Assembly: GCA_951406725.2 (NCBI GenBank) | Contig: OX597814.1 | Location: forward strand, 155,744,001 to 155,808,000 | Length of the DNA stretch: 64,000 nucleotides | From: Octopus vulgaris | Lineage: Eukaryota | Reading direction: 5' to 3' | Shown: one piece after another, positions 1 to 64,000 of the stretch | How positions within the stretch are numbered: position 1 is the stretch's first letter | How the letters are laid out: each line of letters opens with the position of its first letter | Notes under the pieces: model-generated | Seen by the model: only the letters and a program-made list of their open reading frames with translations | Told to the model about the DNA's origin: nothing | The model's database searches: none | Made by a program: the position numbers and the translations under genes

Positions 1-576
1 GTGTGTGTGTGTGCGTGCGTGTGTGTGTGTGTGTGTGTTACTGTCGCTGTTTGTGAACGTTATTGCTGTCGCTCTTGCTTATTAATACTGGTAATGGATG
101 CAAACTTTTTTTTTCTAGCCAGGCTTGGTGTATTATGTATTATTCTTTGTCTGATATCATATATAAATCAAGACTTGCACGCTATTGACGCTTGTCATTG
201 AAATCCTGCCAGATTTCTTTGCTTTATCGGTATATTTCCAACCCAGTTCGTTTACAGTTAGTAGTAAGCGTTGTTGAAGATCCACTAAGTAGTGAATTGT
301 AGAGAGATGTTTAATCGCTCTGGACTTTGACTGCTAATACCATTAATCTGTCAGATGAAATATGTCCATAATTTGGAAAAAAATATTGCATTTTCTTTTT
401 GCATTGTATGATGAAATGCAATAACGATCATAAATTGGATGTGCATACATATAAACTCACTCACACACACACACACACACATCTATATATGCATGCATTT
501 ATATATATACATACATATATACAGATATATAGATACATATATTTGCATATATATATGTATGTATATATATATATAA

Positions 577-630
<54 letters not shown>

Positions 631-2355
631 TGAAAGTGCAATAAGAACAGATATCAAGGGATAGAGAAACCGATAGATTTACAGATAAAATTCTCAAGCG
701 ATCAGCCGATCTTATATACAGATACGTTATCAGCAAATACATAAAAAAGGGGAACAGGGATTAATTATACAAACAGCAAAACACACATTTATGTAGGCAG
801 GTATGAAAATTTGTATGTATCTTTGCGTGAGTGTGTGAGTGCGTGCGTTTCTGCGTGTGAGTGTGTGTGTCTGCGTATGTTTGTGTATGCGTATGTGTGT
901 GTGATATCTACACTGACAATGGGATTGAATGCCAAAACAGACGAAGAAATTCAGGGATAGCAATGTGCGTTGATGTTTAAATAAATACAAGTGTAGTTGA
1001 ATTAAGTATTCGTTTGTTGAAAGTCTTGGCAAGTATATACTTTTAAGTACATAATTTCCATAAATCAATACTTTAGCAAATAAACTGGCCGTTCCATAAA
1101 AAACGAACATTTCCCATACATTGACATGTAGGCAGTAATATCAATTGAAATGAAATATGTAAATATATGCACCAACATAGATGTGGACTAAGCAAATCAA
1201 GCTAAAAGATGACCAAGATTGACTTAATACCTAAAGAGCGCATGTGCCATATTTAATAAGATATGTTTACATTCAAGATATGAGACACAATACAATTCTC
1301 TGAATGAATGTAATATAGTATCAGTATTCCACTTGAAAATATGATAATGTATTATGAAGCTAATGACAATGCTATGTTCATTTAAATAGCATCGGTTGAA
1401 AGTGCACATGTAAAGAACACGTTAAGTGACACTTCTATATAAAGAGTTACCTAGAAATTATGTATCTTTAATATATATGGTAAATTTTAATTATTATTTC
1501 ATCTCAGTTTATAAATATATATATATATACATATGTGTTTGTGTGTGTCTGTGTGTGTGTATTGATATAAATCTTGCAGACTAACTTTTATTGTATTATA
1601 TTTCAAGCAGGGAGGTATGGCTGTCGTATTCTCAGCATAAATACATAAACATTAGATAGGTCTCTATGCATAATTCTCTTTCTTTCTGCTTATAAATACC
1701 ATATATTGACATACACACGAACGCACGAATGCCCAAACACATACGCGTATACACACGTGTGCATATACTCTTAGACGCATTTGCATATGTACAGCTTCCA
1801 TAAGTGTGAATAATATATTATTGATTTACAAATTTAGTTTATGGGTAAATTTATGTACATAAATAAATATATAATTACTTCAATTCCTTATAAATATAAT
1901 CGAACTATTTAAATTTCTTTTGTCTTCAAAACGGTCTGACATCAATGATATATCACTTTGATATAAATTGATACCGCTTACATTTGTACATATAACGTTT
2001 ACCAAGATATTCCTTAGAAGCTCTTACATTTTTGATAATAGGACAGTATAAATGATATTTTATTGAACGTTGTAAAAATAACAATACAAGTGAACTAGTT
2101 TAAGCCATGTACGTCTTTAACAATAAACAAAGTCTATAGTTATATATTTGCGTGGTCTTGTGCACACCTGTAAAGATTCTGTTGAATATGAATAACCCAT
2201 TGCAATATATTATAATTCACTTCCTATGATTCACATTGACTTCAGATTTAAGGATAAAATTATTGAATAGCATAACAATTACATTCATTCTATGCATAAG
2301 GCTGTGATTTGTTTTTGATGATGGTGATGATGATGATATGATTTGTATATATATA

Positions 2356-2419
<64 letters not shown>

Positions 2420-4019
2420 TATATATATATATGCACACACACAAGCACACACATATATGAGAAATTGCGATAAATAAAGAAACACAAATTTATATTACTT
2501 CTTCCGACGTGCATTTTATCATTGTTGTCTGTAGAACACTGCATTGAACGTTCCAAGTGCAATTGAAGGCTTAATCATAGTGAATCCTCAGAGCTCACTT
2601 TATGGCATTATGTTAAAAGAAACTAATGTCAACAGTGGTGTCGATGGTGATGAAAATGAGAGATGAAACGAGAAAAGAAGGCATAATAAATAATAGATGA
2701 ATACCATAATATTCTAATTTAGAAATATAAGTATTTATTTACAAATATATCTATGCAAAAAATAATAATGATTTTTTTCTGATCTGTCGTAAAAGAAGCA
2801 ATGAGAAAATTGATAAAAATGACTGTCAAAAGACTGCCCCTCGAAACAGCTGTAAATTTTTCCTGAATTAAACTTGCAACAAATCATATTTAAGTAAGAT
2901 ATAGCAGCAAAAAGCTGGCGAGGAGAAACAAATAGAATGAATACTGAAAAGGATAACAAGAAATGTTCTAATATAAACTCCTCTATAAATATTTTTCAGG
3001 AAAAACGTCCTTAGTCATACATGAGCAAAATGATGAACTCGGTATCAAGATGCAATGATAACGTTTGTTAAATATTGTGAATGCAGTAAGAAACCTTATT
3101 AGCGTTTCAGGCTGGATTAAATAGATGGTTTTAGTTTAAAAAGTTTAATGTATACAATAAAATTTGTATCGTCATTTATGTTTTATAGACATTATAGAAT
3201 AAACTGAGAATGGACTAAACAGAACAGGAGGATATACGTGAGATGGTGGGTCGCTGAAGTGGTCACAGGATGTGTAACGAGAGATTTCTAGGCAAAGGAC
3301 ATAAAATGAGAGTAATAATAGATCTGAAGTAAAGAACGCATATATAGTGCGTGTTTTTTGTTTGGCAAAAAAAGAGACCATCCTGAAATATAACGATATC
3401 TGTTATATTTCACACCAGGAATATTGCATAACAAATACATAAACAGATACATAAATGTAAGAATTAAGTTTATATTTGATAAATTATTCCAGTACCTATG
3501 GAAACTATTTTACAATTGAAGAAATAACAACGACGAATGTTGAATAGCATGGGTCTTCTAAAGATACTGCACCAAAAATTATCCAGATTTTAAAGTAAAT
3601 GAGAACAAATATCGGACATCCTCTTTCAGATATCATTGTGAACGGAATGAAATGTAAGTTTAGAAATTAAGTGTCAAGTCCGCTTCTAAGGAGATAACGA
3701 TTTTGACAAATGACTCCTCTCATAATTTTCCAAGGCCTTTTATATTTGTCATACATCAGTATAATAGAAAATAAAACGAATCTGAGGTGATATGCTTACT
3801 TATAATATCGCAATAAAATGACTTCTGAATAGTTGTTGCCATTCTAGAAATCACAAAAGTGTGACACCAGAGTGCAGTGCAAATAAGTCAAACATTACAA
3901 CATACCTCAGTGTTTAGCAAACATTTTCATACATTTAGCTTGCTATCGTAAGCAATTCTGAACTACAAATAAATACACCAAGCAATGAACCATGATCCAG
4001 TTGACGTGTGTGTAAGTTA

Positions 4020-4640
4020 GACAGCTAGATTTGCCAGGAACTGTTCATATACAAACACCGTACAGTTACATGTCATGCGGTCAACCAAGCAAGAAGCTTT
4101 CTCAATGCGTATACTGAGTACAGAGCTAGCGTTCTCCAAAACATGAGAAAACGTTCCACAACATTGTTGTAGAAACGTTTGGCAATGTACCAGAAGGGTC
4201 ACTTGAGGTTTGGAAGGCTGGAAATCATGACAGCCATGTGAAACCGAAGGTACGCTATGCACATTGTCTTACAGGAGTTGCCCTGCAGGGTGAATATCAC
4301 CCAGGTTTTTCTGTATGGGTCAGATTCAACAGGCATTTTAAGCATTCTTTTGTTCTTCGTAGCTGCAGCACTGCTCTGAAAAATCCACTTAAGTGTCTTG
4401 AGGTTTAGAGACTTTGTGTGAAGAATGTGAGCAGACATACCTAAAATGATAGTTTCTGCCAACAGCCTAGCAGTTCCTGAAAGGGCAGGTATGAAGAATG
4501 TGTACTGGCTTAAAAGTTTTAAAACTTTGCCCATTTGGCTGACTTGAATTGCTGCCATAGTGTCCAGGGAAGAAGGAGGAGTTTGTCAAAAAGTAGCAAT
4601 GGAGCTCCGGTTGAATGGGGTGATAGATGCAGAAACAGTC
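4020..4640 (-). mobile_element. Heavily decayed APE-type LINE fragment (CR1/L2-like, tentative)
   Basis: GC-richer block. Minus-strand frameshifted peptides (IYHP..SIATF, AETIILG, SHVLENASSVLSIRIEK) loosely resemble APE-endonuclease/linker regions. No intact motif. Confidence 0.3.
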
Positions 4641-4799
4641 ACGCTTTGTTAAATGTGTTCTATATCACACTATATATCCAGCAGGTACAACATACTCTAT
4701 CTCCATGAAAATATTTCTACTGGAATATATTTGTTTCAATTCAAGGTTACTACTGACGTTCTGTTCGACAACAATACATCACTTGAAAGTAAATAATAG

Positions 4800-5005
4800 T
4801 TTCTAACATAAGTACAGGAACTTAAAATTCGGAGATGGAGTAGTCGATGATATTTACCTAACTATTTGACTCTTACATAATTTTCCTGACTTAGGAATAA
4901 CGAAAAGCAAAGAAAGACTTCGATTTCAGAATGTAAAGTGTCAGAACATATACAGCATAGCTTGTTATCAGGTATTCAAACAACTCTGCTAAGTCAACGC
5001 CGCTA
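4800..5005 (-). mobile_element. Decayed SINE family B copy
   Basis: Degenerate reverse complement of family B (gaaaagcaaag...ttcagaatgtaaag...actctgctaagtcaacgcc). Confidence 0.5.
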
Positions 5006-5377
5006 TTGTAAGTAAATACTGGAAAATATATTTTGTTATTTCGGTCATTTAGTTGCAGGACACCAAAGACTGAACCAATCTATAATGAAAGGCATTTCTG
5101 TACGACTATTTCCTTTCAATTTATCAGTTCAATTTGAAATATATTATTCTATCATTTTATTCTAAATTTTAATCTATCATTTAATCTGTCATGTCGTGAA
5201 TTTCCTTTTTTTATTTTATATTATGCTTTATTTTATTTATTCTTAAATTTACTGTCTTTGTATTCATCCATTTCGAATATCATTGTAATTCTGCCTGTCA
5301 GTCCATAAGTTAACACGTCCTGTACGCTCTGTTAGAAAGTTATCACTGAAAATTAGTTTTATTATCATTGTTAATGA

Positions 5378-5790
5378 GGCAGTGAGCTGGCCGGGCAAAA
5401 ATCGTTCGCTCGCCGGGCAAAATGCTTAGCTGTATTTCTCCTGGCTTTATGTTCAAATTCCGCCAAATCGACATTACTTTTCAACTTTTCGTGATTGATA
5501 AAAATATGTACCAGTCGAGCACTGGGGCCGATGTAATCGGATTACACCTTGTGCCAAAATTTGTAACTATTTTTTTAATTAAGACTGCGAGTTTGCAGAA
5601 TCCTTATTAATACCCCCGGTAAAATGATTAGCAGCATTTTTCCCATCTTTACTTTATGAATTCAAATTGCGCTGCGGTCAACTTTACCATTCCTCTTTTC
5701 TGGATCGGTGAAATAAGAACCAGTTTAGCACTGGGTCGATGTAATCGTCTCTCCCCTCTCACAACATTTTAGGACTTGCACCTACAATAA
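5378..5790 (+). mobile_element. Two adjacent SINE family B copies (tRNA-type octopus SINE)
   Basis: ggcagtgagctggc...tcgtt..cgccgggcaaaatgcttagc...gttcaaattccgcc (A/B-box-like head), then gtaccagtcgagcactggggccgatgtaatcg. A second decayed copy starts at ~5620. Confidence 0.75.
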
Positions 5791-6009
5791 AAAAATTTAT
5801 TAGGTCAGCAAGATAACAGAACCATTTGAAGATACGGACAAATTGTTTCACGGCGTCCTTTTCAGCTCCTTCCATCCTTAGTTGAAATTCCACAGATGGC
5901 AACTTTGCTTTCCTTAATTTAGAAATCCATAAAATAATTACTATTTGATACCTGGTGATGATATAATCGACAAGATCCCACAAAAAAAAGAACTATTAAA
6001 GCTGCCAAA

Positions 6010-6200
6010 TTGTGGAATACTTAATACAACGGATAAAATGTTTGGCGGCATTTCTTCCCGCTTTACGTTCGGAGTTCAAATTGGATGAAGTCGACTTTAC
6101 CTTTCATCCTTTAAAGATTGTTAAAATAGTTAAGCAGTGGTGTAGGTGCAATCGACTAGCCCTTTTCCACAAATTTCAGGCCTATAGCAGAAAGGATTTA
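6010..6200 (+). mobile_element. SINE family B copy
   Basis: ctttacgttcggagttcaaatt...gtcgactttacctttcatcctt, shared with the other copies. Confidence 0.7.
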
Positions 6201-6255
6201 TGATTACGAACAGAAAAATCGCCTGGAGGGTCGTATTTGTTTGTGTATATGAATT

Positions 6256-6309
<54 letters not shown>

Positions 6310-6780
6310 AATACAAACGACTTCTGTCCACTCACCCTCCAGAGAGATTAAATTTGGAGTGCCATGATTGTGACTAAACATGTTCACTCATCGTGCCGGC
6401 CTTTTTAGGCGCCAATTATACTATCACGTGACACTAATAGAGGTATGGGGAAACGTACAAAAGGTTATAAATTTAATCATGTCTTCATTCTCTACAAAAA
6501 CTTGCTAGAAAGCATTCAGAGCATTGATTGTTTAGAAATGTTCAGTCAACCGTGTCAGTCTTAACCTATGACGCCAAACATCATCACTTGATACTAACAC
6601 AGAGACGTAGCGAAGAGCCTAAAGAATTTCGAAGGCTAGTCATGTGACTATACTTTTTCAATTAAATCCTATTCAAAACATATACTAATTTGAGCCATGA
6701 ACTCTCTATAAAAATAGGGCAAACATAAAACACTAGTAAGAAGCAAGACAGCTGCGACCTAAGCCACGTTTTTCTATTTC

Positions 6781-6823
6781 AACGTTTTGAAAATCAGTGT
6801 AAACTGTGAAACCGGATAAAGCT
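6781..6823 (+). ncRNA. Degenerate minimal type I hammerhead motif, U3-A8 type
   Basis: aacgtt-TTGAAAA-tCAGtgtaaaCTGt-GAAA-CCGG-at-aaagct. The cleavage site reads AT rather than TA and stem I pairs 4/6. It lies upstream of (CT)n(TA)n. Confidence 0.45.
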
Positions 6824-6929
6824 TTAAATATATTAATAAAAAAATATATTAAGTATTATCTGTGCATTTGCAACTTCTATTTTTCCTATATTTCTGCCCC
6901 ATCTTCGTTTTCTCTCACTCTCACTCTCA

Positions 6930-7014
<85 letters not shown>

Positions 7015-7049
7015 GTACTTGGAAGAGGAAACGTGGCGTTCAATCATGT

Positions 7050-7084
<35 letters not shown>

Positions 7085-7092
<8 letters not shown>

Positions 7093-7884
7093 ATATATAC
7101 AAACGTACATATACATACATCTATACGTATATACATGCATATGTGGGCGGCCATCTTTCTTCTCCTAACTGGTGTTTCTTTCTTTTCATCTTTCTCTCTC
7201 TCTTATTCTATTACTTCTTCTCCCATTATGCTATCGTATTGATCTTTCGTTTTTTCTCTCTTTTTCTTCTACTTCCCCTTCTCCCCTTCTGTTTTTCACA
7301 CTTTTCCTATCTCCAATTTTTCCCTCACCTTCACAATTGTCTGCCTGTCACTCTCTCTCCCTCAATCTTCCTCCCTTGCTCAGGTTGCTCCCACGTGACG
7401 ACATGCCATCCTTTTTCTCCTAACTTGTGTTTCTTTCTCTCCGTTGTAGCTAGATCACAGAAGACGTGTTCTTGTCTGTTTCCTGTCCAAGCTTGATTTT
7501 CGCGTTCGCCACCACAACCTCGATAAGGCTTCCTCCTTGTTTTCCCTGTCCTGTTTGTGTTACCAATTTTGACCCTCCGCAAAATACTAAATCTTATTTA
7601 ATTTGCTTTGCGGGATCAACTGTTTTATCGAAAGCGTGTATTGTTGTTAAATACTCGAAATGCGAGAGTAGAAAAACAGCCAACAACTGATGAAGGGTCG
7701 TTATTTGTGTTGTTTGTCTAGTTTTCCACTTGCGTGCTTGTTGTTCGAAACAATAGTTCATATTCCATGTACTCGTACTCGTACTTCGTATTTTTTGTTC
7801 TACACATTTCGTGACGTCCTGTTCCCACATATGCATATATATACGTATAGATGTATGTACATATACGTATGTATATATGCATAT
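7085..7884. repeat. Element bounded by ~60-bp inverted repeats within (TA)n; pyrimidine-rich PLE pLTR-like interior
   Basis: 7085-7147 (..catacatctatacgtatatacatgcatatgtggg) is the reverse complement of 7824-7884 (cccacatatgcatatatatacgtatagatgtatg..). Internal direct repeat ccatc..ttctcctaact.gtgtttctttc at ~7152 and ~7406. Confidence 0.6.
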
Positions 7885-7903
7885 GTATGTCTGTATACAT
7901 ATA

Positions 7904-7961
<58 letters not shown>

Positions 7962-8333
7962 TGTGTGTGTGTATATATACAAAAGGAAAGTGGGTGAATG
8001 GGAGTAAAAACACAGAGAGATCGTGTGTGTGTGAGAGAGAAGTGAGTAAACATGAAAAATGTATGTCAAGAGATGATAAGATATTCAGTAGCTGCCTGTC
8101 ACTGGGAAGTGCAGATAATGTCAGGAAAAATCAGAGAGGAATTTAGAGATAGGATGAAAATATTCAGTTAGAACTAGTGAGAGCAACTCAACAAGTACAT
8201 ACAGGGAAAGTGTGTCATGGTGTGGGTTTGCTTGAGTTTTGGTAAGTCGACAATTTTATTACGAATTCGATAAATTTCGGCAATAAAATCTGTCGACAAA
8301 CAGAAACTTTTATAACTCCTATGTTATATGTAT

Positions 8334-8386
<53 letters not shown>

Positions 8387-8500
8387 ATATTTCGGAATGG
8401 TCATATTGCCAGTTTAGCCAATAAAAACACACGCACTATATATTTGGTGTTATTTTGCTTCAGTGTTATTTATTTTTTACATTAATCTTAATCTTATTTC

Positions 8501-8545
8501 GGCCAGAGTTCTTTCGTCACACTCCTGTGACCGCATCAGTGGTCC
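8501..8545 (-). ncRNA. Decayed minimal type I hammerhead motif
   Basis: Minus strand ggacca-CTGATGC-g-GTCACA ggag TGTGAC-GAAA-gaac-TC-tggcc. Perfect 6-bp stem II, A9>C change. Lies in a ~230-bp island between (TA)n tracts. Confidence 0.45.
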
Positions 8546-8605
8546 TTTGTTTTCTTCTTTCTTATTTGTGTCTCTCGTTACTAAACGTCAGCCATTTTGT
8601 AATTG

Positions 8606-8650
<45 letters not shown>

Positions 8651-8730
8651 CAAAGTTGAGTTGTGGGGTATCGCATGAGTGGAATTATATACGAAAGAAG
8701 GTTTGAAAATGCAATTTAAAAGATGTTTAT

Positions 8731-8775
8731 TTACTTTACCGGTTTCACTCTTTGGAAAAAGATTATCAAAAGTAA
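8731..8775 (-). ncRNA. Minimal type I hammerhead, U3-A8 core (left arm copy)
   Basis: Exact reverse complement of the 10622-10666 motif. Confidence 0.65.
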
Positions 8776-10621
8776 CATGTGGAAGTTTGGTTGCGTTAAT
8801 TACTGGTTGTTGCAAATTGCTACATTACAAATATATATACAGTCTTTGGAAACAGGGACATGTTAAGGACATAAAAAAGTACAACAGTATGTTGAGAATA
8901 TAAAGAGGTTTAACAAGCTCATTGAAAAACTGAGCAGAAAAGATTAAAACAAATATAGTATACATCTCAGGGTAATTTCCAGGAGGAATTATTAAAAGAG
9001 TTCAGTACAGAATATTATGAATTCAAAAAGATTTACATTAATGTAGTGGCGAGGTTGTTACTGACCTGTCCGTTTTAGCAGAAATGTTGAATTGAAAAGG
9101 ATGTACCAGTTTCTTTTCTTTTTTTGGCTTTCCTTCAAGCATCAATGATTTTGGGGTTAGGATGAGGTGAATATGCGTGTCACTGCGTGTATGTGTGCGT
9201 GCATACATATACATGTGGTGTGAATAGATGTGTCTGTGTGTCTGTAGTATTTGGTCAGATGGTGTCTGTTTGTCAAACGTGTGTGTGGTTATCATGGTGT
9301 TGTGTGTGTACGTGTGTGTGCGTGTGTACGCATGTATGTGTGTGGATGGCATTTGACATGGTGCTGCGTGTGTATATATGTGTGCCTGTATGGAGGTGAG
9401 ATTGGTGTGAGTGTGTGTGTCCCTGTGTGCGTGCACATACACGTATACAAGTGTCTGTGTGTGTGTGGGGGCTGTTTTTGATTGGTTCCAGTGTGGTGTA
9501 AATAGATGTGTGTTGTTTAAAGAATTTTTTGGGGTAGGATGGTGTGTGTATATGCGTGCCCGCCCGTGCGCGCGCGTGTTCGTGCGCGTGCGCGTCTACG
9601 CGTGTGTGCGGGCCATACACACACACTATATATACATATACACGCACACACACACACACACACATCATACACATACATACCACACACACACACACATCTC
9701 ACCATACACACACACACAACACACATACACACATAATCTACACACACACAACACACACATACATACAGAACACACACACACACAACGCACATACATATAA
9801 TACACACACACAGTGGGTAGACGCGCACGCGCACGGGCGGGCACGCATATACACACACCATCCTACCCCAAAACATTCTTCAAACAACACACATCTATTT
9901 ACACCTCACTGGAACCAATCAAAAACAGCCCCCCCACACACACAGACACTTGTATACGTATATGTGCACGCACACAGGGACACACACACTCACACCAATC
10001 TCACCTCCATACAGGCACACATATATACACACACAGCACCATGTCAAATGCCATCCACACACATACATGCGTACACACGCACACAAACACACACACAACA
10101 CCATGATAACCACACACACGTTTGACAAAACACACCATCTGACCAAATACTATAGACACACAGACACATCTAGTCACACCACATGTATATTTATGCACGC
10201 ACACATACACGCAGAGACACGCATATTCACCTCATCCTAACCCCCAAATCATTGATGCTTGAAGGAAAGCCAAAAAAAGAAAAGAAACTGGTACATCCTT
10301 TTCAATTCAACATTTCTGCTAAAACGGACAGGTCAGTAACAACCTCGCCACTACATTAATGTAAATCTTTTTGAATTCATAATATTCTGTACTGAACTCT
10401 TTTAATAATTCCTCCTGGAAATTACCCTGAGATGTATAATATATTTGTTTTAATCTTTTCTGCTCAGTTTTTCAATGAGCTTGTTAAACCTCTTTATATT
10501 CTCAACATACTGTTGTACTTTTTTATGTCCTTAACATGTCCCTGTTTCCAAAGACTGCATATATATTTGTAATGTAGCAATTTGCAACAACCAATAATTA
10601 ACGCAACCAAACTTCCACATG

Positions 10622-10666
10622 TTACTTTTGATAATCTTTTTCCAAAGAGTGAAACCGGTAAAGTAA
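10622..10666 (+). ncRNA. Minimal type I hammerhead, U3-A8 core
   Basis: TTACTT-TTGATAA-TCTTT ttcc AAAGA gt-GAAA-CCGG-TA-AAGTAA: 6-bp stem I, 5-bp stem II, palindromic CCGG stem III. ~40 nt before (TA)n. Confidence 0.65.
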
Positions 10667-10704
10667 ATAAACATCTTTTAAATTGCATTTTCAAACCTTC
10701 TTTC

Positions 10705-10764
<60 letters not shown>

Positions 10765-10804
10765 TTATATATACTTACACACACACACATACACACATAC
10801 ACAG

Positions 10805-10836
<32 letters not shown>

Positions 10837-10849
10837 GCATGCATATGTA

Positions 10850-11618
10850 TTCCAGAAGTATTCAGATTTTTATAGGAGAAGCAGTTCTCAATGTCCTAGA
10901 TTATTACAACCTTACTATCGCATTACAATACACCAAATAAATTGACCTGCCAACTTTTATCTTTCTAGATTGAAAGTGTTTGCTGTTGGAACAGCATTTT
11001 TAATATATCCTGCTAAACACTGACTAGGTTGAAGAATGCCATCGGGACATTTGGAATATCATTATGACAAAGGTTTGTATTAAAGAGGGTAAAAAAGATA
11101 CAGCTACTTATGAAATGATCCAGAACGCTTATCGATTAACTTCCGCTGATACAGAAGGTTCACAGGCGGTTGGGAGGTGATGAGAGACAATTAGAATTGT
11201 GGAAGTGAGAGGGACACAAGACATCAAAGCAAGTGGAAAAATATCTGCAATTTTCAGAATGAAGCACATGATATGTCTATAAAGATAATAAACGTACAAT
11301 TTGGAGTCTGTTGCGGCCACAATAAAGAGAATTATTCTTGATCTGAGCAGGCACAACATTTGTGTAAAGTCTATTCCCAGGGTTCTCAGGCTGGAGCATC
11401 CAGGTAAACTACTTGTGGATGAAGGATACGGTGACAGCGTTCCTGGCCACTTTCATTTGGAGGATTTCCATGTGCCCTTCAGGAAAATGACTGGAGTTTT
11501 ATAACAAGTAGATTGAAGTCAGAGAATCCTCCTTTGAATGTGATTAGAATTTTGTACTTCTTTAGAATTATAAACGTCTCTTTACAAAAATTATGAACAC
11601 TTCTGGACTGCACCTAGA
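10850..11618 (+). mobile_element. Internally deleted mariner-family DNA transposon remnant
   Basis: TIR pair ccagaagtattcagatttt / aaaaattatgaacacttctgg. Peptides KVCIKEGKKDTATYEMIQNAY and DLSRHNICVKSIPRVL match the mariner N-terminal HTH and WVPHEL-like motif. Confidence 0.65.
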
Positions 11619-11637
11619 GTGTATAAGTATATATATA

Positions 11638-12502
11638 CAGGGTGCGATTGGTAAATTGTCGTCACTTTATATTATTTGCTTCGCGCATGCGTATTGATTG
11701 TTTTTGATTTTGTCGACTACAAAATATAGTACCGTCTTTTGGGTACCGTCTGTGAGAAAAGCAGCACCATGATGTAATACACCTTGGCAGAAATTTGGAA
11801 ACGGCATGCTGTACTGCTTGACTTTCGCGCCGGAAGCTCCAATGCGAACATTTCAGAGTGCTTGGGTGTCAATCTGAGGACAGTGCAATCTGAGAACATG
11901 TACCGAGTGTGATAAAAATCAAACATCCAGCCAACATCATGGTGTTTGCAGAGATGACGAGTGATGGCGACGTTATGCCTCCATTCATCTTCTCACACGG
12001 CCTCGACTCAACATGGCGGCCTACATCAAATGTCTGGAGGAGGTAGTGCTGCCTTGGGTCAAGAGAGTGGCTGCTAGAAGACCCTATGTCTGGCAACAGG
12101 ACCCTGCACCATGCCACACAAGCAGAAGAACCCAGTCATCGCTGTCAGACAATTTCTGCGACGAGATCACCCCTAACATCTCTTCAACTAACTCCCTAGA
12201 CTACAACCCACTTCATTACTATGTGTGAGGCGCATAGTAGACCAATAAAACTTCTTGAACTGAAGGCAAGGATTATGACAACATTCAGCAACTTAAACAA
12301 GGAGACCATGCAGATGAGGTGCAAGATATTCCGAAGTCTTTTGGAGGCCATGGTTGAAGCCATTGGCGATTTTATTGAATAGAATTATTCTTTAGTATTT
12401 CAAGATATTTTTATGTAATTTTGGTGAATATATCTATTAATATGAGATGTCTGTGTTATTTTCATATTTGCGTAATTTAGACAGTTTATACACTACTCTC
12501 TG
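11638..12502 (+). mobile_element. Decayed DD37D (maT) Tc1/mariner element with transposase pseudogene
   Basis: KHPANIMVF..GDVMPPFIF; YIKCLEEVVLPW..RPYVWQQD-37 aa-(D>H)YYV. Degenerate TIRs cagggtg..gtaaattgtc / gacagtttata..ctctctg, flanked by TA. Confidence 0.85.
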
Positions 12503-14778
12503 TATATACATATATAGGCACACTAGTAAGCTTGTGTACCTATGTATGTATATAACGATTTATATGAAGGTTATATATAAATACAGCATACACAAATAAT
12601 CTTATGACCATAATACGAAAGCCATATATACATGTATATAGGAACATATTTTGATATGTTAGTTTATTATTCTGAGCTAATATTCTAATATCTATATTTT
12701 GGAAATATTTATGTGTATGCTTGGGTGATTAATCCTTCGTATTTTGTAAAATGAATAAATATCTACGGAGATCTATTTATTAAATGAGAATAGTAAAAAT
12801 AAACATGACGCGAAATTATTAAATTGGATTTATTTATTTCCTATTCGCAAAAATAAAATGCATCATATAGACCACAGGACTGAAATCCAAGATGAATAAA
12901 ACTAAGTTTGTTATGCATTAAGATAATGATTTCTTACAAGTGTTACATAGACATTTTAGACTAGAAACACTCGCCACTGGATAACCGTCACTGCTGAAGC
13001 CTTTGTACTGAAAACTTAGGACCCTAAAGGGCACAACGAGATACTGAAAGGCAGTTTGCTTCCTGATCTACCTTTCCTGTCATCTAATTTTCTACAAGTT
13101 TCAGCTGACATATAAGAAAAGTGGGTATATTCTCTTCGAGTATACCGCCGCTAAATTCAATGCCTTTCAAAGGATAAATTGCATTAGTTGTATCTGTAAA
13201 TATATTTTTTTTAAATGCGCTCTCAGAATCTTAGACTTTAAGCCGCAAGTAATTATTAGACCGTGCCCAATGAATTCCTACTCGTTTACACAGTGTTTAA
13301 AATAGCCAAGTATTTGTATTAATAATTAATGTAATATGCATTTATTATATGTTGCCTTAAAAATATAAAATTATGTATGTTGATTAGGTTGATATATTTG
13401 TGCCCAGAGGATGCTAAACGTAATGTTTGAAAGTAGTAGTATAACAGTAGTAGAGTGGTTTTTTTTTCCTATTCGTATAATAAAAGGTTTTAAACTATTT
13501 GTCATGCTACCTGATTACGCAAAATGTAATGGTCTATTATAATACATATATGAATATGTGAACACGTGTAGGATTCTGCGAGTGTTTGAATACGTTTATG
13601 TGTACGTGTGTGTGGTTTCGTAACCTTCGGTTCGGTAGATTGCGTATCAAGCCTCTCAAATAAAGAACACACTACTTTGAATATATGTGCTTGCATGATA
13701 ATGTCAACAGACTGATGGTGAATACCAATAAATCCGTTTAGTGCGTGGGTCGTCAACACCATAACTGCGGGACATGCTGATAGGTTAAATCGGTAGAACA
13801 AAAGCGATTGTGATTTTCATGCAAATTCAAAAACAAAAATGTTTAAAAAATTAAATTTTAAATGTTAATTTTTCACAATATCGATGTGTGCATGTTTATG
13901 TGAATGTGTGTGTATGCGTGTGCATTATTAGTTTTTGATATGTGCAATTTACATTTTAAAATCAATGTCGTGGATATCGGGAACAAACTCTTTCCTTCGA
14001 TATTTAGGGTATTTGGAACAATCATTATTCCTAACCGAAAAATATCTGTATTAATAAAATTCTCGTAGTTCCCCAGGTTTCATTAAGAATAATACCAAAT
14101 GTGTTGGTAACGGTAACTAGGGTGCTACAACTACAGGAATTACTTTACATAAACTCGTACATTCAACGCATTTCATTTGCTATGTATTTATATGTTCCTG
14201 TTCATTCATATAAGCAGACACGGACCTGGCAGAATCGTTAGCACGCCGGGCAAACTGCTTACTGGCATTTTTTCCATCTATTCAAATCTTTAGGAATAGT
14301 TCCCAATGCACCTACAAATACTGGGATAGATTTTTATCGAAAACTTTCACTACTGGTCGGATAAATCGTCGGACTTTTGAAAATTATTTTCCCTCCATAT
14401 CTCATATGTTTTTTTTTTTTATTTCTAAGTGTTTTGGGTATAGTTTTGTAGCGTAGCATGTACGTAGTACTTCAATGTAGTGGTCACCTCTCCAATGTTC
14501 TCTTGGTTTTGCTTTCCGTTTGAGCAGTGACATTTAAAGATGGATATGTCTAATCAATTTTAACTTTTTGACAAAACCCTGTCTCTGGACCTGTGCTTTG
14601 GCTTCTTTCGTTCTATGATTGTTTGAGGCTTACAAATCGAAATTCACCTTTCTGTCTTAATTGTTTTATTCCCAGGCATAACTGCTTTATTCACCCCTCT
14701 TTAAAATGAGATGTGTTGTACTTTTAATTTTTTATATATTTTCCCGATGTATGTACGTGTTTATGTGTGAATTGCATA

Positions 14779-15547
14779 TCTCTCTCTATATAAACGGCAG
14801 TTTGTCTGTGCGTGTTTCTGTGTGTCTGTTTTCTCGTACCCTCACTCTGACCACGGCTTTCAACCGATTCTGATGAAACTTGACACACACATAGCCCAAT
14901 GTCATAATTCAAAACTAACGCAGCGAAAATTTTGAAAAGTTCCCCCAGTTCTGAAAAAAATCGATAAATTCGACATGGGGTCGAGAATTAGAAACCCAAA
15001 CCACAGACCGTCTAGGGGACGCAACTCCACCTTTTTTAACTCTCAAAAAAAATTTACCATCATTTGTTTTCCATTTTTTTGCTATTTTTTGGCTATAACT
15101 CTCTAAAAATGCTTTATAGTTATTTCCCTTACAAACCTGAGCAACGCCGGGCGATACTGCTATCTCTCTCTATATAAACGGCAGTTTGTCTGTGCGTGTT
15201 TCTGTGTGTCTGTTTTCTCGTACCCTCACTCTGACCACGGCTTTCAACCGATTCTGATGAAACTTGACACACACATAGCCCAATGTCATAATTCAAAACT
15301 AACGCAGCGAAAATTTTGAAAAGTTCCCCCAGTTCTGAAAAAAATCGATAAATTCGACATGGGGTCGAGAATTAGAAACCCAAACCACAGACCGTCTAGG
15401 GGACGCAACTCTACCTTTTTTAACTCTCAAAAAAAATTTACCATCATTTGTTTTCCATTTTTTTGCTATTTTTTGGCTATAACTCTCTAAAAATGCTTTA
15501 TAGTTATTTCCCTTACAAACCTGAGCAACGCCGGGCGATACTGCTAG
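14779..15547 (+). mobile_element. Head-to-tail dimer of a 385-bp non-autonomous Helitron
   Basis: Units 14779-15162 and 15163-15547 differ by one substitution plus the terminal G. 5' TC, subterminal hairpin cctgagcaacgccggg, 3' CTAG, inserted between A(14778) and T(15548). Confidence 0.85.
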
Positions 15548-15865
15548 TATATTATATTCCTTAGTGTATAAACAAGTAACATTAGTGTGTATATATGTGA
15601 AACAATAGTGTGTACATGTTTTTCTGTGATAACATATCTGGAAGAAATTTTCCTACACATATGAGAGAGATCTTTCGGTTTCCTGAAATGACGTGCGTTA
15701 AAAAAATAATTTCCTTTCAGTTTTCGCAGTTTCTTAAATACTGATTGGGGTTGATCTCAATTTTAATCATTCCTCGCAGGAAGCTAACTGATGCATGTTG
15801 ACGCACGTCCATTATTATTATTGTTGTTGCTGTTGTTGTTATTTTTGTTGTTGTTGTTGTTTCTC

Positions 15866-16145
15866 ATTAGCAGAGGTTTTACTGGAGCTCCTGGAGTTCT
15901 GCTCCTGCAGATTAGCTACCTGCAGCCTACGGGAAAATGTCATCCGTTCTTTTCAGCCATCTATTACTTTCCTGATTATTCTCGCCGTGCCAAGAAGGCA
16001 AAACGTTTGCAACAGTTATACTGAGCACTCTATTTCAATTTTCTTTATATTCCCCTTGATGTCTGATACTTTTCCCAAAATCGAACAATAATTGGCACTA
16101 TCTTCGCCTTCTTCATTTTCCATAGCCAAGCTATTTCGTACTTAA
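15866..16145 (-). mobile_element. R4/Dong LINE 3' fragment
   Basis: Homologous to 42700-42960 (ggagctcctggagt..tacctgcagccta..ttcctgattattct). Abuts a (TTG/TTA)n array. Confidence 0.65.
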
Positions 16146-16164
16146 GAGGGCTGCGACTTACTTA

Positions 16165-16510
16165 ATCGAAACTGAAAGTAGAAAAGGCAAAGTCGACCCC
16201 GGTGGCATTTAAACTCAGAACTTGAAAGATAGACGAAATGCTGCTCAGAATTTTAATCGGCATACTAACAATTCTGGTAGCTCACAGATTATATTGATTT
16301 TAAATTTTGTGCACAATGCCAGCAAGGATGGTGATGGGAATGTGTCGATTACATCGAACGCAGTACTCAACTGGTACTTATTTTATCTACCCTGAAAAGA
16401 AGAAAAGCAAATTCGACCTTGACGGAATTTGAACTCAGAACGTAAAGACGAACAAAATGCCGCGTAGTATTTCGCTCGGTGTGCTACCGACGCTGCCAGC
16501 TCACCACCTT
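16165..16510 (-). mobile_element. Two tandem SINE family B copies
   Basis: aaaggcaaagtcgacc..ttgaactcagaacgtaaagac..gctgccagctcaccacc, present twice. Confidence 0.75.
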
Positions 16511-17036
16511 AAAGAAATGGAGTATGTTGAAAGGAGAACTGTGTCACCATTTACAGACATAGATTTTAAATAAAGAGTTCTCCACAGAAAACTATATTAA
16601 GTATGAAATCTATACTAGAACAACACGAGAATATGTGAAAATAGCATCTGCATATGTCAGATCATAATTCTATTTTGGAATTCTGTACCATTGCCAATAT
16701 TGAAAATGGAAATTCGAAAATAGGAGACTACATCGTCTTTGGGATCTATGTCATGTGCCAAATTCCTGATTAAACTTTCACACCATCATTTATCAGGTTT
16801 TCTAAAATTTAATAACGGCAGCAGCTAAACGATTTCAATTGCAGTTTCATAGATTGTTGTTAGTGGTGTTATTTTTCAGAGGTCGGCCCTAATTGAGTAA
16901 GCATATAAACAAAGCGGTTGAGACAGTCAACATCCAACTTTGTTTCTTGGCATAAATTAACCAGTATTCCATCATTCAGATAAGAAGGTTGGGTGTGATT
17001 TAAGGGATATTTCGACTGCCATTTCACAGTTCGAAA

Positions 17037-17077
<41 letters not shown>

Positions 17078-17833
17078 TCTGTTGTGTCTGGGGAGAGTCA
17101 TTCTCTGTCCGTTATTTACACTGCGTTCCCTTTTGTTTGTTAGTGTGCATGTGTGTGGGTCAGTGTGTATGTGTGTGCCTATACATGCATACATGTACGT
17201 ATGTATGTGTGTGTGTGTTTGCATGTGTATGTATGTATATATGTGTGTGAGCATGTTTGTATATGTATGTACCTCTGTCTCCTTGTGTGTGATATCTGTG
17301 TGTGTGTTATGTAACTATGTACCATGTTTGTATGTACGGATGTGCATCTTTATATGTGTGGATCCGTGTCTCCATGCGTGTCTGTTCTTGTAACCTATAT
17401 ACCTATCCGTCTGTATGTTGATCTGTTTATTTACATATATAAATGCTTACATACAGAAATAAAAAAATAAAAATAAAGAATGAAAAAGGTAAAAAAAAAT
17501 GTTTTAAATATATAAAAAATAAAAAAATATAAAAATATAACAAAAACAAAAAAAATAATAATGATTAAAAAAGGCATACACACACACTCACACCCACATA
17601 CATACATACATTTATCTACCTAACAGTCCACTAACTATTCTACTCTACCTATGTAAACTGTGGGTATGGAGGTATGGTATTTATTGTGCATATTTCCTAT
17701 TTAATATTGGGGAAGTTATATGTATATATTTAAAATGTAGTTATATATATATATTTAAAATGTAACCACATGTGGATCGTTGGCGATTTTTTCCCTTTGT
17801 TTTCCTTTTCTCTTGGACTTTTCTTTGCTTCCT

Positions 17834-17868
17834 GTTTCTGAAGAAAAGCTTTGCTCGAAACGTAAAAC
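17834..17868 (+). ncRNA. Minimal type I hammerhead, canonical core, in a pLTR-like tail ending at (TA)n
   Basis: GTTT-CTGAAGA-aaAGC ttt GCTc-GAAA-CG-TA-AAAC. A degenerate paralog with similar downstream sequence lies at 55356-55391. Confidence 0.7.
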
Positions 17869-18004
17869 CACCTTTCTTTCCTTCCCTGAGCGTCTGCTAA
17901 TACTTTGTATGTACAACGTCCTCACGTTGTTGTTTTTTCTTGTGATTGTTCTTCGTTTCGGGGGTGGGATTTACTATATATGTATGCATGTATATATATA
18001 TATG

Positions 18005-18072
<68 letters not shown>

Positions 18073-18549
18073 TTTGTAATATATATATATATATATATGT
18101 AACAGCTAAAAAATATATATACGAAGAAGAGTATACCTATTTAGATCACACTTCAATTATACAACAACTGTTTCAGTTGCATTAACATATGCATGCACAC
18201 AAATATATTTTCTACACACACAAACACTTGTGTAATATTATTAAAATTCGTAATAATATTTACGAAAATATATGTCAACACTACATTATCAAGTTCATCC
18301 AAATTGGTGAAATTCCAAATGGACATTTGGAAAACTTTTAGTTGTTAATAAACACTAACAAAAAGAAACGCCAAATCAGATTTAGCATTCATTCATTCAA
18401 ACAAGAGCAACGTCTTTGAACAACTAGTTTTCTCAATGTGTTATGTTGCGCCTTGGTTAAGTTTGATTTAATTTTTGATCGCTTACTTAAGATGTTGGAG
18501 ATAGACTGTTTCAGTCTGAATAATTTGCGGTTGAGTTCTCGGTTGGTTG

Positions 18550-19603
18550 GGCTGGACACCACCTACTTCTCTTTCCATGAACACATATATAAACAAACAA
18601 CAGGTCTCCCCATGGGATCCAGTGTCTCAGTCTTACTAACCATCACCTATATGAACCATCTGAAACGTCGAGCACTCAGCATCTGCCGCTCATGTGCCGT
18701 CTTCACCAGGTACGCTGATGACACCCTTATACACACATCTTCTCGTGAAAAGACAGACAGAATATCCACGACATTCAAAAACATGGACATGGGTATATGA
18801 TTCCATATAGAACATCCCGACAACACTGGAACCCTATCGCTACTCAACTTTCAACTTAAAAGAGGGAGGAGATCCACACTGAGTTCTACAGGAAAGCAAA
18901 CTGTAGTGATATGTTTGTTCACTACAATTTAGCCTTTCAACTCAGTGTCAAAATAGGATGCGACAGAAATGAACTTACACGCATCCGGATCAAGTGCAGC
19001 AGGACAGAGGACAAGGTGACCCACACTATATGTTTCATAGAGGTATTGAAAAGCAACGGTTACCTATATCCATTGTAAATCGGCATAAATAACCAAGAGG
19101 CCAAACACGCCGAACACACAGAGGACCCAGCAACACATGCTTCCTTAAATTATACCATTTTAGCGAGAGAACAGCCATCCGAAGAGCCATAAGAAGAGAA
19201 GGATTAGACATACAACTAGCCCACTCCGGCCCCTCTCTGAGAGGACACCTCACAAAGAAACAAACAATCAATGCACACAAACAAACTGTCCCATCTGTGA
19301 CACAGATTTATGCCAACAGGTAAATGTTGTGTATAGAATACAATGTAATAAATGCAACAATTTCTATGTGAGAAGTATAACAAGACCGTTACCCGTCTGT
19401 ATCAAAAACATCTGAACCCGAGAGCCTCCTCCTTCAGAAAACATCTAGACAGATGCCGGAACACCGACAAAATCATAACAGTCCCAATTGAAGCCAATGA
19501 CAGAAATTTGGGAAATCTAAGAATTAAGGAAGCTATCCCAATAGATAGACTAGGGCCCCAAATTAACAAGCGGCTGGAGGTCGACAGTCAATATATTATT
19601 TAG
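18550..19603 (+). pseudogene. Penelope-like element RT (C-terminal half) + GIY-YIG endonuclease, decayed
   Basis: TYFSFHEHIYKQTTGLPMGS, RYADD, FHIEHP..TLSLL, FYRK, NGY, then NVVYRIQCNKCNNFY and LRIKEAI..PQINKRLE. Stops and frameshifts present. Confidence 0.9.
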
Positions 19604-19876
19604 CTACATCTGGGTGCATGTAAGTTCATTTCTGATTACATGCTCATGTACTATAAAAAAGAAAAAAAAAAGAAACTGCACGTCTAATACATAACTTAGA
19701 AGTAGCGCTGTGGATGTGCCACCAACACACACGACCTTGAGACATGGCCACCATCACGCACCTCTCATGAGGAATTCCGGAAGGGGCTTCGTGAGACCAC
19801 TGCAGAGACACTTCCAAAAAAATATCAGTAACCGATGGAAAAACCGATTATAGCAGTGACTCGATCAATTCCAAGC

Positions 19877-19918
19877 AATATCTGAAGAAGGAATTTTTAT
19901 ATTCCGAAATATTATAAT
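19877..19918 (+). ncRNA. Minimal type I hammerhead in pLTR between two PLE ORF segments
   Basis: aatat-CTGAAGA-a-GGAAT ttttat ATTCC-GAAA-TA-TT-ataat. Perfect 5-bp stem II, weak stem I. Confidence 0.6.
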
Positions 19919-20019
19919 AGACTAATGAATAATTAAATTATAACAGTTATTATAGTCCACACTGCATTGCTGGGCCATTCAAGACACGTTATATTTCACA
20001 AGAAATACACAATGCTTCA

Positions 20020-21172
20020 AGTGAACTACAATACTCTCTTATCACTACGCCTGGGCCAGGCCGAGTTTGCAACCGCTAGGGAGTTAATCAAGCTGTCGGA
20101 GAAATGTGCTAAAATCTGATGCCAAAACACTTTGTTAAAGGATGCCTAAAAAACAACAAAATTTCCAACACTATCAGGAACATACATTTACCTATGTGCT
20201 TACACCACCAACACCATGAGCACATACGCAAATTCTATGAAGTAATATCCAGCATCACGTTCACGTCAATCACAGAACCTACACACCGACGAAAAACTGC
20301 AGTTATTGACCGATGCGTTGACCAAAAGAAGAAACGTATCAAACTTAAATTTCTATGGCTTTGTACCAAATACCGCCACAACTCGGCCTATTACACCGAC
20401 ACAGATGAACGGGACACGTCCCACGAACAAGATAACACTGAGATCGAGCACGCTAGCACATCTAGTCACAGACTTGAGTGGGTCACTCTCCCATGAAGAA
20501 CTAGAACTTTATCTTGAACCAAAAGCTGAACGAGAAAATGTTACTACCTGAAAGCAAACTTTTGTCGAACAGCCTGCCAACTCAAATGGCTCTTGGTTAT
20601 AAAGAAGAAGAACAACAACAACAACACACTCGGCAAATCTCCCACGTATCAACCACCCACCTACAACCAACCGAGAACTCAACCACAAACTATAAAGAGT
20701 AAAACAGTTTATCTCCAACAGCTTAAGGAAGGAATCGAAAATAATGCCAAGGTGCAACATGAAACATTGACAAAACTACAAAAACAAAAACGCCTTATCT
20801 ACTTACCAACAGACGAAGGGAAAGAAATCTGCATAGTTTCTTGTGAAATTTATGATAGACTGGCACTAGAACATTCAAGCAATGACTGACTATATTCTAA
20901 AGCGACAGAAACAACCGCGACCAGGATTGAAGACCGAATTAACACCGCATGGACTAATATCTGTAGACGGAGACAACATAGCAAATACAAGGACAACTTC
21001 ATCACAAAAAGCAGTAGATTACGCAAATTCTATCACCTCATTGAAACACATAAGGATAGCAACACGATCCAGATTAGACCCATCGTCTCTAGCGTGGAAG
21101 GACCTCTGTATAAAATATCTTCGCTCATTCCCCACATCCTGAAACCCATACACGTCAAAAACTATAACACTC
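20020..21172 (+). pseudogene. Penelope-like element N-terminal ORF segment (next tandem unit), decayed
   Basis: KHFVKGCLKNN.., LIYLPTDEGKEICIV (ADKG-like), FYHLIETHK..IRPIVSSVEGPLYKIS..ILKP (start of PLE RT). Truncated by a SINE. Confidence 0.8.
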
Positions 21173-21199
21173 TCCTTTGTTGTTGCTGTTTGTTCCTTC

Positions 21200-21400
21200 A
21201 CGATTCATGCCTGGCGCATAAGGGCCGGTTTCCCGGTGGTATAGGTTCCCCAGCTGGACGTGACGTCGGTCCGTCGCAGGTGAGATGCTAGATGCGGGAG
21301 TGAAAGTTGAGGCGAAAGAGTCAGCAGAAGTTCGCCATTACCTTCTACCGCAGCCGCGTGGAGCTTAGCCTTTTCGCTCATAAACACGCACATATAGGAC
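21200..21400 (-). mobile_element. SINE fragment resembling Nin/Meta-domain invertebrate SINEs
   Basis: gggccggtttcccggt...ccccagctggacgtgacgtcggtccgtcgcagg...ttcgccattacc resembles the conserved central domain as I remember it; unverified. Confidence 0.45.
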
Positions 21401-21499
21401 ACCAAGTATTTCCGTTTCTACTTAAAGTAAAGGAGTTGTAATAAATATTTTTTTCATTTTAATCTATTTTCAATCATCAATAAAAATTTTAAAGTACTC

Positions 21500-22150
21500 T
21501 GGGACTTAATGATTTAAAAGCTTAAAGCATGTTTTGTCGTCGTAATGTTGCCATGAATATTATGTCTTTCAATGGACGGCCAAAGACTGGTCAAAAGTTC
21601 TTTGGAGCGACGAATTCCGCTTCTGGATCAAACGGAAAGACTTATGTTAAACGCCGTTCAACGGAAGAATTCCATCTTAAGTGTGTCAAGAGAACGTGCA
21701 AGAGGGATGTATATGTGGGGCGGGAGGGGTAACGGTGTGGGCTGCGTTCAGTAGCGTTCAGTGTTGGTCCAATTGTTAAGGGTGATGACAGACTGAACAG
21801 TGTAGGCTATTTGCAATTAGTAAATGAAAATGTGCTGCCTTATTTAAATAATCAGATACCACCGGGACCTATTGTCCAGCAAGGAAAGTTTTGCAATATT
21901 TAGAGCGTAATAATATGGCGGTTATTAAGTGGCCTCCGCAGAGCCCGGATTTGAATCCGTTAGAATATTTATTGAATTATGTTTATAAATGGGTTCATGC
22001 TAAAAAACCAAACAGATTGCCCAATTATATAATTTTATTGAAGAAATACGGCAGAACATTCCAAGTGATTTTTGTGCTCATTTGTCGAACTCCATGTCCC
22101 GTTGTCCCAAGGCCATAATGAAAAATAATGACCACGGAATTAATTATTAA
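21500..22150 (+). pseudogene. Tc1-type (DD34E) transposase remnant
   Basis: WTAKDWSKVLWSDE, YVKRRSTEEFHLKCVKRT, LNSVGYLQLVNENVLP, IKWPPQSPDLNPLE. Frameshifted. Confidence 0.85.
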
Positions 22151-22579
22151 TAATGATTTTTTTCTTCGTTGATCATTTGTGCCATAAATTTTCAATTTAA
22201 ACAAAATAATGTTGGTACAGTGTTAAACTGATTTTGCCGACAACTTTTAATCATTTGAATTAATTGAGCATTAAGTTTAATCAAATTGTAGAAACATATA
22301 TAACGCCTGTATCATTCGGAAGAGAAAACAATTCTACATAAACTGCAAAAAGTAAAATAATTTTAAACAAGTTTGTTAAAACTAAATTAATGAAGGGACA
22401 GAATATAGAATATATGAAGGAAAAGAATATATATATATATATATAAGAAAATAGTAAAGTGTGAAAAAACGACAGAAGGCTTAAATGTTAAAAGATATAT
22501 ATATTTGTGTCAAAATGTCTGGAGAATATTGGAAACATTTTTTTCCTTTCCTTAAAATGACATAATTTTTAAATTTTTA

Positions 22580-22619
22580 AAGAAATTACCGGTTTCGCGT
22601 GTAGCTTTTCAAATTTCTT
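22580..22619 (-). ncRNA. Minimal type I hammerhead, U3-A8 core, in PLE 3' pLTR
   Basis: Minus strand AAGAAAT-TTGAAAA-GC tacac GC-GAAA-CCGG-TA-ATTTCTT: perfect 7-bp stem I, same orientation as the ORF, ~135 nt past the stop codon. Confidence 0.8.
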
Positions 22620-22755
22620 GTGACGTTATGTTTATATTGCATGGATTTATCGTTGTTTTTATTTCCAGGAGATTTCTAAATAAGGGGAGGTAGTGAGTGA
22701 TTTTTTCCGGTGTAGGGGAGATAATCGCTTAAAAAATTTTTTTCCCATTTCCTTG

Positions 22756-23641
22756 TTAATTTCTCTGTGTCAGTATGTTCGGATGGTTGAGTCTGGGTTT
22801 GTACTTTTCAATGAAGAATGTTTCCTTGTTCAGTCTCATTTGTGTTGATGATCCGAAAGCACATTGGTAAAATGGGAAGATTAAAAATTGTGGCAGTAGT
22901 TGCTTTGCGCATTTCTCAATGTGCTCACTAAAAGGTATCATTCTATATTCTGGGAATGCAATCTGTTGTCGATGCAGTGTGCATCTGCGCCTGAGTGATA
23001 GTCCCGTGGAACCCACGTAGTCTTGGTGGCAGCCCGAGCATTTAATAACATAAATTATGTTTTCAGAGGCACAAGTAAAGTTAGATTTGATCTTAAATTT
23101 CTGTCCTTCTTTAAAGAAGAATTCTGATCCTTCCAATAGGTTAGGACATGTTGCACAGTTCGATCTACCACATTTTTTTACTTTTGCATCCGTAATTTTA
23201 GAAGACAATTTTGCCTTTGTGAGAATCTTTTTAAGTGATTTAGGCTGTTTGTAGCTTTTAATGATTTGGTGTATGTTTAGAATTTCCCTTAATTTTGGGT
23301 TTTTATGAAGTATTGGTAAATTCTGGGTGATGATGGTGAAGGCTTCTTTGTTTCTGGGGTTGTATGTAGATATATAAGGTAGTATTTTCGGGGAAGGTGT
23401 GTTGTTGTGTTGAACTTTTCTTAAAGTTTCTATGTTGATTTCTGTTGCACGTCTGATCCCATCCTCTATGAGTTGAGCTGGGTAATGTCTGTCAATTAGG
23501 GTGTTTTTGAGTTCTTGCAGTCTAAAGTTCCTGGTATTTTGTTCTGACACTATTGTGCATATCCTTCTTGCAAGGTTGAAGGGTATGTTTGTTTTAGTGT
23601 GTCTTGGGTGGCATGAATTAAAAAGAAGGTATTGTTTGGCG

Positions 23642-23647
<6 letters not shown>
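22756..23647 (-). CDS. PLE RT thumb + CxxxxCxxC linker + GIY-YIG endonuclease (5'-truncated, uninterrupted ~297 codons)
   Basis: TDAKQYLLFNSCHPRHTKTNIPFNLARRI.., KCGRSNCATC, NIIYVIKCSGCHQDYVGST..LRRRCTLHRQQI, RLNKETFFIEKYKPRLN. No internal stops. Confidence 0.9.
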
Positions 23648-23694
<47 letters not shown>

Positions 23695-23696
23695 GC

Positions 23697-23734
<38 letters not shown>

Positions 23735-24512
23735 ATGAATGTATGTTTATATATATAACTTTTTTGCTAGAAGTCGTAAATGTCAAATAGCAGTAGCTAA
23801 TAGAATTTTAAAAGTTAATAACTGTTTATCTTTTGACTTAAGGCAAAAATGAAGTGCATTTCAATGATTAGCATACAAAACTACACAACACACCAGATTT
23901 GAGAGCAATTGGAACAAAACGGACGAAACTGAAAAGTGAAAACCGAGCAGATATGATCCCAGCTGAGAATTTTTTTAGGAAATACTGGCAAGTAGAATTC
24001 ACTTGAAAACTTTTTCAAGCAGAAAATATTTGTTGTTCTATATAAATCGGTTTAATGGTTAATGTTGGTAAACAATTGGTAAACGTAGACGTATAGTTCA
24101 TATAAGTTCCTCCAAGTCAGACTTCATCGATTAGCTATTCCTTCAAAGCAAGCGTCTGATAAATATTATCAGACATGAACTTCTGGAAAATATATGTATT
24201 CTCTCCTTAGCAGTTGAGTTTATACAACATATATCGCTTAAATTTTCGTCTCAATGGGAACAAACATTCAATGCAGTATCAGTCTCCTGACTTCAGATAA
24301 AATTGTTTTATTTTAATGATAACAGTTATTGATTATGTTCTTCTATAAACCCGAACCTGTTTGCTTAGTGTAACGAACGAATTTTGCATCAAGAAGAAAT
24401 CACTATTCACAGTTGGTCTAAATATTTCAATGGATAATGTTCCCATAAGTTTCTATGTACATAATCTATCTAGTAAAATACTTTCGTATAAAATTTCATA
24501 AGATATTAATAT

Positions 24513-24722
24513 TGATTTCAAATTTTGGCAAACAGCCAGTAATTTTGGAGGAGGGAGCAAGTCAATTACATCGACACCACTGCCATAGTGGTAAATCTAT
24601 CGATCCCGAAAGATAAAATTCAACCGCAAAGAAATTTGGACTCAGAACGTCAAGTCGCAAGAAATGCTGCTGAGCATTTTTTCGGGAGCAGTAGCAATTC
24701 TTTCGGGTCGTCACCTTCTTAA
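24513..24722 (-). mobile_element. SINE family B copy
   Basis: gatttcaaattttggc..catcgac..gactcagaacgt..tcgtcacc. atattaatat is repeated on both flanks (possible TSD). Confidence 0.65.
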
Positions 24723-25849
24723 AATATTAATATAGAAATTTTACTTTGCAAACAATTCAGGCAATACAATCATAGCGATTTTTTAGGAGAGAGTGAGGAA
24801 AGAAGATGACAGTTATATGCATCTTATCTTCACTTCATTTTATAAATAAATGTGCAGAAAAATAATTTTACGTTTTAAATAAATATATATATTATAGTTT
24901 CCCATACTAATACTACTACCATCATCCTATATTAAGAACATTTGATTTACGAGGTAGTTTCAATAAATAAATATCTAAGGATATATACCAACATATTCAA
25001 TATATGATAATATCCAAATAAGGCGTGGAAGAGCAAAAAGTTATACATCAAATTGCCAAACAAAAAAATCAATAGCACCGAGCAGAATATTTAAACCCTA
25101 TGCTCTTATCGTTGGGAAATATATAGTAAAATCCCAATTTCTGGAAATATATTTTTAAAGAAATTAAAACTCAGACACCCCCACGTAAATATAGACGCAT
25201 ATATATATGTTTGTGTGAGCTAGTGTCTGTCCGTATCTATCTATCTATCCATACAAACATGCATACACACACACACACACACGTATATATATATATAAAG
25301 AGAGAGAGAGAGAGGGAAGAGAAGAGAGAGAGAAAGGAGAGAGGGGGAAAGTGGAGAGGAGGAGAGAGTGAGGGAGCCCCGTGTGACGTGGATGATTATG
25401 CATATGTACATATATGTCTGGGCGTGAATCTTTGAGGTAGACTGAATGTTGCCAATGTCCGCAAGTTTATCATTTCCTCTTACCGACGTATATAGAAGGG
25501 AAAACAGTGTCGTCGCATACGTTATCGCCTGCGAGTCGGAACAGAAGCCTGCAAGGCATCTTTCCCTCAGTATTAGATATCAAAACATTCGGTTTCAATT
25601 CCAAGCAACTTATGCACGTCTACATTTTGTGTTGTCATTTTGGAATGATACACGTTGTTAAGACAATATATACCCTTCCAAAATGCTTCGCAGGAACTCT
25701 TTTGCATGTACCAGTGTGCTCTTGTTTTGTTTCGTTACGGCTTTAATTCGCAGTGAGTGTTTAAATAAGTTTTTGAAGTTTGGACTCCATTGGATCGAGT
25801 ACAACATAAATACATACATGCATGCATTCGTGCGCGTGTATCTTTTATC

Positions 25850-26210
25850 TTTTGCTTGTTTCTGACATCAGACTGCCATCATCTTGGGGTACTGGTTCCA
25901 AGCGTTTAAACCTCTCCAAGTATGGTACTTATTCTGTGCGTCCCTTTCGTCGAATTGTTAAGTTCGGGGGATAAGCACAGCGCAAAAACAATGACAGACA
26001 CACACACACACACACATACACACACACGCACGCACACACAAATATACGACAAGCTTCTTTCAGTTTTCTTCTGTCAAATCTACTCACAAAGCGTTAGCCG
26101 ACCTGAGGTTATAGTTGAAGACATTCGCTTCAATTTCCACACTGTGAGACTGAAGCAGAAACCATGTGGTTACGAAGCAAACTTCTTTACACTGCCACAC
26201 CTGCGCCTGG
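25850..26210 (-). mobile_element. SINE family A copy (decayed)
   Basis: gcttctttcagttt..caaatctactcacaa..accatgtggtt..gccacacctgcgcc. Confidence 0.7.
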
Positions 26211-26567
26211 CAAACTTGTTAGCACACTAGCAGACTTCTTCCTCCATAGACAAATATATATATACCATAGATACAAGGTCTGCATGTATAATAAAAAGCA
26301 TAAGACATAAAATATGTGTTTATCAGAGTGAATAGAAGAGAAGACCATCGATTGGACTTTTTACCTCTTAGAAAGGCCAGTCACTTAGTTCTTATTCATT
26401 CTAGTGTACACATGCAACGTGCCTTAGGAATTGTTTTCGTGGTTTGGGTTGTGACTGCCCTTTCTAGAATGTAAGAAGTCCAATCGATGGTCTTCTCTGA
26501 TAAACACACACACGCACACGCACACACACACATACACACACATGTACATACGTATGTGTGTTTGTGC

Positions 26568-26618
<51 letters not shown>

Positions 26619-27139
26619 CATATGTATGTGTGTTTGTGTATGTATGTATGTACTTTTGTATGTATGTGTATGTTTGTACATAAATTTATCGATCTATCTA
26701 TCTGCTTGTGAATATGTGTGTCTCTCTTTATGTTTGTATTGTGCGTGAATACTACAAATTATATAACACGATCACGTGTTATCAAATGCCAGCTATGCGT
26801 CCAGTATTTCTGGAATAGTAAATTCAGTTATATTTTGTAAGTATCAAATATTCTTGTAGCCCACGCAGTTATGATAAGAAACACTTATCTCTTATTTTAA
26901 TTTCACTCAGGCATTTTAAAAGTTAACACATACATTGATTATATAATGCAGAAAAGATTACAGCAACCGTAATTGAAAAGGTTAATTATTTATATCAACG
27001 TAAAAATATCGTTATTTGATCTCATTTTTTATCACTTCAACATGAGATTCTCGAGTTAGATTTGTTAAGTTTAGGTTAAGAAAAGAAAATTATTATATGT
27101 GTTAACGGTTTCTACCTTAAATATGCGTAACATAGTCAC

Positions 27140-27180
<41 letters not shown>

Positions 27181-28399
27181 GAGATAAAGAGAGAGAGGGA
27201 GGGAGGGAGAATAAGAGAGAGATATTTGCTGTTTGCTCATCGATCAGCTTGCCAGTAGCAGGTTAATTATTTGTAAATTAACATTTTGTTACGCTATTCA
27301 AAATATAAATATTCTAAAGAAAACTCTTCCCAACGTAAATAAATGACATTAGAATAAGTGACATCATATTCTGACAGAATATTTAAAATGTTAGCAGATG
27401 GACAGTAGCATTATCGCCTGCTCTATGGCATCACGTGAAATTATACGGTGGTAAATCTGGGTGTCATATACGAAAACATTTATTACAGAGCATAAAATAA
27501 CATCTGAACTCGGAAATACTGACTGAAGGAAACCGATGACAACAAATCACTCGTAATTCACCTAGAAGGAAGATATGCTATATTTCTACAATAATCTTTC
27601 GCTGTGATTCAGTTGTATATAAAAATCGATAAGTATATTCTTGATGTGATTTTACCAAGACATACAGACTTGGCACAGTTTGCGTCATGGAATATTTTGA
27701 TCACTGTTTCCAACTGGTACCAAACTAAAAGTTATCAAAATTTCTGCAGTTTGACATTGATAACTCTTACGTGCCCTCGACGACAACATTTCTTTGTTGT
27801 GACTATTAATCTTGCTAAAGCTTATACTGATATTAAAACTTTGAAGCATATAGAATTTTGCAAGACCGCAAATTTTATTACAATTCATACTCTAGGGATC
27901 ATTTCGACGTCGGCCTATACGCTGCTGGCTTAATTGAAAGAACACATGTTATTGATCTATACATTTATCCAGAAAAAGTGTGGTTTGAAAATGTAAAAGA
28001 AAAACTGTATCAATCTGAATGTCTCTGCGTTGACTGATTAAGACCCACAAACTAAAAACCCAAGAAAGTAGCATATAATATTTTTTTCTTATTAAAAGCC
28101 GAGGATGCCAAAAGTGTTTCCTGAATGATTCTGTCATTCTTATGACTCAGTTGTGTTAACATAAACCTAACGAATAAGTAAACTACTGTATATCAGGAGA
28201 TTTCCAATCACCCAAGGAATATGACGAAATAATTTAATTAAAATGATTTTACTTAACAGATAGTTTTAGTTCCTATTATTCCGTTATAATATATTGACGC
28301 AAACGTTAACAGCCAGTTTAAAAAAGCATATGTTATAAATCTTAAGTATATAGATGTATATACACTGGAGTATGGAAGTGGAGTGGCGATTCGCATAAC

Positions 28400-28446
28400 T
28401 GAGCCATGTGAGTGGATTTGGCAAACGGAAACTGAAAGAAGCCCGT

Positions 28447-28485
<39 letters not shown>

Positions 28486-28534
28486 CTATATGTGTATGTA
28501 TATATATATGTATGTATGTATGTATCTATATATA

Positions 28535-28592
<58 letters not shown>

Positions 28593-28615
28593 CATACATA
28601 CACACAGACACACAG

Positions 28616-28668
<53 letters not shown>

Positions 28669-28940
28669 TATATAACTTAGAATAACTTAGAAAGGTTTTG
28701 GCCAGTATTGGCCCAGGCCATGTCTAACTTAATAGCACCACCATATACATATATATGTGCATCTATGTGTGTCTCAGTGGGGATTCTTTTCGGCTGTGCT
28801 TGACAATCGGCGCCGGTGTGTTTACGTCCCTGTAACATAACCGTTTAACAAAAGAACACGATAGAATAAGTACGGGGCCAATTCGGTCTACTGAAATTAT
28901 TCAAGGGGTGCCCCAGCATGCAAGCAGTCTAATGGTTAAA
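28400..28940 (+). mobile_element. SINE family A 3' portion with expanded internal (TA)n
   Basis: gtgagtggatttggcaaacggaaactgaaagaagcccg [microsatellite] ..gtgtttacgtccc..gtgccccagcatg. Confidence 0.7.
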
Positions 28941-29613
28941 ACAATTGTCTAAATTTGTTCCCGCGGCTCATATTCATACTTATTGTTCGCAGTTATCTCT
29001 TTGGCGCTCTGCACATTAAATATATTAGCACTAACGTAACGTGCTTACAACGTTGTAACAATTGATATTTAAGGCATCCATTCAAATGTGAAGGATGTTT
29101 GAGTTTTACAATAAATCTTTACGACTTGGAAATGTGAAATCAATAACCTATGGCGAAAATGTCATTGATAAAAGTAAGAAATATAAAACATAACTGTCTG
29201 CAACTGAAAATAAAATTCCATGGTGTTAAAGAGGATGCAAAATGTAAAACTTGAAACAAATATCTTTAGGAGAGGCTATTAATAGAAAAAAATGTATACA
29301 AAATAGTGTTCTATACGATGGAAAAAGAAAAACAAATAAGCATGCATACAAGCCGAAATATCAAGAGAAGAAACACTTGCAATCCAGATCTGTAAGTGAT
29401 AAGTGTTCTTTGAATTTAATGTTAGCGAACTATTAAGTGCGAATAAAAACAACAAACAATTCTCTGACCTTTCGGAATTAGTTCATTCTAACGCAGCGGA
29501 CAGTGAACGAAACGAAAATGACGAAAACGATACAGTAAAGAACTGTATATTTCGAACTATGTACTAACAATACTAGGATTTGAACAGCATAACTGTACAG
29601 ACATACAAGTATT

Positions 29614-29733
29614 CTTTTCTACTCTAGGCACAAGGTCCAAAATTTTGGGGGAGGGCGCCAGTCGATAATATCGACCTCAGTACGCAGCTGGTACTTAGTT
29701 TATCGACCCCACGAAAGGATGAAAGGCAAAGTC
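29614..29733 (-). mobile_element. 5'-truncated SINE family B with 9-bp TSD
   Basis: TSD acaagtatt at 29605-29613 and 29734-29742. Confidence 0.8.
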
Positions 29734-30199
29734 ACAAGTATTAGAGACACTAAACTCTCTCGCGGGCAAGAAACCATATCTAAACAGATTATGAAACATT
29801 TGCAGAGAAATTCTCAAAATATGTGATATACAAGAGTTCAAAACTAGAGTTAATTTATGATATTCAAAATACTCGTGTTGCAGTCAATCGAATTTGCTAG
29901 AAATGGCAGTCAAAACAACCTCATTAAACAGGAGACCTCTCTAAAGAAAGATCAATAAATTGGATTATATACACCGGGTATATTATTCTTTGAAAAGAGA
30001 CAGGATGAATATGGCAGGTGTACTATTTGCTAGGAATTTTCTGGAAAATAAAGTAAACTTATGAAAAAATTCTATTGAAACATTTAAACTAGAAAGTTTG
30101 AGAATAGTAAATATATAATTAATCTACGCAAACACCAATTACATTGAGTTAAATTACATTCTCTTTCATGTAGTATTTACCACATTTCGATTGAAGGAG

Positions 30200-31470
30200 A
30201 AGTTGGTGCAAAGAGAGAAAGGATATAAAATAACTACTGTAGCTAGGCAAATATCCGAAAAGAATAAAACAGGGTTAAGTTGAGAAAATTTAAGAAAATA
30301 TAATACTGTTGGCATTTAACATATAAAAAAAACTTACTATTGGAGCCATTTTGAATAACCTGAAGTAAATTGCTGCTAGGACAGCAAATGAAAATATAGA
30401 AAACAATAATTTAGCGGCGTTAGAACAACGTACCTGTCGATATGTTTCTTATAAAATTACCGGATCATACATAAGTACATGATGGATACACTACACATGT
30501 ATGGATCGATAACAAAACGAGGTATTTTTTAGATTTATATGATCATTTCAATAAAATGCTGAAAGCTCACTTATCTGATAATGGTAAACTTATCTTAAAC
30601 AACAAAATAATAGACATTTATTAGTTTCCAACAAAATCATGATTATGAGCTCCGGTCTCACAGAGTTATGTCAGTGCAAACTGAAAGGGCGCGCTTGAAC
30701 TGACTTATATAAGTAATCAATCACAACTTCATTATAAGCAGGATTATAAAATTATAAGCAGGATTTCTACGCCATCTTGACTCCCTTTATTGCGAAACAG
30801 TTTGGTTAATGCATAGAATGTTTTGGAACTGGAAGATGGTTAAAGCATAAAATGTTTTTGGACTGAAAGAGTATTAAAAGTACTGGCAAGTCGGACATAT
30901 AATTTGAAACCATGGATGGCAAATAATTTATGTGGTAGATAATTTCAAATTTTATAATCATTTGTGTACTATGGAAGTAAAACACTATGTGGGAAAGACT
31001 TGTTGACGAGACAAAATAATTTGAGATAATCGAAATATTACCTATGTGTCACTCAGATATCGGAAATATAACATATAACACATTTTTAGTGGGAAACTTA
31101 TGGGTTTTGCATTATTCGATGCGAAATTAACAAACTAGGCAGTGCAAGCGACGACATTAGTACTTGCTCAAACAATATCACAAAGGAATTGTAGTAAGGG
31201 ACTGCTGGTTGTTAATAAACAGTTTCAAATGGTCATTACAAATTCTCTATTTTATAGAGATGACTAAAATTGCTGTCAGTGACACACTGTTTGATTATTT
31301 GAGAAGGTCCAGAGATTAGACACAGAATTTGGTTAGCGCTCTGTGATATTTGTGAATTAGGATCACGTGACTGTATGAACGATTGCTGCGCCAAAATTTA
31401 GGTCCAGTGAATGTGTGAAGTGGTAGTATGAACAACAGGTTGTCAGAATAGCTAACGATAAAGAAATAGA
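30200..31470 (+). mobile_element. Very decayed RTE-like LINE fragment (tentative)
   Basis: Residual peptides YVVDNFKF and YYGSKTL in the order of the RTE VxxFxYLG / LYGSETW motifs. Confidence 0.3.
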
Positions 31471-31607
31471 TCACGCGATTTTATGCGAATGACAATAGGA
31501 TATATGCCCGCGTGTATGAATGTGTAAATGTTTCTTTTTTTTTATTGCGTGAACAATAAGAATGACGTGTCATTGATTTTACTTATTCAGTAGTGTTTTA
31601 TTCTTTC

Positions 31608-31945
31608 TTTTACTCTTCTACTTGTTTCAATCATTTGATTGCGGCCATGCTGCAGCACCGCCTTTAGTCGAACAAATCGACCCCTAGTATTTATTCTATC
31701 GGTTGCTTTTGCCGAACCGCTAAGTTACGGGGACGTAAACACACCAACATCGGTTGTCAAGCGATGGTGTGGAGTGACAAACACAGACACACACACATAC
31801 GACAGGTTTCTTTCAGTTTCCGTTTACCAAATCCACTCACAAGGTCTCGGTAGTAGAAGACACTTGTCTAAGGTGCCACGCAGTGGGACTGAACCCGAAG
31901 CGATATGGTTGGGAAGCAAGCTGCTTACCACACTGCCGCACCTGT
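31608..31945 (-). mobile_element. SINE family A copy
   Basis: gcggccatgctgcagcaccgcc..ttctttcagtttccgtttaccaaatccactcacaagg..aggtgccacgcagtgggactgaacccg..gcttaccaca. Confidence 0.85.
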
Positions 31946-32269
31946 GGTTTTGTCCCAATAAAGGCAAACCACTCATCAAATAGAGTTAAATACAGAAAAT
32001 ACGCTTCCGGATGACGTCTTCTCCTCAAACAATCCAATATTCAAATATATATAAGATTAAATAAAACAAACTTTTCGGATGACAATTAAAGTTGTGTGTC
32101 TTTCATTTAATACTGCATTAGTTCGTTATATTCATATTTTTTTTTTTTTGTTAGTTTCTGTTAATGTAGGGACTTTTTTTTATGCCACTAAGTATAGCAT
32201 TTTGCAAATTCACTTTCAGATTCGTCTTCTGATATCTGTAGCTACGCTTGCTCTTTTTCCAACCTGCAC

Positions 32270-33150
32270 ACAGCTGTCTATGAAATAAATTTCTCTTTTA
32301 TATTCATTAACTTCCTTGAAGACAAAGAACAGATTTTTGTCTGTTTTGCTCAGCGTTTCTTTTAACTATTTGCATTTGTTTTTCATAATGTCGTTATATT
32401 TCTTCTTTTTTCTCTCCTGTCTAGTCTTGCTAATTTCTTTAACTTCATGTTAAGAATATTATGGCTATAACTGATTACTGGGACAGCTAGAATATCGATG
32501 CATATTACCTTATTTTATGCATTGAGATATGTTTTTTTTAATAGTAATCTAATGAAATCTGTGATATTTCTTCCTAACCATTTGTATGTTGTACCCCGTA
32601 TAGTTTATTGATTTCTAATTATTTTTAAGTTTAGGTTTGGTATAATTACCGTTGTTTCTTTATGTAACATGTCATTAGTAGGGTTATAATTTCCTGTCTC
32701 ATCAAAACTACCTTAACACATTTTTGCGAATCGAATTTCAGATTCTTTCCTTTACTGAATATGTGTAATTATGTAACAGTGACTCTAATTATTGCTGTCT
32801 GCATCATACAACATGTGGTCGTCTATAAACAGCAGATGATACATTGTCATCTCATACATTTTGCATCTAAGTTCAATTTGCCTGCCAGTCCCATATTATA
32901 TTGTTTTTCTAATAGCGATAATACTCATTTTAATAAATCATTGTTTTTTTTGTTTTTTTGTCCTCGCTCCGGCATTATTTGTCATTCATTTGTCTGTTTA
33001 GAGAAAGTTGTCAAAGACATCTGGTAAATAAAGTTCTTTCTCAACTATTTTCGGTTATGTAAATGCTCTTTACTTCTTTCTGTGAATGTTTATGCCAGCA
33101 AGTAGCTATTTTGCACGTAATCATTTACATTTTGCAGGTAATCAGCTTCA
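32270..33150 (-). mobile_element. Decayed R4/Dong RT-domain fragment
   Basis: Minus-strand LKFDSQKC, TYKWLG, IDILAVPVISYSHNI in the R4/Dong motif order (FGxxKC, YKYLG, INTxAVPVxxYSF). Confidence 0.55.
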
Positions 33151-33889
33151 TTTTTCCAGTTACAGCATTTTAGCGGGGAAGAATGCAATTCATGTTTGCA
33201 ATTCATGAAGAATGCAATTCATGTTTGCGTGCCTTTGAAGGTTTCTTATATTTTTACTCTTAGAGAGTAAGTTAGATTCCGTCTCACTAAATATTTTTGT
33301 AATCAGTTTGCATGCAAATGTTAGAAGTTTTAACTCCAATTGTTCGTATTTTTGAGGGCTTACTGTACTGAGGATAGAGAGAGGGAGAAGAAACAATAAC
33401 AATATATTTGGTTGCAGATCGAAGTGGCTGCTATCCCACCATTCATTCACATCATCACTCACACTACTGGTTGCTGCTCTTAGGAGGATAACAAATCTCG
33501 TCTCGCTTTCAGGAGCAAAAGTCAACGATAAGAGCTTACATTGGATACAACAGATAGTACCAGCCCATCATCTCACAGTAATTAGTAGGTGAGGGAAAGA
33601 GGGCGAGGGCGCCAGAGTGTTGAAGTAAAAGAAACGACAATGAATTCAATATCAAAATTAGTAGAAATATAAGCAGACTCTTGTCTTCGAATAGACCCTT
33701 TGAAATATTTATAAAATTGGAAGTAATCTTTCTACTGTGTGTTACAAGCATGTAAATTGTATACTATGTCTTCATGAGCCTTTTAATCGTAGCAGCTAAG
33801 GCAGCTGGTACAATTAATAGTTGTCGTGACTTCAGTAGCCTTTCGTGAGAAATAAAATATTATTTTAAATAAGCCATGTTGCCATGTTG

Positions 33890-34145
33890 CATCCCCAAAG
33901 TCCATCCCCTCTTCAACGTGGTGGGGACGCTGGCAACGGGTAGTGTCAGAGCTATGCCGTCGGGAACTTCGGTTCCTGGTAGGGCCACCCAAGCCGGATT
34001 GGTCTGACACCGAGTGGTATTAGGGCCACAACCCGGCAGACGGGGTTCTGGTGAAAATCTTCGGAGTGCCTGTTTCGAAGGTGGTGGAAGAAGTCGACTC
34101 AACCCGCCCAGGGTGAATGTCGCCACAAGTACAAGTAAATACAAG
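33890..34145 (+). mobile_element. Short non-autonomous RTE-derived element (5'UTR-like structured head + ACAAGT tail)
   Basis: GAGCTATGCCG..GGTAGGGCCACCCAAGCCGGA..GGTC resembles RTE/BovB/Expander 5'UTRs as I recall them. Ends in acaagtacaagtaaatacaag. Confidence 0.65.
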
Positions 34146-36389
34146 GTTCCTACGTAGTTTATATACTTTAAGCTGTACAGTAGTATTTAGTAAAAAAATT
34201 GTTAAATGCACTCTCATGCACGTTTCTGCGAATCTTAGTTCACAGTAGTGTCTATATCATTAGATTCCCAAGCGCCTTGTATAAATTTTATTTAGCCAGC
34301 TCATAGGGTTCCATTCATATCACTAAAACGGGTTACTGTGATATAAAATAATACATAAATATATGAATGACTTCAAGTGTAATCAATATTAAATTTTAAT
34401 ATTATTTGGTTCCCAACTTTTTATACATTTCTCGCTGTTTTTCACATAACAATAAATCATCTTTAATAATTAACGCTTTTATAATCGAAGAAATTACACC
34501 TCAGTACTTTGCAAAGTCTCATTTTAGTTTCATTACGGGCTCAAAGACGTAAGTGATACTATGCTGAGAAGTAGATTCAGAAGGTACTGCTGACGATATA
34601 TGGTTGTTGGATGGATTCCAATATATAATCAATCATTTTACTATCTTATGATTGATGGAAACGAAGATAATTGTAAGATAATATATTTATAACATTCACC
34701 TTGTTATTGGTTATGTAATAACATCGTCAGGACGGCTAATTAAGGCGAGGCTATGACTGCAAAGTGTAGTTCTTCATCAGAAATCTGATAGAAATAATGA
34801 TAATAATTATTGAGAATTATACCATGTGAAAATTATATAGAAGCAGCAGATATTCGGTCATATTTCCAATGGAAATATTTTAACCAGTCAGCAACATTCT
34901 CTATATTTCCTTAATAATTTAAAATTTATTACAGCCTGCTTTCAATTGCAAATCAACAGAGAATTGCAAGCCGTTTTAAGTATTTCCGGGTGCAAAGTCA
35001 TGTATGTTTTCTATTTTATTTTCATTACGAAACATGCTACAGCATCATGTAACTAATTTAATTGAATCATTTTCTGTTTGTAATATAGCCAATATGCCCT
35101 TACAAATAGTTGTTTTAAATATGAGATATCACCCAATTTCATATGCAATTCATTCATTTTCTCAGGTACACAGAACAACATATTCATGCTAGGTTAAATC
35201 GACTCAGAATGTTTTACTGGCTGCAGCTTAAACTGCTTAGATATGTTTACTAAATTGGCAGAGACATATACAGTGGATCGATAAAATGAATCATATATTT
35301 CCTGATATATAAACAAGGCAAGAATAAAGCTGCATGGAACGCAAAGAAACAGTGAACAATGCCAATATTTAGAAACACACCTATGTACATTCCGTATATA
35401 CAGACGCACGGATACATAAACGCTGGTACACGCACACATTCACATATGAATAAGTTAGGTATATATGCACGTGTGTATGTGTGTGTGCGTGCACCGCGCG
35501 TGCGTGTGCGTATGTGTTTAAATTTATAAACAAACACACACACATATACGACATACGGATGAGTCATGAAATTGCATGGAATATTTTAGAAGTCTTAGTT
35601 TTCTTCCCACGTTCAGATGAATATATGCATGAATAATGAATCACTGCATCTAGAAATACAACAAACCATCTACTGCATATGAGAACTCAAAATCTGACCC
35701 GTGCTTTTAATGTCTTATACGCACACCCGTCACGTACTAATACAATAAAGCACTCACTAATATGTATGTACACTGACAATTATTATAGAAATAATAATAA
35801 TAGGCTTCGTTTACTTATTTGATATTACGTTAAGGGGATTGAGTTGAAGTAGGAGATTGTAAAAAATATCGAATGAGTGAATGACAGTAGGAGAGGTGGA
35901 ATGAATGTATGGAAAAGGATAAAGTGTTTATCTTTCTCACTTGATTGTAAAGTAAAACGAAAGAGTGAAAGGATAATAAAAGCAAAAAGAAAGTAAAATG
36001 ATAGTGGATTGTGGCAAGAGGCCTGAAAAGTATTGGTAGGTAACATTAACATAAGCTACTACTGTCGTATTGTCCTTTTAAAACAGCAAGGATGTAGCTT
36101 TTCACTTTTGATAGGGAACAACAATCAAATGCACAGATGTGACAACGATCGGCGCCTCAATCAACTGATGTTCAAGGAGTTATCATCCTTGGCGACTTAA
36201 GCAGTCTATTTATGATGGAATTTTTCATTGATCAGTTTGCCTTTCTTGCCTCCAGCTTATTATGGTATGCAACACATAATAGAGATTCCATAACTCTAGT
36301 GATGCTTGTATCTGAATCTATTTAAAATGGGATAAGGGTTTGCACATTTTCAATCCCACACTCTGAAAAGTGTACGCATTGGAACGAAA

Positions 36390-37366
36390 AGAACTAGTCT
36401 GAATTACTTGAAGATCTTCCAAATTTGATCAAATCTGTTGCTAATATGATAGTGTTGACAATATGCAGAATTGATCCTCTTGATGAGGATGCTTCTACTG
36501 AAAAATTTCTGGATCCTAAACCGCATTTAGGCTACAGGTTCGAGAGAAAGATAGCAGAAATGATTATCAAGAAGACTTTAACAGCCAATGAAGAAAAAAA
36601 CATTCGCAAAAGAGCACAACAATTTTCTCCCTGCCTTTATAAATAGCTCAAGTATCGTTTGCCAGGAAATATTAATATTCTGAGGAATATCAAATGTTTT
36701 TAAGTAGAGAATATTTTGCAGTATTTCAAAGAGCCAATTTTACCAGTCTTATAAGCAATGAATTTAAATGAAGAAAAAATTGCTTCAGTTGAAAAGCATT
36801 CAATGAGTTAAATTGACTAATACATTTAATACTTAGGCATTCTGGCTAGAAGTCTTGGAATATAAAGATGCTACTGGAGGAAATCCTTTTAGAGATGTTT
36901 CAAAATTTGCCATCAATCTATTGACAATGCCAAACCCAAATGCAGAAGTTGAACGGTTTTTCAGTTGTATGGGTGTAATCAAATGAAAACTGAAAACAAA
37001 ATGCATCTTTATATGCTTAGATCAATACTGTCTATAAAATATTGTCTGAAAAGATATGGCAAATGTTGCAAAAACTTAAATATTCCAAAACACATAATTA
37101 ACAAGATTGGGACCTTGAATGTATAGAGTCAAGTCCTAGGCACTGCAGCTGAAAGTGAGCAAATCAGCGAAATTCAAATCATTTCTCAATGCTGAATATA
37201 ATTAAAGAAAATAAATAAAAATGTAAATGAAAATTAAACTTTTAGATATAATTAGTGTTTAGCATTTTGTTTTATCATATTTAGCATTTTAGCATTTTTT
37301 AGCAATGTTTTGGTATTTTTCTACTGAAATTTAGCAGAAAATTCTGATCTTAAGTTGGCAACACTG
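36390..37366 (+). mobile_element. hAT transposon 3' remnant (dimerisation domain + right TIR)
   Basis: FWLEVLEYKDATGGNPF..LLTMPNPNAEVERFFSCMGVIK. Terminus agttggcaacactg (CAGTGTTGCCAAC-type TIR). Subterminal ttagca repeats. Confidence 0.8.
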
Positions 37367-38165
37367 TATACATGTCATCTGCACTGCTAACCCAAGAGCA
37401 TGCGACATATAGTTGTCCATGAGAAAAGCAGGCTATTTGTAAATTGAAACCCACAATTTTTAAATGAAAATAAAATTTAGATGGTAGCTGAAATAGTACT
37501 GAATCTTTTGATACCCCATACGTCAAAATCGGTAACTCGGTTTTGGAATGCATAAGGAAGATACGCACACATACACACACACATACAAACTCTTTTATAT
37601 ATAAATGTCAAAATATAATACAAAAATACAACAGCACACGCTTATTTTTACATGACCACGTATGTGTGATCCATGCGTTACAATATACAGACATGTATAA
37701 GGAAATCACATTGTTAGGCAGATTTGGTAATGGTACATACGCATATTAACCGGAAACATTCCATCTATAATATACTTCATAGACACTAGGTAAACAAGGT
37801 AATGTAAAAGAAATTAACAAATGCATACTACAATAGGAAGTTATATGAAGAAGATAATTGATTAAGTAAATAGAAGCTGAATGGTGTCAATGAATGAATA
37901 TCTGAATAAATGAATTAAATGAAAAATTGAAATGAATGAATTCATGAATAAGTGAAGAAGACTGCATTGGTCTACGTTAGAATTTAGGAAATTTATGTGA
38001 TATATGCACAGTTATTGCATGCTCCAACAGACTAATTCTTGCCTATGTCGCATAAATTAAAATTTATGAGACTCAGTTTAAATTACAACATAAAGCTGAA
38101 AGCTGAAATAGCATTTTTGACTCTGGAGCAAATCACATACAATCTACTTCTCTTTCTGTGTGTGC

Positions 38166-38337
<172 letters not shown>

Positions 38338-38650
38338 CTACTGAAATGAATTATTTCACTTTTAAGTGAGTTGTGCCTGTGGATAAGGAAGAGGGTGTTG
38401 GGGTTAATGTGAGCATATTAAAGGTCTAACCATAGCAAATGTGAGCGGTGATCTCTCTGCGAAGGTTTAGATTCAAGTAATAAATCACCATTAAATGAGT
38501 GAACCTGTCTATGTTTGCACATATATAAGTATTCTTGTGTTCACATTTATATTCATATATTTACGTAAAAGTATGCATATATAAATGTATGTATAACCAT
38601 ATTCATGTACATCTCTCTCTTTCTCTCTATGTATACATACATACATATAC

Positions 38651-38709
<59 letters not shown>

Positions 38710-38711
<2 letters not shown>

Positions 38712-38910
38712 CGCAGGAGTGGCTGTGTGGTAAGAAGCTTGCTTGACAACCTATGCTGGTGTGGCTATGTCCCCGTCACCCAGCGGTTCGGCACAAGAGA
38801 CCTATAGAGTAAGTACTCTATTACAAAGAATAACTCACGGGGTGGAGTTGCTCGACTAGAGGCGGTGCTCCAGCATGGCCGCAGTCAAATGCCTGAAGCA
38901 AGTAAAAGAG
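38710..38910 (+). mobile_element. Internally deleted SINE family A copy
   Basis: ggcgcaggagtggctgtgtggtaagaagcttgct joined to the 3' part ..ggcggtgctccagcatggccgcagtcaaatg. Confidence 0.8.
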
Positions 38911-39324
38911 TATATATATATATATATATACAATATAAATATATATATATGTATGTTTGTATGTATGTGCGTATGTATTACACACGCACGGACGCACACG
39001 CATAAATACACATATACACACATATCCATGCATATACAACTATCAAGTTATCGATACATAGGTATGTTTGAGTATACATGCAAGAGAGTGTGTATGCATA
39101 CAAGACTGTGTGGATCTACATGTCTCTGTGTACATTCAACAGTTTTTGTATTTATGTGTAAGTGCATGTACATATGTTTGTATATTTCTTCCGATTGACT
39201 TGCCACACATATTACCTTCACTATCCTCGTCTTTCTGCCACACTTCTGGAGAGTCATCCACTTGAATATATCTAATACTACGAATGTGTTTATTGCTAAC
39301 GTTTAATTTCCACTTACAATGTGA

Positions 39325-39535
39325 CACGCTGGCAGAATCATTAGCACGCCGGGCTTCGCGGGAGTTCGTACGTAATTACATTTTGAGTTCGCATCGCTCA
39401 GTGCTTGGCTTTGCCTTTCATCTTCTCAGAGTCGATAAAATAAAAACTAGTTGGGCACCGGGGTCGATGCAATCGATTTATTCTTTACCTCCAGCCGAAA
39501 ATGATGGCCCTGTGCCAAAATTTGAAACTAATATT
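39325..39535 (+). mobile_element. SINE family B copy
   Basis: gctggcagaatcattagcacgccggg..ttgcctttcatc..gtgccaaaatttgaaac. atttaatttccactta-like flanks on both sides. Confidence 0.75.
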
Positions 39536-40709
39536 TAATTTCCACTTATAAAATGCTCTTCTTCGTCGCTGTTCTACTGTTTTCTTATTCTCCTGCAGTT
39601 GCTTCTTCTTGAGAAAGAATAAATGAAAGAAAAAATTAAAGAGAAAGAAAAATGGGTGAGAACGAATGGATGAAAAAATGGTATGGAAAGTGAGGAACGC
39701 AGAAAGGAATATCTCATCTTTAACAGATTGAACAATGTAAAAATAAGCTAAAAATTAAACCACATTAGTTGTTTCACGCAGAAGTTTTACGGTTTCAATG
39801 CATGACAGAAAATCTACCTTACCAATGTTATCAACAATCACATGCAGTGGTAACTGAATTGGTGCTGTTGAAGCAAGTCACAAAACACAAGAAAAATATA
39901 ACAAAAAAGCTCTTTGGTGATAGGACAAATAATACATAAGGACAAATATTCAAATATGCGTTTATAAGCATGTTTTTATGTATTGCATGTGTGCAAGAGC
40001 ATAGCATGTGTATCCAATTGTGGGTTGAGATGGTGTATGTGATGTGCGGGTTTATAAGTCATTAGAAATCACCTGTATTTTTGCACTATAGTAAATTGAT
40101 TAAAATTCTGTTGGCAGTTAAACAAAGAAAATTAGAAATTCATGGTATATTAATTTAAAATTACATTTAATTTGTCTTAGAAAAATATCCTGTTAATTAT
40201 GTTTACTGATTCCAAACATTAAAGAAATCATAGATAATCATATCAAAATAATTTGAATGTAAATTTGCGAGTTCTCTTTCAATAATTATCATGATCTATT
40301 TACATATCTGTTGGAGGTTTGTATGGATTATATGTTGATATTCTGCGCTTCATATACATAAAAGAATAGAGGCAATTTTTACATGAGTTTATGACAAAAT
40401 ATTGAAGTATTCAATCAAAACGATGAGTTATGTGTTACATATGTATGTAATGCAAATGAGAATGTATAAACTTTGCAAACAATCTGTACTTACTCAAATT
40501 AAAAATACATATTTATATAATATCATTAGACTTTACAAATAATAATAATAATAATAATAATAATGATAATAATAATAATAATAATATTAATAATAATAAT
40601 TACTATCATCACTGATATTATTTTCCTTTTTTTTTACTATTTGTCATTGCTAATATTTCCTCTGTTCCGACATGGATCTTGGCTAAATTATTATTATTAT
40701 TACTATTAC

Positions 40710-40790
<81 letters not shown>

Positions 40791-40851
40791 CATCATCATT
40801 ATTATTATTATTATAATTACATGCATCGATGACATGCATTGCCTCTCACTC

Positions 40852-40969
<118 letters not shown>

Positions 40970-41004
40970 CATTACTACCTTAATATTATTCTCATTATTA
41001 TGTA

Positions 41005-41184
41005 CGAAATGCTTAGCGGTATTTCGTCCGTCGACACATTTTGAGTTCGAAATGCGCCCAGATCGACTTTGCCTTTCATCATTTCATATTCGATAATTTA
41101 AATACCAGTTAAACACTGGGTTCAGTGCAATCGACTTGTCTCCTTTTCTACAACTTCTGGTTCCTTGTGCCAATAGTAGAAAGG

Positions 41185-41186
<2 letters not shown>
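41005..41186 (+). mobile_element. SINE family B copy
   Basis: cgaaatgcttagcggtatttcgtc..gagttcgaaat..gactttgcctttcatc. Confidence 0.75.
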
Positions 41187-41256
<70 letters not shown>

Positions 41257-41782
41257 GAATGAGACAGCAGTGCATGCCATCAAAGTGACACCGGGTTAAA
41301 ATATACGAAGCCCAGTATACCCATTATGACTACCGGTCTGATAAGTGTACACTAGGCACATGCATCACAACCATATGTGCGCGACATGGTGATCTCATAT
41401 CAAAACAAACAGCACATGACTTTACAGGTGGGGCCCAGTCAGAATTTTCTTGTGGTCGAGTAGCACATCCTGCTCAAAAGGTCCCCGAAAAAGGATTGTT
41501 TAAGTATGTTGAACGAACTACCTATGTTTCCAAAGTTGAATTATCCAAACCTCTAAGAATTCCTTTCAATACACGGCTATGATGCTCCCCCACTACTTCT
41601 GCTTATGATCAGAGATGCACATGCCGTCAGTCACTAAGGGACATGGTCAACTGGTTAACGTCAAACAACTGTCAAGCAAATCTGTGGTATTGAGCTGTAG
41701 CCCATCATTTATACCAAGACAAAACAATATACATGATAACACTTCCAATCAGTTAAGATCAGAAGACCCATGTGAGCCACTG
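41257..41782 (-). mobile_element. ~550-bp non-coding (TAA)n-embedded repeat, copy 1
   Basis: Homologous to 50044-50532 and 50557-51106. All copies are bounded by (ATT)n. Strand is inferred. Confidence 0.75.
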
Positions 41783-41794
41783 TTATTATGGCTA

Positions 41795-41840
<46 letters not shown>

Positions 41841-41841
41841 T

Positions 41842-42375
41842 TTTTTTTTCTTCTTTCAAATTTGCTTCCATTTCTTGCCGAGTGTCTTCCCGACTCCTAG
41901 GGCAAAGAAACTCATAGTATACATTGGTAGGCCATTAAACCAAACTCAATAGTTCGTTCATTTGTTTTTTTTAAGTTAAATTAAAATACATGAGCAGCAA
42001 CAGTTCTCACATCGACAATGCTCTCTCAATACGTGTGATGTACCAGTTAAGACAATCTTTTGCACTTCTTGCAGGGATGGTAAGCCAGGGATCATTCTCA
42101 TATAATTTTCGGTTCCCTTCTTGATCATTCCTAGTGCTCCTACGATCACTGGTATTGTAACCGCCTTGAGATGCCACATTTTCTCAATTTCAATGGGTAG
42201 GTCTTTATATTTTCTGAGCTTGTCAAACTCTTTCGTTGAGATATTATGATCACAGGGGATGCTCATGTCAATCAATAAGCAAACTTTATTGTTTTGGTCT
42301 TTCACAACAATATCTGGTTTATTGGCCTTGATGGTTCGGTCTGTATGTACTGGAAAGTCCCACAGAATGGTTACA
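41842..42375 (-). mobile_element. R4/Dong LINE 3' end: restriction-like endonuclease + 3'UTR
   Basis: TILWDFPVHTDRTIKANKPDIVV..LIDMSIP..K.RKYKDL..VIVGALG..LQEVQKIVLTGT (PD-D RLE). Flanked by (ATT)n. Confidence 0.9.
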
Positions 42376-42396
42376 TTTAAAAAAAATTTTTTTTTA

Positions 42397-42450
<54 letters not shown>

Positions 42451-42491
42451 ATTAATATTATTATCATTATTATTATTATTATTATTATTAA

Positions 42492-42543
<52 letters not shown>

Positions 42544-42574
42544 ATTATTATTATTATTATTATTATTATTGTTA

Positions 42575-42630
<56 letters not shown>

Positions 42631-42699
42631 ATTGTTGTTGTTGTTGTTGTTGTTATTATTATTATTTATTTATTTATTTATTCATTTATTTATTTTCCC

Positions 42700-44365
42700 T
42701 TTATCACAGGTTTTGTCGGAGCTCCTGGAGTCTTGAATGGTTTGCGGGCTTACTACCTGCAGCCTACAGTACTATGTTATTCTTCCTTTTCAGTTATCTA
42801 ATACTTCCTTGATTATTCTGGCTGTACCAAGGAGGGAAATCTTTTGTAACAGTTCTACTGGGCACTCTATTCCAATTTCCTTTAAATTCCTTTTGATGCG
42901 TTCAGATTCTGTTACCAAGCACTCAACAATAATTGGAACTATCTTCACCTTCCTCATTTTCTATTATCTATTTATCTTTACGCCTTCCTTCTTGACTATT
43001 TGTGGGTGAAAGGAGCATGCAACGTCAAATATGTAGCATGTGTAGTGCACCTTCTCTACCACCACTAGGTTTGATCTGTAACACTCTAGCACCTGATCTG
43101 TTTTGATTGAGAAATCCCGGAGGATTTTGCTAGTCTCTACCACTCTCTGCGGTTTGTGCTTATACCACGTCTTGCCTCTCCCTCGCCCCCACGTTTCGCA
43201 CAGTTTACTATGTAGTATTTTCAGTACCGGGTCGTGTTTCCACAACATGTAGGGCATTCGCTCGTGATATATGGAATGGTTTCATCTACTGTATTGCAGA
43301 TACAGGCAAAGCAGAGGCACTTGCTCATTCATCAGCTTGACCTCCCAGTTCGTGGCCAAAGCTTGGTCCTGCGCTGCCAGTATAGTACTCTTGGTCTTCT
43401 TTTTATGTTCCTTTCATCAGCCATTCACACCTTTTTTTCCAGCATCATCTATTGTGGCTACATGGGATTAATTTTCTTTTGATATTATCTTTCTCTAAGA
43501 GTGTCACCTGAGTACAGATCCACTTACCATTTCTTCATGCTAAAGCTAAGTTAATTATCTTATGTTGTCTGCTATACTGAATATTTTCAAACATTCACTT
43601 ATCCATGAGTTTGATATCATGTCATTGGCTTACCTATATCCTATCCATGCTATTGTTAGATTTTTCTTTCTGGTTTTTACTTTATTTAGAACTGCTTTGT
43701 CTATGTATAATAGATCTTGCATTCCTTTAGCCTTCTTCCTGCAACAATTCTGTTCTTCTGGCAGCGAATTCTGGTGCTCGTAATTCTTTTTGGAAGAATT
43801 CTTTTCAACAGCTTCTACACTAATAATAAGCAAGTAATCGGGCTATATTTGCTAGCTGTTTTAACCTTGATCTTGTCTTTCATAATGAGTATTGTCTTCC
43901 CTCTAGTCATCCAGTCAGGTATTATTCCTCCATTCTGGGCACTTCCAATTTCGTATTTTCCCTAACATTTTACTCATTAATGCACTAGTTAATCTTAGAT
44001 CTGGTTGTTCCTCATTCACTATTTCTTCTCTCACTTTAACCATACTGCATATCCATTATGATTTACTGGTTTGTCCCAAATATTACCCCACAAATTTCTA
44101 GCTGCTGCATTAGGCTTCCTATTTTCAGTACTTCGTTCTCCACTATTTATTTGGTTATAAAATCTCCTGTGGTCTGTCTTAAATAATCTATTCCGTTGAT
44201 ACTGATTTATTCTTTACTGATATCTGGAGAGCTTGCCTGTTATTGCTATAATACGCTATTTCAACGCTTCTATTACTGTCCCAAATCCTTTCTCTTTGCC
44301 TAAGTATGTATTCTCAGGGGAAGATTTGTATCTCGTGTTTCCTAACTTGTTCAGTTTCCAGGCTT
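42700..44365 (-). mobile_element. Decayed R4/Dong LINE (RT + CCHC + RLE fragments)
   Basis: LPEEQNCCRKKAKGMQDLLYIDKAV..LTIAWIGY (DY-type RT motif), KHDPV..LHSKLC..WYKHKP..ILRDFSIKTD. (TAA)n at the 3' end. Confidence 0.85.
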
Positions 44366-44694
44366 AGACATTAGAGTGGTACTTCCTTAGACTTGCATCA
44401 AAGGTGAACTATGACATTGTGCGTCTTCCAGACACATAATGGTAAGGAAATTTACACATCATCCAAAGTTATAATTAACACAACGTTAAACATTTATAAA
44501 TCTTTGCTACCTCAATATTATATTTGTGTACTATACCAATTCATTTGCTAGGTAAAACATTAAATTTGCTGTGAACAGTTTAGAATAGCAGTTTGTAACG
44601 TGGGGGAAAATGTAGAAAAAAAGGAAAAGATCCGGGTGAACAAACTTAGCAAAATCACTGGTTTATAGATTTGTATGCACATGTGAGCGTGTGT

Positions 44695-44734
<40 letters not shown>

Positions 44735-45910
44735 CAGAGACAGAGACATATACAGAGAGAGTGGGGGAGAGAGAGGAAGAGAAAGAAAGGGAGAGAGAGC
44801 AAGAGAGAAGATTGTATGTGTGAATACTGTGCAGACGAGAAAGGAAAACAACATATTTGACAGTCAAAAATATCTTAACACATCGAAAATCACATAAAAA
44901 ACATGAATCATAAGATTTATAGCAACTATTGTGATATAAATTTATTTACGCAAGTTATTCTTATAGTGCTGGCTCTTATTTCTATGGATAATCTATAGAA
45001 ATAATCTTAAAATAGAATTAACAGTTCCGTTAACACACAGTTGGACAACATCTTGACTTAATACATCTATGACACTCTTAGTAGTGTACAGTGTTAGCAA
45101 CACGAAATATTGTTGCCTTCCCAGCAATTAATATATGTACACATTTCCGGGAATCTGTTTAATATGCAAATTGGTCTTTCCGATTATGTTACACCATTAA
45201 ATCTAGTGGGTATTTAAACAATGTGTTCCTTGTTCATGCATAGTTAATGCATTGGCAGTAGTGTTGATGAAGGTTAATTATTCCCGAAATATGTATATAC
45301 AGGCATTACCTACTTTTCCATCTTGGATCGCATTTTTTATATAGACATATAGATGTGTTTGTTAATAAAACTTCGTAACTTAAGTGTTGATTCTGTATTC
45401 TACAGAAAATCTATAGGGAAAAATCTTAAAACTATGAGTAAAATGTGAATAAAAGCTGATTCGTTAAGACATCTCTCACAGAGCTGATTATTCGTATTTC
45501 ATAACTATCCGCTGCTATTTCGGTTACAGAGAGAAATACTTAACTGCGAATGTGGCCTTGCAGAAAAAAACATTTCCTCAATGTAATTAACTAACATTTC
45601 CCTAAACTGTAGTACTGGATAAAACTGCAATGGGATGAGAGAAAACCGTTTATTGTAGTACATGGAATGTATCCATTTTCCAACCCAAAGGAGATTAATT
45701 GAGCCGTTAACATAACTGTATCATTCACTCAATTTATATTTTAATTTGCAGTGAATAATTATAATTATTTCCATTTATAAGAAAAAATATGGAAGTGAGT
45801 AATGTTGGTGAAATACTCCTGACGATTGCACACCACGAACTGGAGTTTCGAGACATTTGACAAATCTATATCTAATTTTGAGGAGCGACGACGGCGGTAG
45901 AAATAATCTT

Positions 45911-45947
<37 letters not shown>

Positions 45948-45952
<5 letters not shown>

Positions 45953-46580
45953 AAATTAAAATGTAACGAAGGAAATGAACACTAGGTATAAAAGCAATGA
46001 CGTTTCATGGAATCAAAGATATATACATACAAATAGATGATTTGAGGCGGAATTAAGAAGTATAAAATCATTATCATGAGTTGATATAGAAAGCCATACC
46101 GGTTTTATCATCGCTTTTCACTGACTTTGAATCAACCCCGATTTCGAATCGGTGTTCGGTCTAATAGTACCTGAGCGACAAGTGTGCATGCAAAGGAGAT
46201 AAACAGCTCTGAAAGTGATGCATTTTGGTTAATATAATTAAAAGAGTATGAATGGTATATGGGATGTATTAGGATTAGTTGAATTATTGGTATTAGGAAG
46301 GTTAGTAGTGTCCCGTACTAAGTTGTGTATTCATGTTAAGCTGTGATTAATATTTATTAATGAAAGTTACCTCTTTATTTAGGCTTTGCTGCACTGGGGT
46401 GTCCTGATAACATTGATAAAAAGGGAACATTTTATATATTGACTCACAACAATGATTTTTATACTTCTTAATTCCAACACAAATCATTTATTTGTAAGTA
46501 TATATCTTTGATTTTATTAAAAAAGAAGCCTTTACTTTTATACCTAATGTGTATTTTCTCTGTTCTTTTTTTTACGTTTC
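45948..46580. repeat. Diverged inverted repeat (~45950-46090 vs ~46430-46580), decayed inverted pLTR-like pair
   Basis: aatcaaagatatatac..gaattaagaagtataaaatcatt vs aatgatttttatacttcttaattc..gtatatatctttgatt. Next to (TA)n, with a degenerate HHR at 46090-46128 (-). Confidence 0.65.
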
Positions 46581-46693
46581 CCCTATTTATACCATTGTAG
46601 TCTTTTTCCTTCGAAACCTGTTTCTGTTATATACATACATACATACACACATACACTCATACATATATATGTGTGTGTGTGCGTGTGTGCATG

Positions 46694-46735
<42 letters not shown>

Positions 46736-46995
46736 GCATAATGATTATCAGTAAAATATTGAACTTAATCATTCTTTATGACTCGGGGTACAATCCAACT
46801 TTTATGTATAGACGCCAAATTCATATATCACCGAAAAGAAAATTGTAAAACACAAAATGTTCTATTTCATTTAATTAATAATTCAGTATTAATTATAAAG
46901 AAATATATTTGTGTGTATGGATTATGAATTATGCTTCAACATAAACCTATGTATGTATAAGCCTACAAGCATATATATATATATATATATATATT

Positions 46996-47043
<48 letters not shown>

Positions 47044-47047
47044 TATA

Positions 47048-47094
<47 letters not shown>

Positions 47095-47881
47095 GTATAT
47101 ATAAATACATATAAATATATACTTATAGATATATATGCGTGTATGTATATATATATATACTCATGCACACACACATATATGCACCCACACATATTCCTAT
47201 CAACGATTTATGCGATGTTATATTTGCTCAAATGTTTCTCGTCGTTCTTTCCGTCGCCCCTTTATCCACTTCTCATTCTTCTTGTTTACTTGAAATCATC
47301 TTTATAATAAAATTATGTCTCATTTACTTTTAATATCTATTAATCTCAATAAATATACATCCACTCATATTTGTAATTGCACGAAATCAATATCTCGGAT
47401 AATTTTGGGATGTTTTTCTCTAGAATTTGAGATGTTTCCGTTCTCTATTTGCTGTGCTTATTGGCTGGCGTTGTTTTAATGCCAGTAATTCGTCTGTATG
47501 AGTGGTATTAAAACGAAAGTTCATACGGATAACAAAGCTTCAAGTAGTTGATTGTTATTTAACGTCATTCAAGTAAACCTGTTGCGGCCAATCGTATATC
47601 GAAGTAATTTGACATTAGCTAAGATTTTGTGATTTTCACCTTAAGACACACAAAAGATTCTCAATAATATATTAATACTCATTGTTATATTGATGCTAAA
47701 CTACCAAAATTAGATTATCTTAAGCATCTTGAAACTTGCCATTTATCGGAATAAACCCAGAGTGTTTTTCGTTGACATGAAACGGAGAAAGTACTACTGA
47801 ATTTATATCTTATTTTCCTGAATTCCAATGTATATATATATATATATACATATGCATATATATGTATATATGTATGTATGC

Positions 47882-47979
<98 letters not shown>

Positions 47980-48073
47980 TATATATATATATACGTATAT
48001 ATTGTTGTATTTGGGGATGGTCATGCTGCCAGTGTAGCCAATAATATACAGACACTCAGACAAACAGACACAA

Positions 48074-48146
<73 letters not shown>

Positions 48147-48504
48147 TAGATAGATATAGATATAAACATCTATTTTTACATATACTTCAATGCCTTCATT
48201 ACTTTCAAACTGAAGGAAAGGCTTAAAGTATCATATAAGCGTCATCGTCATACTTATATTTCTGATTGCTTCTTCAATAATCAAAATCTATTCGTCGCAC
48301 CACTAAATTACGAGATACAGACAATCAGTCCTGTTTTCTAAGTGGTGTAAATTGAACAAGGACATGCGATTGTATGTGTGTGTGTGTGTGTGTGTGTGTT
48401 TGCGTATGTGTTTGTGTGTGCCTATGTATTTCGCCTCATAACCACGTATTAATATAGGCAAGTATTATTTTCTATAGAACCCTGTTATCCTGTGACTAAA
48501 GCTC

Positions 48505-48557
<53 letters not shown>

Positions 48558-48693
48558 GACAGACAGACAGACAGACAGACAGGCAGGCAGACAGATAACT
48601 GGCTAGATAGATGCACACACAGAATATGTTTGTATGTATACACATATATACAACTAAGTATACATATATTATTTTCCGAATGTGTGTGTGTAT

Positions 48694-48743
<50 letters not shown>

Positions 48744-48809
48744 GTGTGTGTAACTGTAACGTATATTCTTTCATTCTGCTACTTTTTCCAGTCATTTGTG
48801 TCCGGTCAA

Positions 48810-49060
48810 TGCATCTGACTTCAAAAAGGCATTTGACAGTGTGCATAGAGAATCCCTCTGGAAGATTGCAAAAGTGTATGGAATGTCAGGCTATTGCATC
48901 TGTCTGCTTAGCAGTTTCTACAACAAAAACAAGCTGCTGCATTGGACCAGATTTTGGACACAGGTTTTCTTAAGATCGTCATTGGGTTAAACCAAGGCTC
49001 TCTCCTGTCACCAATGTTGTTTCTGATGGTCATTGATTTTGCTATGCGAATATTAATGAC
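48810..49060 (+). mobile_element. RTE-clade RT fragment
   Basis: DFKKAFDSVHRESLWKIAKVYG..QGSLLSPMLFLMVIDFAMR. Confidence 0.8.
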
Positions 49061-49099
49061 GAGACCAGCTGTAGACATACCTTAGACAGTGAGGAACCA

Positions 49100-49965
49100 G
49101 CTAACAAACTTGAGATTATATAGAAAGTATTTTGCGTAGGATATGAGCAGTTTCCCATGAGTACTATCTTTTGAATTTCTGCCATTTTTGTGTTTCCTGG
49201 TATCTGAGTTAAGTAGCAATCATCCCCTTTTGCTATCATTCCCCGGGCACCTATGACAACAGGTATTGTTTAATACTTCATTTTGCTGATTGCTATTTCA
49301 ATATCTTTATATTTGCTCAGTTTTTGGTAGGCCTTGACAGATACGTTTATATCGATTGGGACAGTCATATCAATGAGGAGGCATGATTTTTGTCTAAAGT
49401 CTTTCAATATGATATCTGGCCTATTCGCATCTATCTTTCTGTCAGTTTGAATGGTGAAGTTCCAGAGGAGTGAGATGTGATTATTTTCAAGCACTGGAGG
49501 TGGTTTGTGTTCCCAACAGTTTTTATTATGGGGCAAGTCCAGGCTTTTGCAAATTACCCAGTGAATATATTATGCAGCTCTATCATGCCTGCTGAGATAC
49601 TCCGTAGGCGCAGAAAGACTGACCTTGGAGACAACATGATCAATGGTTTCATTTTGTTGTTGACATACACGACATGTTGGGCTACTGCCGTTTTTAATAT
49701 GTTGGCCTGGTAGTTCCTTGTAGGTAGGCATTGATCTTGAGCTGCTATAATGAACCCTTCTGTTTCAGATTTTAAGCCAGAGGCCATTAGCCATTGATGG
49801 GTCAGGGATTTGTCAACATCTGCATTATTCACTCTCTTTTGGTATTTGCCATTGAGAGGTTTTTCTTGCCATTTATCAATCAAGATCAATGCCTACCTAC
49901 AAGGAACTACCAGGCCAGCATATTAAAAACGGCAGTAGCCCAACATGTCTAAGGCAGCAGTTTTA
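49100..49965 (-). mobile_element. R4/Dong LINE 3' fragment (CCHC + RLE)
   Basis: THQWLMASGLKSETEGFIIAAQDQCLPTRNY; LLWNFTIQTDRKIDANRPDII..LLIDMTVP. (TAA)n at the 5' side. Confidence 0.9.
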
Positions 49966-49977
49966 ATAATAATAATA

Positions 49978-50043
<66 letters not shown>

Positions 50044-51106
50044 GAGTGAGAGAGCAGTTCATGCCATCAAAGTGACACTGAGCAGTTCATGCCATCAAAG
50101 TGACATCAAAGTGACACAGTTCATGCCATCAAAGTGACGAAGCCCAATATACCCATCATGACTACCCGTCTGATAAGGGTACACCAGGCAAATACATCAC
50201 AACCATATGTGCGCGACATGGTGATCTCATATCAAGATCAACAGCATATGACCTTGCAGGTGGGGCCCAGTTAGAATTTTCTTCAGGTTGAGTAGCCCAT
50301 CCCGCTCAAAAGGTCCCTGAATAAGGGTTGTTTAAGGATGTTGAAAGAACCACCCATGTTTCCAGAGGTGAATTATTCAAACCCCAACTAAGGGACATGC
50401 TCAACTGGTTAAGGTCAAACAACTGACAAGCAAATCTGTGGTATTGAGCAGAATATTTGCTGTAGCCCGTCTTTTATACCAAGACAAAACAATGTACATG
50501 ATAACACTTCCAATCAGTTAAGATCAGAAGCCATTATTATTATTATTATTATTATTGAGTGAGAGAGCAGTTCATGCCATCAAAGTGACACTGGGGTAAA
50601 ATATACGAAGCCCAATATACCCATCATGACTACCCGTCTGATAAAGGTACACCAGGCACATGCATCACAACCATATGTGCGCGACATGGTGATCTCATAT
50701 CAAGATAAACAGCACATGACCTTGCAGGTGGGGCCCAGTTAGGATTTTCTTCAGGTTGAGTAACCCATCCCGCTCAAACGGTCCCTGAATAAGGGTTGTT
50801 TAAGGATGTTGAAAGAACCACCCATGTTTCCAGAGGTGAACTATTCAAACCCCAAAGAATCCCTCTCAACACATGGCTATGATGCTCCCCCACTACTTCT
50901 GCTCGTGATCAGAGATGCACATATCGTCAGCCACTAAGGGACATGCTCAACTGGTTAAGGTCAAACAACTGACAAGCAAATCTGTGGTATTGAGCAGAAT
51001 ATTTGCTGTAGCCCATCTTTTATACCAAGACAAAACAATGTACATGATAACACTTCCAATCAGTTAAGATCAGAAACCAGGAGAGCCACTGCCTGGTACT
51101 GCATCA
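50044..51106 (-). mobile_element. Two tandem copies of the ~550-bp (TAA)n-embedded non-coding repeat
   Basis: 50044-50532 (internal micro-duplications and a deletion) and 50557-51106 (complete), separated by (ATT)n. Confidence 0.8.
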
Positions 51107-51114
51107 TATTATTA

Positions 51115-51188
<74 letters not shown>

Positions 51189-51199
51189 TCCCCTCCCCA

Positions 51200-51405
51200 C
51201 CAGGTAGCGAGATGGCAGAATTATTAGGGTGCCGGGTGGATAATGCGTAGCGACATTTCGTCTGTCTTTACGTTCTGAGTTCAAATTCCGGTGAGATTAA
51301 CATTGCCTTTCATCCTTTCGTAGTTGATAAAATTAGTACCGGTTGAACACTAGGATCGATATAATTTACTTATCCCATCACCGAAATTACTGTCCTTGTT
51401 TCTAA
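51200..51405 (+). mobile_element. SINE family B copy
   Basis: ggcagaattattag..ctttacgttctgagttcaaattcc..ttgcctttcatcctttcg. Confidence 0.75.
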
Positions 51406-51418
51406 ATTCTTCCTATTA

Positions 51419-53602
51419 CACTGGTTTACAGAGAAATTGAAGCAAACATGAAAATAGTTGTTCTAGCCTAATTTTGGGGTGCTGATTTCACATACAAGCT
51501 CAGTTTTCACTCATCACCTCTAGTTATTGAGATATATATTATTATGACTTTGCGACAATTCACAAACCAGATATATGAGCAATTTCTATTTTGTTTTCCA
51601 GATGTTTGCGATACTTATGATGCATATCTATACAATGGCGTTAGGCATTTCAAAACATCGAGTATGCATCAACAAGGCAAATTCACTCTGCTATGTGTGT
51701 GGAGATTGCACGACAGTTGCACAACGCCAAACAATTACTTCCCTCCTAAGTAATGCTTCCTTTCATTATTTTGACGGTAAAATTGGAGATCAGGACAAAT
51801 CCTGGGCCCCACACATCTGTTGTAAACCCTGTTATAATGACTTAACTACATGTTTAAACAGCAAGAAAGCAGCCTTCAACTTTGCTGTCCTAATGGTTTG
51901 GAGAGAGTCACGAAGCCATGCAGATGATTGTTATTTTTGTCTAATATATATAACTGGTTTCAATGCTTCTTCTATAAAAAAGATGCAATATCCCAACCTT
52001 CTCTCAGCTATGAAGCTATGAGACCTGTTCCCCATTCAGATGATTTCCCTGTCCCTATACCCCCAGCAAATAAGGATCCTCTTCCTTCATCAGATGAAAA
52101 AATGCCTTCAGGTGAAGATTCTGTCAAGTTGATCTCTTCTGAAGACAATTTCACTGTTTATTCAGGAGCAAGTGGCACTGAGCCGAACTGAATCACACAG
52201 GAAAACCTGGATGACCTTACTCACGATTTATATCTATCTAAGCAGCAGTCAGGTCTCCTGGCACCGGCTTAAGCAGTAGAACCTGGTGAAGGCAGTTATA
52301 AAGATCACCAGTTTCAAGACACAGAACCAGGACTTTGCTTCATTGTTCGACGTGGAGAATATGTTGTTCTACTGCACAAATATCTCTGGCTTGTTCATTC
52401 TCCTTGGTTTCCCACTCAATCTTTCAGACTTGCGTCTTTTCATAGACTTTTCCAAGCGAAACTTGAAGGCTGTGGTCCTCCACAATGGGAATAAATACCC
52501 CAGCATTCCCATTGCCTGTACAGTCCATCTGAAGGAGTCGTGTGACAATATGGAGCTCCTCTTGGAAGCTGCCAAGTACATCCAGGACCAGTGGCGTCTC
52601 TGTGGGCTCCTTATGGGTATGCAAGCATGCTTGAAAAAGTAATGTTGCTTTCTCTGTTTCTAGGACAGTCGGACTGTGTCGAAGCACTACAAGCAGGACT
52701 GGATCTAGGAGCACTTTCGTGCCTACGGAAAAGAGTGTCCAAGAAAATCTTTTGCTGGACATGAACAAGCTGCTTCTTCCTCTTCTTCACATCAAGCTTG
52801 GTTTAATGAAGAATTTCGTGAAGACCATGGACAAAAATTGCACTACTTTCCAACTCTTGGGCACTCAGTTCTCCCCTCTGAGTTCTGCTAAGCTCAACGA
52901 GGGCAAATTCGTCGGACCTCAGATTCGAGGGTTGCTGAAGGATAAGTACTTTGAGGATATTCTTACCTTAAAGGAACTGAGAGCATGGGTATCATTTAAG
53001 TCAGTCAGCCATGGCTTCCTTGGTAAAACACGGGCACTAGATTGCGAAGAGCGCATCGAATTCTTAGTCTTAAGAGGATATGGGATTCCGAATGTCACAC
53101 AAACTTCTCCTTCTTCGCTCCCACCTCAACTTTCCTCCGAAGCTCGGAGCAGTGAGTGATTGAACATGGAGAAGGTTCCTCCAATATATTATTAAGATGT
53201 AGAGAAATTACCAAGGCAAATAGAAGCCCAGCATGATGGGTTACATTTACTGGATGCTCTTGCGTAACAGGCGGGAGGCAAAGTACACAAGATCGTCCAA
53301 AATCCTCACTTCTAACTGTGTGCTGTACTATGATTTGTGTGTATTGTATTATCCAAATAATTAGTTCCATCAATGTTCTGTAGCTATGCTGTTTTTTTTT
53401 TCTGTAATATGCCTTTATAAAAAATGAAATAAACACATATTTTGAATTTATACGCAGTATAATTAAAATGGGAAATGTGAAAACAAAAGAACTAGAGGTG
53501 AAGAGCAAAACTGCTCAGAAAATTGAATTCGCCACATCAAAATTTGTAAAAAACACATATTCACATCCTTTCCTGAAAGCAAAAAAAAAATGCAAACCTG
53601 TG
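51419..53602 (+). mobile_element. Near full-length decayed DNA transposon (Tc1/mariner-associated m44-like family)
   Basis: CYVCG..GDQDKSWAPHICC..MVWRE..DDCYFC, LRLFIDFSKRNLKAVVLHNGNKYPSIP, LLHIKLGLMKNFVK. Ends ta|cactggtttaca and tgcaaacctgtg|tta; inner IR tcacctctagtt / aactagaggtga. Family name is from memory. Confidence 0.8.
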
Positions 53603-53727
53603 TTATTGTTATTTGAATCTCATTAAAATTCTTTTATTTTACTCTTCAAACATCACTTGAATCATTAAATTTGTAAAGTGGGGATATTAAAACATATTTG
53701 AACCCAATGTTTCAAAATGATTGCTCA

Positions 53728-53891
53728 GGTGCAGGAGTGGCTGTGTGGTAAGTAGCTTGCCTACCAACCACATGGTTCCGGGTTCAGACTCACTGCGTCG
53801 CACCTTGGGCAAGTGTCTTCTACTATAGTCTCGGGCTACCCAAGCCCTGTGAGTGGATTTGGTAGATGGAAACTGAAAGAAGCCCGTTGTA

Positions 53892-53928
<37 letters not shown>

Positions 53929-53963
53929 GTGTGTATATATATATGTATATGTGTGTATATGTG

Positions 53964-53997
<34 letters not shown>

Positions 53998-54192
53998 TAT
54001 ATTTGTGTGTGTATATGTTTGTCTGTCTTTGTCCTCCAGCACCGCTTGGCAACCGATGCTGGTGTGTTTGCAATATAAGTGAACGATAGAATAAGTACGA
54101 GGCTTCCAAACAATAAGTCCTGGGTCGATTTCTCGACTAGAGGCGGTGCTCCAGCATGGTGGCAGTCAAATGACTGAAACAAGTAAAAGAGT
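53728..54192 (+). mobile_element. SINE family A, full length (tRNA-like head, CORE-like domain, internal microsatellite)
   Basis: ggtgcaggagtggctgtgtggtaagtagcttg..ccgggttcagac..caccttgggcaagtgtcttctac..gtaaaagagtaaagag tail. Confidence 0.9.
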
Positions 54193-54939
54193 AAAGAGAG
54201 TAATGAGATAAGACTTACATTTTGGTCCAGAAATTGTTGACACTTCACTTGCAGTGTCACTGGAAAAGGGATGATAAACTGATTTTGAGTTCCTCTTTTC
54301 AGACTTGCTTTAAATCAGAGGATCTCAAATGATGCCCATAAGACACTTGGGGATCTCTATGAGATTATGTTTTTTTAAATTTATGTACAATAAAAAGCTT
54401 ATACTTCTACAAAACACAAAACGTTTTAATTTTAAATTACAATTCCAAATAATATTTCACAATAAAGATTCAGTAGGACGCTTTTATATACATTCGAATG
54501 GCTATGGCGGCCCTGTAGGGTAAAATAGAAATCAAAGAGTTCCATAGACAAAGCATTGTTGAAACTCACTGCTCTGAATTTTTCTTTAGTAATTCGTTTT
54601 GCACGCTGTATTCTATTTTCTATAAGTAGGGGAGGATAAATTTGTTTGGTAAAAATTCCTTTATGTATACTGTAGTCTAGAAATGCACGTCAGAAAAAAA
54701 ACACAAGTACACGTATATGTGTTAATATTGTATGCATATTAATTTGTTATGCATTGCATTATAATACACCCAATTCAGCTGACATTACAAATCGGTGTGT
54801 ACATCAGTTTGTCAAAAGTAATTTTGGCTTTCATCAGATTGCGTGTTAGGAAAAGATGCCAGCACCGTACTTTTCCTTCCAACAGATCTAATGACTTCCG
54901 AGATTGGTTTTCCAAACTCTCGTGAACTAATACTTTAAG

Positions 54940-55068
<129 letters not shown>

Positions 55069-55821
55069 GTGCATGTGCGTGTATGTGTGTGTGTGTGTGT
55101 GCATACAGGCATATACGTATTCAATTAACACAAGCGCTTATACGCATATATATATATATATATATATACGTTAACTGTATTCTTATTTACACATATATGT
55201 ACGTGCATGTATGTTTGTATCAAACTGTAAAGAACGAATTTAAACAGGCACATACATTCATATGTATACATACACACTCGCACATACGCACTCACACTCA
55301 TATCTATATAAGTACTGTCTGGGAAATTTCTCATTCTGTGGGCATTTTCGTTTTCTTTTCTGAGGAAGTGCCATGCTTGAAGTGTTAAAAATCTACTCTA
55401 CTTTCGCCCTTTTCTGAGCATTAAACTAATACATTCCATATGGCCGTCTTCTTGTTGTTCTGTTATTGTTATTTTTAATGTCTGATTGTTTGTTCAAGAT
55501 TTAGTATTCGATTTGACTACACTCTCTCTCACACACACTCACACACACACACACACGCACACACGCACACATACATATATAGCATGCTGAGAAATATCAC
55601 GAACTTAGAAAGAGTTATATCATTTTACTTATGCGGCGGTTGTTGCTTAAATGTCGGGGACATCGTAAATAACTAGGAAGCGTCTTTAAAATATTTGTTC
55701 ACGACATACAAGCAAAACCACTGTAATTTGCATTGATGCAACATAACACTTCTTAATTTCAGAGGAGCATCTTTTGTCTCCGTTTATGCGCATTTATATG
55801 TGTACGGTACCGTGTGTGCTC

Positions 55822-55869
<48 letters not shown>

Positions 55870-55961
55870 GTATATAGATTTGTATATACATTTGAATATA
55901 TATATATATATATATATATATTCAAATGTATATACATATACACATATATACATATACATCC

Positions 55962-56029
<68 letters not shown>

Positions 56030-58648
56030 TATATTTACATATTATATCTTACATACATACGTAGATACACTGATATACAATATTAAACATATGCTATGCC
56101 ACATAATATTTTAGTATTTAACATTAGTTTTGAAAAACATCAGATGTTATCTGGAAAAAATATCACCTGGGATTCTGTCATTTCACATTCAATCGAGTTT
56201 TTGTCTTTTTTTAAATAATCCCATTAGCAATTATGATCTACTGAAATTTTTCGTAAATTTAAAATATGTGTTTTACCAGCCTCCTGTATAAGTTATATGT
56301 AATCTATTCCTCTTCCATACGTTTAATTCAGTGTTGTCATTATATTCCAGATTTGATCTTAATTGAAAGTCTTTTGCAGATAATTTTCAACTTATAGTAC
56401 ACACGACACACGAGAAAGTATTTAACACAATTTGTATTTCCATTTCCATTTTCTAGTATCTAGTTATACGATTAAGCAATCAAATTTCATCCTATCCTAA
56501 TTTAGGCTAACCTATTTGCATTTTATAATTTACGTTCTCATTTTCCTCGCGTTACCTTATTTTCTGGATATTTGCTATTCGCCATTTAATCATGGGGCAT
56601 TACTACACAAATTTTTTAACTGCATGAAATAACTTTTTAATTACTTTATTTGCATTTAGAAACTATTTTAACGACATTCTCCGAGGATATAAATACCTCC
56701 TATATCATTTAGAGTGATTATTGATCGAATAACCAAAATGTAATATCAGTATGATAAACGATCAGAATTGCTAATGACTATAATAATTAACGGAATATAT
56801 TACGTTTACTGTTATTCTGTAACTGTAAATGCATTTACTCCGTAAAATTAGTAAATTGACTCGCACCAATGAAAAAGGATCTACATAGTTATTCGATTTG
56901 CCAGTGAAATCGCCAAGAAAATCACTCTCTTAAGCTGTCATGATTGGTGCATAAATGAAACTAAATAGCGTTTGAACTGAGAGATCCATAGAAGTGATTA
57001 GTTGAATGAAAGTTCTATATGAAATTCTACAAAATAAAGTGAGAAATTATGTACATGCAGTGTATTGTGATTTAAAAGAAATGTTTATAAGTTTCTAATG
57101 TCTTCAATTGTATAAAGCAGAAACCATAAATATGATATGCGTGACATTATTCTTGTTGTTTAGCCAAAGTATTTTGCAGTTCTCAAAATTCACTTTATCT
57201 AGCTCGCGTACAAGTATGTTACCTTTGGTGAAGAGGCAAATATAGGAGATGAAAATCAAAAGTTAAAGATTTAATATTTCCTCAGCTTATACTTTATTAC
57301 GAAGAAATATGATGTAATATGGCTGCACAGTAAAAAGCAAGTACTGCAAAAATAGAAAAGTATAGAAAATAATGTATTTATATTGTTAACATATTTTCAA
57401 GAGATATTAAAACTCTTAAGTACGATATGAGCATTTTCAACATGGAATGAAAGTAATCTGGTCATAGAGATCTTAGCTTAAATTTTCATATTAAGTAAAT
57501 CTTTAATTTGCATTGAGCGGCAGTTGCGCATTGATACATGATTTTTTCCACATTTTATAAAGAAAATAAAATAATAGCTGAAAGTATTCAGGAAATAGTC
57601 ATACTTTGCTCATACAGACATCTGGAAGTGTCAGTTATAGGTTGATAATCACAAAAAGCTATGTCATTTTCAGACAATTACTAAACGCTTAATTCGATAT
57701 AATAGAAATCAAAAACAGGTGTGCTTTAAATATTTGTTCGTCCTTTGCCGGAATTTAAGAAAATTTCATTTCTTTGTGCATTCGAATAATACTTTAAACC
57801 CAAATCGTTCGAGTTCGCAGCCAGTTTTGGCTAATTTTAATTAATAAAAAATAGAGAAAAATACATAACATTAAGTATAATTCAAATGTTTCTATAAATT
57901 AATAACAAAAAAAAAGATTTCTGCATTTTTATTAACGTGCACAGATTTAATGGAAAGCGGTATTTACAAGAAATCTATTCGCTAAGAATTTAAAATGGTA
58001 TAGGATAACGCATACAACTGCTTCAATAAGATCCCTTGTTGTAAAGTTACTATTTAATCTATACTTTTATGAAGACTGTTTGTCGTGAATACTGCTATAA
58101 CCTTTTCAAAGTTCCTGTTACTTACCAGTACTATTGTTTCAACACAGCGAAGAACAAATCGAATAATCGCCTACAATGTATTTAAAATCAGAAAAAAAGA
58201 AACAGTGTTAGATATTCATTTTTTTTTTAATAAATAGATAACCATTTTGTCAATCCGCTTCATTAAGAAGAGTAGTAACACTCAGAAGTTAATCAAACGT
58301 GAATATGTAAATTTAAATATTTAAAAAAATGCTGGTTATAATAAACATAACGTTAGTATTACAATTTTCTTATGTGTTTATTATGGTGTGCATTGGGAAA
58401 GTCACAGTGCTATGAAACTCACACTGGTCGTAGTGTTAATCGGTCTCTTTCTTCCTCTATGTTTGTATGTGTGTGTATGTATATCTATATATTTGAATAA
58501 AAGAAGGTTAAAAATATCCCTTGCCAAAGATGAAAGCGAAAGCTTAAAAAAACTTGTAATCCTACGAAAAATACTCACACGAGCAAAACAGTGAACACGT
58601 TAAAGAATAGGCTTGCCTTCAGGATGGAATTGGAAGATAATTTACATA

Positions 58649-58711
58649 CCCCAATATCAACTGATTTCACGCTGTGCATGAGAAAACATGCTTTGCAATC
58701 ATCAGTTGGAG
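58649..58711 (-). ncRNA. Type I hammerhead ribozyme, canonical core
   Basis: Minus strand CTCCAA-CTGATGA-tTGCaaaGCATG ttttct CATGCacaGCGt-GAAA-TCAgtTGA-TA-TTGGGG. A plus-strand paralog at 59266-59323 lacks the 5' strand of stem I. Confidence 0.8.
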
Positions 58712-58933
58712 ACATCAACATCTATTTCCAAAATATTTACTGCGTCAACTCGCGTACATTTCAAACTTAAAACGTCCCGCTCTGGTTAAAGAGAAAACTA
58801 TCGTAAACAATAAAAAAGCAACTATATGAAAGCATTATTACTGTTAAAAACAGCAATGATGAAGCGGTTAGCAAGGCTTCTATCTTAAGCGGTGTAATAT
58901 GAAATATTTGAATAAAAGAAGGGTAAAAATACC

Positions 58934-59167
58934 TATTTCTTTACTACCCACAAGGGGCTAAACACAGAGAGGACAAACAAGGAAAGACAAAGGGATTAAG
59001 TCGATTATATCGACCCCAGTGCGTAACTGGTACTTAATTTATCGACCCCGAAAGGATGAAAGGCAAAGTCGACCTCGGCGGAATTTGAACTTAGAACGTA
59101 GCGGCAGAAGAAATACTGCTGAGCATTTCGCCCGGCGTGCTAACGTTTCTGCCAGTTCACCACCTTT
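58934..59167 (-). mobile_element. Full-length SINE family B with 17-bp TSD
   Basis: TSD agaagggtaaaaatacc at 58917-58933 and 59168-59184. Confidence 0.92.
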
Positions 59168-59734
59168 AGAAGGGTAAAAATACCGCATGCCAAAGATGAA
59201 AGCAAAAGCTTTAAAAAAAAACACCAATCCTACGATAAGTACACTCACAAGCAACGCAATGAACACTGAAGATTGCAAATCATGTTTTTCTCATGCACAG
59301 CATGAAATCAGTTGATATTGGTGTATGTAAACTATCTTCAAATTCCGTCCTGAAGGTAGGCCTATTTTTTGAAATATTCATTGCGTTGCTTATGTGTGTA
59401 TTTATCGTAGGGTGGGTTTTTTTTTAAAGCTTTCGCTTTCATCTTTGACAAGTAGTATGTTTACCCTTCTTTTATTCAAATATTTAATATTATACCTATT
59501 GAGGTAGAAGTCTTGCTAACCACCTCATTATTACTGTTTTTTACTGTAATATTGATTTCATATAGTTGCTTATATATATGTATATATATGCACATACCTT
59601 TTTATCTATCTATCGGTCCCTTCGTTTCATTTGTCGTCCTATACAATTGTGTGTGTGTATAGGACGATAAATTAAACCAATATATATACATGCATACATA
59701 CATATAAATATATACATACACATACACACACATA

Positions 59735-60120
59735 GAGTGGCTATGTGGTAAGTAGCTTGCTTACAAACCACATGATTCCGGGTTCAGTCCTACTGCGTGG
59801 CACCTTGGGCAAGTGTCTTCCACTATAGCCTTGGGCTGACCAAAGCCTTGTGAGTGGATTTGGTTGACGGAAACTGAAAGAAGCCCGGGTCGAATATACG
59901 TATGTGTGTGTATATGTTTGTGTGTCTATGTTTGTCCCCCCAACATCGCTTGACAACCGATGCTGGTGCGTGTATTTACGTCCCTGTAACTTAGCAGTTC
60001 GGAAAAAGACACCTATGAAATAAGTACTAGGCTTACAAAGAATAAATCCTGGGGTCGATTTGCTCGACTAAAGGCGGTGCTCCAGCATGGCCACGTTCAA
60101 ATGCCTGAAACAAATAAAAG
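59735..60120 (+). mobile_element. SINE family A, near full length
   Basis: gagtggctatgtggtaagtagcttgc..ccgggttcagtcc..ggcggtgctccagcatggcc. Followed by (GATA)n. Confidence 0.9.
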
Positions 60121-60176
<56 letters not shown>

Positions 60177-60959
60177 GGATGGATGGATAGATAGAGAAAA
60201 ACGTAGGTGTATACTCTCCACCTCTGTAATATAATCATATGAAGTACACTTGATATCACCAAAAGCTAATTACTAGACAAGGTAAATATTCCTCTCGCGA
60301 TAAAAATTGCAATACAGGCAACAAACTCTATTATCCTTTGTAACATTAAACTATCTAATATATTCATATTCTTGGTAAAATATTTGGCTCACTGTCATGT
60401 AAATATTTGATCAATGCATTAGAAAGGATTTCGAAGATATTTTATTATTTCTTTCTTTAAAGATGTTTTATTGGTAGCTCAAATATTTATAGATGTTGAT
60501 TATGTAGAGATTTCATTCTATAATCCAAACACTGAGTTTTTCACATTGGTCGATATTGGCTGACATGTGTCGGCTTAGTAGCATAATCGTAAAATGTAGA
60601 AAGTTGGCAGCGATGTATAATGACTTGTAAGAAAAAAATATAGTATGCTGTTGAATTTTGTTAGTCTTTTTATTATTTTTGTCGTAACAAATTTCTTGGA
60701 CAATTTCAATCCATTAATTATCAGATTTATTCTTAAGTTATATACCACTAATCTTCCTGGTATCCTACCTTAATAATTTAAAGTAGTTAATCTTTTTAAC
60801 AGGATGTATGCACAAGCAAACCATTCATATAATTAAATTCTTTGGATTAGGTACATGCTAATCTTGTTTGGGAATGATGTGCTGTTCCTAATAATATCAA
60901 TTATGTTCTATCTGCTTTTCCCCTCGCTATCTGAAAGAAAATACTCTCTCTCTCTCTCA

Positions 60960-60999
<40 letters not shown>

Positions 61000-61123
61000 A
61001 ACACACACGAGTCCAGTTGGCAACGGTGTGTACGCTCATATGTTTTGGATGCGGGTAGGACTAAGATGTGTGTGTGGCGACGGGTGAGAAAACAAGAAGG
61101 GAGTGTAGTGAGGTAGATGTGTG

Positions 61124-61276
61124 CAGTTTCCGCCGGGGTCGGCTTTGCCTTTCATCCTTTCGGGGTCGATTAAATAAGTACCAGTTACGCACTGGGGTCT
61201 ATATAATCGACTTAATCCGTTTGTCTGTCCTTGTTTGTCCTCTCTCTGTTTATCCCATTGCGAGTAGTAAAGAAAT
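61124..61276 (+). mobile_element. 5'-truncated SINE family B with 13-bp TSD
   Basis: TSD aggtagatgtgtg at 61111-61123 and 61277-61289. Confidence 0.85.
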
Positions 61277-61299
61277 AGGTAGATGTGTGAAGTAGTGTA

Positions 61300-62640
61300 G
61301 CTGCGAGCGAGAGGGCAGATGAGAAAGTGAAAGTCAGATGAAGTGATGGTAGGAATTTAAACTGAATGGGGTGATACAGGTTTGGAGGACAAGACAAGCT
61401 TCAGATAGATGTCTGTCGAGTGAAGTAGATGGAAAAGTGAAAATGTCGTGCAACAACTCACCAGTTTCTGAGTCGAATGTGTCAAAGTGGTCCGTGATTC
61501 TATTGGAGAGTCAGCGACCTGTTTGCTTCATGTGGGATATATCGCAGATGGAAAACATACGCGCAGCTCGTAGACACGATTAAAAGAGGTATAACTGAAA
61601 GACGTTCTAACGTGGAAGTTACAATATTGGGGGTTTGAGGAAAGTTATGGCTTAGAAAGGTAAGCGCAAAAGCAAAGGCGAAAATATGTGCTGGAAACGA
61701 GAGACACGGGGCGGGGGGTTATTCTTTACTTGATGGAAAAAGAGAATGAATGAATGGAAGATGTTAGAGAGGAAAAATGCAAAATGGTAGTGTTGGACTG
61801 GAGGCGATAGAGAAGATGAAGCATAGCTTGATAGAGAGGGTGTAGAACATCTTTCTAGAGATAGTGTTTGGTTGGCGGTCGGACTTGAGTATTAAAGCGT
61901 GAGGTCGATAAGACAAAAGTTTGGAAAGACAGCATGGATAATTGTGAAAGGATAATTATGGTCTATAAAAGGAATATTTTGCATAAAGCTTGAATTTTAA
62001 AATCTAAGTTGTGGCTACAATGATTGTGGTGATAGAGGGTTTGGAAGTCCCCTACTTCCAAACCCAGTGAGTTTTGAGTGGTTGTGATGGGAGAAAAGAA
62101 AACCATGACATGAATAGGAATCAGTAGATTAGAGAAAATGGATTCGGTGGGGGTAATTTGGAGTAGTCAGAGTTAACAAGAAGATGAGAGAAATCGAACA
62201 ATATTGGCTATGGAGAGGGATTATTGCTATTCACTGGTTAGACATATGGTGCCGCAATGATTGTCTTCGTTGGGACAGTATAGGTTAAGGGTGAGACCAG
62301 TCAACAGAGGAATGATTTGGTACTCATCGTTCCCAGCGAATAGATTAGAGTAGTTCATGTTTATGTCCCTGGTCGACCCTCAATCTCACGGAGGAAGTGA
62401 AACAATGCAGAGGAAGATCGAGTTCAGCCGCGTATGTTGAGGTATTACAATAATGTGTGAGAATCAGACCGAGGAAAGGACGCAGAGGGCGGAGGACATT
62501 GTCAAAATGGATGTCGGTATACGTAGAAGTGAAACCCAATAGGAAAAAGATTGGAGGGGCCCTGAAAAACAAGAAGCTTGGATATAGGAACTGCTTCTAT
62601 TAGTGTGAGGGGAATATCATTGCGGCAGAGATGAGCTGAA
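61300..62640 (-). mobile_element. Old, highly decayed Penelope-like element
   Basis: Minus-strand FDNVLRPL..DSHTLL (RT start), CDISHMKQTGR*LSNRITDH (GIY-YIG YIGQTGR-like), RHLSEACLV..TPFSLN (C-terminus). Confidence 0.55.
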
Positions 62641-62858
62641 GGGAAGAGATGTTATTTACAAATCCTGCGGCACGCTTCTTCACCTATTTTGTTTCTGAAC
62701 TACCTTTACTAGTAATATAAACTAAATCAACGACAAAAACAGAAACAAGCCACATAGATGATAGTGATTAGAAACATTAATATGATTTTCCTAAATTATA
62801 ACGACATTGTTCTCAACACAGTTTCAGGTTTCAGATCGAAATCTTTATTGCAAAGAAA

Positions 62859-62910
<52 letters not shown>

Positions 62911-62937
62911 TCACACACACACACACACACTCACTCA

Positions 62938-62979
<42 letters not shown>

Positions 62980-63817
62980 TACACATACACTCACACGCAC
63001 GTGTATGTATATGTATGTTTGTCACGGAAATTTTGATGTAACTGCGATGTACATAGGTATGTATTCTTATGTATGTTTCTACATATTGCATATTTCACTA
63101 TCTTGCCGATATGCATGAGGTACGATGATTTAAATGCAAAAGAGTGATAATCAATATATTTTCTATATATCCTTCCATTTCAAGAGTTGATACAGTTTGA
63201 TAAATTACTCAATAATCAGTTTGGTCAGGAAAAAACTATCTTAAATTTAGGCGAAATGCTTTCAATAATAAACTAGAATTGTAAATACAAAATGCAGCGA
63301 TAAGTTTTTGAATTGAAAGATTCATCTCATATTAATATCAAAGAAATACACGAAGCCAAAACAGTCATTTCTATTTGAATTTCAATAGAGACAGTTAAAT
63401 GCTATATGTGGTTTCCAGTTGGAAAACATGGCTGCGCACTGACACGTTAGTTATCCTTATAAACAGCATAACAAATGTATTAACGTGTATCTCATTAACT
63501 TCTTGCTTCGAGTTCATTTCTATTAGCATGCAATTGAATATGCAAGATATTCTATTCGATTAACTGAGACGATGGCAATATGATATCATCGGTAATTAGA
63601 TGTTGTACTCTATTTCAGTAGTTGATACGATTGGCAGCCGGACTCCAAGGGAATAACGACAATGCCCGGAGTCTCGTTATGATCACGTTACCATCAGATT
63701 ATAGTCAAGCGACAATTTAAGCTCGTTTCAACATACAAATACAAAAAACATGACAAATTTTATCTATACTCTGAGACATATACGAATAAATACTAACACA
63801 CATATTTTGCACACACG

Positions 63818-63849
<32 letters not shown>

Positions 63850-64000
63850 CATGTGCTTACCTACATACTTACATCCGCTCACTCGCTTACTCTTTCTCTT
63901 GTTCTCTCTCTGTATACATGTGTGTGTATGTGTGTGTGTGTGTGAGTGCATGCGTGCATGTGTGTCTGTGTACATATATACATACATACATACATACATA

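What the first reader, a model, noticed from the sequence alone, without database searches (positions are those of the whole stretch)
33890..34145. Compact, possibly pseudoknotted RNA at the 5' end of a mini RTE-like element: candidate unclassified ribozyme
Seen: a GC-rich island with an 8-bp helix GTGTCAGA(33943-50)/TCTGACAC(34003-10), an inner hairpin GGGAAC-TTCG-GTTCCT (UUCG tetraloop), CCG/CGG pairing, a potential pseudoknot CCAC(33985-88)/GTGG(34014-17), an upstream TCCCC/GGGGA hairpin and an ACAAGT-repeat tail. From memory, the unpaired GAGCTATG and TAGGGCCACCCA segments recur in vertebrate RTE (BovB/Expander) 5'UTRs with different helix sequences, implying covariation. Other RTEs use HDV-like or twister ribozymes at this position, but I cannot fit this fold to HHR, HDV or twister. 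It may be an uncharacterised self-cleaving or RT-recruiting RNA.
Basis: partly seen in the sequence, partly recalled or inferred. Interest (0 to 1): 0.7.

Follow-up and report, generated by a model that had tools for sequence, protein, structure and literature searches.

The report
Delta-type ribozyme heading mini RTE retrotransposon

Summary
Window 33889-~34140 is one further-deleted copy of a ~330-400-nt repeat (450 exact 23-mer matches) made of the two ends of a 3.4-kb RTE-like LINE in the same genome. Positions 33889-34051 fit an HDV-like nested double pseudoknot: P1 33889-96/33923-30, L3 with U20 and G25, P1.1 CA/UG, and a C-N-R-A strand whose predicted catalytic C is 34037. Three subfamilies in this genome and 11 metagenome relatives keep the pairings through compensatory changes (19 of 26 pairs). 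Most full-length copies start at the predicted cut site. Rfam misses this RNA and its textbook-like relatives alike. HDV-like ribozymes at RTE 5' ends are published, and the scan found ribozyme-headed mini RTEs before in other genomes. Cleavage is untested, P2 and P3 are weak in this family, and this copy has mutations in P1 and P3. What remains open is the role of the deeply conserved P4 domain.

The parts
33889..34140 (+). One copy of a bipartite non-autonomous RTE-like retroposon (subfamily A), with an extra deletion of about 130 nt; 3' end uncertain by a few bases; no target-site duplication found
33889..33896 (+). P1 5' strand. G33889 is the predicted +1 (cut predicted 5' of it). G33891A makes one A-C mismatch in this copy
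33897..33909 (+). J1/2 and P2 5' strand (core CCCC 33906-09; possible extension CCA 33902-04)
   Evidence: duplex -8.9 kcal/mol, against -12 to -15 in five relatives
33910..33922 (+). P3 (33910-12/33920-22) and 7-nt L3 (33913-19) with U20, C21, A22, G25. First P3 pair is U-U in the family; C33912T turns the closing pair into U-G in this copy
33923..33932 (+). P1 3' strand (33923-30) and P1.1 3' strand TG (33931-32), facing CA 33914-15
33937..34035 (+).
34036..34041 (+). J4/2 strand; C34037 is the predicted catalytic cytosine (C75 equivalent), A34040 the conserved A78 equivalent
   Evidence: (MAFFT column 161)
34042..34051 (+). P2 3' strand (GGGG 34042-45; possible extension TGG 34049-51)
34075..34077 (+). 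Deletion junction (3-nt overlap) between the RTE 5' part and the RTE 3' part; unique to this copy among 46 mapped loci
34078..34140 (+). RTE 3' end (end of ORF/3' UTR) and ACAAGT-type tandem tail

Best explanation
[quoted passage not shown] Shown: the element's structure, its full-length partner, the conserved and covarying pairings, and 5' junctions at the predicted cut site. Inferred from established HDV-family chemistry: C34037 acts as the catalytic cytosine with Mg2+, leaving a compact 5'-OH RNA. Inferred from LINE biology: the partner's endonuclease/RT primes on the ACAAGT tail and copies the RNA back to that end. Odds: fold assignment about 0.9; the family's source elements cleaved about 0.75; this copy still cleaves well about 0.25.
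For: Element: 450 exact matches to a 23-mer against 0 for the reversed control. Full-length partner L265 has the same 5' end, RT (Pfam RVT_1 E 1e-34), tail and flanking duplication; L267 has the APE endonuclease. Fold: the majority sequences of subfamilies A, B and C each parse as HDV-like, and 0 of 40 flank shuffles each reach their score. The three have different P1 sequences that still pair. J4/2 reads CAGA, CCAA, CUAA, so C75, R77 and A78 stay fixed while position 76 varies. C75 is kept in 38 of 39 A, 11 of 13 B and 7 of 8 C copies in which the strand could be located. In a 15-row MAFFT alignment not fitted to the structure, 19 of 26 pairs change on both sides (shuffle mean 10.6, 0 of 500) and slid controls fall to 34-49% paired against 87%. 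P1.1 nt22/nt38 is Watson-Crick in 14 of 15 rows, as A-U or G-C; own P1 and P2 partners beat swapped partners (0 of 20000 permutations). 5' ends: of 19 A copies with a detectable duplication (out of 34 with a P1 strand, 43 examined), 16 end at +0 to +3 of the predicted +1; all 8 such B copies end at +0 to +5. In the score-unbiased set, 11 of 17 independent copies begin at P1, 6 begin inside it or later, and none shares sequence upstream (read by eye). Precedent: RTE is among the clades with 5' self-cleaving ribozymes, cleaving at the 5' junction (PMC5786205; PMC3774820).
Against: No cleavage data. In this genome's three subfamilies P2 is only 4 bp plus 3 bp after an internal loop and is invariant, so it has no covariation support of its own. 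The first P3 pair is U-U, subfamily A has an 8-nt P1 strand, and subfamily C has a mismatch at the top of P1. Nearest-neighbour folding does not favour the HDV core (P1 pair probability 0.28 for the A majority, 0.06 for this copy; the method cannot score pseudoknots). This copy has an A-C mismatch in P1, only one Watson-Crick pair left in P3, and a broken P4 pair. A strict descriptor parsed only 15 of 60 single metagenome copies (shuffles 28 of 600), 19 of 35 A, 5 of 10 B and 1 of 6 C copies. At family level 6 of 19 metagenome clusters beat all shuffles, 5 gave weak parses and 8 none. Rows are related by descent, so the shuffle counts are not probabilities; the 15 aligned rows were picked by me as the more intact ones. 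Sharp 5' ends could also come from an internal promoter, as in L1Tc. T is enriched at -1 (24 of 34 A copies) and is unexplained.
Confidence: 0.85

Rival explanations
1. The HDV-like fold is an inherited relic in this lineage. It no longer cuts, and the sharp 5' end is set by an internal promoter or by the RT stopping at a stable 5' structure.
For: Short split P2, U-U in P3 and irregular P1 in this genome's subfamilies. L1Tc carries a promoter and a ribozyme in the same 77 nt, and some well-folded SIDER ribozymes were inactive (PMC4035085). No intact ORF was seen in the six partner loci examined.
Against: C75, R77, A78, U20, G25 and the P1.1 pair are kept across three diverged subfamilies while neighbouring positions change, and P1 was rewritten with pairing kept. 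Active R2 ribozymes tolerate P1, P2 and P3 mismatches (PMC3774820).
Confidence: 0.1
2. The P4 core (33943-34010) is itself a new or rearranged ribozyme, for example a twister-like fold.
For: It is the most conserved part across RTE families and has a surface likeness to twister L2/P4/L4 as tabulated in PMC8501958. Perere-3, an RTE, uses twister variants.
Against: The base that would form twister T2 covaries with the local helix instead (columns 83/118) and is G in this family. There is no UAA cleavage loop or GAGGG strand outside the helix in this family. Element 5' ends map to P1, about 55 nt upstream of the core. The core survives in a tRNA-headed SINE (SINE2-1_EC). Rfam gives no twister or hammerhead hit at E<=10.
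Confidence: 0.04
3. Chance GC-rich pairing in a repeat, with no conserved RNA structure.
For: The 161-nt region has an unremarkable folding energy (z -0.23).
Against: Compensatory changes in every helix tested across families.
Confidence: 0.01

Closest known systems
HDV-like ribozymes at the 5' ends of non-LTR retrotransposons (RTE, R2, R4, LOA, Ingi/L1Tc; Ruminski et al. 2011, not held, seen only as cited in PMC5786205, PMC3774820, PMC6765202)
   Same: Position at the element's first base; P1/P2/P3/P1.1/P4 order; L3 U and G; J4/2 C and A; 5' junctions at the predicted cut site
   Different: P4 is about 100 nt with a deeply conserved loop and junction core. This genome's families have a 4+3-bp P2, a U-U first pair in P3 and (subfamily A) an 8-nt P1. 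I could not check whether Ruminski et al. list this RTE subtype.
Bipartite non-autonomous RTE elements (Bov-A, RTESINE2, WALLSI3, RTE-N families; Kojima 2018, PMC5786205)
   Same: 5' and 3' ends of an RTE joined by internal deletion, no ORF, tandem-repeat tail, retained 5' end
   Different: This copy has lost a further ~130 nt and shows no target-site duplication. That paper discusses no structure for the 5' region in the passages and sections I read.
L1Tc/NARTc/SIDER Pr77 ribozymes of trypanosomatids (PMC4035085)
   Same: Ribozyme kept in internally deleted derivatives; +1 can be C, as in subfamily B and most relatives here
   Different: Compact (77-96 nt), different LINE clade, doubles as a promoter
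Twister variants at the 5' end of Perere-3 (RTE clade; PMC8501958)
   Same: Same job and position in an RTE element; surface likeness of the P4 core to twister L2/P4/L4
   Different: Different ribozyme class; the twister T2, UAA loop and GAGGG strand are not present here

Membership tests
HDV-like ribozyme | Nested double pseudoknot in the order P1, P2, P3, L3, P1', P1.1, P4, J4/2, P2' (PMC4908430) | tested here: met
HDV-like ribozyme | Catalytic C and conserved A in J4/2 (C-N-R-A; numbering recalled) | tested here: met
   C34037/A34040; CAGA, CCAA, CUAA in subfamilies A, B, C; C in 14 of 15 aligned rows, A in 15 of 15
HDV-like ribozyme | L3 with the conserved U and G that form a reverse wobble (PMC3774820) | tested here: met
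   T33913 and G33918; invariant in 15 of 15 rows
HDV-like ribozyme | P1.1 of one or two pairs | tested here: met
   CA/UG in A, B and C; nt22/nt38 Watson-Crick in 14 of 15 rows with A-U/G-C exchange
HDV-like ribozyme | P1 of 6-7 bp starting at the cut site | tested here: inconclusive
   A: 8 possible pairs (7 in this copy); B: 7; C: 6 plus a mismatch; covaries; 5' junctions map to +1
HDV-like ribozyme | P3 of 3 bp | tested here: inconclusive
   Full in relatives; U-U first pair in this genome's families; further U-G in this copy
HDV-like ribozyme | P2 of at least ~5 bp | tested here: inconclusive
   8-9 pairs with covariation in relatives; 4+3 bp and invariant in this genome's families
HDV-like ribozyme | Mg2+-dependent self-cleavage 5' of +1 | not testable with these tools
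   Only indirect, from 5' junctions
Bipartite non-autonomous RTE | 5' and 3' ends shared with an autonomous LINE, middle deleted | tested here: met
   46 of 47 A loci map to both ends of the 3.4-kb L265
Bipartite non-autonomous RTE | Partner encodes APE endonuclease and RT in a short (~3.3 kb) element | tested here: met
   Broken frames with Exo_endo_phos (L267) and RVT_1 (L265, L268)
Bipartite non-autonomous RTE | RT falls in the RTE clade by phylogeny | not tested
   No reference set on hand; the assignment rests on the 5' motif shared with Repbase RTE/BovB entries, the length and the tail
Bipartite non-autonomous RTE | Tandem-repeat tail and target-site duplication | tested here: inconclusive
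   Tail present. Duplication found for 19 of 34 A copies but not for this copy
Twister ribozyme | T1 and T2 pseudoknots, UAA cleavage loop, GAGGG strand (PMC8501958) | tested here: not met
Any Rfam family | Covariance-model match | tested here: not met
   No hit over the element at E<=10; also none relevant for 12 relatives, so the test is insensitive here

The most novel reading that the evidence does not exclude
A large branch of RTE/BovB retrotransposons carries a two-module 5' RNA: an HDV-like ribozyme that Rfam misses, with a separate, deeply conserved structured domain built into its P4 arm. That domain (internal loop plus hairpin junction, on a kink-turn-like base in 12 of 18 relative families) is the signal by which the RTE protein or a host L7Ae-type protein recognises the RNA. 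This would explain why mini RTEs and many SINEs keep the RTE 5' end.
Probability: 0.3. Interest if true: 0.6.

Novelty: new member of a known kind. Interest (0 to 1): 0.3.

Why it matters
As a ribozyme in an RTE 5' end it is a further example of a published arrangement, so it does not open a new class. It shows that a Rfam-negative result says nothing for large-P4 HDV-like ribozymes. It also gives a concrete structure model, with a predicted catalytic base and cut site, for a 5' UTR shared by many RTE/BovB families. If the conserved P4 domain is the protein-recognition signal, it would answer the open question of why RTE so often spawns bipartite elements (PMC5786205). It would also bear on RTE-based gene-insertion tools, whose UTRs have been optimised empirically (PMC13708176).

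Tried and rejected
Rfam scans of the window, 8 copies and 12 relatives: nothing relevant. Twister-like reading of the core: rejected. Viral contigs: 22 pattern hits, none kept the flanking helix, treated as chance. Of 107 metagenome hits, 36 failed the helix filter (a few are truncated or mutated true members) and 2 more were dropped as chance before clustering. The genome-wide RVT_1 search returned mostly a CR1-like family and did not find the partner; a protein search from L207 did. The idea that the 5' segment after the ribozyme pairs specifically with the 3' end was not supported: 37 of 628, 67 of 549 and 22 of 547 internal windows paired better in three long copies. RNA evidence: no RNA holder listed, and only assembled contigs were offered, which cannot show RNA ends, so no reads were laid. 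Host gene context: no Pfam hit at E<=0.001 in 14 window ORFs, so the transcription unit is unknown. Longer flanks for the metagenome loci could not be obtained, so their link to an RTE ORF is inferred from the shared motif. Ruminski et al. 2011 and one HDV review id were not held. Paper search was uninformative.

Full report
Observation. The 68-nt core folds better than shuffles (z -2.85); the wider 161 nt do not (z -0.23). Rfam gives nothing over the element at E<=10.

The element. The window lies in a 2.8-Gb genome (G000). The region has 1649 first-look candidates and 450 exact matches to a 23-mer, against 0 for the reversed control. Typical copies are about 330-400 nt; this one lacks a further ~130 nt. 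A protein search from a copy that runs into an endonuclease frame found decayed long partners. L265 is about 3.4 kb with the same 5' end, an RT, the same tail and a flanking duplication. 46 of 47 subfamily A loci map to both ends of L265; their 5' parts end at about 300-330, except this copy at 180. This is a bipartite non-autonomous element. RTE assignment rests on the length, the APE+RT frame, the tail, and the 5' motif shared with BovB, AviRTE and other RTE entries in the supplement of PMC5786205; no tree was built.

The fold. After dropping 2 as chance, 69 fell into 19 clusters. The well-preserved clusters show an HDV-like layout around the motif: 7-bp P1, 8-9-bp P2, 3-bp P3, 7-nt L3, and C-N-R-A before P2'. 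The same layout fits this genome's three subfamilies A (this copy), B and C. By eye it also fits the start of the Afrotherian RTE1-N1_LA sequence printed in the supplement. In window coordinates: P1 33889-96/33923-30, P2 33906-09/34042-45, P3 33910-12/33920-22, L3 33913-19, P1.1 33914-15/33931-32, P4 33937-34035, C75 equivalent 34037.

Tests of the fold. MAFFT, given no structure, put 34037 in the column of the relatives' J4/2 C and P2' in register. On that 15-row alignment 87% of cells pair and 19 of 26 pairs change on both sides; 0 of 500 shuffles reach this, and slid controls give 34-49% (one measure, further pair types, was not above shuffles). P1 was out of register in the alignment and was tested separately: own partners 6.0 Watson-Crick pairs against 4.9 swapped, P2 5.9 against 3.7, 0 of 20000 permutations each; P1.1 exchanges A-U and G-C in 14 of 15 rows. 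The rows are related and were chosen as the more intact ones, so these counts are not probabilities. Flank shuffles of the A, B and C majority sequences never reached the observed descriptor score (0 of 40 each). Against this: single old copies parse poorly (15 of 60 metagenome copies), 8 of 19 clusters gave no parse and 5 a weak one, and P2 in this genome's families is short and invariant.

Cut site. Shared sequence among copies stops at P1. Of 19 A copies with a detectable duplication, 7 end exactly before +1, 9 overlap the first 1-3 bases and 3 end 1-3 bases earlier; all 8 B copies end at +0 to +5. Loci L002-L030 were top-scoring hits and are biased to full length. In the genome-order set, 11 of 17 independent copies start at P1 and 6 are truncated (by eye, five segmental duplicates counted once). 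This matches cleavage at +1 but does not prove it.

This copy. Against the family majority it differs at 33891 (P1), 33912 (P3 closing pair), 33916 (L3), 33994 (P4) and 34046. The predicted catalytic C is intact, but P3 keeps one Watson-Crick pair, so activity is likely poor.

Mechanism. RTE elements are described as lacking their own promoters and being released from co-transcripts by ribozymes (PMC6765202). The cut maps to the first P1 base (PMC4908430). I infer that the same holds here, followed by target-primed reverse transcription by the partner's protein from the tail. The P4 arm is variable or absent in R2 ribozymes (PMC3774820), so its strong conservation here points to another job. 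RNP recognition is my preferred guess, translation initiation the alternative; neither is tested. In 12 of 18 relative clusters the base of P4 has kink-turn-like geometry (motif recalled from my own knowledge; shuffles 395 of 3600). This genome's families have a side hairpin there instead.

Known or new. HDV-like ribozymes at RTE 5' ends and bipartite RTEs are published (PMC5786205; PMC3774820). I found no description of this P4 domain or of a k-turn in it in searches (0 papers) and 71, but the key paper (Ruminski 2011) and its supplement could not be read. The scan's earlier notes report ribozyme-headed mini RTEs in other genomes; a sequence look-up found none for this stretch.

What I saw of each paper. 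PMC5786205: passages, parts 2-3 of 5, a supplement search and part 6 of 15. PMC8501958: abstract, introduction, section 17. PMC4908430: part 1 of 4. PMC3774820, PMC4035085, PMC6765202, PMC10085705, PMC13708176: passages. PMC6007223: abstract only. Ruminski 2011: nothing (cited second-hand). HDV nucleotide numbering is recalled.

Verdict. A real, conserved RNA, but a new member of a known kind in its known setting. Interest 0.3; the residual interest lies in the P4 domain.

Noticed in passing
Metagenome clusters, e.g. L119, L046, L106, L125, L085 (base of P4): Kink-turn-like geometry (helix, 3-nt bulge, G-A/A-G or A-U pairs) in 12 of 18 clusters against 11% of shuffles; absent from this genome's subfamilies. 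No paper held all of k-turn, HDV-like and retrotransposon.
   Followed up: partly
L056, L063, L065, L091: A relative family with an extra hairpin inserted in L3 of the HDV-like core.
   Followed up: no
Subfamily A deletion junctions (e.g. L004, L005, L009): Several junction types bring a CTTCTTC in the 5' part next to a complementary GAAGAAG in the 3' part; the 5' breakpoints cluster within ~30 nt, near the ORF start. The window's own junction also closes a ~10-bp hairpin at 34058-83.
   Followed up: partly
L008, L026, L214, L230, L244, L271, L280: Tandem partial duplications of the element's first 10-60 bases at the 5' junction, as expected from repeated template jumps.
   Followed up: no
L256-L263: A young, intact RTE-like family (ORF about 1095 aa) in the same genome whose 5' UTR did not match the P4 core pattern; its 5' end was not folded.
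   Followed up: no
L160: A lone, diverged copy of another family with the P4 core but no recognisable HDV 5' half.
   Followed up: no
Supplement of PMC5786205, SINE2-1_EC: This tRNA-headed horse SINE appears by eye to keep most of the HDV-like layout behind its head, although the paper argues that a ribozyme there would truncate a SINE.
   Followed up: no
window 36398-36646 (+): An 82-aa open frame that reads like a protein exon; no Pfam hit.
   Followed up: partly
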